Below, piece after piece: positions 1 to 64,000 of a stretch of 64,000 nucleotides of DNA. The translations under genes were made by a program, and so were the position numbers. The DNA comes from an uncultured Enterobacterales bacterium. GTDB taxonomy: Bacteria; Myxococcota_A; UBA796; JAFGLY01. The stretch covers positions 5,131 through 69,130 of the forward strand of contig CAZEJJ010000011.1 of assembly GCA_964512185.1 (NCBI GenBank). The letters are read 5' to 3'. The notes under the pieces are model-generated. The model was given only the letters and a program-made list of their open reading frames with translations. It did no database searches and was not told the origin of the DNA. Within the stretch, counting starts at the first letter, position 1; the number at the start of each line of letters is the position of its first letter.

Positions 1-7110
<7,110 letters not shown>

Positions 7111-7127
7111 GTCCTTGGTTCTCCGTG

Positions 7128-8765
7128 TCAGGAGGCTGGGAAGAATGCCGTGAGCTGCCGCGCCACGAGGTCCATGTCCTCGACCAGGCCGTGCTGGACG
7201 CCGATCACCGCCTGCAGGCCGAGGCTGTCGGCCAGATCGGGGTCTTTCTGGCCCGCGCCCACCGCGAGCTGGAGCCCGTTCCAGGCGACCTTCCAGGCCG
7301 CGTCCCGGGCGTGCAGCCGCGCCATGGCCCGGACGAGGGGCAGATCGAGATCCAGGGCGCCGCAGAGCCCCTGGGAGGCTCGCTCGCAGAGCACCGCGGC
7401 GGTCTCCGCCAGGGTGATCAGCTCACCCAGCCGCAGCAGGACGTGCTGGCTGCGGGTCAGCCGATCCAGCCGGCAGCGCTCCAGCAGGGTGGCCAGGGCC
7501 GCCAGGCACAGGGACGCAGCCTCGGCACCGCAGCCGGGCGCCGCGTCTGAGATCTCGCTCAGCCGGGCGGCCCACTGGCGGTAGTGCTGGCCGCGGGACT
7601 TGAGGTGCAGCTGCCAGCGGTCCCTGGCGATGGTGCGCTCCAGGATCTCGGAGGTGCCCTCGTAGATGGTGGTGATGCGCACGTCCCGCTTGATCTTCTC
7701 AACCATGTACTCGCGCGTGTAGCCGTAGCCGCCCAGGGCCTGGATGGCGTCCTCGGCGGCCTTGTTCCCCGCCTCGGTGGCCAGGTACTTGGCCACGGCG
7801 CCCTCGGTGGCCAGGCCCTCTTCGCCAGCGTCCAGGCGCTCGGCGGTCCACTCGATGTAGGCCCGCGCGGCCTCCAGCCTGACGGCGTTGGGCACGATCA
7901 GCTTGTGGGTGAAGCCCTGCTTGTCGCACAGCAGGGAGCCACCCTGATGCCGCTCCTGGGAGTACCGGATGGCGCGCTCCAGGGCGGCCCAGCCGGCCCC
8001 GAGGCCGAAGGCCGCCACCATCAGGCGGGTGTAGCCGAACACCGCCGCAGCCTGGGCCAGGCCCTGCCCCTCGACCCCACCCACCAGCCGGTCGGCGGGC
8101 ACGAACACGTCCTCCAGGAACAGGGCCGCGGTGTTGCTTGCCCGCAGGCCGTGCTTCTCCTCCGGCTTGCCGCAGTCGAAGCCCTCGGTGGGGCGCTCCA
8201 CCACGAACCACGAGGGGCCACCAGGCGCGAGTGCCAGGATGGTGTACAGGGACGCCACCCCGCCGTTGCTGATCCACTGCTTGCGGCCCGTGATGCGGTA
8301 GCCAGGGCCGTGGCCGTTGTCCTCGACCGGCACCGCGCGGGTCTGCAGCAGGGAGAGGTCGCTGCCCGCCTGCGGCTCGGTGGCGCCGTAGGCCACCAGC
8401 AGGCCTTCCGCGGCGATGCGTCCCATCCAGTGCTCCTTCTGCTCCTCGGTGCCGCCCACGATGATCGGATCGGTGCCGAGGAAGGTGGCCAGCACCGCGG
8501 TGGAGATCCCCAGGTCGATCCCGGCGAGGGTCTCGGCCACGCGGTAGATATCGTAGGCCCCCGCGCCGAAGCCGCCGTGCTCCTCGGGCAGGAAGAGCAG
8601 GTGGATCCCCAGGGCCCCGGGATCGTACAGCCGGTCCAACACCTCCTGGGGGAACTCGTCCCGCTCGTCAAGGGCGAGCAGGTACTCCGGTGTCAGCTCG
8701 CGCTCGGAGTACGTCACGAGGGACGACAGGATCATGTCCAGGGTCTCTCTGTCCAAACCAGGCAT
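7128..8765 (-). CDS. Acyl-CoA dehydrogenase family protein (545 aa, long C-terminal extension)
   Basis: [41 protein letters not shown]. Its stop lies 18 nt upstream of the synthase ATG on the same strand. Confidence 0.85.
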
Positions 8766-8802
8766 CTCACGGTCCTCGGGTGGCCAGTGGCGCGGGCGCG
8801 TC

Positions 8803-8817
8803 GCAAGTTTCGTGCCA
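8803..8817 (-). promoter_or_regulatory. Sigma-54 (RpoN) -24/-12 promoter
   Basis: The minus strand reads TGGCACGAAACTTGC, which equals the consensus TGGCACG-N4-TTGC with correct GG-to-GC spacing. It sits 38-52 nt upstream of the ACAD ATG (8765). GAGGA lies 10 nt before that ATG. Confidence 0.6.
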
Positions 8818-8950
8818 GCGCCTGAGCCGTGCGGGCCGCGCGCGGGCCGACAGAGGTGTGATCGGCTGCCTGACGGACTGCCCGGCGGTTCGCGGGGAGC
8901 GTCCGCAGGTGAGCCGCGCGCGGGATGGTGCGTCGTGCCGGTGACGGGGG

Positions 8951-8968
8951 TGCGTAGCCCCCTACGCA
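8951..8968. promoter_or_regulatory. Perfect inverted repeat TGCGTAG-cccc-CTACGCA, a candidate enhancer-binding-protein site
   Basis: The repeat is seen directly in the sequence. It lies about 135-165 nt upstream of the sigma-54 promoter, and no U-tract follows it on either strand. Confidence 0.3.
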
Positions 8969-9051
8969 GCTGGCGGCGTTGTACCGGAGCTGTCTGTCGG
9001 GCCGGGGCTCTGGCCCGTGACCGTCCCGCGCTCGTCGAGGGTGGGCGTGGA

Positions 9052-9564
9052 TCACTCCGCTCGCAGGGTCTGCGCCGCCTGCACCCGGCGAGCTCCTACA
9101 GCAGCTTCTCCAGAGTGGCGGTAGCCCTGGCGGTCGTAGAAGCCCCGCGCGGGCGACCCCGCGACCACGTCGAAGAGGGCCTTGCTGCAGCCCTTGGCCT
9201 TGGCGGCGTCCTCGAACCAGCGCAGCAGCCGCGCTCCCAGCCCGCTGCCCTGCCAGTCGGGGTGGACCAGGATCATGCGCAGGTGAGCGATGGTGTGGGT
9301 GGAGGTGTGGTCAGGGTGCTTCTCCCAGGCCAGGTACCCAGCCAGCTCCGCGCTGCCCGGCATGGGCACGACCAGCATCCAGCGGTCGGGTTGGCCGAGG
9401 CGGGCGCGGATGTTCCCCTCGATGCGCCCGAAGTCGTGGTCTCGACCGCGCTCGAGCCAGGTTGGCAGGATGGCCAGGCGGTACAACCGGAGCACCGGGG
9501 CGATGTGATGCTCGGCCAGGGGGACCAGCCTGGGCTCGTGGGTGCTCTCCGCGGTGGGCGTCAT
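9052..9564 (-). CDS. GNAT family N-acetyltransferase (170 aa)
   Basis: This is the internal-ATG part of ORF 9052-10182. It begins [11 protein letters not shown] and carries the acetyl-CoA motif region [25 protein letters not shown]. The upstream part of that ORF is Gly/Arg-rich off-type sequence. Confidence 0.75.
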
Positions 9565-9702
9565 GCCAGCTCCTCGCCGGGTGGGTCGACGGGGCGTCTC
9601 GCCAGGGGACAGGACCCGGTGTCCGAGGGCCCGCGTAACCAGCCCCCACCTGACCTGTTGTAGTCTGCGTCCCGCCACCCTCACAGCCACCGAGGTGCAC
9701 CT

Positions 9703-11724
9703 GTGCGCTCCCTGCCCGCCCTGCTGATCCTGCTCGCCGCCTGCCGCCCTGGCCCGGACACCGCCGACACCGAGCCCGCCGCCGACACCGCTGGCACCGC
9801 TGACACCGCCGACACCGCCGATCCCCTCGACGGCTGGATCTCCGAGCGGGCCCTCGGCGAGGGGGTCACGGTCATCGACGGGCCGGTCGAGTGCCCCGCG
9901 GACGCCACCACCGGCGAGCCGGTGGGCTGCTGGATCATGGACCTGGCCGTGGACGTGCTGCCCGACGAGGCCGGCGACCAGGGGCTCGAGCTCCGGCTGT
10001 TCGTCCCGAACGATCCGCCCGCGGTCATGCCGGTGATGCTCAACTTCCCCGGGGTGGGCACCTGCGGCACCCGGGATCCCATCGACGAGATCGAGCACGA
10101 CGGGGACGACATGGCGGCCGGCAAGCGCACCCTGCTGGCGGCCGAGGGCGTGCTCCAGGTGGACGTCTCCCCCCGCGGCCACCGGGGCTGCTACGAAGAG
10201 GGCGACGCCTTCTACCAGACGGGCGACTGGAACGGCGAGGCCGAGTTCGGAGACTACGACGAGCTGCTCTCACGCCTGCTGGCGGCCAACCTCCACGCCG
10301 ACCTACCCGCGGTCGGGCCCGATGTGGTGGGGCTCAGCGGCGGCTCCACCGGAGGGGTGACCACCCTGCTCTTCGCCAACAACTCCACCTACCCGCTGCC
10401 CTTCGCCCTGGCCATGCCCAGCGTGGGCGCCCCCAGCCTGCAGGGCTGGCTCGGGCACACCGTGGACCCCCGCGACGACATCGAGGCGCTCACCCTGGCA
10501 GGCCTGTTCCCCACCGCGGGGGTCCAGGCCCAGCTCAAGTCCTACGAGGGCACCGCCATCGACGATCTGGCCAGCGATCTGCTGGCGGGGGACTTCAGCG
10601 ATCTGGCCGCCTACCTGGCGGTGCACACCGCCTACGACGCCGACGGCTCCCTGGGCAGCTTCGACGCCCACGTCCGCCAGCTCACCATGCACACCGGCGG
10701 CCGAGACTGCATCGTCTCCACCCGGGTGCAGTGGCGCTTCTGGGAGCAGCTCCAGGCCGAGCACAGCCGGGCCGATGACCGGCTGATCTTCTCGATCTAC
10801 CCCCACTCCTGCAAGGACGTCACCGACCGCTTCCCCACCCCGGCCGAAGAGTCCGTGGCGGGCGGCTACTTCCCTACCTGGACCCAGGAGCTGTACGACG
10901 ACGTGCAGGACGAGCTGGCCTGGAGCTTCGTCAACACCGTCCGCGAGGCGCTGCTGGACAGCCCGCCCGAGGTGCCCCTGCCCGGCCCGGTGATGGCCTC
11001 GCCCCTGGTGCAGGGGGAGCTGCACGAGCACAGCTCCCCCTGGCGCGAGCTGTCCAGCCTGGGCGAGCCGGTGGACGGCGCGTGGACGCTGCACCTGCAG
11101 CCCGACGGCGGCCTGGCCCCCGAGCCCGCCGAGCCCTGGCAGGCCGTGGTGATCGAGCACGATCCCACCGGGGTCTGCGACGGAGTGGACGACCTGCTGC
11201 AGCCCTGCGGGCAGAGCTGGACCTCCGGCGAGTTCGCCACCCTGCGCGACGAGCTCGAGACCATCCGTAGCCTCGCCGAGTACCGCCTCACCATCGAGGA
11301 GACCACCACCATCGTGGGTGTCCCCACCCTGGATCTAGGCCTGGACATCGACACGCCCGACGCCCACGCCTTCGCCGGCGCTGGCCTGGTGGCCATGCTG
11401 CGCTACACGCCGCCCGACGCCGAGGCGGGCTACCACGGCTGGCACGCCACCCAGGGTGCCCAGTTCCTGTCCAGGACCGGCCAGGTGGATCTCGAGCTCG
11501 AGCTCGACCCCAGGATCATGACCCTCGAGGCCGGCGGCGAGCTGGTCCTGCAGCTCAGCAACCTGTCCACCTACGTGCACCACCAGCCCTGGCTCCACCC
11601 GGTCACCGGATCCTACAGCGTGGAGCTGCTGGTGGACGAGCACACCCCCGCCACCCTCACCCTGCCCACCAGCAGTGGCTTCGAGGCCCTGCCCCTGGCC
11701 GACACCACCAGCCTGGAGGGCTGA
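9703..11724 (+). CDS. Secreted lipoprotein, alpha/beta-hydrolase-like (CocE/NonD-type guess)
   Basis: GTG start with GAGG upstream. Lipobox LILLAAC. Thr/Asp/Ala linker. GLSGGSTGG nucleophile-elbow-like motif. The function call is weak. Confidence 0.5.
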   Translation: MRSLPALLILLAACRPGPDTADTEPAADTAGTADTADTADPLDGWISERALGEGVTVIDGPVECPADATTGEPVGCWIMDLAVDVLPDEAGDQGLELRLFVPNDPPAVMPVMLNFPGVGTCGTRDPIDEIEHDGDDMAAGKRTLLAAEGVLQVDVSPRGHRGCYEEGDAFYQTGDWNGEAEFGDYDELLSRLLAANLHADLPAVGPDVVGLSGGSTGGVTTLLFANNSTYPLPFALAMPSVGAPSLQGWLGHTVDPRDDIEALTLAGLFPTAGVQAQLKSYEGTAIDDLASDLLAGDFSDLAAYLAVHTAYDADGSLGSFDAHVRQLTMHTGGRDCIVSTRVQWRFWEQLQAEHSRADDRLIFSIYPHSCKDVTDRFPTPAEESVAGGYFPTWTQELYDDVQDELAWSFVNTVREALLDSPPEVPLPGPVMASPLVQGELHEHSSPWRELSSLGEPVDGAWTLHLQPDGGLAPEPAEPWQAVVIEHDPTGVCDGVDDLLQPCGQSWTSGEFATLRDELETIRSLAEYRLTIEETTTIVGVPTLDLGLDIDTPDAHAFAGAGLVAMLRYTPPDAEAGYHGWHATQGAQFLSRTGQVDLELELDPRIMTLEAGGELVLQLSNLSTYVHHQPWLHPVTGSYSVELLVDEHTPATLTLPTSSGFEALPLADTTSLEG

Positions 11725-11729
11725 ACACC

Positions 11730-12842
11730 ATGCGCCACCTGGCCATCGCCGCCCTGTCCTTCGCCCTGCTGCTGGCCGGGTGCTTCTCGAAAGGCGAGAC
11801 GGGCGCGCCGCCCACCTGCGACGGCTGCCCCGGCTGCCCCGGCTGTCCGACGGACAGCGACGCCGACACCGACAGCGACGCAGACGCGGACTCCGACACC
11901 GACGCCGACGCAGACGCTGACGCGGACGCGGACACAGACGCCGACGCAGACGCCGACACGTCCTGCGACGGCGATGAGGACCACGTCTGCGACCACGCCA
12001 GCACCATCGACGAGGGCCAGGCCGGCGCCGACCCCGCCGTCCCCCTGGCCCGCTTGATCGTGCTGGGCGACTCCATCAGCCGCGGCAACGTGGCCGCCGA
12101 GGGGGCCGGCTACTTCGATCACCTGCACGCCCAGCTCGAGGCCCGCTACGGCGAGGGCTCGGTGGCGCTGATCGAGAACGCCATCGGCCAGTCCACCACG
12201 GCCACCCTCATCGGCCGGCAGCTCGACGGCGACGACGAGGTGGGCACGCCGCTGGCGTCGCTGATCGAGGACGGCTTCCCCGCCGCAGGGCACTCCATCG
12301 TGGTGATGAGCATCGGCGGCGACGACATCAACCACGCCCTCGACGACGGCGCGGACAACGAGGCGTTGGTGGGCGAGCTGGTCGATTCCGCCCAGACGAA
12401 CCTGGGCGAGATCGTCGCCTGGCTGCGGGGCACCGATCCCAGCTCCGGCCAGCCGCGCTTCCCCGACGGTGTGTCCATCTACATCATGAACATCTACGAC
12501 CCCTCCGACGGCGAGTACCAGGCCTCCACCAGCGGCTGCGAGTACCCCTACACCCCCGCCCTCGAGGGCATCTTCCCGGTCTGGCGCGAGGCCTGGTCCA
12601 GCACCGCCGCCGGGCTGGCCGCCCAGGGCTCGGGCTTCACCGCAGTCGACGCCTACGGCCACTTCCTGGGCCACGGCCACCACCACGACGACCCCGACAA
12701 TCCCCACTACCGCTCGGCCGACTCCAGCGGCTGGTTCCCCACCAACTGCACCCACCCCGCCGACAGCGGCCACGGCGAGCTGGCGCGCCTGTTCTGGGAG
12801 GCCATGGACCACGGCCACGACGACTACCAGGCGGCCCCATGA
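11730..12842 (+). CDS. SGNH/GDSL hydrolase lipoprotein
   Basis: Lipobox LLLAGC. Asp-rich linker DSDADTDSDADADSDTDADADADADADTDADADADTS. Block I IVLGDSISRGN, block III SIGGDDINHA, block V THPADSGH. Confidence 0.8.
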   Translation: MRHLAIAALSFALLLAGCFSKGETGAPPTCDGCPGCPGCPTDSDADTDSDADADSDTDADADADADADTDADADADTSCDGDEDHVCDHASTIDEGQAGADPAVPLARLIVLGDSISRGNVAAEGAGYFDHLHAQLEARYGEGSVALIENAIGQSTTATLIGRQLDGDDEVGTPLASLIEDGFPAAGHSIVVMSIGGDDINHALDDGADNEALVGELVDSAQTNLGEIVAWLRGTDPSSGQPRFPDGVSIYIMNIYDPSDGEYQASTSGCEYPYTPALEGIFPVWREAWSSTAAGLAAQGSGFTAVDAYGHFLGHGHHHDDPDNPHYRSADSSGWFPTNCTHPADSGHGELARLFWEAMDHGHDDYQAAP

Positions 12843-13459
12843 GCCCAGGAGCTGGCCTGTTCGCTCTCATCTTCCCCCTGATCTTCGGCTGCACCCCTCG
12901 ACCCGACTCGGGCGACACCACGCCGCCCCTGGACACCCAGGACACCGGCGAGCTCGAGATCATCAAGCCCGACGGCACCTACAACACGCCCGACGGCAGC
13001 GCGACCCTCACCGTCAGCGGCGGCCTGCCCACCCTCACCCTGCGTGGCGACGCCCAGAGCTTCGGCTACGGCCAGGGCTACCTGCTGGGCGGTGAGATCA
13101 TGGGCGTGCTCAACGGCTACCTGATGTACACCTTCCGCGAGGAGTCCACCCTGGACTACGAGACCGCCTGGTCCTACATGGAGCACGCGGGCTGGAGCGG
13201 CGACGACCTGGTGGAGCTGGACGCGGTGGTGGAGGGCATGAAGGACGCGCTGCCCGCCGACGCGCTGCTGGTCCGACCGGATGACCTGGGGCCACGGGAG
13301 GTCACCGTCCAGGACGTGATGCTCTTCAACACCCTGTCGGAGTGGCTCAACCTGTACCAGTGCTCATCGTTCAGCGCCTGGGGTGAGCACCCGATGCCCT
13401 GCCGGATCCCTGCGGGCCTGGGCAATGGCCTGGTGTATCTCGGCCCGTCGAGCGCTTGA
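12839..13459 (+). CDS. Lipoprotein resembling the N-terminal part of an Ntn (C45/choloylglycine-type) hydrolase, apparently 3'-truncated
   Basis: Lipobox LIFGC. SFGYGQGYLLGGEI and a candidate nucleophile context LYQCSSFSAWGE. After about 13385 the ORF tail (PMPCRIPAGLGNGLVYLGPSSA) is the antisense of another gene fragment. Confidence 0.4.
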   Translation: MSPGAGLFALIFPLIFGCTPRPDSGDTTPPLDTQDTGELEIIKPDGTYNTPDGSATLTVSGGLPTLTLRGDAQSFGYGQGYLLGGEIMGVLNGYLMYTFREESTLDYETAWSYMEHAGWSGDDLVELDAVVEGMKDALPADALLVRPDDLGPREVTVQDVMLFNTLSEWLNLYQCSSFSAWGEHPMPCRIPAGLGNGLVYLGPSSA

Positions 13460-13516
13460 ACTCCAGGGTCTGGGACTCGCCCTGGGTGATAATGCGCTCG
13501 ATGTCGGGCTGGTTCA
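13445..13516 (-). pseudogene. N-terminal fragment of an AlbA_2/Schlafen-type putative DNA-binding protein
   Basis: The minus strand reads GGGAGAGCGAGAGG-ATG then MNQPDIERIITQGESQTLEFKRS. The ESxTLEFK signature is there, but recognisable sequence is lost after about 24 codons. Confidence 0.4.
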
Positions 13517-13721
13517 TCCTCTCGCTCTCCCTTGATGACCCGTTCTATCGTGGCGCCGCGCCGCGCCATGCCAGGATCTGACCGCTTCCCTCTGCGCGGC
13601 ATGTACTTCCCACCACCTGGAGCTCTCTTGGGGCGCCACGCCCTACGCGGCCCTCGAGCTCGACGGCCACTGAGGGCGGGCTCCCTGTACACGCGGGACG
13701 TCTCTTGTACTGTTCGCCGGT

Positions 13722-13841
13722 TGTCAGTCCTTCATATCCCCGCTGAGCTACGGAGACCCGCACGGCTGCATCATCGAGGCCGCGGGTACGCTCGACTGCT
13801 GGGGAGAAGACCGCTTCGGCCAGGTCTCGGACATCCCCTGA
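13722..13841 (+). pseudogene. RCC1-like repeat fragment
   Basis: CQSFISPLSYGDPHGCIIEAAGTLDCWGEDRFGQVSDIP followed by a stop. It has the GTLxCWGxxxxGQ repeat signature, no start codon and no partner repeats. Confidence 0.3.
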
Positions 13842-13901
13842 CGGCCGTCGAGGGGAGCCACCGCCCCGAGGGTGCTCGGGGAGACCTCGTAGCCGGCGTC
13901 G

Positions 13902-14066
13902 ATGGCCGAGGACGCGGTCCCCGCCCCTCCCACCCGCAGCTTCGTGCTGCTCGCCGGCACCCTGGACCTGCGGCGGGTGCTGGAGGAGTTCGCCCACTTC
14001 TGGCGCGAGCGCGGCGAGCCCATCGACTTCGTGGAGGCGCGGCTGCACATCGAGGTGGCCGACTGA
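13902..14066 (+). pseudogene. 54-codon fragment of the ATPase/PD-(D/E)XK family
   Basis: MAEDAVPAPPTRSFVLLAGTLDLRRVLEEFAHFWRERG aligns to MAEDALPTPPTRSFVLPDGTLDMARVLEEFAAFWREHG in the middle of the 16925-18505 paralog. An in-frame TAG precedes it and it diverges afterwards. Confidence 0.6.
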
Positions 14067-14149
14067 TCCGCGGCTCCACCACAGGCTGGGAGGGCGACCG
14101 GCAGGACGGGCTATGATGGAGCCCGCAGCCCGCCCCTTGGAGCCCGCCC

Positions 14150-15715
14150 ATGCGCTACTTCAACACAACCGGCCCCTGCGAGGCCGAGCGGCACTACATG
14201 CTGCCGCCACAGCAGCGCATGCCGGCCCTGCTGCCCTTCGTCGAGCAGCAGCTCTACTACGTGGTGCACGCCGCCCGGCAGACCGGCAAGAGCACCGCCA
14301 TGATCGCCTTCGCCCGCCGCCTGCGCGAGCAGGGCCACGCTGCGGTCTACGCCAGCCTCGAGGAGAGCCAGGGGCTAGACGAGATCGAGCCGGCCGAGGC
14401 CGTGTGGCTCAGCTCCCTGGCCCGCAGGGCCATGCAGCAGCTCCCGGATGTCGAGGTGCCACCGCCGGCGTCGGTCCAAGATGATGCCACCGGCGCTCGC
14501 CTCGGCCACTGGCTCACCCTGCTGGCCCAGGCCGCCGCCCCCCGCCCCGTGGTGGTCATCCTCGACGAGGCCGACGTGGTCCGGGGCCTGCCCGTGGTCA
14601 ACCTGCTGCGCCAGCTCCGGAACGGCTTCATCGGCAGGGGCGTGGGCACCTTCCCCGTCTCCGTCGCCCTGGTGGGCATGCGCGATCTGCGCGACTACCT
14701 CGCCCACGCAAGAGACGGCGCCCCCGTCAACCCCGGCAGCCCCTTCAACATCAAGTCCGCCTCCATCACCCTGCGCGGCTTCACCCAGGACGAGGTGGGC
14801 GAGCTGTACGCCCAGCACAGCGCAGCCACCGGCCAGCCCTTCACGCCCGACGCCGTGGCCCGCGCCTTCTGGTGGACCCAGGGCCAGCCCTACATGGTCA
14901 ACGCCCTGGCCCGCATCGCCGTCATGGAGCTGGTCACGGATACCACCCAGCCCGTCACCGCCGCTCACATCGACCAGAGCAAGGAGCGCCTGATCCAGGC
15001 CCGCACCACCCACCTCGACAGCCTGGCTGAGCGGCTGGCCGAGCCCAGGGTGGCCCGGGTGGTCCAGCCCGTCATCCTGGGCGACAACCCCCTGGCCATC
15101 CCCTACGACCACGACGACTTCCAGTACGCCATCGACCTGGGCCTCATCGTGCGCGGTCCCCAGGGCGCCCAGCCCGCCAACCCTATCTACCGCGAGGTCC
15201 TGGCCCGGCAGGTGGGCCTGCGAATCCAGGAGTCCCTCAACCAGCCCTGGTGGCCCTGGCGCACCCCCGACGGGCGCCTGGACTTTCCCGCCCTGATCGA
15301 CGCCTTCCTCGACTGGTGGCGCGACAACGAGGGCGCGGTCAAGGCCCACGGCAACAAGAACTACCCCGAGGCCCTGCCCCACCTGGCCCTGATGGCCTTC
15401 CTGCAGCGGGTGGTCAACAGCGGCGGCCACGTCACGCGCGAGTACGCCGCCGGCCGGGGCGCCGTGGACCTGGTGGTCCACTACGGGTCCGACCGCTTCG
15501 TGCTCGAGATCAAGCGCGTCTTCACCGGCGGTCACACCCCCGAGCGCGTGCGGGAAGAAGGCGTGGCCCAGCTCGGGCGCTACCTGGACGAGCTGGGCGA
15601 GCGTGAAGGCTGGCTGGTGATCTTCGACCAGCGAGACGGCCAGGCCTGGGGCGACCGGCTGTGGCGAGAAGAGCGCCAGGTCGACGGCAGGACCATCAGG
15701 CTGCTGGGGGGGTGA
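14150..15715 (+). CDS. P-loop ATPase fused to a C-terminal PD-(D/E)XK nuclease-like domain (copy 1, motifs intact)
   Basis: N-terminus MRYFNTTGPCEAERHYMLPP. Walker A ARQTGKST, Walker B VVVILDEAD. C-terminus GRGAVDLVV (Asp codon 15467-15469) ... FVLEIKRV (Glu 15506-15508, Lys 15512-15514). Confidence 0.8.
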   Translation: MRYFNTTGPCEAERHYMLPPQQRMPALLPFVEQQLYYVVHAARQTGKSTAMIAFARRLREQGHAAVYASLEESQGLDEIEPAEAVWLSSLARRAMQQLPDVEVPPPASVQDDATGARLGHWLTLLAQAAAPRPVVVILDEADVVRGLPVVNLLRQLRNGFIGRGVGTFPVSVALVGMRDLRDYLAHARDGAPVNPGSPFNIKSASITLRGFTQDEVGELYAQHSAATGQPFTPDAVARAFWWTQGQPYMVNALARIAVMELVTDTTQPVTAAHIDQSKERLIQARTTHLDSLAERLAEPRVARVVQPVILGDNPLAIPYDHDDFQYAIDLGLIVRGPQGAQPANPIYREVLARQVGLRIQESLNQPWWPWRTPDGRLDFPALIDAFLDWWRDNEGAVKAHGNKNYPEALPHLALMAFLQRVVNSGGHVTREYAAGRGAVDLVVHYGSDRFVLEIKRVFTGGHTPERVREEGVAQLGRYLDELGEREGWLVIFDQRDGQAWGDRLWREERQVDGRTIRLLGG

Positions 15716-15750
15716 CGCAGCTGGGCGGCCAGCGGCAGCGTCGGCCGCCG

Positions 15751-16185
15751 CTACTCCCGCAGCAGGGCCTTGACCATGGCTTGGGCGGACACGCAATCGG
15801 CGGCGCTGACCTTGACGTTTCCGTCGGGCACGGTGAGGAGGGCGGCTCCCTGCTCGAGGCGGCGGGACTCCTCGGCGCTCGGATCGCTGGCCGGCAGCTG
15901 CACCACGGAGGTGGCGGCTTTTTAGTGGTTGCTGTGCTGCAAGCTGCAGTGGGTGGCGTAGAAGGGGTGGCTGCCGCGCTCCTGCTCCACCTCGCAATGA
16001 GCGGGTCCCGTGGTCCAGCCCGCGGGCGCGACGGCGTCGTCGGTGCCCAGGATCTCCACCAGGTTGGAGTGGCCGCTGAGCGTGTCGGTGGCGTAGACCC
16101 CCCAGGCCGTGCCCTCGGTGGAGATGGAGACGAGGTTGCGCGAGACCTCGCCGCCGGTGGTGACGGCATGGGGAGCACGAGCTCG
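15751..16185 (-). pseudogene. Decayed ORF downstream of the HTH gene, with an in-frame TAA and no start codon
   Basis: A GC3-rich frame reads ...TTGGEVSRNLVSISTEGTAWGVYATDTLSGHSNLVEILGTDDAVAPAGWTTGPAHCEVEQERGSHPFYATHCSLQHSNH-TAA(15922-15924)-KAATSVVQLPASDPSAEESRRLEQGAALLTVPDGNVKVSAADCVSAQAMVKALLRE. I did not recognise a family. Confidence 0.35.
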
Positions 16186-16187
16186 GA

Positions 16188-16667
16188 TCAGTAGTCCAGG
16201 CCCATTTCCTGGACCTCTCTGGTCAGCTCATCCAGGATGGCCTTGCGCCTGGCCTGGTCCCTCCTGCGATACTCCAGCACGTCGGACAGGGACACGCGGC
16301 GGTGCGTGCCCACCTTGCGGAAGGGGATCTCGCCGCGGTCCAGCAGCTTGATGAGGTGCGGGCGCGACACGTTGATGAGGTCAGCGGCCTGCTGGGTGGT
16401 GATCTCGGCCCTGACCGGCACCACCGCCACCGCGTCCCCGTTCGCCATCAGCGTCAGTATTCGCGCCAGCAGGTCGACGACGGGCGCAGGGATGGAGACC
16501 ATCCGCTCGCTCCCCTCTGGGTGCAGCCGGACCACGCTGCCCCGCTCGAGGTCGCGGAGCAGACGCAGGGCGTCCTCTGCCTCCATGGCGAGGGCGTCAT
16601 CGGACAGGTCCAGGGCCGTGCTGGGCATGGGTATCTCCAAGGGCATGGCAGCCGCCATTCGCAACAA
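16188..16667 (-). CDS. Excisionase-family helix-turn-helix DNA-binding protein (antitoxin-like)
   Basis: ITTQQAADLINVSRPHLIKLLDRGEIPFRKVGTHRRVSLSDVLEYRRRDQARRKAILDELT. The true start may be one of the internal ATGs (16658 or later). Confidence 0.75.
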   Translation of the reverse strand: MLRMAAAMPLEIPMPSTALDLSDDALAMEAEDALRLLRDLERGSVVRLHPEGSERMVSIPAPVVDLLARILTLMANGDAVAVVPVRAEITTQQAADLINVSRPHLIKLLDRGEIPFRKVGTHRRVSLSDVLEYRRRDQARRKAILDELTREVQEMGLDY

Positions 16668-16758
16668 CGCAATGTATACGGATCATTCGTAACGGCGAAG
16701 GTCCATGGGCCGAGTAGCCCACCTCACCCGCACATGGACCGATGGACGACCGCAGTCC

Positions 16759-16880
16759 TTCGGCGCCGGGATGCACGCCGGGGTCGGCGTCGTCGCAGTC
16801 CCCGTCGGCCTCGCTGTAGCCGTCGCCGTCGGCGTCGATGGTGTCGGTGTCGGGCGCCGACCCGGGGGCGCTCGCGAAGC
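16759..16880 (-). pseudogene. Fragment of a MopE-type metal-binding-repeat protein
   Basis: DTDTIDADGDGYSEADGDCDDADPGVHPGAE matches the repeats of the 61699-62595 protein (DGDGY...GDCDD.D..V.PGA.E). There is a single repeat and it is truncated on both sides. Confidence 0.4.
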
Positions 16881-16924
16881 CGCGTGGGCTGTGATGCCTT
16901 GTCGATCCCCACCGGAGCCTGGTC

Positions 16925-18505
16925 ATGCGCCACTTCAACACCGCCGGTGTCTGCCTGCCCGAGCTGCACTACATGCTGCCGCCCGAGCTGCGCCTGCCCG
17001 GGGTCCGGGAGCTGTTGGCCCAGCGGGCGTACTTCGTGGTGCACGCCCCACGTCAGACGGGCAAGACCACCACCCTGCGCGCGCTGTGCCGGACCTTGAC
17101 GGCCGAGGGTGAATACGCCGCGCTGCACTTCTCCTGCGAGGGGGGGCAGGCCTACCCGGAGGATCCCGGCGCCGCCGAGCGGGTGGTGTGGGACAGCATC
17201 GTCGACGAGGCTCGGGACCAGCTCGGCACCGAGCTGCGCCCACCCGCCGTCGGGGTGGCGACCGCTCCGGGGAGCTTCCTGCTGACGAGCATCACGGCCT
17301 GGTGTCGCGCGTGCCCGCGCCCGCTGGTACTAGTCTTCGACGAGATCGACGCGCTGCTGGGCCGCGGCATGATCACGGTGCTGCGGCAGCTCAGGGCGGG
17401 GCACCCCAAGCGAGGGACCGCGTTCCCCTCCTCGGTGATCCTCTGCGGCCTGCGGGACGTGCGCGACTACAAGGCGGCGTCCGGGGGCGACGCCAGCCGG
17501 CTGGGCACGGCCAGCCCCTTCAACGTGCTGGTGGAGTCCATCAGCCTGGGCAACTTCACCGCCTCGGAGGTGGCGGACCTGTGCGGCCAGCACAGCGCGG
17601 CCACGGGCCAGCCCTTCACCCCTGCGGCGCTGGAGCGGGCCTACGAGCTGACCGGGGGCCAGCCCTGGCTGGTGTGCGCCCTCGCACGCGAGGTGATCGA
17701 CAAGCTGCGCGTCCCGGTGTCCGAGCCCATCACGGTGCACCACCTGGACCGGGCCAAGGAGCGCCTGGTCCTGGCGCGGGCCACCCACCTGGACTCCCTG
17801 GTGGACAAGCTGCACGAGGGCAGGGTGCGCCGAGTGCTCGGGCCGCTGATGGCAGGGGACTATGTCGAGCTGGCCGATACCTACGACGACGACATCCAGT
17901 ACGTAGCGGACCTGGGGCTCATCACCCGCAGGCCGGTGCGGGTGTCCAACTCCATCTACCGCGAGGTCATGGTCCGCGTGCTGGCGGCCATGGCCGAGGA
18001 CGCCCTGCCCACCCCCCCCACCCGCAGCTTCGTCCTGCCCGACGGCACCTTGGACATGGCGCGGGTGCTCGAGGAGTTCGCGGCCTTCTGGCGCGAGCAC
18101 GGCGACATCCTGGCCGACGGCATGAGCTACCACGAGGTCGCGCCGCAGCTGGTGATCATGGCCTGGTTCCAGCGCGTCGTGAACAGCGGCGGCTACGTGG
18201 ATCGCGAGTACGGCATCGGCCGTGGCCGCATCGGCCTGCTGCTCCGCTGGCCGCACGCTGGTCCCGGCGGCCAGCGCGCCTGGCAGCGCGAGGCTGTCGA
18301 GCTGGAGGTCTGGGCCGCGGGCCGGCCCGACCCGCTGCCCAAGGGCCTGGCGCAGCTCGACGCCTACCTGGAGCGGCCCGGCCTGGACGCGGGCGTGCTG
18401 GTGGTCTTCGACCGCCGGCCCGAGGCGCCGGGGATCGACGAGCGGACCGTCTTCTCCCGGGCCGTGACCCCCACGGGTCGCCAGGTGACCCTGCTGCGGG
18501 CCTGA
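16925..18505 (+). CDS. P-loop ATPase fused to a degenerate PD-(D/E)XK-like domain (copy 2)
   Basis: MRHFNTAGVCLPELHYMLPP. Walker A PRQTGKTT, Walker B LVLVFDEID. The C-terminus GRGRIGLLL (Gly codon 18233-18235 replaces the Asp) ... AVELEVWA has no Lys. Confidence 0.8.
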   Translation: MRHFNTAGVCLPELHYMLPPELRLPGVRELLAQRAYFVVHAPRQTGKTTTLRALCRTLTAEGEYAALHFSCEGGQAYPEDPGAAERVVWDSIVDEARDQLGTELRPPAVGVATAPGSFLLTSITAWCRACPRPLVLVFDEIDALLGRGMITVLRQLRAGHPKRGTAFPSSVILCGLRDVRDYKAASGGDASRLGTASPFNVLVESISLGNFTASEVADLCGQHSAATGQPFTPAALERAYELTGGQPWLVCALAREVIDKLRVPVSEPITVHHLDRAKERLVLARATHLDSLVDKLHEGRVRRVLGPLMAGDYVELADTYDDDIQYVADLGLITRRPVRVSNSIYREVMVRVLAAMAEDALPTPPTRSFVLPDGTLDMARVLEEFAAFWREHGDILADGMSYHEVAPQLVIMAWFQRVVNSGGYVDREYGIGRGRIGLLLRWPHAGPGGQRAWQREAVELEVWAAGRPDPLPKGLAQLDAYLERPGLDAGVLVVFDRRPEAPGIDERTVFSRAVTPTGRQVTLLRA

Positions 18506-18531
18506 GGGCGCGAGGCCTGAAGCGCGCTCCG

Positions 18532-18657
18532 GGGTTCGCGGCCGCGTCGGTAGATGGCGCGGGCGACGTCAACGGCGACAGCCTGGACGACATCGTGATC
18601 GGCGCGCCAGAGTACGACAGCGCCGCCTCACGGCGGAGCTTCCCCGACGTCTGCTAG
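18532..18657 (+). pseudogene. FG-GAP repeat fragment
   Basis: GFAAASVDGAGDVNGDSLDDIVIGAPEYDSAAS followed by unrelated residues and a stop. It is a single repeat with no start. Confidence 0.45.
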
Positions 18658-18681
18658 GCGGAGTCGGATCGAGGCGCGGGC

Positions 18682-19659
18682 TCACTGCGCCTGCGCGGCT
18701 CCGACCTTCCAGTGGATCCCCGCCACCGCGCTGCTGGAGTTGTCGTGCGGCATGGTGGCCGAGCCGGCCTTGGAGGTGCCGAAGTAGACGTACAGCCAGT
18801 CGCCTGGCTGCCAGCCTGCCCACGCCGTGGCGGGGACGGTGAAATCGCCGTCGTTGTCGGCGACACAGCTGACCTTCTCCAGGATCTCGGAGGTCCGTGC
18901 ATCGATCCGCGCGATGTAGATCAGCGCGTGGTCGGAGTCGGTGATGGTCCAGCTGAACTCCAGGTCCTGCAGCGGCCAGGCGGGCACAGTGCTCCCATCC
19001 AGCTCGGGGCTGATGAGGGTGAAGCTCGGGGGCGTCACGACAGAATCGGGCACGTACAGGTCCGGGAGGCCCGAGGCGCCGCTGACCTGCAGCTCGTAGC
19101 TGCTGTCCCAGAGGAAGCTGAGGGAGTCGAGGTTCGCCGCGAAGTAGGGGTGCTCGTCGTCGGGGCTCAGATCGACCCAGGTCCCCCCGTCGGTCTCCAG
19201 GGTGACGTATGGTTCGCCCAGGTCCATCCCGGTGCTGGTGTCGACCAGGAAGCCGTCGCTGCTGCAGGTCTCGACGCTGGGCGAGAAGAACTCCCAGTAC
19301 TGCGCCGCAGCCGGCTGCTGGAGAAACCAGAGCTGGGCGAGCCCATAGTCATCCACCGGCTCGGTCCAGTATGACCCGAGGATCTCGTACCACTGGGACG
19401 CCCCCAGCACGCCGGTCAGGCCGGACTCGTCGTCGAAGTCCAGGTACTCGAAGGCGCTGCTGGCCAGGGCCGAGCCTGCCGCGGCGGTCAGCTCGACATC
19501 GACGGTTCCGACCGTCTCGCTCGCGGGTGTGAGCAGCTCGACCTGCTCGGCTGTGGATGACAGCAGCTCGGCCTGCTGGTCGCCGAAGGTCACGCTGACC
19601 AGGTCGTCGAAGCCCTGGCCGGTCAGGACCACCAGGCTGCTGCCGCCCCGCGGGCCCAT
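18682..19659 (-). CDS. IPT/TIG-domain surface protein. The N-terminus is probably displaced by a frameshift (see findings).
   Basis: GGSSLVVLTGQGFDDLVSVTFGDQQAELLSSTAEQVELLTPASETVGTVDVELT. In the same frame upstream of the annotated Met lies a lipobox, RSRHLALLPALACGC, with no start codon. Confidence 0.6.
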   Translation of the reverse strand: MGPRGGSSLVVLTGQGFDDLVSVTFGDQQAELLSSTAEQVELLTPASETVGTVDVELTAAAGSALASSAFEYLDFDDESGLTGVLGASQWYEILGSYWTEPVDDYGLAQLWFLQQPAAAQYWEFFSPSVETCSSDGFLVDTSTGMDLGEPYVTLETDGGTWVDLSPDDEHPYFAANLDSLSFLWDSSYELQVSGASGLPDLYVPDSVVTPPSFTLISPELDGSTVPAWPLQDLEFSWTITDSDHALIYIARIDARTSEILEKVSCVADNDGDFTVPATAWAGWQPGDWLYVYFGTSKAGSATMPHDNSSSAVAGIHWKVGAAQAQ

Positions 19660-20115
19660 GGAGGGGGCGAGGCTCTCGATGCCGACGACCGGGCTCGTCT
19701 CACCGCTGTCGGTGCTGTCCGCCTGGGTGTCGCCCAGGCTGTCGCGGGAGTCGCCGTTGCCGGGGGTGAGCGCCAGCTCGCAGCCGCAGGCGAGGGCCGG
19801 GAGCAGGGCGAGGTGGCGCGAACGATGGTGGAAGGGGTGTGCATCCTGACCTGGTCCTCTCTCCGGATGGGGGGCTGGTTCATGCCGGCGCCCGTATATC
19901 TCGCGGGGCCGCGCCGCTCAACGGGGCTCGCAGGGCGCGCTCGCGGACGGTGTCATGTCGCCGGCCGTGGCGGCGTGGGAGTCAGCCCTGGCGATCGTGA
20001 GGGCTCACGAGCAGCACGGCCGCGGGGTGCTCCCGGACGAGCGTGGGACGTAACCGCGAGCCCCGCACCCGGTTGATACCATGAACCCCCACCCTCTCCA
20101 CCATGAGGTGCCCCT

Positions 20116-22296
20116 ATGCGCTCAATCCACGCCCTGCCCGGCATGCTCCTGCCCTTCGCGCTGCAGGCCTGCTCCTGCTCGCTCCCGGGTGAGACGGGGG
20201 ACAGCGCCCCCGACACCAGCGGGCAGGTGGAGATCCTGCGAGACAGCTACGGCGTCCCGCACATCTACGGCGGCTCGGTGGAGGCGGCGATGTACGGCTT
20301 CGGCTACGCCCAGGCCGAGGATCACCTCTCCTTCATGCTGACCCACTACCTGGCCGCCGACGGGCGCCTGTGCACGGCTCTCGAGGCTGGCGACGAGGCC
20401 CTGGCCCTGGCCGGCTACGGCGACCCCGAGGGCAACGACCTGCTGGCGCTGCTGTTCCGGTTCCGCGAGGTGGTCGACGAGCAGTGGGACGATCTCGACC
20501 AGCACGACGATCCCTCCTGGAGCTTCACGGGCCGCGAGCTGTTGACCGCCTTCGCCGCGGGTGTGAACGCCTACATGGCGGAGCATCCTGAGCGGGTGCC
20601 GGACTGGTGGAGCGGCCAGGTGGAACCCCAGGCCGTGCTGGCCTTCGTGCGGGCCACCCTGCTGGCCTACCAGGTCTCCATCATCACTCAGAAGGCCAGC
20701 CTGGCCGGCGAGGTGATCTCCCAGGCCTCCAACGAGTGGGTCGTGGGGCCCGGCAGCACCGCGGACGACGCCACCTACGTCCAGAGCGACCCCCACCTGG
20801 CGTTCAGCGGCGGCACGCTGTGGTACGAGGCCCACCTGGCCGGCGGGCCGCTGGACGTGGCCGGGGCCACCATGTACGGCGTGCCCTTCATCGCCATGGG
20901 GCACAACCGGTCCCTGGCCTTCACCGAGACCTCCAACTCCATGGACAACGCCGACCTGTTCCAGGTCACGGTCTCGGCCACCGACCCCACCCGCTATGTC
21001 TACGGTGACCAGGAGCTGCCCTTCACCTTCTCCGAGGTCACCCGCGAGCTGGCGGGCGGGGGCGAGCGCAGCTTCCGGCTCGCCTGGACCCACCACGGGC
21101 CGGTGGTGGATCCGCTGGACAGCCACGACTTCGCCGCCGGCGAGCAGCTGCTGGTGGGCGCCGTCACCATGTTGGAGCAGGCGGGCGGGTTCGCGCAGTT
21201 CGTGGCGATGGACCTGGCGCCGGACGTGGACGCCTGGGTCGAGGCCATGCAGGCGCTGCAGATCCAGCGCTGGAACTTCGTGGTCGGCGACACCCAGGGC
21301 GACATCTTCTTCGTCAACAACTCGCGCCACCCGGCGCGCGACGACGAGGTGGACTGGTCCGGCGCGGTGGACGGCTCCGATCCCGAGCTGGACTGGACCA
21401 CAGCCGAGCCCTGGGCCTTCGACGAGCTGGCCTGGGCCCGTGCTGATGGGGGCTACTTCCAGTGCAACAACTCCAGCCCGGGCTGGATCACGGCCGACTA
21501 CGGGGAGCACATCGATGAGAGCGCCTTCCCCGGCCACTACTTCACCCACGACAAGCTGGGCGCGCGCGCCGAGCACGCCCTGCGCGAGCTGTCCGCGCGC
21601 TCCGACTGGACCTTCGAGGAGCTGCAGGAGCTGTCCATGTCCACCTATGTGCTGCCGGCCGCGGGCTGGATCCCGCTCTTCGAGCAGGCCTGGGAGGACT
21701 ACGGCGAGCAGGTGGCCGATCCGGCGGCTGTGGTGGAGGGCGTGGGCATCCTGCAGGCCTGGGACTACCAGGCCGACGTCGACAGCACCGGCATGACCCT
21801 GTACAACCGCTGGATGGACCTGGCCAGCGTCTACACCGGCACCGCCGATCCCCCCGACTCGGTCACGGAGGAGGAGGCCGTCTTCGGGCTGGACCTGCTG
21901 GGCCAGGCGGTCGGCGACCTGCAGCAGGGCTACGGCAGCGCCGAGGTGCCGTGGGGCGAGGTGCACCGCATCCGGCGCGGCGAGGTCGACCTGCCCATCG
22001 CCGGCGGGACCTCGGGCAACCCGTCGCTGTTCATGGCCACGGCCACGGAGGAGGTGGACGGCGTCGGCTATGTGGGCAAGGGCAGCTCCTACATGCTGCT
22101 GACCCGGCTCGGCGCCGACGGTGTCGTCGAGGCGGTCTCCGTCAAGCCCTGGGGCAACTCCGAGGATCCCGAGTCGCCCCACTACAGCGACCTCACCGAG
22201 CTGTACGCCGAGCAGCGGTACAAGGAGTTCTGGTACGACCGCCAGGACGTCGAGCAGCACCTGGAGTCCACCACGGTGCTGGAGTACCTGCCGTGA
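20116..22296 (+). CDS. Penicillin acylase family Ntn hydrolase (AHL-acylase-like) lipoprotein
   Basis: Lipobox FALQAC. ILRDSYGVPHIYGGSVEAAMYGFGYAQAEDH. Beta-subunit nucleophile context ISQASNEWVVGP. Confidence 0.85.
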   Translation: MRSIHALPGMLLPFALQACSCSLPGETGDSAPDTSGQVEILRDSYGVPHIYGGSVEAAMYGFGYAQAEDHLSFMLTHYLAADGRLCTALEAGDEALALAGYGDPEGNDLLALLFRFREVVDEQWDDLDQHDDPSWSFTGRELLTAFAAGVNAYMAEHPERVPDWWSGQVEPQAVLAFVRATLLAYQVSIITQKASLAGEVISQASNEWVVGPGSTADDATYVQSDPHLAFSGGTLWYEAHLAGGPLDVAGATMYGVPFIAMGHNRSLAFTETSNSMDNADLFQVTVSATDPTRYVYGDQELPFTFSEVTRELAGGGERSFRLAWTHHGPVVDPLDSHDFAAGEQLLVGAVTMLEQAGGFAQFVAMDLAPDVDAWVEAMQALQIQRWNFVVGDTQGDIFFVNNSRHPARDDEVDWSGAVDGSDPELDWTTAEPWAFDELAWARADGGYFQCNNSSPGWITADYGEHIDESAFPGHYFTHDKLGARAEHALRELSARSDWTFEELQELSMSTYVLPAAGWIPLFEQAWEDYGEQVADPAAVVEGVGILQAWDYQADVDSTGMTLYNRWMDLASVYTGTADPPDSVTEEEAVFGLDLLGQAVGDLQQGYGSAEVPWGEVHRIRRGEVDLPIAGGTSGNPSLFMATATEEVDGVGYVGKGSSYMLLTRLGADGVVEAVSVKPWGNSEDPESPHYSDLTELYAEQRYKEFWYDRQDVEQHLESTTVLEYLP

Positions 22297-22323
22297 GCCC
22301 CGCAGCAGGCGAGAGGAGGAGCA

Positions 22324-24324
22324 ATGACCCACAGCCCACTCGAGCACAGGGCAGACCGGCCCCGACCCCTGCCGGTCGCCACGCTGGGCATCGCCCTGCT
22401 CCTGCTGCCCATGTCCACCGCGGCGGCGGCTACGCTCTACGTGGACCAGGCCAGCGGCGACGACAGCCAGAGCGGGGCCTCCCCCGAGCAGGCCGTCGCC
22501 AGCCTGGCGCGCGGCGCCGAGCTGCTGCAGGCCGGGGACCAGCTGATCGTGGGGCCCGGCACCTACTACGAGCAGCCCGTCTTCTCGGGGCACGGTGGCC
22601 AGGTCTGGATCCGCGCCGAGCCCATGGGAGAGGCCACCATCAGCGGCATGTGGGAACAAGCCGCCGAGGGCCTGGTGGGCTGGCGCGACGAGGGCGACGG
22701 GAGCTGGTCGGCGCCGCACGGCCAGGCCGTGTTCGGGGCCTACGAGGATGCCTTCCTGTTCCGATTCGAGACCGTCGATGACCTCCTCGCGGCGCGGGCC
22801 GGCAGCATCCACACGCCTGGCTGGGGCTTCGCCCACGAGGACGGCCGGATCTACCTGGTGCTGCCGGGCGGCGAGGACCCCAACGGCCGCCCCGTCAAGC
22901 TCTCCTCGGCCTACTGGGGCGAGGACGGGCAGCTGGACGCGGTGGTGTGGATCCACGACGCTCCCGAGGCGATCCTGGAGGGCTTCCGCGTCGAGGGCGC
23001 CGGCACCCTCGGGGTCTGGATCGAGACGGACAGCCCGGGGCCCACCGTCCGCAACACGGTGTTCTCCTACTGCGTCTACGGGCTCGCCCTGCCCCAGCGG
23101 AGCCTGGTGGAGTGGGTGGAGTACAGCTACCCGGGCTTCTACGACTTCGCCGAAGAGGTGCTGCAGCTCAACGGCGACATCGACCGGGTCTACTCGCTGG
23201 TGAAGGAGTACCACGACACCGTCGTTTTGGAGGGCGGGCTGGCCCTGGGGCACGGCTGGACCGGGGACACCATCGAGGACTGCGAGTTCCGCTACAACTT
23301 CCTGCACGAGGCCTTCGATGGCGAGAAGCTCGGCTTCTTCGACGCCTCCAGCTCCCACCACAACGCCTACCTGTACAACTACGACAACCACGTGGAGCTG
23401 GAGGGCTGGTACGGCAACCCGGGGGCCGACCTGCACCTGCACCACAACCTGATGCTGGCCTGCCCGATGGGCCCCATCTCCCACCAGGGCGACGACATCG
23501 TCGGACCCCAGTACGTGTACAACAACGTGGTCTGGGAGCTCGACACCGACCACGGCCACACCTGGACCCAGCTCAAGACGGACGCCCCCAACGCCACCGG
23601 GGGCCTGCACTACTTCCACAACCTGTTCTGGGCCGGCCACACCACCATGTTCTGGGAGGACGCCGACAAGCTGTGGCTGCGCAACAACATCCTGGTGTTC
23701 ACGGACGAGTACAGCGACGAGCCGGCCAGCTTTGACAGCGACTACAACCTGCTGGTGAACATCGCGGACGAGCCCTGGCTGCGGGGTGCGAGCGGCTACT
23801 GGGTGGGGGACGATCCGGGCGACCTGGAGCTGCAGGACCCGGCATCCCTGGACTTCCGCCCGACGAAGGACAGCCCCGGGCTGAACCTCGGCATCGAGAT
23901 CCCTGGCTTCAACGAGGCTGACCCCGACATCGGCCCCTTCGAGCTGGGGCAGGGCTGGGACGGAGACTGGCCCCGGCCGATGGAGACCGTGTTCGACTGC
24001 AGCGTCCCGGAGCGCTGGCAGGGCGAGGATCCCGACCTGGCCTGCGATGACGAGGAGGGGGACACCGGGCTGGACAGCGCCAGCCCCGGCGACTGCGAGG
24101 CTCCCCACGACAGCGATGGGCCCGGCGACAGCCAGGCTCCCAGCGACAGCGGCGACTCGCCGGACAGCGGCGGTCCTCGGGACAGCGGCGTGGCGACGGA
24201 CGACGAGACGGGCTGCGGCTGCTCGGCCAGGAGAGCCCGCTCCCTGCTGGCCACGGGCTTGACGCTGGCCGCCCTGGGCTGCTGCGCCGGGGCCGCCAGG
24301 AGGCGAGGCCGCCGCCACGGGTGA
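22324..24324 (+). CDS. Secreted right-handed beta-helix protein (polysaccharide-lyase-like guess) with a MYXO-CTERM-like tail
   Basis: Signal peptide ending TAAAATLYVDQASGDDSQSGASPEQAVASL. C-terminus DDETGCGCSARRARSLLATGLTLAALGCCAGAARRRGRRHG. Confidence 0.55.
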   Translation: MTHSPLEHRADRPRPLPVATLGIALLLLPMSTAAAATLYVDQASGDDSQSGASPEQAVASLARGAELLQAGDQLIVGPGTYYEQPVFSGHGGQVWIRAEPMGEATISGMWEQAAEGLVGWRDEGDGSWSAPHGQAVFGAYEDAFLFRFETVDDLLAARAGSIHTPGWGFAHEDGRIYLVLPGGEDPNGRPVKLSSAYWGEDGQLDAVVWIHDAPEAILEGFRVEGAGTLGVWIETDSPGPTVRNTVFSYCVYGLALPQRSLVEWVEYSYPGFYDFAEEVLQLNGDIDRVYSLVKEYHDTVVLEGGLALGHGWTGDTIEDCEFRYNFLHEAFDGEKLGFFDASSSHHNAYLYNYDNHVELEGWYGNPGADLHLHHNLMLACPMGPISHQGDDIVGPQYVYNNVVWELDTDHGHTWTQLKTDAPNATGGLHYFHNLFWAGHTTMFWEDADKLWLRNNILVFTDEYSDEPASFDSDYNLLVNIADEPWLRGASGYWVGDDPGDLELQDPASLDFRPTKDSPGLNLGIEIPGFNEADPDIGPFELGQGWDGDWPRPMETVFDCSVPERWQGEDPDLACDDEEGDTGLDSASPGDCEAPHDSDGPGDSQAPSDSGDSPDSGGPRDSGVATDDETGCGCSARRARSLLATGLTLAALGCCAGAARRRGRRHG

Positions 24325-24478
24325 TGCCCCGCGCTGGACCCGGTCGTCGGGCCGGCCGGCGCGGAGAGCTGGCGCAGAGTCCCTGAGCGACAGGTGGTCC
24401 CGGATAGGCCAGCCCTGATTCCCCGGAGGGCGGGGCCCGGAAAACGGAATACACGGCCGGCGCCACCCCGGAGATTCC

Positions 24479-25765
24479 ATGGAAACCGTCGTCGACCCCA
24501 GGAAGCAGCGCCTCTGGCAGTACCGCGTCTACACCCTGCTGTGGACCGGCTACGCCAGCTACTACCTGTGCCGGCTCAACTTCGCTGTAGCCCAGCCTGC
24601 CATCCTCGAGGCCTACCCCAGCTGGTCGGCGGCCAAGGTCGGCGGCATCCCCTCGGTCTACGCGGCCTTCTACGCCATCGGCCAGTTCATCAACGGGCAG
24701 CTGGCCGACCGCTTCGGCCCGCGCAAGATGATGACCACGGCCCTGTCCATCGCCGTGCTCTGCAACCTGGGCATGTCCATGGCCGACTCCTACACCGCCA
24801 TGCTCGTGCTGTGGGCCATCAACGGCTACGCCCAGAGCGCGGGCTGGACCCTGGTGGTGCAGACCGCGGCCAACTGGACCAAGGTGGAGCGCCGGGGCGC
24901 GGTGCTGGGCATCATCTCCACCTGCTACGCGGTGGGCAACGTGCTGGCCTGGCTGCTGGCCGGGTTCCTGGTGGACAGCATCGGCTGGCGCGCGGCCTTC
25001 GCCGTGCCCGCCTTCGTCGCCCTGCCGGTGGCCATCGCCATCGGGGTGTTCCTGCGCAACGATCCTCGCGACGCTGGCCTGCCCCGCATCCGCGACGACA
25101 TCGACGAGGCCGACGAGGTGGACGAGAGCGGCGCCAGGCGCCCCGCCATCGGCACCCTGGCCATGCTCAAGATGACGCTGGCCAACCCCATCCTCTGGGT
25201 GCTGGCACTGGCCTTCTTCTGCAACAATTCCGTGCGCTATGCCTTCATGAACTGGGCGGTGCAGTACATGGCCGATTTCCATGGCCGCTCCATCGCGGGC
25301 TCGGCCATGATGGCCATCGCCCTCCCTCTCATCGGCGCCGTGGGGGCTGTGTCCGCCGGCTGGATCTCCGACACGGTGTTCGGAAAACGGCGGGCACCGG
25401 TGTGCGCCATCTGCCTGTTCCTGCTGGCCATCCTGTGCGTGGCCTTCGTGCAGATTCCCCAGGGCCAGTGGGTCATCGCCACGGTGATGCTGGGGGTGGC
25501 GGGTTTTCTGATCTACGGCCCCGACATGCTCATGACCGGTGCGGCCTCCATCGACTTCTCCCACCCTCGGGCCGCTGCTGCGGCCACCGGCTTCACGATG
25601 GCCACGGGCGCTGCCGGCTCGATCTTTTCTGGAGCAGGCGTGGGCTGGCTGAAGGACAGCACCGGAGGTGAGTGGGACCTGGTGTTCTACGTGCTGGCGG
25701 GCCTGTCCCTGGTGCCGGCCCTGCTGATGGTCACCATCTGGAACGCGAAGCCGAAGGGTTCGTAG
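24479..25765 (+). CDS. MFS transporter, organophosphate:Pi antiporter (GlpT/UhpC)-like
   Basis: Twelve-TM-like hydrophobicity. LCRLNFAVAQP, GQFINGQLADRFGPRKMM. Confidence 0.8.
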   Translation: METVVDPRKQRLWQYRVYTLLWTGYASYYLCRLNFAVAQPAILEAYPSWSAAKVGGIPSVYAAFYAIGQFINGQLADRFGPRKMMTTALSIAVLCNLGMSMADSYTAMLVLWAINGYAQSAGWTLVVQTAANWTKVERRGAVLGIISTCYAVGNVLAWLLAGFLVDSIGWRAAFAVPAFVALPVAIAIGVFLRNDPRDAGLPRIRDDIDEADEVDESGARRPAIGTLAMLKMTLANPILWVLALAFFCNNSVRYAFMNWAVQYMADFHGRSIAGSAMMAIALPLIGAVGAVSAGWISDTVFGKRRAPVCAICLFLLAILCVAFVQIPQGQWVIATVMLGVAGFLIYGPDMLMTGAASIDFSHPRAAAAATGFTMATGAAGSIFSGAGVGWLKDSTGGEWDLVFYVLAGLSLVPALLMVTIWNAKPKGS

Positions 25766-25781
25766 CCTCCAGCAGATTCTG

Positions 25782-26504
25782 CTAGAATCGATGCACGGGC
25801 CAGTCGCGGCCCCTGGCCTGCTGCAGCAGGGCGTTGCCCGCCTGGTCGCGGCGGCCCACCACCAGGGGCTGCTCGGAATAGGCCAGCATCTCGAAGTCTC
25901 CCATGGAGTCGCCGAAGGCGAAGCAGGGGCGCACGCCGATGTGCTTCTGGATGGCGTCCACCTTGCCCTGGTTGCAGGGCCGCGGGTAGATGGGGCGCGT
26001 GGTGAGCAGGCCGTCTTCGACCGCCGTCTCGATGCCCAGCACCTTGTCCTGGGGGATGCCAATGTGGGGGGCGCCCGCGTGCACCACCCAGCGGTTCGAG
26101 GCCGACACGATCCAGGTCTCGAAGCCCTCGGCCTGCAGCCCCGCGATGAGCCCCCGCATGGCGGCGCGGTAGTTGGGCCAGGCGGCGGCCAGCTGGCGGC
26201 ACCAGGTGTTCACCTGCTCCTCGGTGAGCCCGGCCATGACCTGCACCGCCCAGGTGTAGCCATCGATGCGGCTCTCGGCGACGCGCTGCTCGTACTCGGT
26301 CCACACATCGCCTTCGCAGTCGACCTGGGTGAGCAGCTTGCCAGCCACCAGCCAGCGCATGAAGGCCTCGCCGATGTCTTCGGACCAGAGGGTTCCGTCG
26401 GCGTCGAAGGCCGCTACCCGGCGGCCGCTGCGGGGGGCCAGCCGGGCCTGGATGGCCTCGCGGAAGGGGACGTCGAAGGGCGCGAGCCAGTCGGGGGTGC
26501 GCAT
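25782..26504 (-). CDS. HAD-IB family hydrolase
   Basis: VAAFDADGTLW (DxDxT), SASNRWVV, FGDSMGDFEM. Confidence 0.75.
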   Translation of the reverse strand: MRTPDWLAPFDVPFREAIQARLAPRSGRRVAAFDADGTLWSEDIGEAFMRWLVAGKLLTQVDCEGDVWTEYEQRVAESRIDGYTWAVQVMAGLTEEQVNTWCRQLAAAWPNYRAAMRGLIAGLQAEGFETWIVSASNRWVVHAGAPHIGIPQDKVLGIETAVEDGLLTTRPIYPRPCNQGKVDAIQKHIGVRPCFAFGDSMGDFEMLAYSEQPLVVGRRDQAGNALLQQARGRDWPVHRF

Positions 26505-26588
26505 GGGGTGCTCCTGGGGCGGGGCGGCAGGCCCCGCGATCTGGTGTTCATATCGCAGTGGTGCGGGCTATGGTCTGCCCGCGATCAG

Positions 26589-27014
26589 CTATAGGTTGCG
26601 GTGATGGTGCCGCCAGGCCGCCCAGGCGCAGGGCAGGGCCACCGCCGCGAGGGCCAGCCAGGTGACCGGATCCAGGGGTCTGGCCATGTAGCGGAAGAGC
26701 AGGCGCGCCAGGCCCAGGGCCAGCAGGGGCGAGTGCAGCCAGGTGCGCGCCGCGCTGTAGCTGCGCCAGCCCAGGTGCAGCTCCACATAGTCCAGCACCG
26801 GGGGCAGCAAGAGCAGCGGCAGCAGCAGGTCGAGGGCATGCACGGAGGGAGCGCGCAGGCCCACCTGGACCGCGATCAGCCCGTAGCAGAGGGGCCAGAG
26901 CAGCAGGCAGCGGCGGCAGATGTACCAGCGACCCAGCAGGACGCAGCGGTTCAGATCACGCGGACGATGATGGGAGAGCCACAGGGAGGGCTGGGCTGCA
27001 CCCTGGCCGGCCAC
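26589..27014 (-). CDS. DUF2085-like small membrane protein
   Basis: RWYICRRCLLLWPLCYG followed by hydrophobic helices. Confidence 0.5.
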   Translation of the reverse strand: MAGQGAAQPSLWLSHHRPRDLNRCVLLGRWYICRRCLLLWPLCYGLIAVQVGLRAPSVHALDLLLPLLLLPPVLDYVELHLGWRSYSAARTWLHSPLLALGLARLLFRYMARPLDPVTWLALAAVALPCAWAAWRHHHRNL

Positions 27015-27020
27015 CGGGTG

Positions 27021-28052
27021 CTATCGGCCCTTGGAGGGCAGGGCGGTGGCCTGCAGCAGCTTGATGTCGGCCTCGGCGTAGTTGGAGGAGGACATCTCCA
27101 CCTCGATGCCGTCGGCCCAGCGCAGCCACTCCTCGTCGTCGGCGCCCTTCATCTCCTGGGAGAAGGTGTGGTAGGTCACCAGGCGCTTGGGCAGCTCGGG
27201 CTGGTCGTCCGGGGGATTCACGGTCCCCACCACGGCGGCGTAGTACCTGGGCACAGAGCCCGTGATGGTGATCTCCTTCTCTTCGAGCACGCGCCCGCCG
27301 CGGTCCTTGATGGTGGCCAGCAGCTTGATGTCGGTCATCTCGAACTTGGAGTCGTTCTTCATCAGGAACTGGAACACCGTGAGGTTGTCGGAGTCCGGCT
27401 TGTCGGGGGGCAGGCGCAGCCAGCGCGAGTTGTGCACGAAGAGGTAGCGATCCGGGTTGTAGACGGGATCGAAGTTCTCGCGCTCGCGGGCATCGGCGAA
27501 GAAGTAGGCCGGGATCACGTGGTCGACGGCCACCCAGCCCTTGCTACCGCTTGAATCGACCTGGTACCAGGGGCCTCGCTTTGCCAGCAGCTGGATGCGC
27601 GTGTCCTTGGCCAGCTGGGAGATCACCCGGCTGCTGTCGGAGGGATCTCCGCGCAGGGGAGCGCCGTCCTCGGTGACCAGCATCTGGGACAGCTCGAGGC
27701 CGTTGGGACCACCGATGAGGCTGAGGGAGTCTACGTCGGGCACGTTGGTGCCGTACTTGTAGAAGTACCAGCCGCCCACCGCCGCCACCGCCAGCAGGAT
27801 GACCAGCAGCGCGTTGCGCAGGGCTGGGCCCCGGTCAGGGCGGAAGTCGACCTCGTCGTCGGGGGCGCTGACGCGGGCGCGGACCAGCCCCTTGAGCTCG
27901 GGGACCTCGGTGGCGTACAGCCAGTCGGCCGCCCCGGGGGGCTGGATCATGGCGCCAGCAGAGACATCGCCTTGCCGGGCGAGCTCCTTGAGCTCCTCGA
28001 TGTCCCTTGCAGAGAACTGGCGGTCGCCATCGGTGACAAGCCACCTTGCCAT
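27021..28052 (-). CDS. GYF_2-like domain, TM helix and bacterial SH3 domain protein
   Basis: MARWLVTDGDRQFSARDIEELKELARQGDVSAGAMIQPPGAADWLYATEVPELKGL. TM LLVILLAVAAVGGWYFY. SH3-like VISQLAKDTRIQLLAKRGPWYQVDSSGSKGWVAVDHV. AGGAGG lies 8 nt before the ATG. Confidence 0.55.
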   Translation of the reverse strand: MARWLVTDGDRQFSARDIEELKELARQGDVSAGAMIQPPGAADWLYATEVPELKGLVRARVSAPDDEVDFRPDRGPALRNALLVILLAVAAVGGWYFYKYGTNVPDVDSLSLIGGPNGLELSQMLVTEDGAPLRGDPSDSSRVISQLAKDTRIQLLAKRGPWYQVDSSGSKGWVAVDHVIPAYFFADARERENFDPVYNPDRYLFVHNSRWLRLPPDKPDSDNLTVFQFLMKNDSKFEMTDIKLLATIKDRGGRVLEEKEITITGSVPRYYAAVVGTVNPPDDQPELPKRLVTYHTFSQEMKGADDEEWLRWADGIEVEMSSSNYAEADIKLLQATALPSKGR

Positions 28053-28239
28053 GCCAGGGCCTCCTGGTTGGGGTTGCTCCCCCGGGCGTGCAGCTCCGGA
28101 CCCGGAGGCCTCGGGGAGGCCAAGGGAGGCGGTATTCCTACCTCCTCTCTTGGAACCGAGTCAACCGCTGCTGGACGCGATCCTCACCGGTTGACCCAAG
28201 TTTTGCAGAGCGTTACCCAGCCGGCCTCCCGGAGGCGGC

Positions 28240-28677
28240 ATGCCCATTAAGCCTTTGCGCATCTGCATCGCGTACGACAATGCCCGTGGCCACTGCGGGC
28301 GCGTGGTGCCGCGCATGAAGGAGCTGCTGGAGCATCGCGCCTTCCTGGTGGACACCCACGACATCAGCCAGGGCACGGTGGAGATCGAGCAGTACGACGC
28401 CCTGATCCTCGGCACGCCGGTCTTCGGCCTGGGCATCCGTGGTCAGGGCCCCACAGCCAGCATGCGGGCGTTCATCTCCGCGCTGCCTGACCTGGACGAG
28501 ACCAGGGTGGCCATCTTCTGCGCCTATGAGTCCCGCCCTGGCAATACCTTCGACCGGATGAAGAACATCCTGTTCGAGAAGGGCGCCCAGTTCGTGGCCC
28601 AGCACGCCTTCTGGATCCTGCGGCCCCACGAGGGCGACCACATCATCCCGGCGGAGTGCATGGTGCGCGTGCGCTAG
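28240..28677 (+). CDS. Flavodoxin-like fold protein
   Basis: ICIAYDNARGHCGRV, YDALILGTPVFG, VAIFCAYESRPG. Confidence 0.65.
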   Translation: MPIKPLRICIAYDNARGHCGRVVPRMKELLEHRAFLVDTHDISQGTVEIEQYDALILGTPVFGLGIRGQGPTASMRAFISALPDLDETRVAIFCAYESRPGNTFDRMKNILFEKGAQFVAQHAFWILRPHEGDHIIPAECMVRVR

Positions 28678-28970
28678 CAGCTGTAGCCGCCGCCCAGGCT
28701 CACGGTGAACTGCTTCCAGAAGCGGTTGAAGTCGACCTGGAGCTCGGTGCCGCCGCGCAGCCAGCTGCGGATCTCGCGGGGGATGAGAAAGGTGACCCCG
28801 CCTTGTTCGTGGCGCTCGTCGTCCTGCCTGGGCTCATCCAGAGCCAGCCCCATGCGGGGCCCCCCTCAGCCGAAGCCCTGGATGACGATGCGGAAGGCCC
28901 TGTCCTGGACCTGTTGGGCTTCCATGACCGCTTTGAGCTGGCTGGCGGCCTGGGTGCTGATGGACAACAT
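28674..28970 (-). CDS. HesB/IscA-like protein with an in-frame UGA (candidate selenocysteine), 98 codons
   Basis: ATG at 28968-28970 preceded by GGAG. MLSISTQAASQLKAVMEAQQVQDRAFRIVIQGFG-TGA(28866-28868)-GGPRMGLALDEPRQDDERHEQGGVTFLIPREIRSWLRGGTELQVDFNRFWKQFTVSLGGGYSC, then TAG. The same frame and GC3 bias continue after the TGA. The TGA aligns to the Cys of the IscA motif GCSG. Confidence 0.55.
28826..28849 (-). promoter_or_regulatory. Candidate bacterial SECIS hairpin
   Basis: The mRNA GGCUGGCUC-UGGAU-GAGCCCAGGC starts 17 nt after the UGA. It has 7 pairs with one bulged C and an apical loop containing GG. Folded by eye only. Confidence 0.35.
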
Positions 28971-29192
28971 GCTGGCTCCGTCGGCTAGTGGGCGGCCGGG
29001 GGCCGCCTGTCTTCGAGCGATAGAGTCATCGGGTCCCGGCACTGTTACGGGCGCGGGCATGCGGGGGCCGGATTTTCTGTGCGCCGGGGTGGCGCGGGCG
29101 GCTCTTTGTGCTACTCCGGCGCTGTGCCGTCACGGGAGACGGCCTCTGCCTCGTCGGGAGCTACCCCGACCGACGCGATCACTGGAGGAACC

Positions 29193-29678
<486 letters not shown>

Positions 29679-29738
29679 TAGACCCGCCCTCCTTGACCAC
29701 CCTTGGGGCGCGCCCCCCGGGGGTGGCTGCGCTCGGGA

Positions 29739-30698
29739 TCACGGGTCCCGCGAGGGCGCGTGCGTCGCCAGGAAGCTGGCCATGGCTTCGCAGGTGGCCT
29801 CGGAGTTGGTGTGGATGAAGGTGTGATCGCCCACCAGGTCTCGGCGGTCCAGCAGCGGCAGGACCCGCTGCGCCTCGCGCCAGGTGCCAGGGATGGGGGA
29901 GAGGCTGATGCTGGGGAGCAGCAGCTGGGTGGGGCAGCGGATCGCCGGCAGCCGGGGCCGGAGATCCTGCTGGATGGGACCACGCAGGATCGCCTGGAAC
30001 GCGGAGCCGGGCAGCGCGGCCTGCAGGCTGCCATCGGGCTGTTCCCGGTAGACCGCGCTCCAGGCGAGCCGGTCCGTGTCGTCTCCCAGCTGGTGCTGGA
30101 TGAGGCTGCTCATGGCCTCTCGCCAGCTGTGGCGGTCGGGGTAGCTGCGGCGCTCGGGCCTGAAGGCCGCCCCCACCAGTCCGCCATGGCTCAGGGGTGG
30201 GCTCAACCCGCGTGGGGGGGCCGGGTCGGCCAGCACCAGGCAGTCGAGGCGGTGGGGATGCTGGGTGGCGAAGTGCAGGGCCACCTTGCCTCCCCAGGAG
30301 TGACCCGCCAGGGCGACGCGATGGACGCCGAGGGTGCCCAACAGCGCCGCCAGGTCGCCGGTGGTGGCGGGCAGGCTGTAGTCGCCGCCGGGCTTGCTGC
30401 TGGCCCCGTGCCCCCGGAGCGTGACGGAGATCACCCGGCGGCCTTCGTCCGCCAGCCGGTCGGCCACCCGGGCCCAGATCCAGGCGCTGTTGTTCAGCCC
30501 GTGCAGCAGGACGAGCGGGGGATCGGCCCCCGGCCACTCCAGGCAGTGCAGGTGGAGGTCCCCGGCCCGCAGCCGCAGCTCGCGAGGGTGCCTGCGGAGG
30601 GGGCGGGCTCGGCCGTAGCGGGGATCGCGCGCCTGGAAGATGCGCACGCTCCGGCGCAGGCCGGCGTGCAGCAGGGCGGCGGTGAGGCGTGACGGCAC
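29739..30698 (-). CDS. Alpha/beta hydrolase
   Basis: PLVLLHGLNNSAWIW, nucleophile elbow LAGHSWGG. It starts 4 nt after the UvrA stop on the same strand. Confidence 0.8.
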   Translation of the reverse strand: MPSRLTAALLHAGLRRSVRIFQARDPRYGRARPLRRHPRELRLRAGDLHLHCLEWPGADPPLVLLHGLNNSAWIWARVADRLADEGRRVISVTLRGHGASSKPGGDYSLPATTGDLAALLGTLGVHRVALAGHSWGGKVALHFATQHPHRLDCLVLADPAPPRGLSPPLSHGGLVGAAFRPERRSYPDRHSWREAMSSLIQHQLGDDTDRLAWSAVYREQPDGSLQAALPGSAFQAILRGPIQQDLRPRLPAIRCPTQLLLPSISLSPIPGTWREAQRVLPLLDRRDLVGDHTFIHTNSEATCEAMASFLATHAPSRDP

Positions 30699-30702
30699 GG
30701 GG

Positions 30703-33700
30703 CTACTCCGACCGCAGGAGTCTGGCGAGGGCGCGGCCCGTGTGGCTGTGGGGATGCTGCGCCAGCTGTCGAGGGCTGCCTGTGGCGAGGATGGTTCCGC
30801 CCTCGTCGCCGCCCTCCGGGCCCAGGTCCACCAGGTGGTCCGCGGCGCGGATCAGCTCCAGGTTGTGCTCGATGAGCACCACGGTGTCGCCGCGCTCCAC
30901 CAGGCTCTGCAGCACCTGCAGTAGCTGGGCCACGTCTGCCGGGTGCAGGCCGGTGGTGGGCTCGTCCAGGAGATAGATGGTGCCCTTGCCGCGGCCCGCC
31001 AGCTCCAGCGCAAGCTTGACCCGCTGGGCCTCACCCCCGGAGAGGGTGTCGGCGGGGCGGCCCAGCTCCAGGTAGCCGAGGCCTACCTGCACCAGGCTGC
31101 GCAGCACGCGGGCCAGGGAGCGCTGGTTGGCGAAGAGCTCCAGGGCCTGCTCGGCGGGCATGGCCAGCACCTGGGAGATGTCATGGCCCTGCCAGCGCAC
31201 GTCGAGCACGCGCTCCCGGTAGCGGCGGCCGCCGCAGTCGTCGCATGGAATCCACACATCCGAGAGAAAGTGCATCTCCACCAGCACTGCGCCGCGGCCC
31301 TGGCAGCCGGGGCAGCCTCCGTCGCGGTTGTAGGAGAAGTCCGCCGGGGTGAGGCCCCGTGTCTGGGCGGCGGGCAGGCGGGTGAACAGGCCGCGCAGCG
31401 GGCCCAGCAGCTTGGTGTAGGTGGCCGGGCAGGAGCGGGGCGAGCGGCCGATGGGCGCGTGGTCCACCACCACCGCGCGCTGCAGGTCGGGGGGCAGCAG
31501 CAGCTCACCGGCCGGCAGGGCGCGGCCCTGGGCGCCGTGCAGGACCTGCCGCAGTCGGGGGGCGAGGGTGTCCATGATCAGGCTGCTCTTGCCCGAGCCG
31601 GAGACGCCGGTGACCACGGTGAGGGCGCCGGTGGGCAGGCAAAGGTCCACGCCCTGCAGGTTGTGGCCCCTGGCCTCCATGAGGCGGATGGGTGGCCCCC
31701 CGGTGCGGGGCTCGTCGGGTGTGGGCAGGCGCGCTCGACCCGCCAGCCAGGCGCCGGTGATACTGCGCGGATCCGCCGCGATGGCTGCGGGGGTGCCGGC
31801 GGCCACCAGCCGCCCCCCCTGGCTACCCGGCCCCGGCCCCAGGTCCAGCACGTGGTCCGCGCGTCGGATGGTGTCGAGATCGTGCTCCACCAGCACCACC
31901 GTGTTGCCCAGGTCGCGCAGGCCCTCCAGGGTGTCGAGCAGGCGGCCCACGTCGCGGGGATGCAGGCCGATGGTGGGCTCGTCGAGCACGTACAGGGTGC
32001 CCGTGAGGCGGTTGCCCAGCTGCCCGGCCAGCCGGATGCGCTGGGCTTCTCCGCCGGAGAGCGTGTGACCGCGGCGGTCCAGGTTCAGGTAGTCGAGGCC
32101 CACGTCGCGCAGGAAGCCCAGCCGCGCGAGCAGCTCGGGGAGCAGCTGCGCGACGATCTGGCGCTCCCGCGGGCTCAGGACCAGGGCTTCGGTCCATGCC
32201 AGGGCTCTCCGCACGGTCATGCGGGTGAACTCGGCGATGTCGAGCCCGCCCACCCGCACCCCCAGGGAGGGGGCCTTGAGCCGCCTGCCCTCGCAGCGCG
32301 GGCAGGGGTTCCTGGCGTCGGCCTTGGTCTCGCCGCCGCTGCGCGTGACCCCCAGACCGTCGCAGGCCGGGCAGGCGCCCACGTGGCTGTTGAAGGAGAA
32401 GTGCCGCGGGGTGGGCTGCTCGGGCAGCACCGCGCCGTGCTCGGGGCACTCGGCGCGCATGGAGAGGGTGAGGGGGGCTCCCTGGCGAGGCAGGAAGGCT
32501 GCCCGGTCGCCGCCGTAGCCGTAGGCCAGGCGCAGGGCGTCGGCTGCGCGGTCGGCGGGAGCCCTGGCGGGGTCGAGGCGGTCGATCACCAGGGTGCAGC
32601 CGTCGGCCAGCAGGGACAGGGCCTCGGGGCTGTCGAGATCCAGGTCCTGCTGTCCGGTCCATAGGCGCCTGAGCCCGTCGCCAGCGAGCTCTGCCTGGCG
32701 GGCAGCGGGATCGGCAGCTGCGGGCAGGGTGGTGACGATGCGTCCGGCGCCGGGGGCCTGCTCCGCGAGCCAGCGCGCTCCCGACGAGGGATCGAGCCCC
32801 AGCACGAGGCGCCCGCAGAGGTGGCAGTGGGGCCGGCCGATGCGGGCCCAGAGCAGGCGCAGCAGGTCGTAGACCTCGGTCACCGTGGCCACGGTGGAGC
32901 GTGGGTTGTGGGCGGCCTTGCGTTGCTCGATGGCGATGGAGGGAGCGAGCCCTTCGATGGAGTCCACCGGGGCGCGGTCCAGGCGGCCCAGGAAGCGCCG
33001 GGCGTAGGTGCTCAGGCTCTCCACGTAGCGGCGCTGGCCTTCGGAGAAGAGGGTGTGCAGCGCCAGGGAGGACTTGCCGGAGCCCGACACGCCGGTGACC
33101 ACAGTGAGCTTGCCCTGGGGGATGCTGACGTCGATGCCCTGGAGGTTGTGCCGCCTGGCCCCGCGCACGACGATGTCGCGCGCCCCGCGTGTGCCGGCCC
33201 GGTAGGGGGCAGGGGCCTGCGCCGCCATGGGCAGCGCGCCCCCCCCCCCCCCCCCCCCGCGCAGGGGGGCCCCCCCCCCCCCTGTGGGGGTGTCGAGGGT
33301 GGCGATGACCTCGGGGGTTCCCTCACCCACCAGCTGTCCGCCAGCGTCTCCACCCCCGGGACCCAGGTCGATGACCTGATCGGCCACCTTGATGACGTCG
33401 GTGTTGTGCTCGATGATGACGACGGTGTTGCCCGCGCTCACCAGGGCCTGCAGGGCCTCCAGCAGGCGCTCGATGTCGGCGAAGTGCAGGCCCGTGGTGG
33501 GCTCGTCCAGCAGGTAGAGGGTGCGCCCCGTGGGCGGGCGCTGCAGCTCGCGCGCCAGCTTGATGCGCTGGGCCTCGCCGCCGGAGAGGGTGGAGGAGGG
33601 CTGACCCAGCTCCACGTAGCCCAGGCCCACCTGCTCCAGGGCCGCCAGGGGGCGGTGGATGCTCCGGTGGTTGCGGAAGAACTCCGTGGCTTCGGTGACG

Positions 33701-36093
33701 CTCATGGCGAGCACGTCGGTGATGGTGCGGCCCCGGTAGCGGATCTGGAGGGTCTCGGGGTTGAAGCGCTTACCGCCGCAGTCCTCGCAGGGCACGTGCA
33801 CGTCGGCCAGGAACTGCATCTCAAGCACCTGCACACCGGCCCCCTGGCAGGACTCGCAGCGACCGCCGTGCACGTTGAAGGAGAAGCGGCCCGGCTTGTA
33901 TCCGCGGGCCGCCGACTCGGGCAGGCGCGCGAAGAGCTCGCGGATGCCGGTGAGGGCCCCGGTGTAGGTGGCGGGGTTGGAGCGCGGGGTGCGGCCGATG
34001 GGATCCTGGTCGATGCAGATGACCTTGTCGAGGTGCTGCAGGCCCTGGATCCCGCCGTGGGCCAGGGGTTCGCGCTGGGCCCCCTGGAGCGCCCTGGCCG
34101 CCGCCGGCTCGAGGATGTCCAGCAGCAGGGTGGACTTGCCGGAGCCCGAGACGCCGGTGAGCACGGTGAGGGTGCCCAGACGCAGGGAGACGTCGATGCG
34201 CTGCAGGTTATGGGCGCTCGCGCCGCGGATCGCGAGGCGCTCGCCGTTGCCTTCGCGCCGCCTGGAGGGCATGGGGATGGAGCGCTCGCCGCGCAGGTAG
34301 CGGGCCGTGAGACAGTCGCTGCGCAGGAAGGCCCCGGGGGCGCCCTGGGAGGTGATCCGGCCACCGGAGCGCCCGGCGCCCGGGCCGATCTCCACCAGCT
34401 CGTCGGCGGCGCGCATGGTCTCGGCGTCGTGCTCCACCACCAGCACCGAGTTGCCTCGGTCGCGCAGGCTGAGCAGGGTGTCCAGCAGGCGCCGGTTGTC
34501 GCGCGGGTGTAGCCCGATGCTGGGCTCGTCCAGGATGTAGGTGACCCCCTGCAGCCCGCTGCCCACCTGGGCGGCCAGGCGGATGCGCTGCGCCTCGCCG
34601 CCCGAGAGGCTGGCGGTGGCTCGATCGATGCCCAGGTAGCCCAGGCCCACGTCGTCGAGGAAGCGCAGGCGGTGCCGCAGCTCTCCCAGGATGGGCTGGC
34701 CCAGCGGCCGCTGCGCTTCGTCCAGCTGGATGGCGTCGAAGAAGGCCCGCGCGTCGGCGACGCTCAGGGACACCAGCTCGGGCAGGCTCCTGCCGCGGAA
34801 GCTGACCGCGCGCGCCAGGGGGTTGAGGCGGGTGCCCTCGCAGGAGCCGCAGGGGTCGTGTCGCCGGAAAGCCTGCAGGGGCCGGTGGCGGGTGAAGCGC
34901 CAGATGCGCCCCAGCATGTGCATGAGGCCGGTCCAGCGGCGGGTGACCTGGCGCCGGCGGCCGCCGCCGGTCTTGATCACCGTGTATTCGAGATCGGCCC
35001 CGTGCAGGATGGCCCGCTGGATCTGGGCGGGCTGCTGGCCCCAGGCCAGCTCGGGATCGGCGCTCAGGGCCCGCAGCACCTGGCGCAGCACGCCCTCGTC
35101 CACCGTGGTGAGGAAGGGCAGGTGGCCGTGCTTGAAGGCCCGGCAGGCGCTGGCGGTGGGCGCCTGCGGGTCCATGACCAGCTCGGGCTGGAAGGCCTCC
35201 AGGTGGCCCAGGCCGTCGCACTCGGGGCAGGCCCCCTGAGGGGTGTTGAAGGAGAAGAGGCGGGGCTCCAGCTCGGGAAGGTAGACATCGTGGTCGGGAC
35301 AGCCGCGCTCGGTGGCGAAGCTGCGGTGGCGCTCGCCCAGCAGCAGCGTGACGACGCCCTTGCCCATGGCCAGGCCCTTCTCGATGGCCTCCAGCAGGCG
35401 ACCGCGGCGCTCCGGATCCAGCCGCAGGCGGTCCATCACCACCTCGATGCTGTGCTTCTCGTAGCGAGCCAGGCCGATGGGTTCGTCCAGGCGCCCGAGC
35501 TGGCCGTCGATCCGAGCGCGGGTGTAGCCCTCGGCCAGCAGGTCAGCCAGCTCGCGGCGATACTCGCCTTTGCGCTCCTGGACCAGGGGGCCCATGACGA
35601 TGGTGTCGATGCCAGCGTGCTCCTGGAGCAACCGATCGGCGATGGCCCCGGGGGTGGAGCTGGTGATGGGCTTGGAGCACACCGGGCAGTGGGCGGTGCC
35701 CAGGCGCGCCATCCACAGGCGCAGGTGGTCGAGGATCTCCGTGACGGTGCCCACGGTGGAGCGCGGGTTGCGGTTGACGCCTTTTTGATGGATGGCCAGG
35801 GTGGGGGAGAGCCCCTCTACACGCTCCACCCTGGGTTTCTCCATCTTGCCCAGGAACTGGCGCGCGTAGGCGGAGAGGGACTCCAGGTACCGGCGCTGTC
35901 CTTCCTGGTAGAGGGTGTCGAAGGCCAGCGACGACTTGCCGCTGCCCGACAGCCCGGTGATCACCACCAGCGCGTCACGCCGCAGGTCCACGTCCACACC
36001 GCGCAGGTTGTGCTCGCGGGCGCCTCGCACGAGGATGTGGCGGTGGCTGTCGGTCATGATGGAACATATGTCCAGTTGGCGACCCGCGGGCAA
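30703..36093 (-). CDS. Tandem-fused double UvrA-family ABC ATPase (1796 aa from the TTG at 36093; the ATG at 36057 gives MTDSHRH...)
   Basis: Module 1: [54 protein letters not shown], ending [14 protein letters not shown]. Module 2: [54 protein letters not shown], ending [15 protein letters not shown]. Confidence 0.8.
33234..33282. repeat. Homopolymer junction: C20 (33239-33258), G6 (33264-33269), C13 (33270-33282)
   Basis: Counted directly. In the gene frame it encodes [19 protein letters not shown] between the two UvrA modules. An ATG (33226-33228) follows immediately. Confidence 0.9.
36062..36073. promoter_or_regulatory. GAAC-N4-GTTC-like palindrome (GGACATATGTTC on the minus strand), a candidate SOS/LexA-type operator
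   Basis: One mismatch to GAAC-N4-GTTC. It lies 5-16 nt upstream of the uvrA-like ATG at 36057. Confidence 0.3.
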
Positions 36094-36144
36094 GCCGCTC
36101 GCGGACAGGAAGTGTCCGCGGTGACCGAAGGGGCTCTCGCGGGC

Positions 36145-36657
36145 TCAGCTGTGGCGCGGGCCGCGGCTGTTCAGCCAGCGCGCGGCGGCCTGGGCGCCCT
36201 TCTCGTGGCCCTTGCTGATCTCGGCCGCCAGCATCTTCTCGATGCGGCCTCCCACCAGGCGGAGCTTCACCTCGATCTCTCCCGTGACCCGCCGCTGGCA
36301 GCCCCCAGGGACGGGCTCCACCCAGAATTCTCCGCCCCCCTTGAAGCGATCCGGGGAGATGGGGGGCACGATGTGCCAGTGCAGGTGCATGGCCTCGTCG
36401 TCCATGTGCTGCTGCAGCTCGTAGGAGAGGTGGTCGGAGCCGAGCACCCTCTTGACCACGCCGGGCAGATCGCGCTGGGAGGTCCACCGGACCCGCAGCA
36501 GCCGGCGACCGTCCCGGCCGGCGCCGGGGGTGTCTTCCAGGATCTCGCGCAGCACCCCTGAGAGGCTGTCGCTGCTGGCCAGGAAGGCGGGATCCTCCAG
36601 CAGGTCCCAGAACACCCGGGGGTCGCAGGGGATGAAGTGACGGCTGTCGAGTCGCAT
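36145..36657 (-). CDS. SRPBCC/DUF2505-like protein
   Basis: 170 aa, soluble. C-terminal VKLRLVGGRIEKMLAAEI resembles the SRPBCC/DUF2505 signature. Weak call. Confidence 0.45.
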   Translation of the reverse strand: MRLDSRHFIPCDPRVFWDLLEDPAFLASSDSLSGVLREILEDTPGAGRDGRRLLRVRWTSQRDLPGVVKRVLGSDHLSYELQQHMDDEAMHLHWHIVPPISPDRFKGGGEFWVEPVPGGCQRRVTGEIEVKLRLVGGRIEKMLAAEISKGHEKGAQAAARWLNSRGPRHS

Positions 36658-36746
36658 AGGTCTCCCTCTCCCGTGGGCGGTGCAGGAGGCTCTGTCAGGA
36701 TGCTAACCACGCGGGTGAGCTTGTGACGCCCTGTCCGGGCGGGTAG

Positions 36747-36774
36747 CCTCCCTGGGAACCCAGGGAGGTCCTCC
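36747..36774 (+). promoter_or_regulatory. Palindromes overlapping the Shine-Dalgarno sequence of the S8 protease gene
   Basis: CCTCCCTGGG-aa-CCCAGGGAGG is a perfect 10-bp inverted repeat. It is followed by GGAGG-t-CCTCC and then the ATG at 36775. Confidence 0.3.
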
Positions 36775-39700
36775 ATGGCGTCGCTGCTGCTCGCTCTGCT
36801 GGTCCTGCTGCCGATCCCGGCGCGCGGGGAGCTCCCCATGCCCGCCTTTCCCGGCTGCGGGGAGCCCGACCGCGAGGATCTCTGTCCGCAGGACCTGGAT
36901 GAGACCTGGTGGCTCATCTCCTATGTGCCGCCCGCTGCGCGCGATGGAGTGCGCGAGGCCGAGCTCGAGGTGGGCTCGGGCTGCCACGCCGACTCCGCCT
37001 GGCAGACCACGCCGGGCCGCTGGGACGCGCTGATCGCGGTGCTGGACTCGGGCATCGAGTGGGACGAGGACGATCTCAGCTACAAGGTGCGCATCAACTC
37101 CGGCGAGCTGCCCCTGCCCCAGCTGGCCGACGGCAGCCAGGCCGAGAGCTACGACCTCGATGGCAACGGGCTGGTCAACCTGGCGGACTGGAGCGAGGAT
37201 CCGCGGGTGGAGTGGACCGCCGGCGGCGACACCGCCGATCACATGCTGGATCCCTCCGATCTGATCCATACCGCCTGGGGGGAGGACTGGGACGGCCAGG
37301 ACAACGACGGCAACGGCTACACCGATGACATCGCCGGCTGGGATTTCATGGCCCACGACAACGATCCCTTCAACACCTACGAGCGCGAGGAGTACGGCAC
37401 CCACGGCACCGGGGTGATGCGCAACATCGGCGCCGAGGGCAACGACGGAGGGGACATCGGGGTCTGCCCGAACTGCGCCATCCTGCCTGTGCGCGTGGGC
37501 CACGCCTTCATCTCCGACGCCGCTCGCGTGGCCGAGGCCATCGTCTTCGCCGTGGACTCCGGTGCGGCCGTCATCAACCTGTCCATCGGAGCCCTGTCCC
37601 ACTCGGCCCAGGTGGACGCCGCCCTCGCCTGGGCCTGGCAGAACGACGTGGTGGTCTCCGCCGCCGCCGGCGACGAGAACAGCTTCCACACCAACTACCC
37701 CTCTGTGGCCCCCAACGTGCTGTACGTGCACAGCATCCGCGCCGACAGCCTGGACGAGGACGACAGCGCCTACTCGTACCAGAACTTCTTCAACTGCAAC
37801 AACTTCGGGCCGCGCACGGTCATGTCGGCCACAGGGCGGGGCTGTGCCACCTCCGCGGCGGCCATGACCTCGGGCTCCGCTGGTCTGCTGGTCTCCGCTG
37901 GCCGGGACCAGGGGTTGGACCTGTCCACCAGCGAGCTGAACCAGCTGCTCACCGGGGCGGTCGACGACATCTGGCTCAGCGACGAAGAGCTGGAGATCGC
38001 GGGCAGCTATCCATCGGCTGAAGGCTGGGATCCCTTCTATGGCTACGGCAAGCTCAACGTGGCGCGAGCGGTGGAGCGGGTGCTCGGAGGCGAGATCCCA
38101 CCCGAGGTGGAGATCCACAGCCCTGACTGGTTCGGCTACGTGGACGCCAATGTCACCTCGGAGCTGGTGGTGGAGGGCCGGGTGGCGGCGGACCGGGCCG
38201 GGTCATGGAGCTACCGCGTCGAGCTGGGGACGGGCTGGGATCCGCGGGACTGGACCGAGCTCGGCTCCGGCAGCGGCAGTGAGCCCCTGGAAGGGGAGCT
38301 GGCGGTGCTGGACCTGGCGGAGCTGCCGCCGGAGGTGCTGGCGCCCGTGGCCCTGCCCACCGTCGACGAGGGCGTCCTCGAGCGGGTGGAGCGGGTGCAC
38401 GCGCCGGCTCTGACGGTGCGCATCATCGTCCAGGACGACCAGGGCCGTGAGGCCAGCCTGCGGCGCAGCTTCTTCGTGCGCGACGATCCGGATCTGCTCG
38501 CTGGTTTTCCGGTGTCGGTGGGCTCCTCGGGCGAGGCCAGCCCCGTGCTGGCCGATCTCGACGGCGACGCCGTGCTGGAGGTGGTGCTGGCCACCTCGGG
38601 TGGCGAGGTCCTCGTGCTGCGAGGTGACGGCAGCGCCTTCGAGGGCTTCCCGGTCAGCTCCCAGCCGCCGCCGGAGATGGAGCTGTACGCGGGCAGCGCC
38701 GGCTACCAGCAGGGCGCTGTGCCCCCTGGCGCTGGTGACGGCTTCATCGCGGCGCCCGCCGTGGGTGACCTGGACGCTGATGGCACGCCCGAGGTGGTGG
38801 CGGCCACCATGGCCGGGGCCCTCTACGCCTGGTCCGAGGGGCAGCTGGTGGATGGCTTCCCGCGCTGGACTCTGGGGCGCGAGCCGGAGGAGTTCGACGG
38901 CGACGACGTGTGGGACCGCGGCTACTGGGCGGCGCCAACACTCTACGATCTCGATGATGACGGCACTCTGGAGATCATAGCCGCTTCCATGGACGGGCGG
39001 ATCTATGTCCTGGACCACCAGGGCCAGGACTGGGGGCCCTACCCGCTGGAGCTCTGCCTGCCGGAGAACTGCGGCGAGCTCGGGGCTCCCATCGTGTGCA
39101 GCCCGTCCGTGGGCGATGTGGACGGCGACGGTGACGCCGACATCGCGGTGGGTAGCAACGAGACCGCCGTGGACGGGCGCTTCTCGGTGAGCTTCCTGCT
39201 GGACGCCAGCAGCGGCGAGGCGCTGGAGGGCTGGCCGCGCACCACCCAGGGGCTGGTGGGCGAGGCCTCGCTGATCCCCATCGTGGGCGAGGGGCATCCG
39301 GCCAGCATCTCCCTGGCGGACCTCGACGGGGACGGCGACCTGGAGCTGGCGGATGCGGTCTTCCTGGCGCACACGCAGCTGCTGCAGCACGACGGGAGCG
39401 AGCTGTTCGAGCTGGCCCACTTCCAGGATCAGTACGGGGTGGATGCCAACGTGGACGAGCCATCCCTGGTGCACTTCGCCGAGCACCCCGCCTTCGGCGA
39501 CCTGACCGGCGATGGGGTGCCTGACCTGGTGCAAGGCGGCGTGGGCACCATGTTCCTGGTGGCGCTGCCGCTGAGCATCCACCGCGAGTATCAGCAGCCG
39601 GTGGCAGCCTGGGACGGCACGAGCGGGGCCTTCCTGCGCGGCTGGCCGCGACAGGTGGAGGATCTGCAGTTCTTCATGGCGCCCGCCGTGGCCGACATCA

Positions 39701-40134
39701 GCGGTGATGGGAAGGCCGAGGCCATCATGGTGAGCGGTGGCTACCTCGTGCACGCCTTCGACGAGGGCGGAGCCAGCCCCGCCGGTTGGCCCAAGTTCAC
39801 CGGGCAGTGGCTCATCGGCTCACCCGCGGTGGGAGACATCGACGGCGATGGTCGGCTCGACGTGGTGGCCATCACCCGCGGCGGACTCCTGTTCGCCTGG
39901 GCCACTGAGGGCCCCGCCAGCGGCGTCGTGGAGTGGGCCTCGGTACACCACGACGCTCGAAACACCGGCAACTACGAGCTGCCGCTGCCGCGGCAGGCCG
40001 GTCCCCCCATCCAGGAGCAGCAGCCCTCGGGTTGCTGCCGCTCCGACGGTTCAGCGGACTCGGCCTGGCTCCTGCTGCCGGTCTGGCTGCTGTGGGGACT
40101 GGGCCGCTCGCGCGGGCGTCTCTCCGGTCTCTGA
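36775..40134 (+). CDS. Secreted subtilisin-like (S8) serine protease fused to an FG-GAP/VCBS beta-propeller, with a MYXO-CTERM-like tail
   Basis: Asp IAVLDSGIEWDEDD, His YGTHGTGVM, Ser GCATSAAAMTSGSAG. Eight DxDGDG-type repeats (LADLDGDAVLEVV, VGDLDADGTPEVV, LYDLDDDGTLEII, VGDVDGDGDADIAV, LADLDGDGDLELA, FGDLTGDGVPDLV, VADISGDGKAEAI, VGDIDGDGRLDVV). Tail PSGCCRSDGSADSAWLLLPVWLLWGLGRSRGR. Confidence 0.8.
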   Translation: MASLLLALLVLLPIPARGELPMPAFPGCGEPDREDLCPQDLDETWWLISYVPPAARDGVREAELEVGSGCHADSAWQTTPGRWDALIAVLDSGIEWDEDDLSYKVRINSGELPLPQLADGSQAESYDLDGNGLVNLADWSEDPRVEWTAGGDTADHMLDPSDLIHTAWGEDWDGQDNDGNGYTDDIAGWDFMAHDNDPFNTYEREEYGTHGTGVMRNIGAEGNDGGDIGVCPNCAILPVRVGHAFISDAARVAEAIVFAVDSGAAVINLSIGALSHSAQVDAALAWAWQNDVVVSAAAGDENSFHTNYPSVAPNVLYVHSIRADSLDEDDSAYSYQNFFNCNNFGPRTVMSATGRGCATSAAAMTSGSAGLLVSAGRDQGLDLSTSELNQLLTGAVDDIWLSDEELEIAGSYPSAEGWDPFYGYGKLNVARAVERVLGGEIPPEVEIHSPDWFGYVDANVTSELVVEGRVAADRAGSWSYRVELGTGWDPRDWTELGSGSGSEPLEGELAVLDLAELPPEVLAPVALPTVDEGVLERVERVHAPALTVRIIVQDDQGREASLRRSFFVRDDPDLLAGFPVSVGSSGEASPVLADLDGDAVLEVVLATSGGEVLVLRGDGSAFEGFPVSSQPPPEMELYAGSAGYQQGAVPPGAGDGFIAAPAVGDLDADGTPEVVAATMAGALYAWSEGQLVDGFPRWTLGREPEEFDGDDVWDRGYWAAPTLYDLDDDGTLEIIAASMDGRIYVLDHQGQDWGPYPLELCLPENCGELGAPIVCSPSVGDVDGDGDADIAVGSNETAVDGRFSVSFLLDASSGEALEGWPRTTQGLVGEASLIPIVGEGHPASISLADLDGDGDLELADAVFLAHTQLLQHDGSELFELAHFQDQYGVDANVDEPSLVHFAEHPAFGDLTGDGVPDLVQGGVGTMFLVALPLSIHREYQQPVAAWDGTSGAFLRGWPRQVEDLQFFMAPAVADISGDGKAEAIMVSGGYLVHAFDEGGASPAGWPKFTGQWLIGSPAVGDIDGDGRLDVVAITRGGLLFAWATEGPASGVVEWASVHHDARNTGNYELPLPRQAGPPIQEQQPSGCCRSDGSADSAWLLLPVWLLWGLGRSRGRLSGL

Positions 40135-40332
40135 GAGCCTTTTGGGAATTATCGCTTTGTGTGTAGGGGATCGTGGGCGTTGAAGCTGCCAGAAGCTGCA
40201 CACAGCCCCGCCGTTGGTTCACAGGCCAGCGGTGGCTGCTTCTCCGGTGTCGGCGCGCTGTCTTTCTGCGATGTTCACGTTGACAAGCTGAGAACCCAGG
40301 GACAAGGCCGCGGATCCAAGGCTATACTCCAC

Positions 40333-40385
40333 CGGAGCCCGCAGGCGGAGGGTGCCCGCCGCGGCTCCAGGCGCTCCGTTTTTTT
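40333..40385 (+). terminator. GC-rich hairpin followed by T7: an intrinsic-terminator-like or leader element
   Basis: CGGAGC...GCTCCG closes an inner GGCGG-agggtgc-CCGCC stem, followed directly by TTTTTTT (40379-40385). It lies 200 nt after the protease stop and 54 nt before the next ATG. Confidence 0.4.
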
Positions 40386-40438
40386 CGTGTCCGCCCGGTT
40401 CCTGGTACAACCAGAAACGACCGCGAAGGAGTAACGCC

Positions 40439-41236
40439 ATGTCACGCACCTCTGTGTTCTTTCTCGCACTCGCCTGTGTCGGCTGTGTCCCCACCGGGAC
40501 CTACCAGGGTAGGCTGGTGGACGCCATCTCCGGCCAAGCGCTGGCCGACATCAGGCTGCTGGCCAAGTCCGAGCCCATGTCGTCGGATCTCACCTGCCAG
40601 ATCTTCGAGGCCACCACCGGTCCCGATGGCAGCTTCAGCTTCGAGGGCCTCTGCGGCAGCGACACCTACAACGTCGAGCCCTCCATGAAGTTCATGCTGC
40701 TCGACGGCATCGAGCAGATCACCGGTGGAGTCCAGGCCACCACCACCGTGGAGACCAAGGTGTGGCGCGCTCCTGGAGCGGGTGTCTACATCCTCGATGG
40801 CGAAGCCATGAAGAAGCAGAGCACGCTGGCCGACGTGGAATCCAAGAACGTGCTCGACTCCGAAGAGCTGGCCTGGTTCCCCACCACGCTCCCCAGCAAG
40901 CTCAACAAGGTGGAGCCCGGGCAGTTCCTGATGATCTCGGGCAAGCGCAACGTGGAGAAGCTGCACTTCCTGCCCCTCATCGAGAGCGGCGTCCGCGTCT
41001 TCGGCACCTCGGCTGAGAAGGACGAGGACGAAGCCTGGACCTACATCGGCATCCGCTTCGAGAGCGACACCGAGTTCGAGCGCGTGCAGGCCACGCCCGC
41101 CGCCGACAAGGTCCTCGAGGTCAAGCAGGGCGACCGCCAGGTGCACTACGTGCCGGGCGATGCCCTCCCCGCGGGCCAGTACGCCCTGTGGGAGACCGAG
41201 GGCCGCCGCACCTACATGCTCGAGTTCTCTGGTTAG
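40439..41236 (+). CDS. Lipoprotein with a carboxypeptidase-regulatory-like domain
   Basis: GAAGGAG RBS. MSRTSVFFLALACVGC lipobox. GRLVDAISGQALADIRLLAKS...TTGPDGSFSFEGL. Confidence 0.6.
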   Translation: MSRTSVFFLALACVGCVPTGTYQGRLVDAISGQALADIRLLAKSEPMSSDLTCQIFEATTGPDGSFSFEGLCGSDTYNVEPSMKFMLLDGIEQITGGVQATTTVETKVWRAPGAGVYILDGEAMKKQSTLADVESKNVLDSEELAWFPTTLPSKLNKVEPGQFLMISGKRNVEKLHFLPLIESGVRVFGTSAEKDEDEAWTYIGIRFESDTEFERVQATPAADKVLEVKQGDRQVHYVPGDALPAGQYALWETEGRRTYMLEFSG

Positions 41237-41655
41237 CTCGCCCCGTTCCCCCAGATGCTGAGCACCACGCTGCGCCCGCGAGCGCGGCGGCGGTGCTCCC
41301 AGAGGTAGACCCCCTGCCAGGTGCCCAGGGCGAGCCGCCCGTCCACCACCGGGATGTTCAGCGAGGTGGCGGTCAGCGCGCTGCGCACGTGGGCGGGCAT
41401 GTCGTCGGGGCCTTCGTCGATGTGCCGGTAGATGGGATCGCCCTCGGGGACCAGGCGCTGGAGGAAGGCCTGCAGATCGCGCTGTACGTCGGGATCGGCG
41501 TTTTCCTGGATGGTGAGCGAGGCGGAGGTGTGCCGCACGAACAGGTTGCACATCCCGCTGTGCACTCCGCTGTCGGCCACGGCAGCGGCCACCTGGGCGG
41601 TGAAGTCGTGCAGGCCCTGGCGGGCGGCGGGCAGGCGCAGCAGCAGCTGGAACAC
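41233..41655 (-). CDS. yjbQ: YjbQ/UPF0047 family protein (secondary thiamine-phosphate synthase family)
   Basis: GTG start at 41655. GLHDFTAQV, CNLFVRHTSASLTIQENADPDVQRDL, EGPDDMPAHVRSALT, LGTWQGVYLWEHR. Confidence 0.75.
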   Translation of the reverse strand: MFQLLLRLPAARQGLHDFTAQVAAAVADSGVHSGMCNLFVRHTSASLTIQENADPDVQRDLQAFLQRLVPEGDPIYRHIDEGPDDMPAHVRSALTATSLNIPVVDGRLALGTWQGVYLWEHRRRARGRSVVLSIWGNGAS

Positions 41656-41656
41656 G

Positions 41657-42229
41657 TCAGGTCCCGGGGGTGTCGCGGCGGCAGAGCGCGAAGTGGAAGC
41701 CGGCGTATTCTCCCTTCTTGAATGCCTTGCCGATGACCACGTGCTGGCTGACGCGGCGCACCACGTCCACCATGTGGCCATAGACCAGCACCGAGATCCC
41801 CGCGTCGTTGGGCTTGGGGGGCGGGAACTCCGCGAAGCCGGGCTCCGGGGGCGTGGAGTAGTCGAAGACGAGCTCGCCGGGCTGCTCGGTGGAGCCGGTG
41901 ACCACGAAGCTTCCGGCTCCCACCAGCCACCTCCAGGGCTGCTGGTTGTAGCCCTTGACCTGTCCCCGGTGCAGGGCCATGGGCTTCTGGAAGTGGCGGA
42001 AGGCGGGCGCGGAATTGATGCCCTGGTGGACCACCACCTGCCCTTCGGCGGCGTGCATGGCCGACAGCTCGAGGGTCTGTCCCACCGCCAGCTCGAAGAG
42101 GGTGGCCAGCTGGGCCCGCGGGAGGCGCGCCAGCCATGCCAGGCGGGCTTCTTCGCCGGCGGCGTCGAGCGCCGAGCTGAGGGTCGCCAGCTCTGCGTCG
42201 GCGGGCAGCGGGATCGGGGTGTCGGACAT
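41657..42229 (-). CDS. Hypothetical protein (190 aa)
   Basis: GC3-rich ORF. Its stop TGA is 1 nt from the yjbQ GTG (TGAcGTG). No family recognised with confidence. Confidence 0.5.
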   Translation of the reverse strand: MSDTPIPLPADAELATLSSALDAAGEEARLAWLARLPRAQLATLFELAVGQTLELSAMHAAEGQVVVHQGINSAPAFRHFQKPMALHRGQVKGYNQQPWRWLVGAGSFVVTGSTEQPGELVFDYSTPPEPGFAEFPPPKPNDAGISVLVYGHMVDVVRRVSQHVVIGKAFKKGEYAGFHFALCRRDTPGT

Positions 42230-42262
42230 GGCCCACTCCGGAGGAAGCGTGGTCGCCTGTAG

Positions 42263-43900
42263 CTAACGCGGCGGGGGGACGAGGATGAGCTCCGCGCTGC
42301 CCAATCGCTGGGCTTCGCGGATGCCGAGCCAGCCTCCGTCCACCATGTTGTCCAGGATGCCCTGCAGCCGCGTCCGGTTGGGTCGGCCGTCCAGGTACCA
42401 CCGCTCGTGGTAGCGCCGCGGGCTGGGGAGCAAGGCGGCCAGGAAGGCGGCCTCCAGGGGGCTCACGCGGGAGGGCCGCTTCATGAAGTAGACCTCGCAG
42501 GCTGCGCCGATGCCGTGGATGCCCGGCCCGAATTCCACGACGTTGAGGTAGAGCTCGAGGACCCGCTCCTTGCCGAGGCTGCGATCCAGCTCCACCGCCA
42601 GGAGCAGCTCGCGCAGCTTGCGGACCAGGGTCTGTTCGCCATCCAGGAAGAGGTTCTTGGCCAGCTGTTGGCTGATGGTGGAGCCGCCGCGGAGCACCAG
42701 GCCGGCCTCGATGTCCGCGTCCAGCGCGGCCTGGATGGCCTCGGGGTCGTAGCCTGCGTGTCGGAAGAAGGCGCTGTCCTCGGCCGCCAGCAGCGCGTGC
42801 ACCAGGTCGGGGGACACCTGGGACAGCGGCGTCCAGCCGGGGGTGTTGTCGCCGGTGCGGCGCGGGACGCGCTCGCCGTGCTCGTCCAGGACCATGGTGG
42901 TGAAGGCTCCCCACTGCAGGTCCAGGCCGGGCTCCACCGCTCCGCTCACCGCCAGGTCCTGGAGGCGGAGCTCGGCGCTGTGGGTGCCCCGCGGGGACCA
43001 GCGTGCCGAGGCCCCGATGGTGCCCGAAACGCGCGCCTGGTCCAGCTCCGGTACCAGCGGCTCCAGGGGGACCAGCACCTCCTGGGCCGGGCTGTCGGGC
43101 AGCTCGAGCTCCAGCACCGGCAGCCCTCCCTCGTCGATGCGCGCACCCCAGGTGAGGGTGGGCCCCCCCAGGTGGAGCTGGCCCTGCAGCCAGGGTCGCT
43201 CCAGGCCGCCGTCGTGACCCGCGAAGGAGCCGCGCAGGCTGAGGTCCGGCAGGCTGTCCGCCGCCAGCAGGGGGTGGTCCAGGCGCAGGCCCCGGCCGGA
43301 GATGGAGCCGCCGATCTCGCCGGAATCCACGGACCAGTCCAGGACCAGCTCGAGCGGGCCCTTGAGGGGGGTGTGCACCAGGCTTCGCTGTAGCTCGAGG
43401 TGGTAGCCGGCGTCGGCCTGGCGCAGGCGGAGGCCCTCGCCGCTCAGGTCCATGGGGCTGAGGCTGCCGCGCAGCTCTTCGGCAAGCACCAGTCCGCCCA
43501 CCCGCAGGCGCATGCCCTCGACGCGCGTGATGGCTGCGAGCTGGGCGATGGAGGCCATGCTGGGAGCGGGGGGGCCTCCCGGGGCCTGCGCCTGGCTACC
43601 GATGGTGGGGAGCCAGCCCGCGATGTCAAGGTCGACGCCGGACAGCAGCAGGGTCCTGGGCCAGGGGTTCAGCTCGGCCCGGGTCACCTGGAGGCCCGGA
43701 CAGGTGATCTCTTCCAGGAGCAGCCGCGGGCCGGACCAGGCGCTGGACTCCACCTGGCAGCCGCGCTCGGCGAGCAGGGCGCTGGCCTTGTTCTCCAGGG
43801 CCTGGGTGGCCAGGAAGCCGCCCAGGATGGCCATGGCCGCCAGGCCCAGGAGCCAGGGCAGGCTGCGCCGGAGGCGCGAGGAGGGCTCGGCAGGGCTCAA
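42263..43900 (-). CDS. Monofunctional peptidoglycan glycosyltransferase (GT51) with a long N-terminal membrane-anchored domain
   Basis: AAEDSAFFRHAGYD, RGGSTISQQLAKNLFL, RKLRELLLAVELD, YLNVVEFG. Confidence 0.8.
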   Translation of the reverse strand: MSPAEPSSRLRRSLPWLLGLAAMAILGGFLATQALENKASALLAERGCQVESSAWSGPRLLLEEITCPGLQVTRAELNPWPRTLLLSGVDLDIAGWLPTIGSQAQAPGGPPAPSMASIAQLAAITRVEGMRLRVGGLVLAEELRGSLSPMDLSGEGLRLRQADAGYHLELQRSLVHTPLKGPLELVLDWSVDSGEIGGSISGRGLRLDHPLLAADSLPDLSLRGSFAGHDGGLERPWLQGQLHLGGPTLTWGARIDEGGLPVLELELPDSPAQEVLVPLEPLVPELDQARVSGTIGASARWSPRGTHSAELRLQDLAVSGAVEPGLDLQWGAFTTMVLDEHGERVPRRTGDNTPGWTPLSQVSPDLVHALLAAEDSAFFRHAGYDPEAIQAALDADIEAGLVLRGGSTISQQLAKNLFLDGEQTLVRKLRELLLAVELDRSLGKERVLELYLNVVEFGPGIHGIGAACEVYFMKRPSRVSPLEAAFLAALLPSPRRYHERWYLDGRPNRTRLQGILDNMVDGGWLGIREAQRLGSAELILVPPPR

Positions 43901-45255
43901 GCGGATCCGCTGTCGTGCGAGCGATCCAGGCCCTTGACCTCCGAGAGGGCGGCGGACTCGGTGGGCTCCGGGGCCAGGATGGTCACCAGGTCGGCCACCG
44001 GGAGATCGAGGGCCTGGTTGATGGCCTCCATGGCCGTTGCCACGGCGTCGCTGCCGGGGGCGTCGTTGTCGCAGGTGGGCACGCTCACGTCGCGGCAGGC
44101 GCGCACCACGCGGGCTGCCGACAGGGAGTGCAGCGGCTGGGCTGGCAGCCAGGACCCTCCACCATCGGTGGCCACCACGATGCCAGCGGTCTCCAGCATG
44201 TCAAGGGCTTCGTCCACGGCCCGGCTGGGTGCCCCCAGCAGCTGGCAGACCTGCAGGGTGGAGACCGGGCCGCCGCCATCCAGGAAGTGGCGGGCCATGC
44301 CCACCAGCACCTGGAGGCCGAAGCAGGGATCGGGGCGCCGCCGCCAGATGTCTCCCATGCGCAGGCGGTCGCGTTCTTCGGCCAGCAGGGGCCTGGCGTG
44401 GTGCACCACGTAGGCCACCTCGACGCCCAGCAGCACCACCAGCCAGAGCAGGTAGATGTAGAAGAGGAAGACCGGGAACAGAGCGAGACCACCGTAGAGC
44501 CGCACCATGGTGTTGGAGGCGCCCAGCAGGGTGGTGTAGGCGCTGAAGCCCACCTTGAGCAGCTCGAACAGGATGGCGCTGATCAGGCCACCGGTGATGG
44601 CCGCCCGCCAGCGCACCTCGGTGTGGGGCAGCAGCTTGACCGCCAGCACGAAGGCGCTGGAGGTGAGCGCGACGGGGACAGCCGAGCCCAGGATGCCCGA
44701 GGGCAGCGTGGTGCCCAGCGAGGAGGTGGCGGCGAAGCCCGCGGAGAGCAGCAAGGGACCGAGGGTGACCACCGTGTAGAACAGGGTGATGCGCAGCAGC
44801 CAACGCCGCCGCTGTCGGACGCGGAAGATGTCGCTGTAGGCCTGCTCCACGCTGGTGTACATCTTGGAGCCCGCCACGAGCACGCCCAGGAAGCCGATGA
44901 CCCCGAGGGCCTCGAGCTTGACGCCGCCTACGATCTTGTCGAGCCAGGGGCCCACGTCGGTGACCGAACCCGCCAGGATGGTGGTGTACAGGCCGTCTTT
45001 GAGCTTGACCGCGACGGTGTCCAGCAGGCCCAGGGGGCCCATCAAGGCGAAGGCCAGGGCCAGCACGGGCACGATGGCGACGAGGGTCCAGTAGCTCAGG
45101 GTGGCCGCGCGCACGAAGAGCTGGTCGTTGCGAGCCTGGCGCCACAGGGCGATGCTGCCGTGGATGGAGGTGAGCAACACCCGCTGCCACAGGGGCTTGT
45201 AGACGGTGCCCGCCAGTCCCTGGTAGGCGTCCATGATGCGAGACAGAGCGCTCAA
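43897..45255 (-). CDS. YihY/BrkB family membrane protein with a C-terminal soluble extension
   Basis: FVRAATLSYWTLVAIVPVLALAF, six hydrophobic segments. It overlaps the next gene by 4 nt. Confidence 0.75.
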   Translation of the reverse strand: MSALSRIMDAYQGLAGTVYKPLWQRVLLTSIHGSIALWRQARNDQLFVRAATLSYWTLVAIVPVLALAFALMGPLGLLDTVAVKLKDGLYTTILAGSVTDVGPWLDKIVGGVKLEALGVIGFLGVLVAGSKMYTSVEQAYSDIFRVRQRRRWLLRITLFYTVVTLGPLLLSAGFAATSSLGTTLPSGILGSAVPVALTSSAFVLAVKLLPHTEVRWRAAITGGLISAILFELLKVGFSAYTTLLGASNTMVRLYGGLALFPVFLFYIYLLWLVVLLGVEVAYVVHHARPLLAEERDRLRMGDIWRRRPDPCFGLQVLVGMARHFLDGGGPVSTLQVCQLLGAPSRAVDEALDMLETAGIVVATDGGGSWLPAQPLHSLSAARVVRACRDVSVPTCDNDAPGSDAVATAMEAINQALDLPVADLVTILAPEPTESAALSEVKGLDRSHDSGSA

Positions 45256-45277
45256 GGGATCCTCGCGGTGTGCGGCG

Positions 45278-45871
45278 CTAGCGCCGGCCGCAGGCGCGGT
45301 CCACCGCCTGCTCGTAGCTGAACAGCCCGGCTTCGAAGCCTGCGATTCGTCGCATGGCCGCCTGGTAGGCGGTCTCGGCGGCCTCTTCCAGGCGATGGGC
45401 AGCGGCCATGGCCTCAGCGTCCTGGTTGCAGGGGTAGGTCTTGATGCAGTTCTGCATGGAGAGCTGGCCGCGAGCCAGGTCGCGCTCGGCGTCAGCGATG
45501 GCCTGGGCGCGGCGGCTGTCCACCCGTGCCCGCTCGGCGCTCAGGGCTCCACGGGCCTGGGTGCACTCCGCCGTCTCCTGCACCTGCACCTCTTGCTGGC
45601 CCGGGGCAGGGAGCAGGTCGGGCAGTGGAGCGGGGGTGGTGGCCGGAGGCGGCGTGGGAGGGGTCGTGGCGGCGGCGGGCGCGGGGGCCGGATCGGCGCC
45701 CATCAGGTCGCCCAGGCTGGTGCCGCTCGAGGCCGGTTCGTCGTCCACCAGGCCCGGCTCGGGCCCACCACCACAGGCCAGCGCCAGCGCCAGGCTCGTG
45801 GTGGCGGTGGCAGCCAGGAAGGGGAACTTGGGGATGCGCAAGGCGGTGGGTCCTCCATCGGCTTGGATCAT
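45278..45871 (-). CDS. Lipoprotein, hypothetical
   Basis: ATG at 45869-45871. MIQADGGPTALRIPKFPFLAATATTSLALALACGGG lipobox, a Pro/Thr/Ala linker, and a helical Cys-containing C-terminus. Confidence 0.55.
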   Translation of the reverse strand: MIQADGGPTALRIPKFPFLAATATTSLALALACGGGPEPGLVDDEPASSGTSLGDLMGADPAPAPAAATTPPTPPPATTPAPLPDLLPAPGQQEVQVQETAECTQARGALSAERARVDSRRAQAIADAERDLARGQLSMQNCIKTYPCNQDAEAMAAAHRLEEAAETAYQAAMRRIAGFEAGLFSYEQAVDRACGRR

Positions 45872-45934
45872 AGCAGGCCGCGCTGCGGCGGCGAGGTTGC
45901 GGGTCGCAGTAGGTTCGGGGTTCTGTCGCCTGCT
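45872..45934. mobile_element. 63-bp partial copy (right arm) of the MITE-like element at 62596-62795
   Basis: 45901-45934 matches 62761-62794 at 33 of 34 positions (GGGyCGCAGTAGGTTCGGGGTTCTGTCGCCTGCT). Its ends are AGCAGGC...GCCTGCT. Confidence 0.45.
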
Positions 45935-45938
45935 GAGA

Positions 45939-46733
45939 CTATGGGATCTTCTCTTCCTGCACGGCGCCGGCCGTGAGGGGGGTGTCGAGCACCGTGCCGT
46001 AGGTGCGCGGCGGGGGGAGCTGCTGGAGCCGCGCGCCCACCAGCACGCCGGCCACCTGGAAGTCGTAGGCCAGCAAGAAGCCCGCGGGGCCATAGGCCAG
46101 GGTCATGTCGCCTTCGGGTGGAGAGAAGCGGAAGCGCTCGGCCTGTACCTCGGAGGAGCCCACCTGCAGCGTGGTGGGACCCAGGGCCACCACCGGGCCC
46201 TCGAGGATCGCGCCCGTCTCGGCGGAGAGCAGCTTGAGCTGCTGGACCTGCTGCAGGGTGCGCAGCGCGCGCTCGGGGTCGAAGAGCTCGGGAGAGCTGA
46301 GGTCCACCGCCGTGGCCTCGAGGGTCCAGGACTGGGCGCCGGTCTCGTCCACCACCGTGACGTTCCACTGGCCGTCGGAGCCCTGGCGGGCCTGCACTTC
46401 GCGCACGCGCCCCGCGGTGTCGAGCGACGCCGAGAAGCTGCGGTCGCCCCCCAGCCGTGCTCCCAGCCGCTGGCGGTAGCGCAGGGTGCCCTTGGCCACT
46501 GGCAGCAGCATGTCGGTCCAGCCCTGCAGCAGGCGCAGCTCGCCGGTGGGCGTGGGCAGGTAGGTGATCTGCGCTTCGCGGCTGCCGATGCTGCGATCCT
46601 CGGCGAGGATCTGGTAGTCCAGGGGCTGCTCTTCGGCCCGGGCTTCGAGGGGCGCGGCCGCGATCAGCAGCAGGATCGCCGCCGCGATGATGGGCGCCAG
46701 GGCGTAGAGGCTGGCTGGAGGCTTGGGATCCAC
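45939..46733 (-). CDS. Secreted hypothetical protein
   Basis: The GTG at 46733 gives VDPKPPASLYALAPIIAAAILLLIAAAPLEARA, a signal peptide. The track ORF extends to 46850, but that N-terminus is Pro/Cys-rich and would abut ychF. Confidence 0.5.
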   Translation of the reverse strand: MDPKPPASLYALAPIIAAAILLLIAAAPLEARAEEQPLDYQILAEDRSIGSREAQITYLPTPTGELRLLQGWTDMLLPVAKGTLRYRQRLGARLGGDRSFSASLDTAGRVREVQARQGSDGQWNVTVVDETGAQSWTLEATAVDLSSPELFDPERALRTLQQVQQLKLLSAETGAILEGPVVALGPTTLQVGSSEVQAERFRFSPPEGDMTLAYGPAGFLLAYDFQVAGVLVGARLQQLPPPRTYGTVLDTPLTAGAVQEEKIP

Positions 46734-46861
46734 AGGGGCTCCGGGCGGGCAGCAGGGACAGGGTAACAGGCCCGCGTACTGCGGTCTGCCGCCCCCCTGC
46801 CAACGTGCTACAGGGGCCGGCCATTCCGCCGGGTCGTCTCCGGCGTGCACTGGAGGCGGCC

Positions 46862-47899
46862 ATGCGCGTGGGTATCTGTGGCTACCCGGGCTCCGGGAAG
46901 ACCACGGTCTTCCTGGCCCTCGCTCCGGGGGCTCGCCCCAACCGCAAGGGCCTCTCTCTGGGCAGCATCAAGGTGCCCGATGCCCGGGTGGATCGGCTCG
47001 CCGCCATCTACAGTCCGCGCAAGACCACCTTCGCCGAGATCGTGTTCGCCGACGTGGGCAGCACAGCTGGCCGCAAGGCGGGCGCGTTTCCGCCGCAGGT
47101 GCTGGAGGCCATGCGCAACCTGGACGTGCTGGTGCACGTGGTTCGAGCCTTCGACAACCCCGTCTGCGAGCTGCCCACCGATCTGCAACGAGACCGCAGC
47201 CTCTTCGAGGACGAGCTCGTGTTGCTCGACCTCGCGGTCATCGAGCGCCGGGCGGATCGCTGGCGCCGCGAGCAGCGCCGCGGCCCCGAGGTGAAGGTCA
47301 ACGACCGCTGCCTGGCCCAGCTCGAGGCGGGCGAGCCCCTGCGCGAGCTGGAGCTGGACGAGGCGGCCCGCGAGACCCTGCGCGGTGTCCAGCTGCTCTC
47401 CCTCAAGCCTCTCATCTTGCTGCACAACCTCTCAGAGCAGGCCTGGGACGACCAGGAGCAGGCCGCGCTGCGTACCCGGCGGCAGCTCGGTCCCTCCAAG
47501 GTGGCCATGGGCCTGTGTGCCCAGCTGGAGGCGGAGCTGAACGAGCTCGATCCCGACGAGCGCCTCGAGATGCTCGAGGCGCTCGGTCTGGAGGAGCCGG
47601 CCCGCGACAGCTTCGTGCGCACGGCCTATGGCCTGCTCGATCTGATCTCGTTCCTCACCTACGGCCCCGATGAGTGCCGCGCCTGGCCCATCCGCAGGGG
47701 CACGGTGGCGCGGAGAGCCGCCGGCAAGGTGCACAGCGACATCGAGCGGGGGTTCATCCGCGCCGAGGTGTCGGCGCTGGATGACCTGGAGGCCCTGGGC
47801 TCCGAGGCGGCGCTCAAGGCGGCAGGCAAGACGCGCCTGGAGGGGCAGGGGTATCCTGTGCGCGACGGAGATCTCATCGTGTTCCGCTTCAACGTGTAG
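46862..47899 (+). CDS. ychF: YchF/OLA1-type P-loop NTPase
   Basis: MRVGICGYPGSGKTTVF, VLVHVVRAF, C-terminal FLTYGPDECRAWPIRRGTVARRAAGKVHSDIERGFIRAEV...DGDLIVFRFNV. Confidence 0.8.
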   Translation: MRVGICGYPGSGKTTVFLALAPGARPNRKGLSLGSIKVPDARVDRLAAIYSPRKTTFAEIVFADVGSTAGRKAGAFPPQVLEAMRNLDVLVHVVRAFDNPVCELPTDLQRDRSLFEDELVLLDLAVIERRADRWRREQRRGPEVKVNDRCLAQLEAGEPLRELELDEAARETLRGVQLLSLKPLILLHNLSEQAWDDQEQAALRTRRQLGPSKVAMGLCAQLEAELNELDPDERLEMLEALGLEEPARDSFVRTAYGLLDLISFLTYGPDECRAWPIRRGTVARRAAGKVHSDIERGFIRAEVSALDDLEALGSEAALKAAGKTRLEGQGYPVRDGDLIVFRFNV

Positions 47900-47910
47900 A
47901 GCCTGTTCCC

Positions 47911-48417
47911 ATGAAACATGCCCCACTGCTCTTCTTCGCCTCGCTCCTCCTGGCTGCCTGCAGCGGGAGTCAGGACATACCGCCGGTGGTGGGTCTGCGG
48001 GTCTACCTGGCCCGGCATGCCGAGAAGGTGGCCGAGAAGGCGAACCCGGCCCTCAGCCCTGCGGGGCGGGCCCGCGCGGATGCCCTCCGGGATCTGCTGC
48101 ACGACGAGCCCCTCACCGTCGTGTACAGCACCCCCTACAAGCGCACCCGGCAGACCGCGCAGCCCACCGCGACCGACCACGATCTGCCGGTGCTCAGCTA
48201 CGAGCCCGATGAGCCGCCCGCGCCCGCTCTGTTGGCGGCGGAGTCCGGCACCGCGGCGCTCGTCGTGGGCCACTCCAACACGGTGCCCGATCTGATCAAG
48301 GCTCTAGGCGGGTCCCAGGTGTTGCCCATCGGGCACGACGAGTACGGCGATCTCTGGATCCTGCAGCGCCAGGACGGAGAGATCTCAGTGGAGAAGAAGC
48401 GCTTCGGGGGTTTCTGA
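47911..48417 (+). CDS. Histidine phosphatase family lipoprotein (SixA/PGAM-like)
   Basis: Lipobox LLLAAC. YLARHAEK, STPYKRTRQT, VVGHSNTV. Confidence 0.7.
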   Translation: MKHAPLLFFASLLLAACSGSQDIPPVVGLRVYLARHAEKVAEKANPALSPAGRARADALRDLLHDEPLTVVYSTPYKRTRQTAQPTATDHDLPVLSYEPDEPPAPALLAAESGTAALVVGHSNTVPDLIKALGGSQVLPIGHDEYGDLWILQRQDGEISVEKKRFGGF

Positions 48418-48827
48418 TGAGAGCCCTGGGCCTGCTGCTGGCCCTGCTGGCCTGCGGCTGCAGCCTGGCTTGGGACGAGGTGGACTACTGCGACACCGGC
48501 GGCTGCGACGAGTGCTCCAGCGACGCCGAGTGTGTGGTGGGCTCCAGCTGCTGCGGGCAGGAGTTCTACTGTATGCACCATGACGAGCAGCTCAGCGTCT
48601 GCCAGTTAGGCTGCTACGAACCCCGCCCGCCCGCCTGCCGCTGCGTCGAGGGGCGCTGCGCGTTCCAGGAGCGCGCCCCGGGACTGTGCAGGAAGTCCGC
48701 GAGGATACCTCCGTCGCGTGTGATTATTTGGACCTCGTCCATCGCTCGGGATGCCCGCCTGCAAGGGACCGGAAAAGTTGAACATGGTGGGCTGTTTTTG
48801 CTTGCCGCGCAGGGCGTTCGCATCTAA
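48417..48827 (+). CDS. Small Cys-rich lipoprotein. The 3' end is uncertain.
   Basis: TGATG overlap with the upstream gene. MRALGLLLALLACGC lipobox. There are 14 Cys in the first 85 residues. After about 48690 the codon usage turns AT-rich (ATA, ATT, AAA, TTT). Confidence 0.45.
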   Translation: MRALGLLLALLACGCSLAWDEVDYCDTGGCDECSSDAECVVGSSCCGQEFYCMHHDEQLSVCQLGCYEPRPPACRCVEGRCAFQERAPGLCRKSARIPPSRVIIWTSSIARDARLQGTGKVEHGGLFLLAAQGVRI

Positions 48828-48902
48828 AGTGCGGAACGAGCCCGGCAGGATCCTTCTCCGCCGGCAACGTGCCTTCCCCCTGCTTTTATTCGCTGCCGAG
48901 TT

Positions 48903-49667
48903 GTGGCCATGTCCCAGCTGCCGCACCACGCTGAGTTTGTTCGCTCATCACTGAACAGGGTTCTGGTCGACTGGCGGGCCTCCGAGCAGCGCGTGCGCTT
49001 CCCGGTGGTCTTCGCCGTAGAGCGCGAGAGCACCCGCATCTGGTCGCTTCGCACCGTGCCGGTCTTCGTCACGCAGCTGGCGGTGGCCCTCAGCATGCCC
49101 GCCTCCGATCGGCTCCTGCTGCTCTCCGGTGGCGGCATCGCGGCCGTGTACGCGCGCCGCACGCGCCTGGGCATGCCCCTGGTGCCCGCCACCCTGCTGC
49201 CGCGCCTGCAGGCACCGGTGGAGCTGATCCACGTCCGCCGCGGCTGCGCGTCGCGCATCAAGGCGCGCGATCTGCCCACCTCCGTGCTCTCGGATCCCGA
49301 TCGCGCGGTGCCCGTTGCTTGGGGCAGCCGCTTCGCGCTGTCCATCCAGGACGGCTGCCATGGCGTGATCTACTCCCCCGAGCGCGATCTGCTGCGGCGC
49401 TGCCTGCGCAGCTACCTGGTCCATTACCAGCAGTCGGTGCTCGCTCGCGACGCGGTGCTGCCGCCCCTGCCCGATCGGCTCCTGGAGCCGCTGCTCGATC
49501 CGCTGCCGCCCGGCACCTATGTCGAGGTCACCTTCGAGCCGGGCTCGCGCTTCTGGACCATGGACCTCAGCCTGCTGGAGGCCGGCTCCGAGCGTCCCCT
49601 CGATCAGAGCTGCCGATGGGTCTGCGAGGGAGAAGGCGGGAGCTGGCGCGCCGGTTGGTCCTGGTAG
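48903..49667 (+). CDS. Hypothetical protein (254 aa)
   Basis: GC3-rich ORF after a low-GC intergenic region. GTG at 48903 or ATG at 48909. No recognised family. Confidence 0.5.
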   Translation: MAMSQLPHHAEFVRSSLNRVLVDWRASEQRVRFPVVFAVERESTRIWSLRTVPVFVTQLAVALSMPASDRLLLLSGGGIAAVYARRTRLGMPLVPATLLPRLQAPVELIHVRRGCASRIKARDLPTSVLSDPDRAVPVAWGSRFALSIQDGCHGVIYSPERDLLRRCLRSYLVHYQQSVLARDAVLPPLPDRLLEPLLDPLPPGTYVEVTFEPGSRFWTMDLSLLEAGSERPLDQSCRWVCEGEGGSWRAGWSW

Positions 49668-49820
49668 GGGGGCTGTAGGAGCCTGTAGGGCGTACCGAAT
49701 CTACTGCGGCCACGATCCGCACCCCTCGCGCGCCCTTCGCGGCGCAGCAGGCCACCTGTGTAGCAGCGACATGTTGAGAGGTTGGCTGGAGCGCCGGAGT
49801 CCGGCGGAGTACCAGGGGGC

Positions 49821-50978
49821 ATGAGCAGCGCCCGCGAAGAGAGATCTGGCCGCGTCCAAGGAGCCACAGCCCAGCAGCGAGCCGACCAGGACCACCTCCA
49901 GGCGCTGCGCGAGGTGCAGGTGAGGCGCGACGCCCCGCGGGCTCTGCTGGTCGCGCTGGGCTGGCTGCTGCTGTTCCTGCTGCTCAGCGCGGCGCTGCTG
50001 CGCGGAATGGTGGACACCCGCCAGCTGGCGGTCCTGTGGGAGCAGGCCGCCTGGCCTCCCCTGCTCCTGGCCTTCTTCGTGCTCTTCGGCGGACTGTTCT
50101 TCATGGGCCTGCGCTGGAGAGCCCTGCTCCCCGGACGCAGCGGGGTGTCGCGCCTGGGCATCGCCGGCATCTGCGCTGCCGGTCAGCTCATGAACATGGC
50201 CCTCCCAGGGCCTGTCGGCGAGCTGGCCCAGGCTGCGCTGGTGCAGCGAAGCTACGGCGTCGATGCGCCCGTGGCGCTGGCGGCCAGCGTGCACGCCCGC
50301 TTCGTGGGGGTCACCAGTGGGGCGCTCATCGCGCTGGCGGTGTGGCTGCTGGCGCCGCTGCCCATCCCAGAGTCCGCCCGCCCGCTGGTGTCTGGCGCCG
50401 TGATCCTGGTGGCCTTCTGGGGGGGCGTGCTCGCCGCGGTGGCCTTCTGGCCCAGGCTGCTGTTGGTGCCGCTCCGCTTCGGGCTGGACGGGATCTCCCG
50501 CTGGCGACCCGGACACCCGCGCGCATGGCTCGAGCGTGGCTTCAGGCTGCTGCTCGGCTTCGCGGAGGCGCTGTCTACCCTCGGCCAGGACCTGGGCTGG
50601 CCCCACCTCGCCGCCGCTGGCTACAACCTGCTGGGCGTCGCCTCCATCACCTCGGGCGCCTGGATCGCCTCCTGGGCGCTGGGGCAGCCTGGAGATCCGG
50701 CGGGCCTGCTGTTCACCCAGTGCGCGCTCACCGCCGGCGCGGTCATGCTCTTCGCCATGCCCGGCATGCAGGTGGGTTGGGATGCCGGCTTCGCCGCCTT
50801 GCTCGTGACCACCGTGGGGCTGCCTGTCGAGCACGCGCTGGCCATCACCGTGATGGTCCGCTGTCAGCAGCTGGTCGTGGCAGGTCTGGGCGCCGCGGTG
50901 TTGGCTTGGGCCGTGCGCAGGGAACCGGGATCAGGTGCTGCGGTCCAAGGGGATGCCCCCCGTGAGGGGTCCGGTTAG
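49821..50978 (+). CDS. UPF0104 (LPG-synthase-TM / flippase-like) membrane protein, paralog 1
   Basis: Polytopic. NMALPGPVGELAQAALVQRSYG matches the PGxxGE signature shared with paralog 2. ATG at 49821 chosen; the track start is 49782. Confidence 0.65.
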   Translation: MSSAREERSGRVQGATAQQRADQDHLQALREVQVRRDAPRALLVALGWLLLFLLLSAALLRGMVDTRQLAVLWEQAAWPPLLLAFFVLFGGLFFMGLRWRALLPGRSGVSRLGIAGICAAGQLMNMALPGPVGELAQAALVQRSYGVDAPVALAASVHARFVGVTSGALIALAVWLLAPLPIPESARPLVSGAVILVAFWGGVLAAVAFWPRLLLVPLRFGLDGISRWRPGHPRAWLERGFRLLLGFAEALSTLGQDLGWPHLAAAGYNLLGVASITSGAWIASWALGQPGDPAGLLFTQCALTAGAVMLFAMPGMQVGWDAGFAALLVTTVGLPVEHALAITVMVRCQQLVVAGLGAAVLAWAVRREPGSGAAVQGDAPREGSG

Positions 50979-51013
50979 GTGCGCCGCTGGCCGTACCGAT
51001 AGGAGAACGAGGC

Positions 51014-51727
51014 ATGCTTGGAAGCACCGTGGTTTTCGCGTTGACGCTGGCGCTTGGTTGTGGCGAGAAGACCCCCCCCGAGCCAGCGGTACAGCCACAG
51101 GCCGCCCCGGCGGCAGCCCCTGCACCACAGCCGGCGCCCGCCCCAGAGGAGCCCGCGGCTGCGCCCGTGCCGGTGGCCGAGCCCGCCGCTCCCTCCACCA
51201 ACGCCGATCTGCAGGTCATGCTCGCCCGCAACGACGGCAGCACCCAGGCCGGTCGCGTCCAGCTGGTGGAGCGCAGCAGCGACTGGTACGCCGAGGCCGT
51301 CTGGACCGCTGATCCCGACGATGTCAAGCTCCAGCTGGAGGGCAACGGCACCGAGGTCATGGCCTCCTGGGCCGAGATCAAGAAGATCAGCGTCACCATC
51401 GTCAAGGTGTCCGAGAGCAGCGACTGCACCTACGACAGCAACTTCACGCCCTGGCTCTACGACTGCACCCTGCGCAACGAAGGCACCGCCGTCACCACCG
51501 ATGGTCGCAGCTGGCAGGTCACAGATCGCCACAAGTGGCGGTTCAATTTCGACGATGGCAGCAGCCAGGAGTTCTGGCTCTCCAAGCACCCGGCCCGGGA
51601 GCAGGACGCCAACACGGTGGGCTTGGACAGCTCCGGTGAAAACTACGACCTCTACATCACCCTCCAGGATCGGCTCCGTGAAGAGGTGAAGACCATGGTC
51701 ACCGGGGTTACCGTGTCGGCCCACTAG
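51014..51727 (+). CDS. Lipoprotein, hypothetical
   Basis: MLGSTVVFALTLALGC lipobox, a Pro/Ala linker, and a 170-aa domain with no recognised family. Confidence 0.55.
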   Translation: MLGSTVVFALTLALGCGEKTPPEPAVQPQAAPAAAPAPQPAPAPEEPAAAPVPVAEPAAPSTNADLQVMLARNDGSTQAGRVQLVERSSDWYAEAVWTADPDDVKLQLEGNGTEVMASWAEIKKISVTIVKVSESSDCTYDSNFTPWLYDCTLRNEGTAVTTDGRSWQVTDRHKWRFNFDDGSSQEFWLSKHPAREQDANTVGLDSSGENYDLYITLQDRLREEVKTMVTGVTVSAH

Positions 51728-51783
51728 GACACACGCCGGCCCGGCGCCGGGGTTCACGTCCGCTGCTGTCCTCCTGGTGAACC

Positions 51784-52812
51784 ATGTCCGAGGCTGCGCG
51801 CCCGGATCTCATTCTGCGCTTCCGTCGCTGGCTCACCTGGGGGCTGGCCGCCGCCGTCGCGCTGTACCTGGCGGGTTCCATCTACGCGGGGCTGGGCGCC
51901 ATGGGGTCGGCTCTGGCCACCTTCGCCTGGTGGCTCATGTTGCCGGTGCTGCTGCTGGTGCTCGCCAACTACTTCCTGCGCTTCCTCAAGTGGCACTACT
52001 TCGTGGGGCGGCTCGGCGTGCGGGTGCCCTTCTGGGACAACCTGGTCATCTTCGGGGCCGGGCTCGCCATGGTGATCTCCCCGGGCAAGGCGGGCGAGGT
52101 GCTCAAGCCCTACCTGCTGCGGGCGCGCACAGGCGCCAACATGGCCACCAGCATCCCGGCCCTGGTGGCGGAGCGGCTCACCGACGGCATCGCCATGCTC
52201 ATCCTGGCGGGCCTGTCCATCGGCACCTACGCGGGGGACAAGGTGCACTACGTGATCATCCCCGCCGTGGTGGGGGCGGTGGCGCTGGGCGTGCTGGCCA
52301 GCAGGACGCTCTCCATGGGCATCCTCCACCTGCTCACCCGCTTTCCAGTGCTGGACCGCGTGGGTCACAAGCTCGAAGAGATGTACCTGGCCATGCGCAC
52401 CTGCCTGGCGCCGGTGCCCCTGATCATGGCGGTGCTCATCTCCGTGCTCGCCTGGTGGGCCGAGTGCGTCGCCTACTGGCTGATCTTCAAGGGCTTCGGT
52501 GTGGCCGCCACCCTCGACGTGTCCACCTTCCTCTACGCCTTCGCCACCGTGGCCGGAGGGGCCATGCCCGGAGGGCTGGGCGTGGCCGACGGAGCTCTGG
52601 GCGCAGGAGCTCTCACCCTGGTCCCCGGCATCGACGAAGCGCAGGCGGTGGCGAGCGCCCTGCTGGTGCGCGTGACCACCTTGTGGTTCGGTGTCGGGCT
52701 GGGGGCGCTGGCCCTGGTGCGAGCCGGACGCCTGCTGGACGGGGTCATCGCCCCACCCGTGGAACCCGCCGCCGGCCAGGAGCCTGCGTCGCGTACCGGT
52801 TCCAGTGCCTGA
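51784..52812 (+). CDS. UPF0104 (LPG-synthase-TM / flippase-like) membrane protein, paralog 2
   Basis: LANYFLRFLKWHYF, MVISPGKAGEVLKPYLLRARTG, eight hydrophobic segments. Confidence 0.7.
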   Translation: MSEAARPDLILRFRRWLTWGLAAAVALYLAGSIYAGLGAMGSALATFAWWLMLPVLLLVLANYFLRFLKWHYFVGRLGVRVPFWDNLVIFGAGLAMVISPGKAGEVLKPYLLRARTGANMATSIPALVAERLTDGIAMLILAGLSIGTYAGDKVHYVIIPAVVGAVALGVLASRTLSMGILHLLTRFPVLDRVGHKLEEMYLAMRTCLAPVPLIMAVLISVLAWWAECVAYWLIFKGFGVAATLDVSTFLYAFATVAGGAMPGGLGVADGALGAGALTLVPGIDEAQAVASALLVRVTTLWFGVGLGALALVRAGRLLDGVIAPPVEPAAGQEPASRTGSSA

Positions 52813-52866
52813 CGCGCTGCACGCCCATCTACGCGCCCCGCTCGCGCCGCCGACCTGGAGTATCCC

Positions 52867-53691
52867 GTGTACCTCGCCGCCTGTGTACAGCTGAGATCAA
52901 CGGCCGACGTGGCCCGCAACCTGGTCACCATGGAGAAGCTCGTGCGCAGGGCAGCGGGCTACGGCGCGAGCCTGGTGGTCACGCCGGAGAACACGCCCTA
53001 CCTCGGGCCCTGGGCCCGAAGGGCCAGCCTCGCCGAGCCCCTGCACGGTCCCATGGCCCGCGGGCTCGGGGCCCTGGCGCGCCAGCTGGGCATCCACCTG
53101 CTGGTGGGCAGCTTTCCCGAGCAGGCGCTGCTCGAGAGCGGCAGGCCCGACCCCGAGCGCAGCTACAACACCTCGCTGCTGTTCAGCCCCGACGGCAGCC
53201 TTGTGGCGTCCTACCGCAAGATCCACCTCTTCGATGTGGCCGTGCCCCACGGCATCACCATCGAGGAGTCCAGCACCACCGTGGCTGGCAGCGAGCTGGT
53301 GGTGGGCGACACTCCCCTGGGGCGCGTGGGCCTGTCCATCTGCTACGACCTGCGCTTTCCCGAGCTCTATCGGGGCCTGGTGGAGCGTGGGGCCGAGCTG
53401 ATCACCATCCCCTCAGCCTTCACCCTCATGACCGGAAAGGACCACTGGCACGCGCTGGTGAGGGCGCGCGCCGTTGAGACCCAGGCCTGGGTGCTCGCCC
53501 CCGGACAGTGGGGGGAGCATGGCGACGAGGGCCTGCGCCACAGCTACGGCCACTCGATCATCGTCGATCCCTGGGGCACGGTGGTGGCTGAGTGCTCCGA
53601 CGGCGAGGGCCTGTGCCTGGCCGAGGTGGATCTCGCCCGGGTCGCGGCCACGCGCCGGGGCATGCCCCTGGGGCTGCACCGCAGGCTCTGA
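52867..53691 (+). CDS. Carbon-nitrogen hydrolase (nitrilase superfamily, Nit/omega-amidase-like)
   Basis: GTG start. Glu VVTPEN, Lys YRKIHLFDV, Cys LSICYDLRFPE. Confidence 0.8.
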   Translation: MYLAACVQLRSTADVARNLVTMEKLVRRAAGYGASLVVTPENTPYLGPWARRASLAEPLHGPMARGLGALARQLGIHLLVGSFPEQALLESGRPDPERSYNTSLLFSPDGSLVASYRKIHLFDVAVPHGITIEESSTTVAGSELVVGDTPLGRVGLSICYDLRFPELYRGLVERGAELITIPSAFTLMTGKDHWHALVRARAVETQAWVLAPGQWGEHGDEGLRHSYGHSIIVDPWGTVVAECSDGEGLCLAEVDLARVAATRRGMPLGLHRRL

Positions 53692-53694
53692 GGT

Positions 53695-54525
53695 TCAGCC
53701 GGTGGGCAGGCGCAGGGCGCGCTTGACCAGGGCCTCGTACAGGCGCCAGGGCAGCAGCCGCGCCGCCAGCAGCTCGGCCTGGGCGCTGGCCGTGGGCACC
53801 AGGCGCAGGGGCGGACGGGACATGTGCAAGGCCTGGAGGACGGTGCGCACGCTGCTGGCCACGGGGGCGGCCTTGCGGTGGCTCTCGCCGTGCAGCTGGT
53901 CCAGGCGGCGCGTGATGGCCCCGTAGACGCCCCGGCCCACGGCCGCGCCCCGCAGGCGGGAGCTGTGGAACGCGGTGCGTGTGAGCCCCGGTTCGACGAG
54001 GACGACGGTCACACCCAGCGGTGCCAGCTCGTGGCGCAGGGCTTCGGCCCAGCCCTCGAGGGCGAATTTGGAGGCGTTGTAGGCGGAGGAGCCCGGGGCG
54101 GCCCGTCGGCCTGCGATGGAGCCCACCACCACCAGCCGACCGCGGCCGCGGCGCAAGGGGGGCAGGGCTCCGCGGGCACAGGCGAGCGTGCCGAAGAAGT
54201 TGACCTCCATCTGGGTGCGGATCTCGGCCGGCGAGAGATCCTCGAAGCAGCCGTACAGGCCGTAGCCGGCGTTGGCCACCAGGGCGTCCAGCCGGCCGTG
54301 GCGGTGGGCCGCGGCGGCCACGGCGGCTTCGGCGGCCGCGCCGTCGGAGAGATCAGCGTGGACCAGCTCGACGCCTGCGCGTTCGAGCGCCCCTCGACCC
54401 CGGTCGCTCCGGAGCGTGCCCACCACCCGCCAGCCGCGCTCGGCCAGGGCGAGCGCGCAGTGGTGGCCGATGCCGCTGCTGCAGCCGGTGACCATGACCA
54501 CTCGTCGCCGGGGATCCGCAGCCAT
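53695..54525 (-). CDS. Short-chain dehydrogenase/reductase
   Basis: VMVTGCSSGIGHH, NAGYG, SSAYNASKFA. TGATG overlap with the upstream gene. Confidence 0.8.
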   Translation of the reverse strand: MAADPRRRVVMVTGCSSGIGHHCALALAERGWRVVGTLRSDRGRGALERAGVELVHADLSDGAAAEAAVAAAAHRHGRLDALVANAGYGLYGCFEDLSPAEIRTQMEVNFFGTLACARGALPPLRRGRGRLVVVGSIAGRRAAPGSSAYNASKFALEGWAEALRHELAPLGVTVVLVEPGLTRTAFHSSRLRGAAVGRGVYGAITRRLDQLHGESHRKAAPVASSVRTVLQALHMSRPPLRLVPTASAQAELLAARLLPWRLYEALVKRALRLPTG

Positions 54526-55553
54526 CACTCCCCCCAGATCTCGCGCGCCTTGCGCTCGATCTCCTGGTGGGCCCGCACCATGGTGTCGTCCAGGGCTGGT
54601 GTGCCCCGGATGTCCGGATCCAGCTCCACCTTGCGATCCAGGGCGCGGGTGATGCCGCCGTCCTCGATCCACAGGCGGAGCTCCCCCAGGTTGCGGCCCT
54701 GGTGGGTGGACTTGACCCAGGTGGCCTCGCCCACGTGGAAGGGCGGGACGCTCTCGGAGTGGTGGTGGGTGTCGATGACCACGGTGATCTCGGGGTGATC
54801 CTGGGCCAGAGCGCGCGCCTCGGGGATGGCCTGGAAGGCCAGCAGCACCACCATGTCAACCTGCCCTTCCATCTCTGCCAGCACCCGCTCCGCCGCCGGC
54901 AGCGGTGGCTCCACGATGTACTCGGGGGTGGGCACGAAGCTGACCCCTGGAGTGGACAGGCCCGTGATGCCCACCCGGAGATCGCCTGCCTGCACGAGCC
55001 TCCAGCGCTCGGGTTGCGGCACGTCGTGGCCTTCGCGGGCCTGGATGTTGGCGCTCACCAGGGGCAGCTCGGCCAGCTCTCCGCCCAGCTCCACCAGGCC
55101 GGGGAGGTCGGTGTAGCCGAGGTTCAGGGCATCCCATGGCAGCTGCTGCAGCCCGCGGACCATCCAGCCGTTCATCAGCGGTACGTCGCCCCGGAGCCCA
55201 CCCCCGAGGCCGATGGCATCTTCGAGCCAGTAGCCGCCGTTGAGCAGCAGGCTGGGTGTGCCGGGGTTGGCCTCGCTGGAGGCGGCGACGTAGGTGGCCA
55301 GCCGGGGGAGCCCTCCGCGGGGCTCCTTGGGGCAGCCGCAGGGCTCGAGGGAACCCTGCAGCTCGCCGGTGTAGAAGAGCGCCAGCCGCGCGTCGTCCAC
55401 CGCCAGCCGCGACTGCAGGCTGCCCGTGGTGGCGCGCTCACCCTGGAGGGCGGCGGTGGATCCGTGCACGGGCAGGGTCGCGGGGGGCTGCCTGGCTGGA
55501 CAGCCCGCCAGCGCGAGGGTGGTGGCGATGGTGAGCGCGAAGGGCCGCTGCAC
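54525..55553 (-). CDS. Metallophosphoesterase / 5'-nucleotidase-like lipoprotein
   Basis: GTG start. Lipobox TLALAGC. FYTGELQGSLEPCGCPKEPRGGLPRLAT. Moderate family call. Confidence 0.5.
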   Translation of the reverse strand: MQRPFALTIATTLALAGCPARQPPATLPVHGSTAALQGERATTGSLQSRLAVDDARLALFYTGELQGSLEPCGCPKEPRGGLPRLATYVAASSEANPGTPSLLLNGGYWLEDAIGLGGGLRGDVPLMNGWMVRGLQQLPWDALNLGYTDLPGLVELGGELAELPLVSANIQAREGHDVPQPERWRLVQAGDLRVGITGLSTPGVSFVPTPEYIVEPPLPAAERVLAEMEGQVDMVVLLAFQAIPEARALAQDHPEITVVIDTHHHSESVPPFHVGEATWVKSTHQGRNLGELRLWIEDGGITRALDRKVELDPDIRGTPALDDTMVRAHQEIERKAREIWGE

Positions 55554-55659
55554 AGGGGCTCCCGGGCTTGCTTGGCTCCCATGAGCCTAACCGCCGCGAG
55601 GCCCGGCGCAGCGTGGTCCGCGGGGAGGGAATACAGGGAGGCCGTCTCCAGGGAGCTGC

Positions 55660-56928
55660 ATGAAGCGTGTCCTGCCATGGTTGCTGCTCGCCTGCACGGT
55701 GGCCTACGCGGTACAGGCCCTGGGGCCCTGGCGCGAGCGCACCTGGCGCGCCCGCAGCGGCCGCGACTTCGCGAGCTTCTACTACGCCGTGCACAGCGCC
55801 GCCGGTGGGCTGGATCCCTACGACAGCCGGGTGCTGTCGCGCCGGGCTCGCCAGGACGGCACCCGCAAGGGGGGCGTGCATCCCTTTTTCTACCCGCCGC
55901 CCTTCCTCCTGGTCTTCGCCTGGGTGCTGCCTCTCACCCTGCGCAGCGCGTTCCACGCCCTGTACTGGGCGGACCACCTCTTCCTGCTGGCGGTGCTGCT
56001 CTCCCTCTGGCGCTGGACACCGCGTCCCGCCGCCCTGCTGGTGCTGGCGGTGATGGCTGTCAGCTTCAGCCCCATCCCGGACAACGACTGGATGGGCCAG
56101 GTCAACCTGCTGGTGTTGGCCTGCGTTGTCCCTGGCCTGCTGCTGGCGGAGCGGGGGCACGAGCGCTGGGGCGGCGCGCTGGTGGGGCTGGCCTGCATGC
56201 TGAAGATGAGCCCGGCCCTGCTGGTGGCCTGGTGGCTGCTGCATCGTCGCTGGAACGCGGTGGGCGCGGCGGTGGCAGCGGGCCTGGGCCTGAGCCTGCT
56301 GGCCCTGCCCCTGGCAGACGCGGAGCTGCAGTGGCGCTTCTACACCGAGGTGCTCCCGGGCTTCGGCCAGGGCAGCTACCACGGGCTCACGGTGCCCATC
56401 GACCTGCCCCACAACCACAGCATCCCTTCGCTGCTGCACGAGATTCTGGGGGGCGGCACCAAGACCTCGCTGGGCCCCCTGGCCCGTGGCATCTCGCGCC
56501 TGGTGGGTCTGCTCCTGCTGGGCGGTCTGGCCTGGCGCTTCCGCCGTCGTCCCGGCGATCCCACCAGCGCCCTCTGCCAGGCCGGCGCGGTGGTGGTGCT
56601 GATGCTCGTGCTGCCCGTGTACAGCTACGAACACCACATGGTCTGGATGATCCTGCCCTACGCCGCCGCCGCGGCGGCCCTCGCCTCGGGCAGGCTGGGC
56701 CGCGGCTGGTGGTGGGTGCTGGTGTCCTGCTACCTGGTGCAGGCGCTGCCGCTGGACTGGCTCAAGGAGATCTACAAGGGACTCGATGCCCTCGGATCGC
56801 TCCGCCAGCCGGTGTACTACGCGCTGCGGGAGTCCAAGTTCATCGCGGCGCTGATCACCGGCCTGGCCTGCCTGCTGGCCGCGGGGAGACCGGGCGCGGT
56901 GCCGCCCCGCGAGGATCCCGTTGGCTGA
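55660..56928 (+). CDS. DUF2029 / GT87-like integral-membrane glycosyltransferase
   Basis: RDFASFYYAVHSAAGGLDPYD, FFYPPPFLL, about 10 TM segments. Confidence 0.6.
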   Translation: MKRVLPWLLLACTVAYAVQALGPWRERTWRARSGRDFASFYYAVHSAAGGLDPYDSRVLSRRARQDGTRKGGVHPFFYPPPFLLVFAWVLPLTLRSAFHALYWADHLFLLAVLLSLWRWTPRPAALLVLAVMAVSFSPIPDNDWMGQVNLLVLACVVPGLLLAERGHERWGGALVGLACMLKMSPALLVAWWLLHRRWNAVGAAVAAGLGLSLLALPLADAELQWRFYTEVLPGFGQGSYHGLTVPIDLPHNHSIPSLLHEILGGGTKTSLGPLARGISRLVGLLLLGGLAWRFRRRPGDPTSALCQAGAVVVLMLVLPVYSYEHHMVWMILPYAAAAAALASGRLGRGWWWVLVSCYLVQALPLDWLKEIYKGLDALGSLRQPVYYALRESKFIAALITGLACLLAAGRPGAVPPREDPVG

Positions 56929-58453
56929 CCTGCTGCAGGCCGTCACGGCGGCCCCCTGGCCGCTGCTGCTGCTGCCGCTGCTGGCCCGGTTGGTGCCCGG
57001 AGGCAGCGGTGGGCGTGAACCCTGGGACGCCAGGGTGGATCTCCCCTTGCTGTTGGTGGCGGGGCTGGTGGGTTGCGCTGTGTTCACGGGCTGGCAGGTG
57101 GAGCCCTACACTCGCCTCGCCCCGCTGACCGCGGCGGACTTCCAGCAGTACTGCGAGCTCGTGGTGCGGGTCGCGGCCGGGGAGCTGCACGACTACTCGC
57201 TGCCCCGCTCGCCGGTGGCCGCCTGGCCGCCGGCCGTGGTGGCCCACCGCCTGGGGGTCATCGACGCGCTGGCGCTCTACGGGCTGCTGGGCACCGCCGC
57301 CATGTTGATGGCCCTGTTCGTCTGGGGGCGCGTGCTGCACGGTCGGCTGGCGGGGCTGGTGGCCGTGGTGCTGGCGGGCGCGCTGGGACCCCTGGTGGTG
57401 CTGAGCCGCGACCTGGGCTTCTACCCGGTGCTGGTGGCGGCGGTGGCCTGGTGTGCGGCGGGGGCCGCGGCCTGCATCTGCTTCCGGGGACCGGCTCCGG
57501 CGCTGTTGGCGGGTTCAGCGGCGGCGGTGGTGCTGCTGCTGGATGTGCGGGGGCTGCTCTGGGCTCTGCCCCTGGCCGCTCTGGCCCTGGTGGCGGCGGT
57601 GCTGCGCGCGCGGCATCGCCAGGGCGCGTCGCTGCGGGTCGCGCTGGTCCTGGCGCCGCTGCTGCTCTCCTGGGGCATCGCGCGGCAGGCCATCCCGGGG
57701 TCCATGCCCAGCCTGGAGTTCCAGACATGGATCTACCTGGAGCAGGCGGTGCGCTCGGGTGGCGTGGAGGCTCGTTGGCGTTCCAGTGAGGTGGGCGCTG
57801 GTCAGCCGCCGCAGGGGTTCCTGTGGGGCCACGGCTCGGCGCGCGAGCTGGCGGCCAGCGCCGCGGGTCTGGCCCGGCTGTCCGCCAGCGCTCCGCCAGA
57901 GCTGCGCCGCGCTCCGTCGGTGCGGCGGGCGCGCGAGCAGCAGCTGCTGCCGTGGGCTCTCCCATCGGCGCTGGGGCTGGGCCTCGCCCTGCTGGGCCTC
58001 GCCCGTCGCTGGGAGCGCGCGCTGGCCCTCGCGCTGACGGTGGCTCCCTTCGGCGCCATGATGGTCGCGGCGGCGGTGACCCTGCCCCAGGCGCGCTACC
58101 TGGCCTCCGCGCTGGTGGCCTTGCCCCTCGTGCTGGGGGTGGCGGTGGCGGCGCTGGCCCAGAACCCGTCACCCTGGCGAGGCCTCTCGTCGGGATCGCC
58201 ACCCCGACCCTGGCGCAGCTTGGCATTGCTCGCGGCCCTGTTGGCCGCCGTCACGGGCCTGCTGCCCGGCTGGCTGGCACCCGACGCGCCCTGGCGGACA
58301 CTCGACCTGGTGCAAGGGGAACCTCGGGCCACCATCCAGCTGGTGCGCGCCGGAGGTGGGCGCCACGGGGGCTACTGCGCCAGAGCGCTGGACCTGGAAC
58401 GCCAGCGCTACCCCTGGTGGCCATCGCGCCTGTACGACTGGCCGGAGCGGTGA
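56921..58453 (+). CDS. Large polytopic membrane protein (GT-C-like guess)
   Basis: TTG start overlapping the upstream stop. Many hydrophobic segments. No diagnostic motif recognised. Confidence 0.45.
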   Translation: MADLLQAVTAAPWPLLLLPLLARLVPGGSGGREPWDARVDLPLLLVAGLVGCAVFTGWQVEPYTRLAPLTAADFQQYCELVVRVAAGELHDYSLPRSPVAAWPPAVVAHRLGVIDALALYGLLGTAAMLMALFVWGRVLHGRLAGLVAVVLAGALGPLVVLSRDLGFYPVLVAAVAWCAAGAAACICFRGPAPALLAGSAAAVVLLLDVRGLLWALPLAALALVAAVLRARHRQGASLRVALVLAPLLLSWGIARQAIPGSMPSLEFQTWIYLEQAVRSGGVEARWRSSEVGAGQPPQGFLWGHGSARELAASAAGLARLSASAPPELRRAPSVRRAREQQLLPWALPSALGLGLALLGLARRWERALALALTVAPFGAMMVAAAVTLPQARYLASALVALPLVLGVAVAALAQNPSPWRGLSSGSPPRPWRSLALLAALLAAVTGLLPGWLAPDAPWRTLDLVQGEPRATIQLVRAGGGRHGGYCARALDLERQRYPWWPSRLYDWPER

Positions 58454-58491
58454 CGCGCTGGCGGAGGTTGGGGAGCCGCTGAACCGCTCCC

Positions 58492-59190
58492 CTACGATTG
58501 TTTGCGGGCGTAGAGCAGCGCCTCGGCGGCGCGCTCCGCCTGCAGGCTGGTGGCGGTGTCTCCCAGGTCGATCACCTGCTTGGCCAGCCTGAGGGCCACG
58601 GGGTCGCGCTTGGCGACGCGCCTGGCCCAGGCCCGGGCCTCGGCCCTGGCGTCGGGCACCACGGCGGACAGCAGGCCCCAGTCCACCGCGACCCGGGCGT
58701 CGATCTCGCGCCCGCCCAGGATCATCTCCTTGGCCCGCGCGGCACCCACCAGCCGCACCAGGCGCGTGCAGCCGCCCGCCGAGGGGATCAGGCCGAGGGC
58801 GGTCTCGGGCAGGCTGAAGCGTGCCGCCGGGCTGCCCAGGCGTAGATCGCAGGCCATGGCCAGCTCGAATCCGCCCGCGACGGCCGCGCCGTGGATGGCG
58901 GCCACCGAGACGATGGGGGCGCGGGCCAGGCGATCAAAGAGGGCCTGGGAGCGCAGGTCCAGGGCGTCGAGGGGGCTGGCCTGGCCCATCTGTACGAGGT
59001 CGGCGCCGCCGCAGAACGCCCCCGTGCCTGCGGCCTCGATGACCAGCGCGCGCACCTGCTCGTCCGCCAGCGCGCTGTCGAGGGCGAGCTCGAAGGCGTC
59101 GAGGGTGGCGTCGTCGTAGGCATTGGCCCGCTGCGGGCGATCCAGCACGAGGCAGGCCAGGGGGCCATCGCGGTCGATGCGAACGGTCAT
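58492..59190 (-). CDS. Enoyl-CoA hydratase/isomerase (crotonase) family
   Basis: ATG at 59188-59190. MTVRIDRDGPLACLVLDRPQRANA, GTGAFCGGADL, IHGAAVAGGFELAMACDLR. Confidence 0.8.
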   Translation of the reverse strand: MTVRIDRDGPLACLVLDRPQRANAYDDATLDAFELALDSALADEQVRALVIEAAGTGAFCGGADLVQMGQASPLDALDLRSQALFDRLARAPIVSVAAIHGAAVAGGFELAMACDLRLGSPAARFSLPETALGLIPSAGGCTRLVRLVGAARAKEMILGGREIDARVAVDWGLLSAVVPDARAEARAWARRVAKRDPVALRLAKQVIDLGDTATSLQAERAAEALLYARKQS

Positions 59191-59284
59191 GGGCGGCTCC
59201 GCGACCGGGGAACCTGGGCAGGATATCACCACCATGCTGACCGCGCGGTCCACCAGGGCCGCCCAGCGGGGAGCGAGGCGATTC

Positions 59285-60091
59285 ATGGCCGGCCGATTCT
59301 CCATAGTCGTGGTCACGGGCAAGAGCGGCGCCGGCAAGCAGCCGCGCATCGACGTGCTCTGCGAGGCCTTCGGGCTGCAGCAGCTCTCCACCGGCAGCAT
59401 CTTCCGCCGCTACCTCGCGGTCTTCCGGCAGGTGGAGGCCGGCGTCGATGCCGAGTCCTGCTGGCGCGGGCCGGGCTTCGCCTCCGACGCGGAGATCCTC
59501 GCCGCCCTCGCGCCTTCGTGCCGCGCCGCGGGCGTGGATCCCGCGTCAGCCCTGCTGGGTCTCAAGACGGCCCGTTACCTGGACAGCGGACACTTCGTGC
59601 CCGATGGAATCACCGATGCCTTGCTGGAGGGAGCCTTCCGGGCCGCCGGCAGCGGCGGGCTGGTGCTGGACGGCTACCCGCGCTCCCCCGACCAGTCCCG
59701 CTTCCTGCTGGATCTCGTCGAGCGTACGGGCGCCCGGCTGGACCTCTTGCTGGTGGTGGAGAACGAGGACGAGCTGATCCTCGCGCGCACGGTGGGTCGC
59801 CGTATCTGCTCCGATCGCGGCTGCTCCAAGGTCTTTCACCTGCGCCACAAGCCCCCCCGCGAGGGCGGCTTCTGTACGGCCTGCGGTGCGCCCGTCGAGC
59901 AGCGCAGCGACGACACCGAAGAGCGGATCCGCACGCGGCTGGCCGAATTCCAGGCCAAGGCGCTGCCCGCCATCCGGGTCCTGGAGCAGGCGAAGATCCC
60001 CACGGTATCGGTCTCGGGCAACCTGCCGGTGTTCACCGACGAGGCCGTGCGCGAGAGCGTGACGAGTGCGCTGGCGCCCCTGCTCGCCTGA
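59285..60091 (+). CDS. adk: Adenylate-kinase-like protein with insertions
   Basis: IVVVTGKSGAGKQP, LSTGSIFR, LVLDGYPRSPDQ, zinc-lid-like CSDRGCSKVFH...CTACGAPVEQRSDDTEERIRTRL. Confidence 0.65.
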   Translation: MAGRFSIVVVTGKSGAGKQPRIDVLCEAFGLQQLSTGSIFRRYLAVFRQVEAGVDAESCWRGPGFASDAEILAALAPSCRAAGVDPASALLGLKTARYLDSGHFVPDGITDALLEGAFRAAGSGGLVLDGYPRSPDQSRFLLDLVERTGARLDLLLVVENEDELILARTVGRRICSDRGCSKVFHLRHKPPREGGFCTACGAPVEQRSDDTEERIRTRLAEFQAKALPAIRVLEQAKIPTVSVSGNLPVFTDEAVRESVTSALAPLLA

Positions 60092-60147
60092 CCGATCCCG
60101 CGGCGTTCACGTGGCTCCGGGGATACGCTTGTCGCAGGAGGATCCGC

Positions 60148-60858
60148 GTGGAAGTGGTGGTTCGCGACAGCCTCGAGCCCTGTGCCTACCTGGAGGAACA
60201 GACGGCCCGCCTGCCCATGCGCTGGCAGCTGGTCCCCCTGCTGGGCGAAGGCTTCGATGCCTCCCTCGCGCTCGGAGATCGCCGCGTGGGCAAGGCCCTG
60301 TACCGGCCCAGCTGTCCCGGCTGCCAGGCCTGCGAGGCCATCCGCATCCCCGTGGATGAATTCCAACCCTCGCGCACCCAGCGCCGTGTCTGGAGGCGCG
60401 GGGTGGAGCGCTTCACCGTGGAGCTGGGAAAGCCCCTGGTTACCCGCGAGCACCTGCGGCTCTTCAACCGGCACAAGCGCGAGCGGGGCCTGGCCCGCCG
60501 GGAGGGCGGCATGTCCGCTCGGGCCTACGCGGGGTGGCTGGTGGAGACCTGTGCCGAGTCCCGGGAGCTGCGCTACCGGGTGGATGGCGAGCTGGCAGCG
60601 GTGGCCATCGTGGATCTGGGGTCCAGGGACGCTTCGGCGGTCTACACCTTCTTCGATCCTGCCCTGGAGGCCCTGTCGCCGGGGGTCTTTTCGGTGCTCT
60701 GGCAGCTGGACTGGGCCAGGCGCGAAGGGCTGCGCTTCCTCTACCTGGGCCTCTACGTGGAGCGAAACCGCCACATGGTCTACAAGGCCCGCTACCGGCC
60801 CCACGAGCGCCTGGTACCCGGACCCGAAGGCGCCCGCTGGCGGCGCTTCGAGAGGTAG
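60148..60858 (+). CDS. bpt: Arginyl/leucyl-tRNA--protein transferase (Bpt/Ate family)
   Basis: GTG with a GCAGGAGGA RBS. PCAYLEEQTARL, RPSCPGCQAC, RFLYLGLYVERNRHMVYKARYRPHERL. Confidence 0.8.
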   Translation: MEVVVRDSLEPCAYLEEQTARLPMRWQLVPLLGEGFDASLALGDRRVGKALYRPSCPGCQACEAIRIPVDEFQPSRTQRRVWRRGVERFTVELGKPLVTREHLRLFNRHKRERGLARREGGMSARAYAGWLVETCAESRELRYRVDGELAAVAIVDLGSRDASAVYTFFDPALEALSPGVFSVLWQLDWARREGLRFLYLGLYVERNRHMVYKARYRPHERLVPGPEGARWRRFER

Positions 60859-61539
60859 TCAGGGCAGGATGAGCACGTCTGTGCGCATGTCCGTGGGTAG
60901 GCGGGCGCGGAAGGCCTCGTTGTCCTCGTCGTCGAAGGCGATGCAGCCCCAGGTCCAGTCGCTCCAGCTGCCGCCGCCGTGGAAGAGGATCTGGCCCCCA
61001 AGCCGTGTGTCCTGGGGAGGCTTCTGGTGGGCGCTCACCGCCTGCTCCACGGCTCGCAGCTGGCTTCCGTCCACCAGCCCCGCCGCCAGGCCCGCCTCGG
61101 CGTCCGCCACCGCCGGGTAGTGCACGGCCACCGCGGGCGCGAAGCTGGACCAGGGCTTGTCCGAGCTGCCGTACCAACCCTCGGGCGTGCGGCGATCGCC
61201 TCGCCGGCGCTTGGGTCCCGGAGGGTAGCTGCCGCTGGAGTCCACGCCCAGGGCCACGCGCCAGCAGGCGGGATCGCCCTGGGCGGAGCGCGCCAGCTCC
61301 CCGCCTTCGAACACCATGCTCCGGCGCGCCTGCTTGAGCACCACCACCAGGTGCTGGCCCTGCAGGCGAGGATCGGCGGCGTCGAACAGGGGCGAGCCCG
61401 GCAGCCGCTCCACCCGCAGCGGGCAGCCCTCCAGCGGAGCCGGTGGGGGTGGGGACTCCGCCTCCTGGGCGTGGCTCTGTCCGCAGAAGAGCAGGCTGAG
61501 CAGAAGCGGTACGATCGAGGGCAGAGCTGCGGCGTCCAC
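60859..61539 (-). CDS. L,D-transpeptidase (YkuD) domain protein
   Basis: Signal peptide. [19 protein letters not shown]. Confidence 0.75.
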
Positions 61540-61698
61540 GGCGCCTCCCGGGCCTTGTCATCCGCTGCTGACACCGCCCTCCGCAGGCCGGTTCCCTCTG
61601 TGGAGGCTGCTCGATAGATCGGCCGGCGAGGTCCCATGGACCCTGCGCCGAGCATGGACTATGCTGTAGCGCGGTGCGGACAAGTACCCGGAGGTCCC

Positions 61699-62595
61699 AT
61701 GCGGTCCACGCTTCACGCTCCCATCAGCCCCCTGCTGGCGCTGGTCGCCTGTCTCGGCTTCGCCTGCACCCTGGGCAGCGACACCATCATCGGTCCCGAC
61801 GGAACCGAAGAGGAGGTCCCCTCCGGGTCGCCTCAGCTGTCCATCAACATCACCGTGATGGACTTCGGCGATGTGTCGTATGGGCAGAGCTACAGCGAGT
61901 CTCTGCACGTAGAAAACGTGGGCGGCGACGACCTGGTGCTCAGCGCCATCACGGCCACCGATCCCTTCTCGGCCAACTACGCCAGCGACGTCACCGTCAC
62001 GCCGGGCGGCTCCACCACCCTGGTGGTGCGCTACCAGCCCGTGGAGTACGCGGAGCACGAGGGCAGCTTCAGCCTCAGCTGGAACGCCGACGAAGACGAC
62101 ACCGCCGTCGACGCCGGCTACTGGGAGATCCCTCTGTACGGCTCGGTCATCACCGACGAGGACGGCGACGGCCACGACAGCCTGGACGCCGGCGGCGACG
62201 ACTGCGACGATGCCGACGACGGCACCTACCCCGGGGCCGCCGAGACCTGGTACGACGGCACCGACCAGGACTGCCTCGAAGATGATGACTACGACCAGGA
62301 CGGAGACGGCTACCAGGTGTCCGCCTACCAGCCTGAGTGGAGCTCCGGGGGCGGTGACTGCAACGACGCCAACGCCGAGGTGTACCCCGGGGCGCCCGAC
62401 TACTGGTACGACAACCTCGACTCCAACTGCGACGAGTCCGATGACTGGGACCAGGACGGCGACGGCTACCGCACCACCCTGGGCGACGAGGGCACCGACT
62501 GCGACGACGAGAACTCTGCGGTCAACCCAGGCGCCGAAGAAGACGACACCAACGGCATCGACGACGACTGCGACGGCCGCGTCGACGAGACCTAG
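61699..62595 (+). CDS. Lipoprotein with an Ig-like (choice-of-anchor/ASH-like) domain and four MopE-type metal-binding repeats
   Basis: Lipobox LLALVAC. Repeats of DGDG(H/Y)...GDC(D/N)D.(D/N)..(T/V).PGA.E. Confidence 0.65.
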   Translation: MRSTLHAPISPLLALVACLGFACTLGSDTIIGPDGTEEEVPSGSPQLSINITVMDFGDVSYGQSYSESLHVENVGGDDLVLSAITATDPFSANYASDVTVTPGGSTTLVVRYQPVEYAEHEGSFSLSWNADEDDTAVDAGYWEIPLYGSVITDEDGDGHDSLDAGGDDCDDADDGTYPGAAETWYDGTDQDCLEDDDYDQDGDGYQVSAYQPEWSSGGGDCNDANAEVYPGAPDYWYDNLDSNCDESDDWDQDGDGYRTTLGDEGTDCDDENSAVNPGAEEDDTNGIDDDCDGRVDET

Positions 62596-62795
62596 AGCAG
62601 GCGACAGAACAGGTCGCCGACAGGCGGCCGCCCCGAATCGTAGCGAGGGCCAGCAGGCGCTCAGCGAGGCCGGTTCTGCGCAGTAGTGGGCGAGGGAGGC
62701 GTGCTTTCAGCACGTTGACCGAGAGCGCTGCAAGCAGGGACGGCCGCAGTCGCGACTGCTGGGCCGCAGTAGGTTCGGGGTTCTGTCGCCTGCTC
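62596..62795. mobile_element. MITE-like non-autonomous element, about 200 bp
   Basis: GAGCAGGCGACAGAAC (62595-62610) and its exact reverse complement GTTCTGTCGCCTGCTC (62780-62795). CTAG is present on both flanks (62592-62595 and 62796-62799). The interior is an imperfect long palindrome centred on GTGCT-ttc-AGCAC (62701-62713). No ORF. Confidence 0.55.
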
Positions 62796-63632
62796 CTAGC
62801 TGAGCAGCCCCGGTAGCCCCAGCACCATCGCCCGGGTGAGCTCCTCGCCCCACAGCAGCGCCGCCAGCGCGCCCATGGCCAGGAAGGGGCCGAAGGGGAT
62901 GGCGGTGCGCAGGCCTCGGCCGCGGCCGATGATGCTGGCGATGCCCACCGCGCTGCCGCTGATGCTGGCCAGCAGGATGACCAGGAAGAGCGCGGGGAAG
63001 GCCCCCAGGAAGCTGCCGATCATGGCCAGCAGCTTGACGTCTCCGAAGCCGATGCCCTCTTCGCGGCGGATGAGCCAGTACAGCCCCGCGATGGCCAGCA
63101 GGAAGCCGCCCCCCACCAGGGCTCCCACCAGCGACTGCTGCCAGGTGGGGCCCAGCCCCGGCTGCAGCCAGTTCAGCCCCAGGGCACCCAGCACGCCCAC
63201 GGGCACGGCGTAGATGCTGAACTCGTCGGGGATGATGTAGTGCTTGAGATCCACAAAGGTGAGCCCCACCAGCATGGCCACGAAGGTGGCGTAGTAGGCG
63301 TACATGGCCAGGTGGGCCGCGTCGAGCTGGTCGGGGGTGGGGATGAGGCGGCGCCAGAGCAGCAACAGCAGCACGCCGGTGCAGGCCTCGATCAGGGGGT
63401 AGGTGGCCGGGATCGGGCTGGCGCAGGAGCGGCAGCGCGCCCGCAGCAGCAGCCAGCTGAGCACGGGGATGTTGTCGTACCAGCGTATGCTCGAGCCGCA
63501 GCGCGGGCAGTGGCTGGGGGGCGAGACCACCGAGCGGTCCTCGGGCATGCGTGCGATGCAGACGTTGAGGAAGCTGCCGATGCACAGCCCGAGGATCAGG
63601 ACGAAGACCTGCAGCGCGATCCAGAAGCTCAT
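62796..63632 (-). CDS. pilD: Prepilin peptidase (A24 family)
   Basis: GSFLNVCIARMP, CPRCGSSI...CRSCASPI, GFGDVKLLAMIG. Confidence 0.85.
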   Translation of the reverse strand: MSFWIALQVFVLILGLCIGSFLNVCIARMPEDRSVVSPPSHCPRCGSSIRWYDNIPVLSWLLLRARCRSCASPIPATYPLIEACTGVLLLLLWRRLIPTPDQLDAAHLAMYAYYATFVAMLVGLTFVDLKHYIIPDEFSIYAVPVGVLGALGLNWLQPGLGPTWQQSLVGALVGGGFLLAIAGLYWLIRREEGIGFGDVKLLAMIGSFLGAFPALFLVILLASISGSAVGIASIIGRGRGLRTAIPFGPFLAMGALAALLWGEELTRAMVLGLPGLLS

Positions 63633-64000
63633 GGGCGGTACTCCTGCAGGGCGAGGCAGACCCGCTCCAGCTCGCGGTCACCCAGCTCGGCGTGGCAGGG
63701 CAGGGAGAGGCTCTCGCGACACCAGGCGTCGGCTCGGGGGCATGGGGCCTGGGGGGCCAGCGCGGGCTGCGCCGAGAGGGGCCGGGGGTAGTAGATGGCC
63801 GAGTGGATGCCGCGCTGGGCCAGGTGGCGGACCAACTCGTCGCGGCTGGCGCAGCGCAGCACGAAGTGGTGGAGCGGGTCGCCGGGGCTGCGCTGCACGC
63901 GCCGGATCGAGGCGGGCGACGCGGACTCGTACGCGCGGGCGATGGCCTGGCGGCGGGCGATCCGGCGCGGGAGGTCGTCGAGGTGGACCAACAGGATGGC
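63629..64000 (-). CDS. DegT/DnrJ/EryC1/StrS-family aminotransferase. C-terminal part only; the gene continues past the right edge.
   Basis: GIHSAIYYPRPLSAQPAL, ESLSLPCHAELGDRELERV. In frame to position 64000. 4-nt overlap with pilD. Confidence 0.7.
   Translation of the reverse strand, partial: AILLVHLDDLPRRIARRQAIARAYESASPASIRRVQRSPGDPLHHFVLRCASRDELVRHLAQRGIHSAIYYPRPLSAQPALAPQAPCPRADAWCRESLSLPCHAELGDRELERVCLALQEYRP

What the first reader, a model, noticed from the sequence alone, without database searches (positions are those of the whole stretch)
13385..18680. A 5-kb island of ATPase-nuclease paralogs embedded in a graveyard of broken genes
Two intact lipoprotein genes flank this island. 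Inside it are:
- two full-length paralogs and one 54-codon fragment of the same P-loop ATPase + PD-(D/E)XK fusion;
- an excisionase-type HTH gene;
- at least five unrelated gene fragments: an AlbA_2-like N-terminus, an RCC1 repeat, a MopE repeat, an FG-GAP repeat, and a decayed ORF with an in-frame TAA.

The neighbouring Ntn-hydrolase-like gene also loses homology at about 13385. GC drops locally at 13480-13760, 15915-15935 and 16660-16720. Each ATPase-nuclease copy is bracketed by pieces of typical host secreted-protein genes. The fragment sits only 84 nt upstream of copy 1. That pattern looks like repeated insertion followed by recombination between copies. This gene content (ATPase + nuclease, AlbA_2, antitoxin-type HTH) is what one sees in defence or selfish-element hot spots. 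I do not recognise the module as any named system.
Basis: partly seen in the sequence, partly recalled or inferred. Interest (0 to 1): 0.72.

Follow-up and report, generated by a model that had tools for sequence, protein, structure and literature searches.

The report
Decayed array of ATPase-nuclease genes
A 5.3-kb stretch of a marine high-GC bacterial genome holds two intact genes, one 126-base remnant of an unnamed ATP-driven nuclease family and a patchwork of broken genes; elsewhere this family forms tandem arrays that swap two hypervariable segments, as immune-type genes do, but no function has been tested.

Summary
Window 13391-18680 contains two full-length paralogs (521 and 526 aa, 44% identical). 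Each has an N-terminal AAA+ ATPase, a winged helix and a C-terminal PD-(D/E)XK nuclease whose best structural match is McrC. A 126-nt internal fragment of a third copy is also present. So are an HTH_17 gene, short FG-GAP, RCC1 and MopE gene pieces, and a 440-nt pseudogene with an in-frame TAA. The island replaced the 3' 60% of an Ntn-hydrolase (AAT/C45) lipoprotein gene.

New findings:
- The family is very large (more than 7000 hits, more than 600 species across many phyla), always a solo gene, and has no specific model in Pfam, NCBIfam or PADLOC.
- It is absent from phage and viral collections.
- It sits in same-strand clusters in 9 of 80 loci.
- Tandem copies are mosaics of a near-identical scaffold and two swapped hypervariable blocks.
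- Copy 2 is the only one of 315 members lacking the catalytic Asp and Lys.

My reading: this is a decaying, co-oriented array of independently acquired stand-alone ATP-dependent nucleases, probably a defence-type family. Defence function is inferred, not shown. There are no integrase, tRNA, terminal repeats or known-system hits, and no related genome exists for the empty-site test.

The parts
12839..13391 (+). 5' ~40% of an AAT/C45 Ntn-hydrolase lipoprotein gene, truncated. The ORF reads on into foreign sequence to 13459.
   Evidence: Homologues are ~420-470 aa and match query residues ~44-184 only. They carry Pfam AAT in the part missing here. The coding-phase signal changes at ~13400.
13437..13517 (-). 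Short N-terminal gene fragment (MNQPDIERIITQGESQTLEFKRS...), possibly AlbA_2-type. Identity unverified.
   Evidence: Coding-phase signal on the minus strand at 13400-13560. No HMM or BLAST hit.
13518..13720 (.). Non-coding, lower-GC spacer (~0.63-0.68), presumably the former upstream region of the minus-strand fragment.
   Evidence: No codon-position periodicity. GC profile.
13746..13823 (+). RCC1-type repeat fragment ending in a stop at 13839-13841.
   Evidence: Pfam RCC1_2, E=1.7e-4, 21.7 bits against a cut-off of 22. Translation.
13892..14017 (+). Internal fragment (residues 354-394) of a third ATPase-nuclease gene of the copy-2 subfamily, inside ORF 13902-14066.
   Evidence: 84% nt identity to 17980-18105. 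75.6% aa identity to copy 2 and 68-73% to other subfamily members.
14150..15715 (+). Copy 1: a 521-aa AAA+ / winged-helix / PD-(D/E)XK nuclease with all catalytic residues present.
   Evidence: Model pLDDT 78. Foldseek top matches are 2qen and 2fna. C-terminal domain model and McrC/Hjc matches.
15751..16190 (-). Pseudogene: the 3' part of an unidentified gene. It has no start codon and an in-frame TAA at 15922-15924.
   Evidence: One coding phase throughout, third-position GC 0.90-1.00. Translation. No Pfam hit.
16188..16667 (-). Intact HTH_17 / excisionase-family DNA-binding gene (146-159 aa depending on the start chosen).
   Evidence: HTH_17 at 7.7e-12. TIGR01764 at 2.5e-13. PADLOC mad1 at 2.3e-6, on the HTH only.
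16762..16850 (-). MopE-type Asp-rich metal-binding repeat fragment. Homology is lost after ...PGAEG.
   Evidence: Pfam Cu-binding_MopE, E=1.8e-3, matching only profile positions 1-13 of 30. Similar repeats occur at ~29300 and ~62200 in the window.
16925..18505 (+). Copy 2: a 526-aa paralog, full length with an intact ATPase motif set. The nuclease Asp is replaced by Gly (D437G) and the Lys by Glu (K461E).
   Evidence: It is the only member with these changes among 237 database homologues and 78 genome-locus members. dN/dS against its nearest relative is 0.27.
18556..18618 (+). FG-GAP repeat fragment. Its frame is open from 18506 and ends at the stop at 18655-18657.
   Evidence: Pfam FG-GAP, E=8.2e-7, 29.2 bits against a cut-off of 22.1.
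18682..19659 (-). Right flank: IPT/TIG-domain gene. Its lipoprotein signal (LLPALACGC, ~19770-19800) has no in-frame start codon.
   Evidence: Pfam TIG at 8.7e-7. Translations and sequence.

Best explanation
The interval is a decaying, co-oriented cluster of three separately derived genes of one large unnamed family. Its members are single-chain ATP-dependent nucleases. Each has an N-terminal AAA+ module of the Orc1/Cdc6 / archaeal 'Arch_ATPase' type, a winged helix, and a C-terminal McrC/Hjc-like PD-(D/E)XK nuclease.

The cluster, together with an HTH gene and short pieces of at least five other genes, replaced the 3' 60% of an Ntn-hydrolase lipoprotein gene. This happened through several illegitimate joins (about eight or nine junctions in 5.3 kb), not through site-specific integration.

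The three copies differ in state:
- Copy 1 looks functional.
- Copy 2 keeps its ATPase but has lost the nuclease Asp and Lys.
- The third copy is reduced to 126 nt.

Inferred mechanism of the family: ATP-dependent binding or assembly on DNA, followed by cleavage by the C-terminal nuclease. This is a stand-alone logic resembling type IV restriction by McrBC. Target choice would be set by two hypervariable segments that are exchanged between paralogs. One is a helical insert between strand beta-2 and Walker B, at the position of the initiator-specific motif of Orc1/Cdc6. The other is the winged-helix/linker region.

Shown: architecture, fold, distribution, clustering, mosaicism, and the loss of catalytic residues in copy 2. 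Inferred: DNA as the target, the role of the variable blocks, and a defence function.
For: Architecture and fold:
- AAA_22 passes its cut-off in both copies; AAA_16 and AAA_35 hit below theirs.
- Walker A GK[TS] and Walker B DE are invariant in 237 members.
- The full-length model (pLDDT 78) best matches 2qen and 2fna (archaeal AAA+ with winged helix), then RuvB, RFC and Orc1/Cdc6 2qby.
- The C-terminal model (pLDDT 87) has alpha-beta-beta-beta-alpha-beta topology. Its top matches are McrC 7vsr_M and 6ut6_G, then Hjc, AF1548 and Bax1.

Separate origin of the three copies:
- Copy 1 and copy 2 are 44% identical, yet each has 79-81% identical relatives elsewhere.
- DNA homology between copy 2 and its nearest relative is 83% over 16913-18525. 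It covers only the ORF plus 12 nt upstream and 20 nt downstream, in a wholly different gene context.

Conflict-type behaviour of the family:
- More than 7000 and more than 3900 hits for the two copies.
- More than 600 species genomes, including Cyanobacteria, Spirochaetes, Bacteroidales, Planctomycetes, Actinomycetes and Myxococcota.
- No conserved neighbour.
- Multiple copies on Pseudanabaena megaplasmids, one beside DISARM and NACHT genes and one beside an IS1.
- None in 50,697 phage records or 2.9 million viral contigs.
- Same-strand clusters in 9 of 80 loci.
- In Pseudanabaena minima, three tandem copies are 96-100% nt identical in the scaffold but 46-73% in two blocks, and copy C combines block 1 of A with block 2 of B. 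The same regions are the family-wide variability maxima.

Decay:
- Copy 2 is the only one of 237 plus 78 members with D>G and K>E.
- Fragments or frameshifted copies also occur at other loci (L010, L074, L024).

The related DUF1703 architecture is reported to expand and to recombine among paralogs (PMC6387759).
Against: - No PADLOC model matches the ATPases (best E=0.0012 to candidate PDC-S01, over the P-loop region only).
- Most flanking genes at other loci are ordinary metabolic genes.
- Comparing defence hits in adjacent ORFs with distant ORFs gave no clear enrichment.
- Copy 2 shows ordinary purifying selection (dN/dS 0.27) and no rate acceleration. It may therefore have a retained non-nuclease role rather than be decaying.
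- The mapping of variable block 1 to the Orc1/Cdc6 DNA-contacting motif rests on secondary-structure position, not on a residue-level superposition.
- No experiment or related genome supports the order of events at this locus.
Confidence: 0.55

Rival explanations
1. The ATPase-nuclease gene is itself a selfish mobile unit. In this view it is homing-like or transposon-like, inserts into genes, and leaves broken genes around it.
For: - Homology with the nearest relative ends 12 nt before the start codon and 20 nt after the stop codon.
- Intact copies abut gene fragments both here and at L001.
- The family is multi-copy on several replicons in Pseudanabaena.
Against: - There are no terminal inverted or direct repeats, target-site duplications, transposase or integrase.
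- The fragments on the two sides of a copy are on different strands and from different gene types, so they are not halves of one interrupted gene.
- Copies within one genome are diverged or mosaic, not near-identical as in active elements.
- At several loci the gene sits between apparently intact genes.
Confidence: 0.12
2. This is an ordinary variable or decaying stretch of a large high-GC genome. The ATPase-nuclease genes are accessory DNA-metabolism genes (repair or recombination) with no role in conflict, and the fragments are ordinary pseudogene debris.
For: - Neighbours at other loci are mostly housekeeping genes.
- There are no known-defence hits.
- Selection is purifying.
- Another decayed gene lies beside the nearest relative, which suggests these genomes carry much debris.
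Against: - The distribution across phyla is patchy, with 60-65% identity between Actinomycetes and Myxococcota.
- Tandem arrays carry swapped hypervariable blocks on a 96-100% identical scaffold. That is atypical of repair genes.
- There are about nine junctions in 5.3 kb.
Confidence: 0.2
3. The HTH_17 gene and an ATPase-nuclease form a toxin-antitoxin or abortive-infection pair.
For: HTH_17 / excisionase-type proteins often serve as antitoxins. The gene lies between the two copies and gives a weak PADLOC mad1 hit.
Against: - The HTH gene is on the opposite strand.
- No recurrent neighbour of any kind exists at 80 loci, and HTH_17 is not among the frequent flanking families.
- The HTH gene is itself bracketed by unrelated fragments.
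Confidence: 0.04
4. The interval is an assembly chimera of a metagenome bin.
For: The sequence comes from a metagenome. One scaffold (L108) has an N gap and poly-C/G junk inside copy 2.
Against: Three assemblies give the same sequence. L004 and L005 differ from the window only at four positions (24347-25547), all outside the island. L108 is 100% identical over 9940 nt that cover the island up to its scaffold gap at ~18005, beyond which 19 mismatches (17934-17997, inside copy 2) are attributed to gap-edge junk. The coding phase is continuous inside each element.
Confidence: 0.02

Closest known systems
DUF1703 proteins (Pfam AAA-ATPase_like PF09820 + PDDEXK_9 PF08011)
   Same: - Same two-part architecture: N-terminal AAA-type ATPase, C-terminal PD-(D/E)XK.
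- Similar size of ~520 aa.
- Unconserved genomic context, multi-copy expansions, and recombination between paralogs (PMC6387759; PMC3424549).
- Some homologues of copy 1 touch PDDEXK_9 at 24-25.7 bits against a cut-off of 25.5.
   Different: - The window proteins hit neither PF09820 nor PF08011.
- The N-terminal module is AAA_22/AAA_35-like, with a conserved FNTxGxC motif.
- The function of DUF1703 is itself unknown.
Archaeal/bacterial 'Arch_ATPase' DEXX-box AAA+ proteins (PaBY2304, 2qen; SSO1545, 2fna), often fused to DUF234
   Same: They are the best structural matches for the first ~350 residues, E 2e-11 and 4e-10, TM normalised to target 0.66-0.67. DUF234 is listed as a PD-(D/E)XK family attached to such ATPases (PMC3424549).
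   Different: No PF01637 or DUF234 HMM hit. Sequence identity is 15-16%. These proteins are also functionally uncharacterised.
McrBC type IV restriction system
   Same: An AAA+ motor is coupled to a PD-(D/E)XK nuclease. McrC is the top structural match of the C-terminal domain, E 7e-4 and 1.6e-3. There is no cognate methyltransferase.
   Different: - McrBC is two proteins, whereas this is one chain.
- McrB is a GTP-specific AAA+ of another clade with an N-terminal DNA-reader domain.
- No McrB or McrC HMM hits were found.
Type I restriction specificity subunits (HsdS) with two swappable target-recognition domains
   Same: Two discrete hypervariable blocks sit in a conserved scaffold and are reassorted between adjacent paralogs.
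   Different: This is an analogy of evolutionary pattern only. There is no sequence or fold relationship. No invertase or inverted repeats are present, and no effect of the blocks on specificity has been demonstrated.

Membership tests
AAA+ / P-loop ATPase | Walker A GxxxxGK[ST], Walker B hhhhDE, and a family HMM score above its cut-off | tested here: met
   GKS/GKT and DE are invariant in 237 members. AAA_22 scores 32.9 and 30.3 bits against a cut-off of 27.
Orc1/Cdc6 / Arch_ATPase-like AAA+ with winged helix | Fold similarity of ATPase, lid and winged helix; a family HMM (PF01637) hit | tested here: inconclusive
   Fold is met: 2qen and 2fna are top matches, 2qby_A is at rank 32. PF01637 is not among hits at E<=0.1.
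PD-(D/E)XK nuclease superfamily | alpha-beta-beta-beta-alpha-beta core fold | tested here: met
   The model (pLDDT 87) has that strand and helix order. Top PDB matches are McrC, Hjc, AF1548, Bax1, SfsA and MGME1.
PD-(D/E)XK nuclease superfamily | Catalytic D ... (D/E)xK residues | tested here: met
   Copy 1 has D440, E453 and K455. The family has D in 235/237, E in 237/237 and K in 236/237. Not met in copy 2, which has G437 and E461.
DUF1703 (PF09820 + PF08011) | Both Pfam models above their gathering score | tested here: not met
   Neither model is hit by the window proteins at E<=0.1. PF08011 scores 17-25.7 bits against 25.5 in homologues, and PF09820 is never hit.
McrBC | Separate McrB (GTPase AAA+) and McrC subunits encoded together | tested here: not met
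   The protein is a single polypeptide. No McrB or McrC family hits in Pfam, NCBIfam or PADLOC. Only the nuclease fold matches McrC.
Any named anti-phage system in PADLOC-DB v2 | Significant match to a system protein model | tested here: not met
   The best hits are E=0.0012 (PDC-S01) and 0.02-0.06 (mad8), all over the P-loop region.
Defence-island resident | Enrichment of defence genes next to family members relative to background | tested here: inconclusive
   Flanking ORFs hit DndC, IetA, LmuB, bSEFIR, mad3 and PDC models. Distant control ORFs also hit many models. Only top-25 summaries were available, so no statistics could be computed.
Integrative genomic island / transposon / integron cassette | Integrase or transposase, tRNA or att site, and terminal repeats or attC | tested here: not met
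   No such genes within +/-10 kb. No tRNA in 64 kb. No bounding direct or inverted repeats. attC was not specifically modelled.
Toxin-antitoxin pair with HTH_17 antitoxin | Conserved adjacency and co-orientation of the two genes | tested here: not met
   The genes are on opposite strands. No recurrent neighbour at 80 loci.
AlbA_2 (fragment at 13437-13517) | Match to PF04326 | tested here: not met
   No hit at E<=10. Only the ESxTLEFK-like motif, recalled from knowledge, supports the call.

The most novel reading that the evidence does not exclude
The family is an unrecognised, very widespread stand-alone immune nuclease. In this reading an Orc1/Cdc6-like AAA+ and winged helix read DNA through two exchangeable hypervariable modules, and a fused McrC-like nuclease cuts. 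Tandem arrays diversify specificity by shuffling the modules, as HsdS genes do. The window's island would then be a burnt-out array of this kind, and its nuclease-dead copy 2 might be retained as a sensor or partner. A bolder corollary is that breaks made or attracted by such arrays, repaired by end joining with captured filler DNA, generate the surrounding patchwork of gene fragments.
Probability: 0.35. Interest if true: 0.75.

Novelty: new variant of a known kind. Interest (0 to 1): 0.55.

Why it matters
If the family is a defence nuclease, it would add a very common single-gene system (thousands of members in cyanobacteria, myxobacteria, actinomycetes, spirochaetes and Bacteroidales) that current defence-finding tools miss. 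It would also be a second example, after type I specificity subunits, of target choice diversified by swapping two modules between neighbouring paralogs.

The island itself is a compact record of how such genes are gained, inactivated and eroded. It holds one intact copy, one with a dead nuclease site, and one 126-nt stub.

If the family is not defensive, the finding reduces to an ordinary pseudogene-rich variable locus.

Tried and rejected
Empty-site and synteny test:
- A metagenome scan with the flanking amidase found only 27-34% identical full-length relatives, plus two short 44-65% matches.
- The truncated 206-aa gene has no homologue above ~41% identity except itself.
- The test is therefore impossible with these data.

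An apparent 187-aa variant of copy 2 (P0333) looked like a recombinant at the fragment/copy-2 repeat. It turned out to be an artefact of a 10-N scaffold gap with poly-C/G junk.

Conserved partners: all-against-all clustering of ORFs at 80 loci and Pfam/PADLOC summaries of 146 flanking ORFs found none. A control set of distant ORFs made the defence-enrichment question inconclusive.

Source copies of the fragments elsewhere in the window: none were found, only repeat-type similarity.

AlbA_2 verification failed.

The 206-aa ORF is not a paralog of the nearby penicillin amidase.

The following searches found nothing:
- PDB sequence searches.
- Rfam, promoter/terminator and tRNA scans.

Literature searches for AAA_35 and nSTAND returned noise.

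The integron-cassette idea was dropped for lack of an integrase; no attC model was run.

Full report
**1. What is in the sequence**

The window is ~71% GC. The same contig occurs in three metagenome assemblies of one marine sample series. L004 and L005 differ from the window only at four positions, all outside the island. L108 is identical across the island up to a scaffold gap inside copy 2.

Between 12839 and 19659 the elements are as follows.

- **12839-13459(+)** is a lipoprotein ORF of 206 aa. Its homologues are ~420-470 aa and match only its residues ~44-184. They carry the AAT/C45 Ntn-hydrolase domain in the part that is missing here. Codon-position GC periodicity switches at the same place.
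- **13437-13517(-)** is a short N-terminal fragment. Its AlbA_2 identity I could not verify.
- **13518-13720** is ~200 nt with no coding signal.
- **13746-13823(+)** is an RCC1-type repeat piece (E=1.7e-4).
- **13892-14017(+)** is a 126-nt fragment, 84% nt and 75.6% aa identical to residues 354-394 of copy 2.
- **14150-15715(+)** is copy 1.
- **15751-16190(-)** is a 440-nt stretch in a single coding phase. It has no start codon and an in-frame TAA.
- **16188-16667(-)** is an HTH_17 / excisionase-type gene.
- **16762-16850(-)** is a MopE repeat piece (E=1.8e-3).
- **16925-18505(+)** is copy 2.
- **18556-18618(+)** is an FG-GAP piece (E=8e-7).
- **18682-19659(-)** is the convergent IPT/TIG gene.

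That makes roughly eight or nine junctions between unrelated sequences in 5.3 kb. No direct or inverted repeats bound the interval. The window has no tRNA. No integrase or transposase lies within 10 kb, and there is no Rfam, promoter or terminator signal.

**2. The two proteins**

The copies are 44% identical.

- Both pass AAA_22 and touch AAA_16 and AAA_35.
- Walker A and Walker B are invariant across 237 homologues, as is an N-terminal FNTxGxC motif.
- An AlphaFold model of copy 1 (pLDDT 78) best matches the archaeal AAA+ proteins PaBY2304 and SSO1545. RuvB, RFC and Orc1/Cdc6 follow.
- The last ~125 residues were modelled separately (pLDDT 87). They fold as alpha-beta-beta-beta-alpha-beta and best match McrC, Hjc resolvases, AF1548 and Bax1.
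- Together with the conserved D...ExK motif and weak PDDEXK_9, Mrr_cat, NucS_C and PDDEXK_3 hits in homologues, this confirms the predicted PD-(D/E)XK domain.

**3. The family**

Each copy has thousands of homologues. The hits include Cyanobacteria, Spirochaetes, Bacteroidales, Planctomycetes, Streptomyces, Frankia, Sorangium and Acidobacteriota.

Sources call these proteins only 'ATP-binding protein' or 'AAA family ATPase'. NCBIfam and PADLOC have no model for them.

- At 80 loci no neighbour recurs.
- Copies occur on cyanobacterial megaplasmids, once beside DISARM and NACHT genes and once beside an IS1.
- None occurs in phage genomes or viral contigs.
- In 9 of 80 loci there are two or three copies or a fragment nearby, always on the same strand.
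- Those co-located copies are each other's closest relatives, at 61-89% identity.

The tandem copies are mosaics. In Pseudanabaena minima the three copies are 96-100% nt identical over the scaffold. They are only 46-73% identical in two blocks (nt ~180-480 and ~900-1200). Copy C carries block 1 of A and block 2 of B. These blocks are also the family-wide variability maxima.

In the model, block 1 is the helical insert between strand beta-2 and Walker B, and block 2 is the winged helix and following linker. From established knowledge of Orc1/Cdc6-DNA complexes, those are the positions of the two DNA-contacting elements. This mapping is my inference and was not tested here.

**4. How the window's island differs**

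The two copies belong to different subfamilies. Each has 79-81% identical relatives in unrelated contexts.

DNA homology between copy 2 and its nearest relative (83%) covers only the ORF plus 12 nt upstream and 20 nt downstream. The fragment is about as distant from copy 2 (84% nt) as that foreign relative is. Three lineages have therefore accumulated here, all co-oriented.

Copy 2 is the only one of 237 plus 78 members in which the nuclease Asp and Lys are replaced, by Gly and Glu. Its dN/dS against relatives is 0.27 and its branch is not accelerated. It is either recently disabled or retained for a nuclease-independent role.

Eroded copies also occur elsewhere: an N-terminal 60-aa stub in L010, a frameshifted copy in L074, and a truncated match in L024.

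**5. Interpretation**

The best-supported reading is a decaying cluster of separately acquired stand-alone ATP-dependent nucleases. It sits in a locus that has undergone repeated illegitimate joins and has destroyed the Ntn-hydrolase gene.

The family's behaviour is what conflict (defence) genes show:
- a patchy distribution across phyla
- solo genes
- arrays
- module shuffling on a conserved scaffold
- absence from viruses

The related DUF1703 architecture has been reported to expand and recombine in a similar way, with function unknown (PMC6387759; PMC3424549).

Defence is not demonstrated. There are no known-system hits, most neighbours elsewhere are ordinary genes, and my crude flank-versus-distant comparison was inconclusive.

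The rival readings are less well supported, for these reasons:
- Self-mobile gene: the element has no terminal repeats and no recombinase.
- Ordinary accessory repair gene: mosaic arrays of this kind are atypical of repair genes.
- HTH-based toxin-antitoxin pair: the HTH gene is not a conserved partner.
- Assembly artefact: the interval agrees across three assemblies.

**6. Verdict**

- The island itself is modestly interesting.
- The family-level pattern (an unnamed, very large AAA+/PD-(D/E)XK family with two swappable hypervariable blocks) is the part worth following up experimentally.

Noticed in passing
window 19660-19850 (minus strand): The IPT/TIG gene's lipoprotein signal (RSRHLALLPALACGC) lies upstream of the called start, in the same frame, but with no ATG/GTG/TTG. 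The nearest ATG (19846) is one base out of frame across a C-run. This is either a real frameshift or a homopolymer error at the fifth codon.
   Followed up: partly
L001:9479-9886: Next to the closest relative of copy 2 lies a 135-aa Cys/Met-metabolism PLP-enzyme ORF. It joins the N-terminal ~73 residues directly to the C-terminal ~60, so it is an in-frame internally deleted pseudogene.
   Followed up: partly
L059:9992-14762 (Pseudanabaena minima chromosome): Three head-to-tail family genes are separated by 78 and 28 nt. They show a clean two-block mosaic: C combines block 1 of A with block 2 of B, and the scaffold is 96-100% nt identical.
   Followed up: yes
L010:6696-6881; L074:9995-11543; L024:10001-11140: Other genomes also carry eroded family members: a 60-aa N-terminal stub 82 nt after a full copy, a frameshifted copy, and a truncated match.
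   Followed up: partly
window 14150-14180 and 16925-16955; family-wide: The N-terminal motif (R/K)xFNTxGxC precedes the ATPase. Asn5 occurs in 232/237 members and Cys10 in 231/237. Its role is unknown.
   Followed up: no
homologues P0130, P0148, P0236: The precomputed annotation lists Pfam PF28130 on three homologues. This entry is absent from the Pfam copy I could search, so its description is unknown. It may be a newer family covering part of these proteins.
   Followed up: no
window 14375-15997(-) and 20122-24480(-): Very long antisense ORFs (540 and 1452 aa) overlap real genes. They are typical high-GC artefacts, not genes.
   Followed up: partly
window 24347, 24350, 25535, 25547: These are the only differences between the window and two other assemblies over ~21 kb. 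There is strain-level microdiversity outside the island and none inside it.
   Followed up: partly
L108:9941-10010: A scaffold gap (10 N) flanked by poly-C/G junk lies inside copy 2. It produced a spurious 187-aa protein that stands as the 90% cluster representative in the protein collection.
   Followed up: yes
window 14139-14152, 16914-16927; L001:9989-10003: All three genes share the same ribosome-binding/start context, GGAGCC(C/T)G(C/G)(C/T)CATGCGC, although the two window paralogs are only 44% identical.
   Followed up: no

What the first reader, a model, noticed from the sequence alone, without database searches (positions are those of the whole stretch)
28674..28970. HesB/IscA-like gene with an in-frame TGA at the conserved Cys position: candidate selenoprotein missed by ORF calling
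The ORF track stops at TGA 28866-28868 (...FRIVIQGFG). The same frame continues for 63 more GC3-rich codons to a TAG at 28674-28676. It gives GGPRMGLALDEP...GVTFLIP...LQVDF...GGGYSC, which aligns along the IscA/HesB fold. The TGA falls exactly where IscA has the cluster-ligand Cys (LRLGVRTSGCSG versus FRIVIQGFG-U-GG). A HesB-like selenoprotein family with Sec at this position is already described (the TIGRFAMs model HesB_rel_seleno). A hairpin with a GG-containing loop starts 17 nt after the UGA. A flavodoxin-like gene converges on it. No sel genes are in this window.
Basis: partly seen in the sequence, partly recalled or inferred. Interest (0 to 1): 0.65.

Follow-up and report, generated by a model that had tools for sequence, protein, structure and literature searches.

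The report
Unannotated HesB/IscA-like selenoprotein gene
A 98-codon gene for a small iron-sulfur-carrier-like protein has a UGA at its key cysteine position that is almost certainly read as selenocysteine, so gene callers split it in two; it belongs to an already described selenoprotein family and is a solid but ordinary find.

Summary
On the minus strand, ATG 28970 to TAG 28674 is one 98-codon frame interrupted only by TGA 28868-28866. GC3 is 0.91 before the TGA and 0.92 after it. The read-through product matches the two NCBIfam models linked to HesB/IscA-like selenoproteins. The TGA aligns with the first cluster-ligand Cys of solved IscA/ErpA structures, and the motif U-G-G-P fits the published UxGP motif.

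Relatives settle the question. All 62 related genome loci, and 101 of 103 distinct metagenome matches to a pattern allowing TGA, TGC or TGT, carry TGA at this codon. All have an open, conserved downstream frame. Cys homologs exist. Twenty nucleotides after the UGA lies the hairpin GGCUC-UGGAY-GAGCC. Its synonymous sites are frozen in all 154 distinct TGA forms, across loci of 35-72% GC, while neighbouring four-fold sites vary. Four of six Cys forms deviate there. This behaves as a SECIS element.

Caveats: the window holds no selA, selB, selD or tRNA-Sec, so Sec decoding in this organism is inferred. This clade scores below both curated cut-offs (58 vs 85 bits; 36 vs 66). Verdict: a new, divergent member of a known selenoprotein kind. 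Its biochemical function is unknown.

The parts
28674..28970 (-). Complete HesB/IscA-like selenoprotein gene: 98 codons (34 + Sec + 63) plus TAG stop
   Evidence: Searches give the sequence and translation. GC3 is 0.91 before and 0.92 after the TGA. Public gene callers split it into 34-aa and 59-aa ORFs. Homologs span the junction.
28968..28970 (-). Inferred start codon ATG. The ORF track's upstream ATG at 29060 is probably not used.
   Evidence: N-termini of relatives align here (MLRISSKA, MVRISANA, MLDITESA). GC3 drops to 0.63 upstream.
28976..28979 (-). Shine-Dalgarno-like GGAG, 5 nt before the ATG
   Evidence: Read directly. This is an inference only.
28866..28868 (-). In-frame TGA = predicted selenocysteine codon (residue 35)
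   Evidence: TGA is at the homologous codon in 62 of 62 genome loci and 101 of 103 distinct metagenome matches. It aligns with IscA Cys35. The motif U-G-G-P matches the published UxGP.
28831..28845 (-). Core SECIS-like hairpin GGCUC-UGGAU-GAGCC. The loop is 28836-28840. It is embedded in the codons for L-A-L-D-E-P.
   Evidence: Ala GCU, Leu CUG and Glu GAG are invariant in 154 of 154 distinct TGA forms, while flanking four-fold sites vary. GCT is only 5.9% of Ala codons in this window. Four of six Cys forms deviate, Fisher p = 5.7e-7.
28846..28861 (-). Possible auxiliary or lower helix (GGCCCC-GCAU-GGGGCU) between the UGA and the core hairpin
   Evidence: It appears in the MFE and centroid folds. 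Pro codon CCC is used in 137 of 154 forms, and the base at the third position of the fifth codon after Sec pairs with it in 141 of 154 (CCC/GGG pairing). There is no covariation, so the evidence is weak.
28677..28679 (-). C-terminal Cys98 codon (TGC), the only other Cys in the protein
   Evidence: A Cys in the C-terminal tail (C, CC, CxC or similar) is invariant in the family alignment. It lies near the position of the CxC ligand motif of A-type carriers (the tail itself is not aligned).
28240..28677 (+). Convergent flavodoxin-domain gene whose 3' end overlaps the selenoprotein gene by 4 nt. It is a conserved neighbour within this lineage only.
   Evidence: Pfam Flavodoxin_5, 32.5 bits. Synteny is kept in L006 and L009-L012 at 70-74% aa identity, but not in the Myxococcota loci L007 and L008.

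Best explanation
The region is one gene for a 98-residue selenoprotein of the HesB/IscA (A-type Fe-S carrier) fold.

Decoding (inferred). When the ribosome reaches UGA35, SelB carrying Sec-tRNA(Sec) is recruited by a SECIS stem-loop. This stem-loop, GGCUC-UGGAU-GAGCC, starts 20 nt downstream inside the codons for L-A-L-D-E-P. Selenocysteine is inserted instead of terminating translation.

Product (shown by alignment). Sec sits at the position of the first cluster-ligand Cys of IscA (Cys35 in E. coli). A single Cys is the last residue.

Activity (inferred from family knowledge). The most likely activity is binding and transfer of iron or an Fe-S cluster, or another thiophilic ligand, between Sec35 and Cys98 across a dimer. 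A Sec35-Cys98 selenenylsulfide redox couple is the alternative.
For: - Continuous coding signal through the TGA.
- Identical sequence in four or more independent assemblies.
- NCBIfam matches: NF038090 at 58 bits and TIGR01911 at 36 bits.
- The Sec column aligns with the ligand Cys in 2apn, 1nwb, 1x0g and 1s98.
- TGA is at the same codon in 62 of 62 genome loci from Myxococcota, Desulfomonilaceae, Syntrophales, Neobacillus and others. It is also there in 101 of 103 distinct metagenome hits to a pattern that allowed TGA, TGC or TGT and all synonymous codons.
- Cys homologs with CGGPxLGLALDEP exist.
- The hairpin's synonymous sites are invariant in 154 of 154 TGA forms, although locus GC ranges from 35% to 72%. 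They are relaxed in 4 of 6 Cys forms.
- Members with the same motif and hairpin pass the NF038090 cut-off: L076 at 105 bits, L079 at 112, L078 at 93.
- Five sister species (57-67% aa identity in the aligned stretches, conserved synteny) keep the TGA, hairpin and frame.
- TGA is an ordinary stop for 13 of 22 confident genes in the window, so the genetic code is standard.
- Literature: the HesB-like selenoprotein has the UxGP motif (PMC13188914). It was confirmed by 75Se labelling in Methanococcus maripaludis (PMC11097638). [quoted passage not shown]
Against: - No selA, selB, selD or tRNA-Sec lies in the 64-kb window. The rest of the genome is not available.
- Scores are below the curated cut-offs of both selenoprotein models and of Pfam PF01521.
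- The single-sequence fold is not more stable than shuffles (z = +0.88).
- No Rfam family matches.
- The core stem never varies, so there is no compensatory covariation. Lower-stem pairing is inconsistent.
- The core stem has only 5 bp.
- Only one C-terminal Cys is present instead of the CxC of canonical A-type carriers. Fe-S binding is untested for any member, and the M. maripaludis mutant had no reported phenotype in nitrogen fixation.
Confidence: 0.9

Rival explanations
1. It is a pseudogene: an IscA/HesB-like gene inactivated by a nonsense mutation (Cys TGY to TGA), with the downstream frame decaying.
For: The TGA is one mutation away from TGC or TGT. No Sec machinery lies in the window. 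Pairwise dN/dS against the nearest relatives is uninformative, with ratios roughly 0.4-1.2 (up to ~3 for a 12-codon upstream stretch) under extreme GC3 bias.
Against: The same TGA, with an intact 58-67 codon downstream frame (one outlier of 84) and a conserved C-terminal Cys, occurs in 154 distinct sequences across several phyla. GC3 is 0.92 downstream. Five sister species with about 70% identical neighbours keep it.
Confidence: 0.02
2. The gene family is a true selenoprotein, but this organism has lost Sec decoding. Only the 34-residue N-terminal peptide is made, or the 59-residue C-terminal ORF from ATG 28853 is translated separately, as the gene callers annotate it.
For: Sec machinery could not be examined. 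Public pipelines-aa and 59-aa ORFs. The Met five codons after the Sec codon gives a usable start in this sequence. That codon is ATG in 83 of 154 forms.
Against: Neither half matches the fold alone: the N-terminal half hits no family and the C-terminal half only weakly. The hairpin and TGA are preserved in this sequence and in five sister species, which would not persist without Sec decoding. In many relatives the codon at that position is Leu, Phe, Trp or Val rather than Met, so an internal start is not conserved.
Confidence: 0.04
3. The UGA is recoded, but not as Sec. Either a near-cognate tRNA (Trp, Cys or Arg) reads through, stimulated by the downstream hairpin, or the organism reads TGA as Trp or Gly.
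For: Several database entries show W at this position. Hairpins downstream of stop codons can promote read-through (general knowledge).
Against: The W entries translate with a stop under table 11. Their W is a pipeline artefact of a TGA=Trp code on short contigs. TGA ends 13 of 22 confident genes in the window. Homologs carry Cys, not Trp, at this column. The family is an experimentally labelled selenoprotein elsewhere. The loop carries the conserved G typical of SelB-binding elements.
Confidence: 0.04

Closest known systems
NCBIfam NF038090 IscA_HesB_Se (IscA/HesB family protein; members scored here include TGA-encoded Sec forms and a Cys form)
   Same: It is the best-scoring model (E 8e-16). 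Members that pass its cut-off (L076, L078, L079) carry the same G-U-GGP-x-h-GLALDEP motif and the identical GGCUCUGGAYGAGCC hairpin. Length is the same, about 95-110 aa, with a Cys-containing C-terminal tail.
   Different: The window protein scores 58.2 bits against a cut-off of 85. All ten representatives tested from the M-GLALDEP genome set fall at 49-65 bits. The window clade has a distinct C-terminal half (FLIPxEIxxW...VDFNRYWxxFxVxLGG) and a single terminal Cys rather than CxC or CC.
TIGR01911 HesB_rel_seleno, the 'HesB-like' selenoprotein of Kryukov/Zhang/Gladyshev, shown by 75Se labelling in Methanococcus maripaludis
   Same: Sec replaces the first conserved Cys of the HesB/IscA domain. 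The published motif UxGP equals U-G-G-P here. It is a small single-domain protein of unknown function.
   Different: The score is 36.2 bits against a cut-off of 66.35. Neobacillus-type members come closest at 57.7 bits. None of the sequences tested here reached this cut-off.
A-type Fe-S cluster carriers IscA, SufA and ErpA (Pfam PF01521; PDB 1s98, 1r94, 1x0g, 2apn, 1nwb)
   Same: The fold-level profile match is E 1e-10 to 2apn. The Sec column equals the ligand Cys35 of IscA, and the DEP/D-E acidic stretch after it is shared.
   Different: This protein uses Sec instead of Cys and has GGP after it instead of SG. It has one terminal Cys instead of C-x-C followed by several more residues. The single sequence is below the Pfam cut-off (17.6 vs 26.3 bits).
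Bacterial SECIS elements (E. coli fdhF type; bSECISearch consensus)
   Same: It is a stem-loop inside the coding region just 3' of the UGA, with a small apical loop containing G (for the published feature). The loop starts 25 nt after the UGA. That lies inside the 16-37 nt range of the bSECISearch model as I recall it (own knowledge, not checked here).
   Different: The invariant core has only 5 bp with a 5-nt loop UGGAY. No bulged U or GU loop as in fdhF is evident. No Rfam model covers it. SelB binding is untested.

Membership tests
Bacterial selenoprotein gene (general criteria) | In-frame UGA conserved at the same codon in orthologs, with a conserved coding frame on both sides | tested here: met
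   62 of 62 genome loci and 101 of 103 metagenome pattern hits carry TGA. Downstream frames of 58-67 codons (one outlier of 84) stay open and conserved. GC3 is 0.91 and 0.92 on the two sides.
Bacterial selenoprotein gene (general criteria) | Homologs with Cys aligned to the UGA codon | tested here: met
   P0044, P0049, P0058, P0079, P0087, P0101 and P0133 have C-GGP-x-L-GLALDE. L184 and L190 carry TGC and TGT.
Bacterial selenoprotein gene (general criteria) | SECIS stem-loop shortly downstream of the UGA with G in a small apical loop | tested here: met
   The hairpin lies at 28845-28831 with loop UGGAU. Its synonymous sites are invariant in 154 of 154 Sec forms and relaxed in 4 of 6 Cys forms, p = 5.7e-7. 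The support is conservation, not covariation. SelB binding was not tested.
Bacterial selenoprotein gene (general criteria) | Genome encodes selA, selB, selC (tRNA-Sec) and selD | not testable with these tools
   None lies in the 64-kb window. One relative (Desulfomonile sp. M47, L042) has a SelB homolog 3 kb from its copy.
Bacterial selenoprotein gene (general criteria) | Selenium shown in the protein (75Se labelling or MS) | not testable with these tools
   This has been reported only for the M. maripaludis HesB-like protein (PMC11097638).
NF038090 IscA_HesB_Se | HMM score at or above the curated cut-off (85 bits) | tested here: not met
   The score is 58.2 bits with U replaced by C. Sister sequences score 49-65 bits. 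Other TGA members with the same motif pass at 93-112 bits.
TIGR01911 HesB_rel_seleno | HMM score at or above the curated cut-off (66.35 bits) | tested here: not met
   The score is 36.2 bits.
TIGR01911 HesB_rel_seleno | Sec/Cys at the conserved first Cys of the HesB domain, motif UxGP | tested here: met
   U-G-G-P is at residues 35-38. The motif is given in PMC13188914 Table 1. The column aligns with IscA Cys35.
A-type Fe-S carrier (IscA/SufA/ErpA, PF01521) | Pfam gathering score (26.3 bits) | tested here: not met
   The single sequence scores 17.6 bits. The family profile does match solved IscA/ErpA chains, E 1e-10 to 1e-3.
A-type Fe-S carrier (IscA/SufA/ErpA, PF01521) | Three ligand cysteines C-x(n)-C-x-C | tested here: not met
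   Only Sec35 and the terminal Cys98 are present in the window protein. Other clades of the Sec family end in CC, CSC or CGC.
A-type Fe-S carrier (IscA/SufA/ErpA, PF01521) | Binds and transfers Fe or Fe-S clusters | not testable with these tools
   No biochemical data exist for any HesB-like selenoprotein. Its function is 'not clear'.

The most novel reading that the evidence does not exclude
The window protein may represent a distinct, so far unmodelled clade of HesB-like selenoproteins. Its features are a single terminal Cys, a Trp-rich C-terminal half, and high-GC MAG lineages including Myxococcota. This clade is systematically lost from annotation: it is split into 34-aa and 59-aa ORFs, or mistranslated with Trp.

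More broadly, the U-GGP-x-h-GLALDEP group may be an almost obligately Sec-using family (101 TGA against 2 TGY among pattern matches). Its 15-nt SECIS core is identical from Bacillota to Myxococcota and coincides with the most conserved peptide motif. If so, RNA and protein constraints are locked together, and the element may work with SelB proteins of very different bacteria.
Probability: 0.3. Interest if true: 0.45.

Novelty: new member of a known kind. Interest (0 to 1): 0.3.

Why it matters
For this contig, two meaningless 'hypothetical' mini-ORFs become one interpretable gene. The result also implies that the organism decodes UGA as Sec, a trait not visible from the window itself.

More generally, the scan shows that many public protein entries for this family are artefacts. 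Some are C-terminal fragments starting at MGLALDEP. Others are full-length entries with a false Trp. The two curated models also miss whole clades.

The invariant GGCUCUGGAYGAGCC hairpin gives a simple, specific DNA signature for recovering these genes. It is also a compact candidate SECIS for testing SelB recognition across phyla.

None of this changes what is known about selenoprotein biology. The family, the Sec position and the Sec/Cys interchange were described about 20 years ago.

Tried and rejected
1. A word-indexed protein search with the U-to-C full-length protein found only the window's own 59-aa fragment. It was superseded by the exhaustive HMMER search with the 59-aa fragment and by a profile search.
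The same restriction covers structure prediction of the window protein, so I did not attempt it.
3. The search for related loci with a 20-sequence alignment failed for lack of a conserved stretch. It was repeated with four sequences starting after the Sec codon.
4. The single-sequence RNA fold has z = +0.88 against shuffles and is not informative in 71% GC sequence.
5. Rfam gave nothing relevant at gathering threshold on the whole window, nor at E<=10 on the local region.
6. Lower-stem extension and covariation around the core hairpin are inconsistent (0-3 extra pairs). The upstream CCC/GGG helix shows codon preference but no covariation.
7. Nei-Gojobori dN/dS against the nearest relatives is uninformative because GC3 is near saturation.
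8. A scan of the window for other TGA-interrupted frames with coding signal on both sides found only two ordinary pairs of adjacent same-frame genes (22294 and 36147). There is no second selenoprotein candidate.
9. A tRNA scan of 60 related loci found no tRNA-Sec next to the gene.
Record titles of the closest MAGs disagree (Enterobacterales, proteobacterium, Pseudomonadota).
11. No sigma-70-like promoter or intrinsic terminator lies around the gene.

Full report
**1. What is in the sequence**

On the minus strand an ATG at 28970 opens a frame that reads MLSISTQAASQLKAVMEAQQVQDRAFRIVIQGFG. It then meets TGA at 28868-28866. The same frame continues for 63 codons (GGPRMGLALDEPRQDDERHEQGGVTFLIPREIRSWLRGGTELQVDFNRFWKQFTVSLGGGYSC) to TAG at 28676-28674.

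The window is 71% G+C, and real genes have GC3 near 0.9. GC by codon position is 0.59/0.38/0.91 before the TGA and 0.68/0.48/0.92 after it, in one frame. The 30 in-frame codons upstream of ATG 28970 have GC3 of only 0.63.

The true start is therefore ATG 28970, preceded by GGAG at 28979-28976. The ATG at 29060 used by the ORF list is probably not the start. The long ORF on the plus strand (28656-28988) has the antisense signature, with GC 0.90 at position 1 and 0.64 at position 3.

The locus is base-for-base identical in contigs from at least four independent metagenome assemblies. In each, gene callers annotated a 34-aa ORF and a 59-aa ORF. The TGA is therefore not a sequencing error.

**2. 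What the product resembles**

With Sec written as Cys, the 98-residue product matches these models:

| Model | E-value | Bits | Curated cut-off |
|---|---|---|---|
| NCBIfam NF038090 IscA_HesB_Se | 8e-16 | 58.2 | 85 |
| TIGR00049 (Fe-S accessory protein) | 5e-9 | 36.4 | 58.8 |
| TIGR01911 HesB_rel_seleno | 7e-9 | 36.2 | 66.35 |
| Pfam PF01521 Fe-S_biosyn | 0.005 | 17.6 | 26.3 |

ErpA, SufA and IscA models match more weakly. The N-terminal 34 residues alone match nothing, and the C-terminal 59 residues match only weakly.

A profile of the family matches solved A-type carriers. These are 2apn (HI1723, E 1e-10), 1nwb, 1x0g (IscA of T. elongatus) and 1s98/1r94 (E. coli IscA). In every alignment the Sec column falls on the Cys of '...GGGCSG...' or 'RTSGCSG', which is Cys35 of IscA.

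A 2026 review lists the HesB-like selenoprotein (TIGR01911) with the motif UxGP (PMC13188914). The window has U-G-G-P.

**3. Relatives**

An exhaustive HMMER search with the 59-aa C-terminal ORF found about 20 clusters of 57-63-aa 'proteins'. Nearly all start at the same MGLALDEP. This means the same split occurs in the relatives.

Reading their DNA through the stop gave QGFG-TGA-GGPRMGLALDEP with a homologous N-terminal part in three divergent loci. A scan of one genome per GTDB species with the peptide MGLALDEP returned 62 loci. Their record titles name Myxococcota, Desulfomonilaceae, Syntrophales, Thermodesulfobacteriota, Neobacillus and several loosely labelled MAGs. All 62 have TGA exactly five codons upstream. 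All have a 30-39 codon N-terminal part and a downstream frame of 58-67 codons (one outlier, L020, has 84), with a Cys at or within two residues of the C-terminus in all but that outlier.

A metagenome scan then used a DNA pattern that allowed TGA, TGC or TGT and every synonymous codon of GGP-xx-GLALDEP.

A profile search found contiguous Cys homologs, such as P0079 'IscA/HesB family protein [Desulforhopalus sp.]' with GGCGGPSLGLALDEP. It also found many entries with Trp at the Sec position. Two of those were checked and have a stop there under table 11. Their W is a pipeline artefact of a TGA=Trp code on short contigs.

The classical comparative criteria for a selenoprotein gene are therefore met: a conserved in-frame UGA, conservation on both sides, and Sec/Cys pairs.

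**4. The RNA element**

Across 154 distinct TGA forms, the nucleotides at +21 to +35 after the UGA read GGCUC-UGGAY-GAGCC.

- Frozen synonymous sites: the third position of the Ala codon (always U), the first and third positions of the second Leu codon (always CUG), and the third position of the Glu codon (always G) never vary.
- Nearly frozen: the third position of the first Leu codon is G in 149 of 154.
- Free sites: the four-fold sites just outside (Gly before, Pro after) use all four bases.

This holds in loci from 35% G+C (Neobacillus) to 72%. In the window itself GCT is only 5.9% of Ala codons and GAT 16% of Asp codons, yet both are used here.

Of six Cys forms, four deviate at these sites (GCC, UUA, UUG, GAA). 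Two keep the hairpin. The contrast with 0 of 154 gives Fisher p = 5.7e-7. Zhang et al. 2006 describe SECIS-like 'fossil' structures in Cys-containing HesB-like genes (PMC1794560), which fits the two that keep it.

This is selection on the RNA, not on the protein. The element has the published hallmarks of bacterial SECIS elements: a stem-loop just 3' of the UGA and a small apical loop with a guanosine (PMC1088965).

Weaknesses:
- The core stem is only 5 bp and invariant, so there is no compensatory covariation.
- Extra pairs below the core are inconsistent.
- A second helix between the UGA and the core (CCC/GGG) is suggested only by codon preference.
- The single-sequence fold is not exceptional.
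- Rfam has no matching model.

In the window the core is 28845-28831 with loop 28840-28836.

**5. Is UGA decoded in this organism?**

This cannot be shown directly. The window has no tRNA gene. It has no tblastn match to E. coli SelA, SelB or SelD, whereas the same search found a SelB homolog 3 kb from the HesB-like gene of a Desulfomonile MAG. A scan for other TGA-interrupted coding frames found no second candidate.

The indirect evidence is good:
- TGA is the normal stop of 13 of 22 confident genes, so the code is standard.
- Five other species of the same lineage (L006, L009-L012) have neighbours 60-75% identical in protein. They share the order double-UvrA, lipoprotein-like ORF, HesB-Sec, convergent flavodoxin-domain gene, SH3 protein.
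- All five keep the TGA, the hairpin and the frame.

A gene that could not be decoded would not survive that divergence.

**6. Mechanism and function**

- Shown: gene anatomy, conservation, and alignment of Sec with the ligand Cys.
- Inferred: SelB/SECIS-dependent insertion of Sec at residue 35.
- Inferred from family knowledge: an A-type-carrier-like dimer holds iron or an Fe-S cluster between Sec35 and the terminal Cys98. This gives two ligands per monomer instead of the three Cys of IscA. The alternative is a Sec-Cys redox couple.

No HesB-like selenoprotein has a known function. The M. maripaludis protein was confirmed by mutagenesis and 75Se labelling, but its role 'is not clear' (PMC11097638). 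The flavodoxin-domain neighbour converges on the gene, overlaps its 3' end by 4 nt, and is conserved only inside this lineage. It is weak evidence for a functional link.

**7. Comparison with what is known, and novelty**

The family (HesB-like selenoprotein), the Sec position and Sec/Cys interchange were described from 2004 to 2006 and are in curated model libraries.

Membership is at the level of the broader family. Members with the identical motif and hairpin pass NF038090 (93-112 bits). The window protein and all ten tested representatives of the M-GLALDEP genome set fall below both curated cut-offs. The window clade also ends in one Cys.

I therefore file it as a new, divergent member of a known kind. 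The points of modest interest are three:
- The gene is systematically mis-annotated in public data.
- The curated models miss whole clades.
- The 15-nt SECIS core is identical across phyla and coincides with the most conserved peptide motif.

**8. Verdict**

Confidence that this is a Sec-encoding HesB/IscA-like gene is about 0.9. Interest is 0.3.

Noticed in passing
window 1-7422 (-), runs off the left end: A giant open frame of more than 2474 codons (GC3 0.93) carries KS, AT, ACP (two PP-binding stretches) and KR domains. It looks like a polyketide or PUFA-synthase-like megasynthase. The ORF listing does not show it because it runs off the window.
   Followed up: partly
window 30703-36093 (-): A 1796-residue UvrA-like ORF is about twice normal UvrA length. 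It has UvrA_inter, UvrA DNA-binding and several ABC ATPase modules. It is conserved at about 72% identity next to the HesB-like gene in L012.
   Followed up: partly
proteins P0026-P0043; loci L198 61-357 and L199 201-479: Many public protein entries of this family show Trp at the Sec position. The two I checked have a stop there under table 11, so the pipelines translated short contigs with a TGA=Trp code. JGI names some of these entries 'HesB-like selenoprotein'.
   Followed up: yes
L194 301-630 and L197 301-606: Two Cys-containing homologs (TGT) still carry the exact GGCUCUGGAUGAGCC hairpin. This fits recent Sec-to-Cys conversion that leaves a 'fossil' SECIS.
   Followed up: partly
L042 3667-5544 (Desulfomonile sp. 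M47): A full-length SelB homolog (31% identical to E. coli SelB over 639 aligned positions) lies about 3 kb upstream of that genome's HesB-like selenoprotein gene (TGA at 8625). It was the only Sec-machinery gene seen near any of the 62 loci.
   Followed up: no
L050 TGA at 8321 and 9998; also L024+L027 and L021+L035 (same MAGs): Some genomes carry two copies of the selenoprotein gene. One MAG labelled Bacillus sp. has two copies about 1.7 kb apart. Two MAGs labelled Rickettsiales, but with about 70% GC, have copies on separate contigs.
   Followed up: no
window 29193-29678 (+): A 161-residue ORF is divergent from the selenoprotein gene. It has a lipoprotein-like signal (…LVGC), an acidic (D-A/T-D)n repeat and a Cys-rich C-terminal half. 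It has no Pfam match and is conserved in L012 (68%) and L010 (54%).
   Followed up: partly
window 22294 and 36147: At two places, adjacent genes lie in the same frame separated by a single TGA with coding signal on both sides. Each downstream gene has its own start codon, so these look like ordinary gene junctions, not selenoproteins.
   Followed up: partly

What the first reader, a model, noticed from the sequence alone, without database searches (positions are those of the whole stretch)
62592..62799. MITE-like element inserted exactly at a CTAG shared by two convergent stop codons
A 16-bp perfect terminal inverted repeat (GAGCAGGCGACAGAAC at 62595-62610; reverse complement at 62780-62795) brackets about 170 bp of non-coding, imperfectly palindromic sequence centred on GTGCT-ttc-AGCAC. 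CTAG occurs on both flanks. Deleting the element plus one CTAG leaves ...GACGAGACCTAGCTGAGCAG.... In that restored sequence the plus-strand gene ends in TAG and pilD ends in TAG on the other strand, overlapping in the palindrome CTAG. CTAG/YTAR target duplication is characteristic of IS5-type transposition. No transposase is present in the window.
Basis: partly seen in the sequence, partly recalled or inferred. Interest (0 to 1): 0.6.

Follow-up and report, generated by a model that had tools for sequence, protein, structure and literature searches.

The report
Small hairpin transposon between two stop codons
The 200-bp palindrome between pilD and its convergent neighbour is one copy of a previously undescribed family of miniature non-autonomous transposons in uncultured marine high-GC bacteria, so it is an ordinary kind of selfish DNA, and its CTAG flanks are a one-off of this site rather than the family's rule.

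Summary
A perfect 16-bp terminal inverted repeat (62595-62610 / 62780-62795) encloses a 201-bp imperfect palindrome. This palindrome fills the whole gap between the TAG stops of a MopE-motif gene and pilD.

It is a real mobile-element family:
- I recovered six further full copies at other loci in related marine metagenome contigs (84-98% identical), one divergent relative (65%) and one remnant in the window (45872-45935).
- Relatives with the same gene order lack it. They have unrelated 38-57 bp spacers.
- Three copies sit in-frame at the 5' ends of lipoprotein or secreted-protein genes, and one sits inside a radical-SAM gene.

The best end model is a 16-bp repeat plus a 3-bp target duplication:
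- Perfect: CTA here, AAG and CAG elsewhere.
- Two copies match 2 of 3 bases and one matches 1 of 3.

CTAG is therefore not the family's target, and the IS5-group YTAR reading fails. A 3-bp duplication with GAG termini points to the IS1031 group, but no transposase partner was found.

The hairpin is kept by many compensatory changes and is strand-asymmetric, which is unexplained.

Verdict: a new member of a known kind (a MITE), of moderate interest.

The parts
62595..62795 (+). MITE copy, 201 bp, defined by the 16-bp terminal inverted repeats. It forms the entire spacer between the two stop codons.
   Evidence: All six same-type copies with the standard centre are exactly 201 bp. nhmmer profile hit, E = 3.7e-67.
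62595..62610 (+). Left terminal inverted repeat, GAGCAGGCGACAGAAC.
   Evidence: pair I3, 100% complementary. The same 15-16 nt end six further copies.
62780..62795 (+). Right terminal inverted repeat, GTTCTGTCGCCTGCTC.
62592..62594 (.). Left copy of the 3-bp target duplication (CTA). Its TA plus the element's first G make the TAG stop of the MopE-motif gene.
   Evidence: Best end model. Permutation test.
62796..62798 (.). Right copy of the 3-bp target duplication (CTA). On the minus strand it is the TAG stop of pilD.
62612..62629 (+). Small hairpin present only in the left arm (GGTCGCC-GACA-GGCGGCC). It breaks the symmetry of the palindrome and is kept in all family members.
   Evidence: Helix 2.
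62701..62713 (+). Apical stem-loop GTGCT-TTC-AGCAC. This is the site of the 11-bp insertion in the JGI strain variant.
   Evidence: There is a compensatory CG to UA change in L034 and L029.
61699..62595 (+). Gene for a MopE-motif / Ig-like secreted protein, convergent with pilD. Its stop TAG is at 62593-62595.
   Evidence: Gene call of 298 aa in L001. Pfam hits.
62796..63632 (-). pilD (prepilin peptidase), 278 aa.
45872..45935 (+). Remnant of a second copy. The right-end 34 bp (45901-45934) is 97% identical to 62761-62794. A possible 7-nt left-end stub AGCAGGC lies at 45872-78. The remnant fills the 67-bp gap between the stop of the gene 45939-46850 (-) and the ATG (45871) of a lipoprotein gene.

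Best explanation
The 201-bp sequence is a non-autonomous, terminal-inverted-repeat transposon (a MITE). It belongs to a family that has spread recently in an uncultured marine high-GC lineage. The host is probably Myxococcota-like, but that is inferred only from names attached to homologues.

A transposase supplied in trans (not found, inferred to be DDE-type) binds the 16-bp ends. It inserts the element with a 3-bp staggered cut.

At this site the target was the CTA inside a CTAG in which the convergent stop codons of the MopE-motif gene and pilD overlapped. The duplication, together with the element's terminal G, rebuilt a TAG for each gene, so neither protein changed length.

Both transcripts now run into a roughly 200-nt hairpin. 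It plausibly acts as a two-way terminator or 3' stabiliser, replacing the short GC hairpin spacer seen in relatives. That last step is inference.

**Shown:** repeat family, ends, duplication statistics, absence in relatives, in-frame insertions elsewhere.
**Inferred:** transposase type, ancestral overlapping stops, any terminator role.
For: **Copies at unrelated loci with the same ends**
- L032:10009-10209 (98%), L038:10009-10209 (97.5%), L033:4181-4381 and L037:964-1164 (94.5%), L034:10018-10218 (86%), plus the window remnant.
- Four more ORFs read through further copies: P0190, P0192, P0194, P0195.

**Ends and duplication**
- Among 200 end models, 16-bp ends plus a 3-bp duplication score best at 14/18 matches, with 3 perfect.
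- Only 4 of 720 permutations of right flanks among loci reach 14.

**Insertions into known sequence**
- L037 is an insertion inside a Radical_SAM gene with a perfect CAG/CAG duplication.
- Removing 204 bp from L033 and L034 restores canonical signal peptides: MRFD(Q/R)PITRLLPLLLLPWSGVVQA|AG and MRNLVLVLLAAGLPGC.
- Homologous outer-membrane proteins carry 18-25 aa signal peptides and are about 470-510 aa, against 555 aa here.

**Absence in relatives**
- Syntenic relatives keep both genes ending at the same codons but have 38-57 bp unrelated spacers.

**Independent assemblies**
- The same insertion is present in four independent assemblies. One contig ends inside it.
Against: - No autonomous element with these ends was found, so the transposase type is unknown.
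- No true empty site was seen for any copy.
- Three of six duplications are imperfect, and L038 matches at only 1 of 3 positions.
- The closest element-free relatives have a spacer, not overlapping stops, at the pilD junction.
- The internal hairpin is conserved by compensatory changes well beyond the terminal repeats. It is consistently more stable on one strand, with GCAGTAG motifs in direct orientation on both arms. A plain DDE cut-and-paste element does not need any of this.
- Copy discovery through ORFs is biased toward in-frame insertions.
Confidence: 0.8

Rival explanations
1. CTAG-specific MITE of the IS5 group (4-bp YTAR duplication) or of the IS630/Tc1 type (CTAG target, TA duplicated).
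For: The window copy and the divergent L029 copy are each bracketed exactly by CTAG, although CTAG is about 12-fold depleted in the window. The L029 termini start with CAGTG.
Against: Five copies with the same termini as the window copy have no CTAG and no TA at their junctions.
Confidence: 0.08
2. A hairpin element moved as single-stranded DNA by a HUH-type enzyme (REPIN/RAYT-like or IS200/IS605-derived). Under this reading the flanking matches reflect a target motif, not a duplication.
For: - GTAG-containing motifs (GCAGTAG) occur three to four times, all on one strand.
- The + strand folds 27-32 kcal/mol better than the - strand in three divergent members.
- 20 of 72 pairs show compensatory changes, against 4.1 +/- 1.7 in shuffles.
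- The base before the duplication is C in all six left flanks.
Against: - Flank matches are locus-specific (4/720 permutations).
- There are perfect CAG/CAG, AAG/AAG and CTA/CTA duplications.
- The terminal repeats are perfect and lie at the very ends.
- The GTAG motifs are direct, not in the inverted doublets of REPINs.
- No RAYT or TnpA gene lies in the window.
Confidence: 0.08
3. A locus-specific structured RNA or intrinsic terminator that evolved in place between pilD and its neighbour.
For: The fold is very stable. The position is exactly between two convergent stops. Relatives have GC-rich hairpin-like spacers there.
Against: The same 201-bp sequence occurs inside coding regions and 5' ends of unrelated genes. 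The spacers of relatives are unrelated in sequence. There is no Rfam match at E <= 1, and no terminator-like site lies inside the element.
Confidence: 0.03

Closest known systems
Bacterial MITEs in general (for example Correia/NEMIS, ERIC, RUP, QMITE; reviewed in PMC10969869)
   Same: Small size (201 bp), no transposase gene, terminal inverted repeats and a short target duplication. Many dispersed copies, a whole-element hairpin, and a mostly intergenic or gene-end location.
   Different: No sequence relationship to a described family was found: no literature hit for the termini and no Rfam hit. The host is an uncultured marine high-GC lineage. The partner transposase is unknown.
IS1031 group of the IS5 family
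   Same: A 3-nt target duplication (PMC2516522 names three nucleotides and a single ORF as features of the IS1031 group). Element ends start with GAG, but that detail of the ISfinder family table is recalled from memory and was not checked here.
   Different: No IS1031-type transposase or full-length IS with these ends was found. One copy (L034) starts with CAG. Membership cannot be claimed.
IS5 group (4-bp YTAR) and IS427 group (2-4 bp) of the IS5 family; IS630 (CTAG target)
   Same: The window copy and the L029 relative are flanked by CTAG. The IS427-group elements in Paracoccus make 2- or 4-bp repeats (PMC3281130).
   Different: The same-type copies duplicate AAG, CAG and similar triplets, and have no CTAG or TA.
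Rickettsia palindromic elements (RPE)
   Same: A palindromic MITE that inserts in-frame into protein-coding genes and is read through as extra peptide (PMC10969869). Here element plus duplication is 204 bp, or 68 codons. One frame in each orientation is open in seven of the nine aligned copies. Four copies are read through in ORFs.
   Different: No sequence relation was tested or expected. My copies were found through ORFs, so the in-frame share is biased. It is unknown whether the extended proteins are made or function.
REP/REPIN elements mobilised by RAYT transposases
   Same: GC-rich hairpins kept by compensatory changes, GTAG-type motifs, and an extragenic position just after stop codons.
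   Different: REPINs have no terminal-repeat-plus-duplication structure and consist of two inverted REP units. Here the motifs are direct, a 3-bp duplication is supported, and no RAYT was seen.

Membership tests
MITE (non-autonomous TIR transposon) | Small, with no transposase coding capacity | tested here: met
   201 bp. The only open frames are 67-codon read-throughs without any database family.
MITE (non-autonomous TIR transposon) | Terminal inverted repeats shared by all copies | tested here: met
   The 15-16 bp ends (G/C)AGCAGGCGACAGAAC are present in all seven same-type loci, with at most one mismatch per arm.
MITE (non-autonomous TIR transposon) | Target-site duplication flanking each copy | tested here: met
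   3-bp model: 14/18 positions match and 3 of 6 are perfect. In the permutation control, 4/720 reach this score.
MITE (non-autonomous TIR transposon) | Multiple dispersed copies | tested here: met
   Seven full same-type loci, one remnant and one divergent relative with DNA in hand, plus four more seen only as peptides. The true copy number per genome is unknown.
MITE (non-autonomous TIR transposon) | Presence/absence polymorphism with a precise empty site | tested here: inconclusive
   The element is absent at the same junction in relatives, but their spacers differ. Removing 204 bp restores signal peptides in L033 and L034. No exact empty allele was found.
MITE (non-autonomous TIR transposon) | A cognate autonomous IS with the same ends | not testable with these tools
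   The source genome is not in the scannable collections. The right-end 18-mer gave only chance hits. There is no transposase in the window or the fetched loci.
   Only the window copy fits. The other flanks are AAG, CAG, AAG/AGG, CAA/CGA and ATA/CTG.
IS5 family, IS1031 group | 3-bp target duplication | tested here: met
   The feature is taken from PMC2516522.
IS5 family, IS1031 group | DDE transposase of that group bracketed by the same ends | not testable with these tools
   No partner element was found.
IS630/Tc1-mariner-type MITE | TA duplication, often within CTAG | tested here: not met
   There is no TA at the junctions of L032, L033, L034 or L037.
REPIN/RAYT | Inverted doublet of GTAG-headed REP units, with no target duplication | tested here: not met
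   The GCAGTAG motifs all lie on one strand, and a duplication is supported.
Described structured RNA (Rfam) | Match to a curated covariance model | tested here: not met
   No match at E <= 1 in 62300-63100 on either strand.

The most novel reading that the evidence does not exclude
The family may be more than a passive MITE. Its core keeps a strand-specific hairpin and could be a functional single-stranded module. That module might be an RNA, or a DNA strand used as the transposition substrate. The terminal repeats would then be interchangeable adaptors.

The evidence that leaves this open:
- The core is 73% identical between subfamilies whose ends are only 43-52% identical.
- 20 pairs show compensatory changes.
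- About 8 G.U pairs are conserved.
- Purine-purine mismatches are confined to one strand.
- GCAGTAG motifs run in direct orientation on both arms.

The concentration of all strain-to-strain differences inside the element would then reflect real rapid turnover, such as conversion between copies, rather than assembly noise.
Probability: 0.15. Interest if true: 0.65.

Novelty: new member of a known kind. Interest (0 to 1): 0.4.

Why it matters
- It adds a MITE family from a poorly known marine high-GC lineage, with exact ends and target duplication.
- It shows a neat case in which a transposon split two overlapping convergent stop codons and rebuilt both.
- It shows RPE-like in-frame insertions of 68 codons into signal peptides and an enzyme. 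These will mislead gene callers and protein clustering in metagenomes, because several database 'proteins' start with element-encoded peptide.
- It breaks contigs and concentrates apparent strain variation, which matters for strain-level metagenomics.
- If the strand-specific hairpin proves functional, it would be a useful model for how MITEs are co-opted.

Tried and rejected
- **Collection scans.** The right-end 18-mer GGGGTTCTGTCGCCTGCT was scanned against metagenome contigs and genome contigs. It gave 10 and 9 hits, all isolated chance matches in unrelated taxa. Not even the known JGI contigs appeared, so the source organism is not in those collections.
- **Other sequence searches.** A viral-contig scan with a gapped core pattern gave nothing. 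A distant blastn against plasmids gave nothing. Rfam gave nothing. A literature search for the terminal sequence gave nothing.
- **One-sided target idea.** I considered a fixed CWAG motif on the left flank only, as in IS200/IS605 or IS91. I rejected it because the motif is not in a fixed register relative to the end, and because flank matches are locus-specific.
- **Alternative duplications.** GACC, ACCA and GAGCA at variable offsets were judged chance.
- **Empty sites.** A concatenated protein query for the L032, L033 and L034 genes found no homologue closer than 55%.
- **Radical-SAM insertion.** A PDB sequence search, meant to show the insertion against a solved homologue, found no hit.
- **Shared CTAG stops.** I looked for other convergent gene pairs sharing a CTAG in the window and found none convincing.
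- **ISfinder table.** The ISfinder family review could not be read. The 'GAG ends' criterion therefore rests on memory.

Full report
**1. Observation**

- GAGCAGGCGACAGAAC at 62595-62610 is repeated as an exact reverse complement at 62780-62795, with 169 nt between the arms.
- The interior is an imperfect palindrome with the apex GTGCTTTCAGCAC at 62701-62713.
- As single-stranded DNA the 208-nt stretch folds at -67.8 kcal/mol, against -45.7 +/- 3.3 for dinucleotide shuffles (z = -6.7).
- CTAG lies on both sides. The direct repeat is actually CCTAG (62591-95 and 62795-99).
- The + strand gene carries Cu-binding_MopE and Ig-like domains and stops at TAG 62593-95. pilD (A24_N_bact + Peptidase_A24) stops at the complement of 62796-98.
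- The element is therefore the whole spacer between two convergent stop codons.
- CTAG is strongly avoided in this window: 14 observed, against 168 expected from composition and 83 from a Markov model.

**2. Is it repeated?**

Within the window, the right-end 34 bp recurs at 45901-45934 with 97% identity. It lies in the 67-bp gap between the stop of the gene at 45939-46850 (-) and the ATG of a lipoprotein gene. This is a remnant copy.

Scans of the two large DNA collections with the right-end 18-mer returned only chance hits. The source organism is not in them.

I then translated the element in six frames and searched the peptides against the protein collections. The reasoning was that gene callers sometimes read through such repeats. 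This worked. The contigs behind the hits carry full copies at unrelated loci:

| Locus | Identity to the window copy |
|---|---|
| L032:10009-10209 | 98% |
| L038:10009-10209 | 97.5% |
| L033:4181-4381 | 94.5% |
| L037:964-1164 | 94.5% |
| L034/L035:10018-10218 | 86% |

- L032, L034 and L038 come from the same sample as L004, a contig identical to the window.
- Four further ORFs (P0190, P0192, P0194, P0195) contain element peptides, but their DNA could not be fetched.
- A relative's contig holds a 200-bp homologue at L029:20226-20433. It is 65% identical overall and 73% in the core, but only 43-52% at the ends.

**3. Is it conserved at this locus in relatives?**

No. Contigs encoding PilD proteins 76-79% identical keep the same gene order. 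Both genes end at the same codons. The spacers, however, are 38, 50 or 57 bp, unrelated to the element and to each other, and pilD stops with TGA.

The element is present in all four assemblies of the window's own population. One contig ends inside it, as repeats often cause.

**4. Ends and target duplication**

Aligning six same-type copies with their flanks shows that the shared sequence stops at the 15-nt core AGCAGGCGACAGAAC. A 16th base is complementary between the ends in five of six copies: G...C in four and C...G in L034.

I scored 200 combinations of end position and duplication length. The best is 16-bp ends plus a 3-bp duplication, with 14 of 18 positions matching:

| Copy | Left / right flank | Match |
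|---|---|---|
| window | CTA / CTA | 3 of 3 |
| L034 | AAG / AAG | 3 of 3 |
| L037 | CAG / CAG | 3 of 3 |
| L032 | AAG / AGG | 2 of 3 |
| L033 | CAA / CGA | 2 of 3 |
| L038 | ATA / CTG | 1 of 3 |

- Because the flanks share a loose consensus (C before the triplet in all six), I permuted the right flanks among loci. Only 4 of 720 permutations reach 14, and the mean is 8. The matches are therefore locus-specific, as a true duplication requires.
- The L029 relative, with termini CAGTGCTCGGGAAAG / CTTTCCCGAGGGCTG, is again bracketed by CTAG. That subfamily may have a different target rule.

**5. Insertions into genes**

Element plus duplication is 204 bp, or 68 codons. One frame in each orientation is open in seven of the nine aligned copies.
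- **L037.** The element sits inside a Radical_SAM gene, 15 codons after the CxxxCxxC motif, with perfect CAG/CAG flanks.
- **L033.** It follows codon 5 of a Toluene_X outer-membrane protein gene that has a strong GGAGGA ribosome-binding site. Removing 204 bp gives MRFD(Q/R)PITRLLPLLLLPWSGVVQA|AGYYF. Homologues have 18-25-residue signal peptides directly before the same AxYYF motif and are about 470-510 residues, against 555 here.
- **L034.** Removal gives MRNLVLVLLAAGLPGC, a textbook lipoprotein signal peptide.
- **L032 and L038.** The element lies at or just before the start of lipoprotein genes.

These are clear insertion events. My method could only find copies inside called ORFs, so no preference for genes can be claimed.

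**6. What happened at pilD**

Any duplication model of 3, 4 or 5 bp restores ...GACGAGACC-TAG-CTGAGCAG.... In that sequence the two stop codons overlap in CTAG.
- After insertion, the left CTA plus the element's first G gives TAG for the MopE-motif gene.
- The right CTA is TAG for pilD.
- Both proteins keep the C-termini seen in relatives.
- The ends abut both stops with no leftover spacer, and the 5/5 CCTAG repeat is perfect. Both facts argue for a recent, simple insertion into such a site.

The weakness is that no empty allele was found and relatives have spacers. I put about 0.65 on this ancestral state.

A terminator or stabiliser role for the hairpin is plausible. MITE hairpins are discussed as terminators in PMC10969869, and the relatives' spacers contain GC hairpins. 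It is untested, and the consensus scan finds no classical terminator in the element.

**7. Features not explained by a plain MITE**
- The whole hairpin, not just the ends, is kept. There are 72 pairs and 97% of cells are paired. Twenty pairs changed on both sides, against 4.1 +/- 1.7 in shuffles and 1-3 in slid controls.
- About eight G.U pairs are conserved on the + strand.
- Unpaired positions are mostly purine-purine on that strand.
- The + strand RNA fold is 27-32 kcal/mol more stable than the - strand in three divergent members.
- GCAGTAG-type motifs occur three to four times, all in the same orientation, on both arms.
- Orientation relative to host genes is mixed: two copies sense, four antisense, one between convergent genes. 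This argues against dependence on host transcription.

A single-strand (HUH/RAYT-like) mechanism would explain the asymmetry but not the duplication. I keep it as a minor rival.

**8. Variation between near-identical strains**
- Window versus the JGI strain (L002/L003): over 11.2 kb, all differences lie inside the element. They are four substitutions and an 11-bp insertion at the apex.
- L032 versus L036: three of the four differences in 21 kb lie inside the element.
- Some variant bases match other copies.

This could be conversion between copies or mixing of repeat copies during metagenome assembly. I cannot tell which.

**9. Comparison with known families**

It meets the structural definition of a MITE.
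- The IS5-group (YTAR) and IS630 (TA) readings fail on the duplication test.
- A 3-nt target is a stated feature of the IS1031 group (PMC2516522). IS427-group elements make 2- or 4-bp repeats (PMC3281130).
- The 'GAG' terminus criterion is from my memory of the ISfinder table and was not checked.
- Without a partner transposase, no IS-family membership can be claimed.
- Functionally, the in-frame insertions resemble Rickettsia palindromic elements (PMC10969869).

**10. Verdict**

The MITE interpretation is supported. The CTAG/IS5 mechanism is not supported as a family rule. Novelty: a new member of a known kind. Interest: moderate (0.4).

Noticed in passing
window 45872-45935: Remnant of a second element copy. 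The right-end 34 bp is 97% identical, and there may be a 7-nt left-end stub. It fills the gap between a gene stop (45939) and the ATG of a lipoprotein gene (45871).
   Followed up: partly
window 62653-62730 vs L002/L003; L032:10072-10101 vs L036: Between otherwise identical strain assemblies, all differences over 11.2 kb (4 SNPs plus an 11-bp apex insertion) fall inside the element. So do 3 of 4 differences over 21 kb. The cause is either conversion between copies or assembly mixing of repeats.
   Followed up: partly
L029:20226-20433: A 200-bp homologue in a related genome, upstream of an LPG_synthase gene. Its core is conserved (73%), its terminal repeats are quite different (CAGTGCTCGGGAAAG), and it is bracketed by CTAG on both sides. 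The orthologous window site (about 51720-51784) has a 60-bp spacer without it.
   Followed up: partly
L033:4166-4400, L034:10001-10240, L032:10001-10240, L037:775-1170: Element copies lie in-frame in the signal-peptide region of three secreted or lipoprotein genes and inside a radical-SAM gene. Database proteins P0121-P0124, P0189 and P0191 therefore carry 68 element-encoded residues.
   Followed up: partly
window 62595-62795 and all family members: Strand asymmetry. The + strand is 57% purine with GC skew +0.14 to +0.19. It has GCAGTAG motifs in direct orientation on both arms, and its fold is about 30 kcal/mol more stable than that of the complement.
   Followed up: partly
L038:10001-10215: This copy has no matching triplet. 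Instead ATGA(C)C occurs on both sides (ATGACCAG | element | T ATGAACC). The native start codon of the lipoprotein gene lies 1 nt after the element, with no ribosome-binding site of its own.
   Followed up: no
window, whole: CTAG is about 12-fold under-represented (14 against 168 expected from composition). Most occurrences coincide with the end of a long ORF on one strand, that is, with TAG stop codons.
   Followed up: partly
window 14150-18505: Two paralogous AAA_22 ATPase genes of about 520 aa each (14150-15715 + and 16925-18505 +) flank a small HTH_17 (excisionase-like DNA-binding) gene at 16188-16667 (-). This may be a mobile or defence module.
   Followed up: no
window 1-7110 and 30703-36093: A polyketide synthase module (KS-AT-ACP-KR) is cut by the window start. 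Separately, there is a 1796-aa protein with UvrA-type domains and repeated ABC ATPase regions, about twice the usual UvrA length.
   Followed up: no
L001:1243-5909 / L004:4245-8911 (just beyond window end 64000): Upstream of the DegT aminotransferase and pilD lies a cluster of two radical-SAM/SPASM enzymes, a small SPASM protein and an ABC transporter. This looks like a peptide-maturation cluster, and it is conserved in relatives L024, L027 and L029.
   Followed up: no
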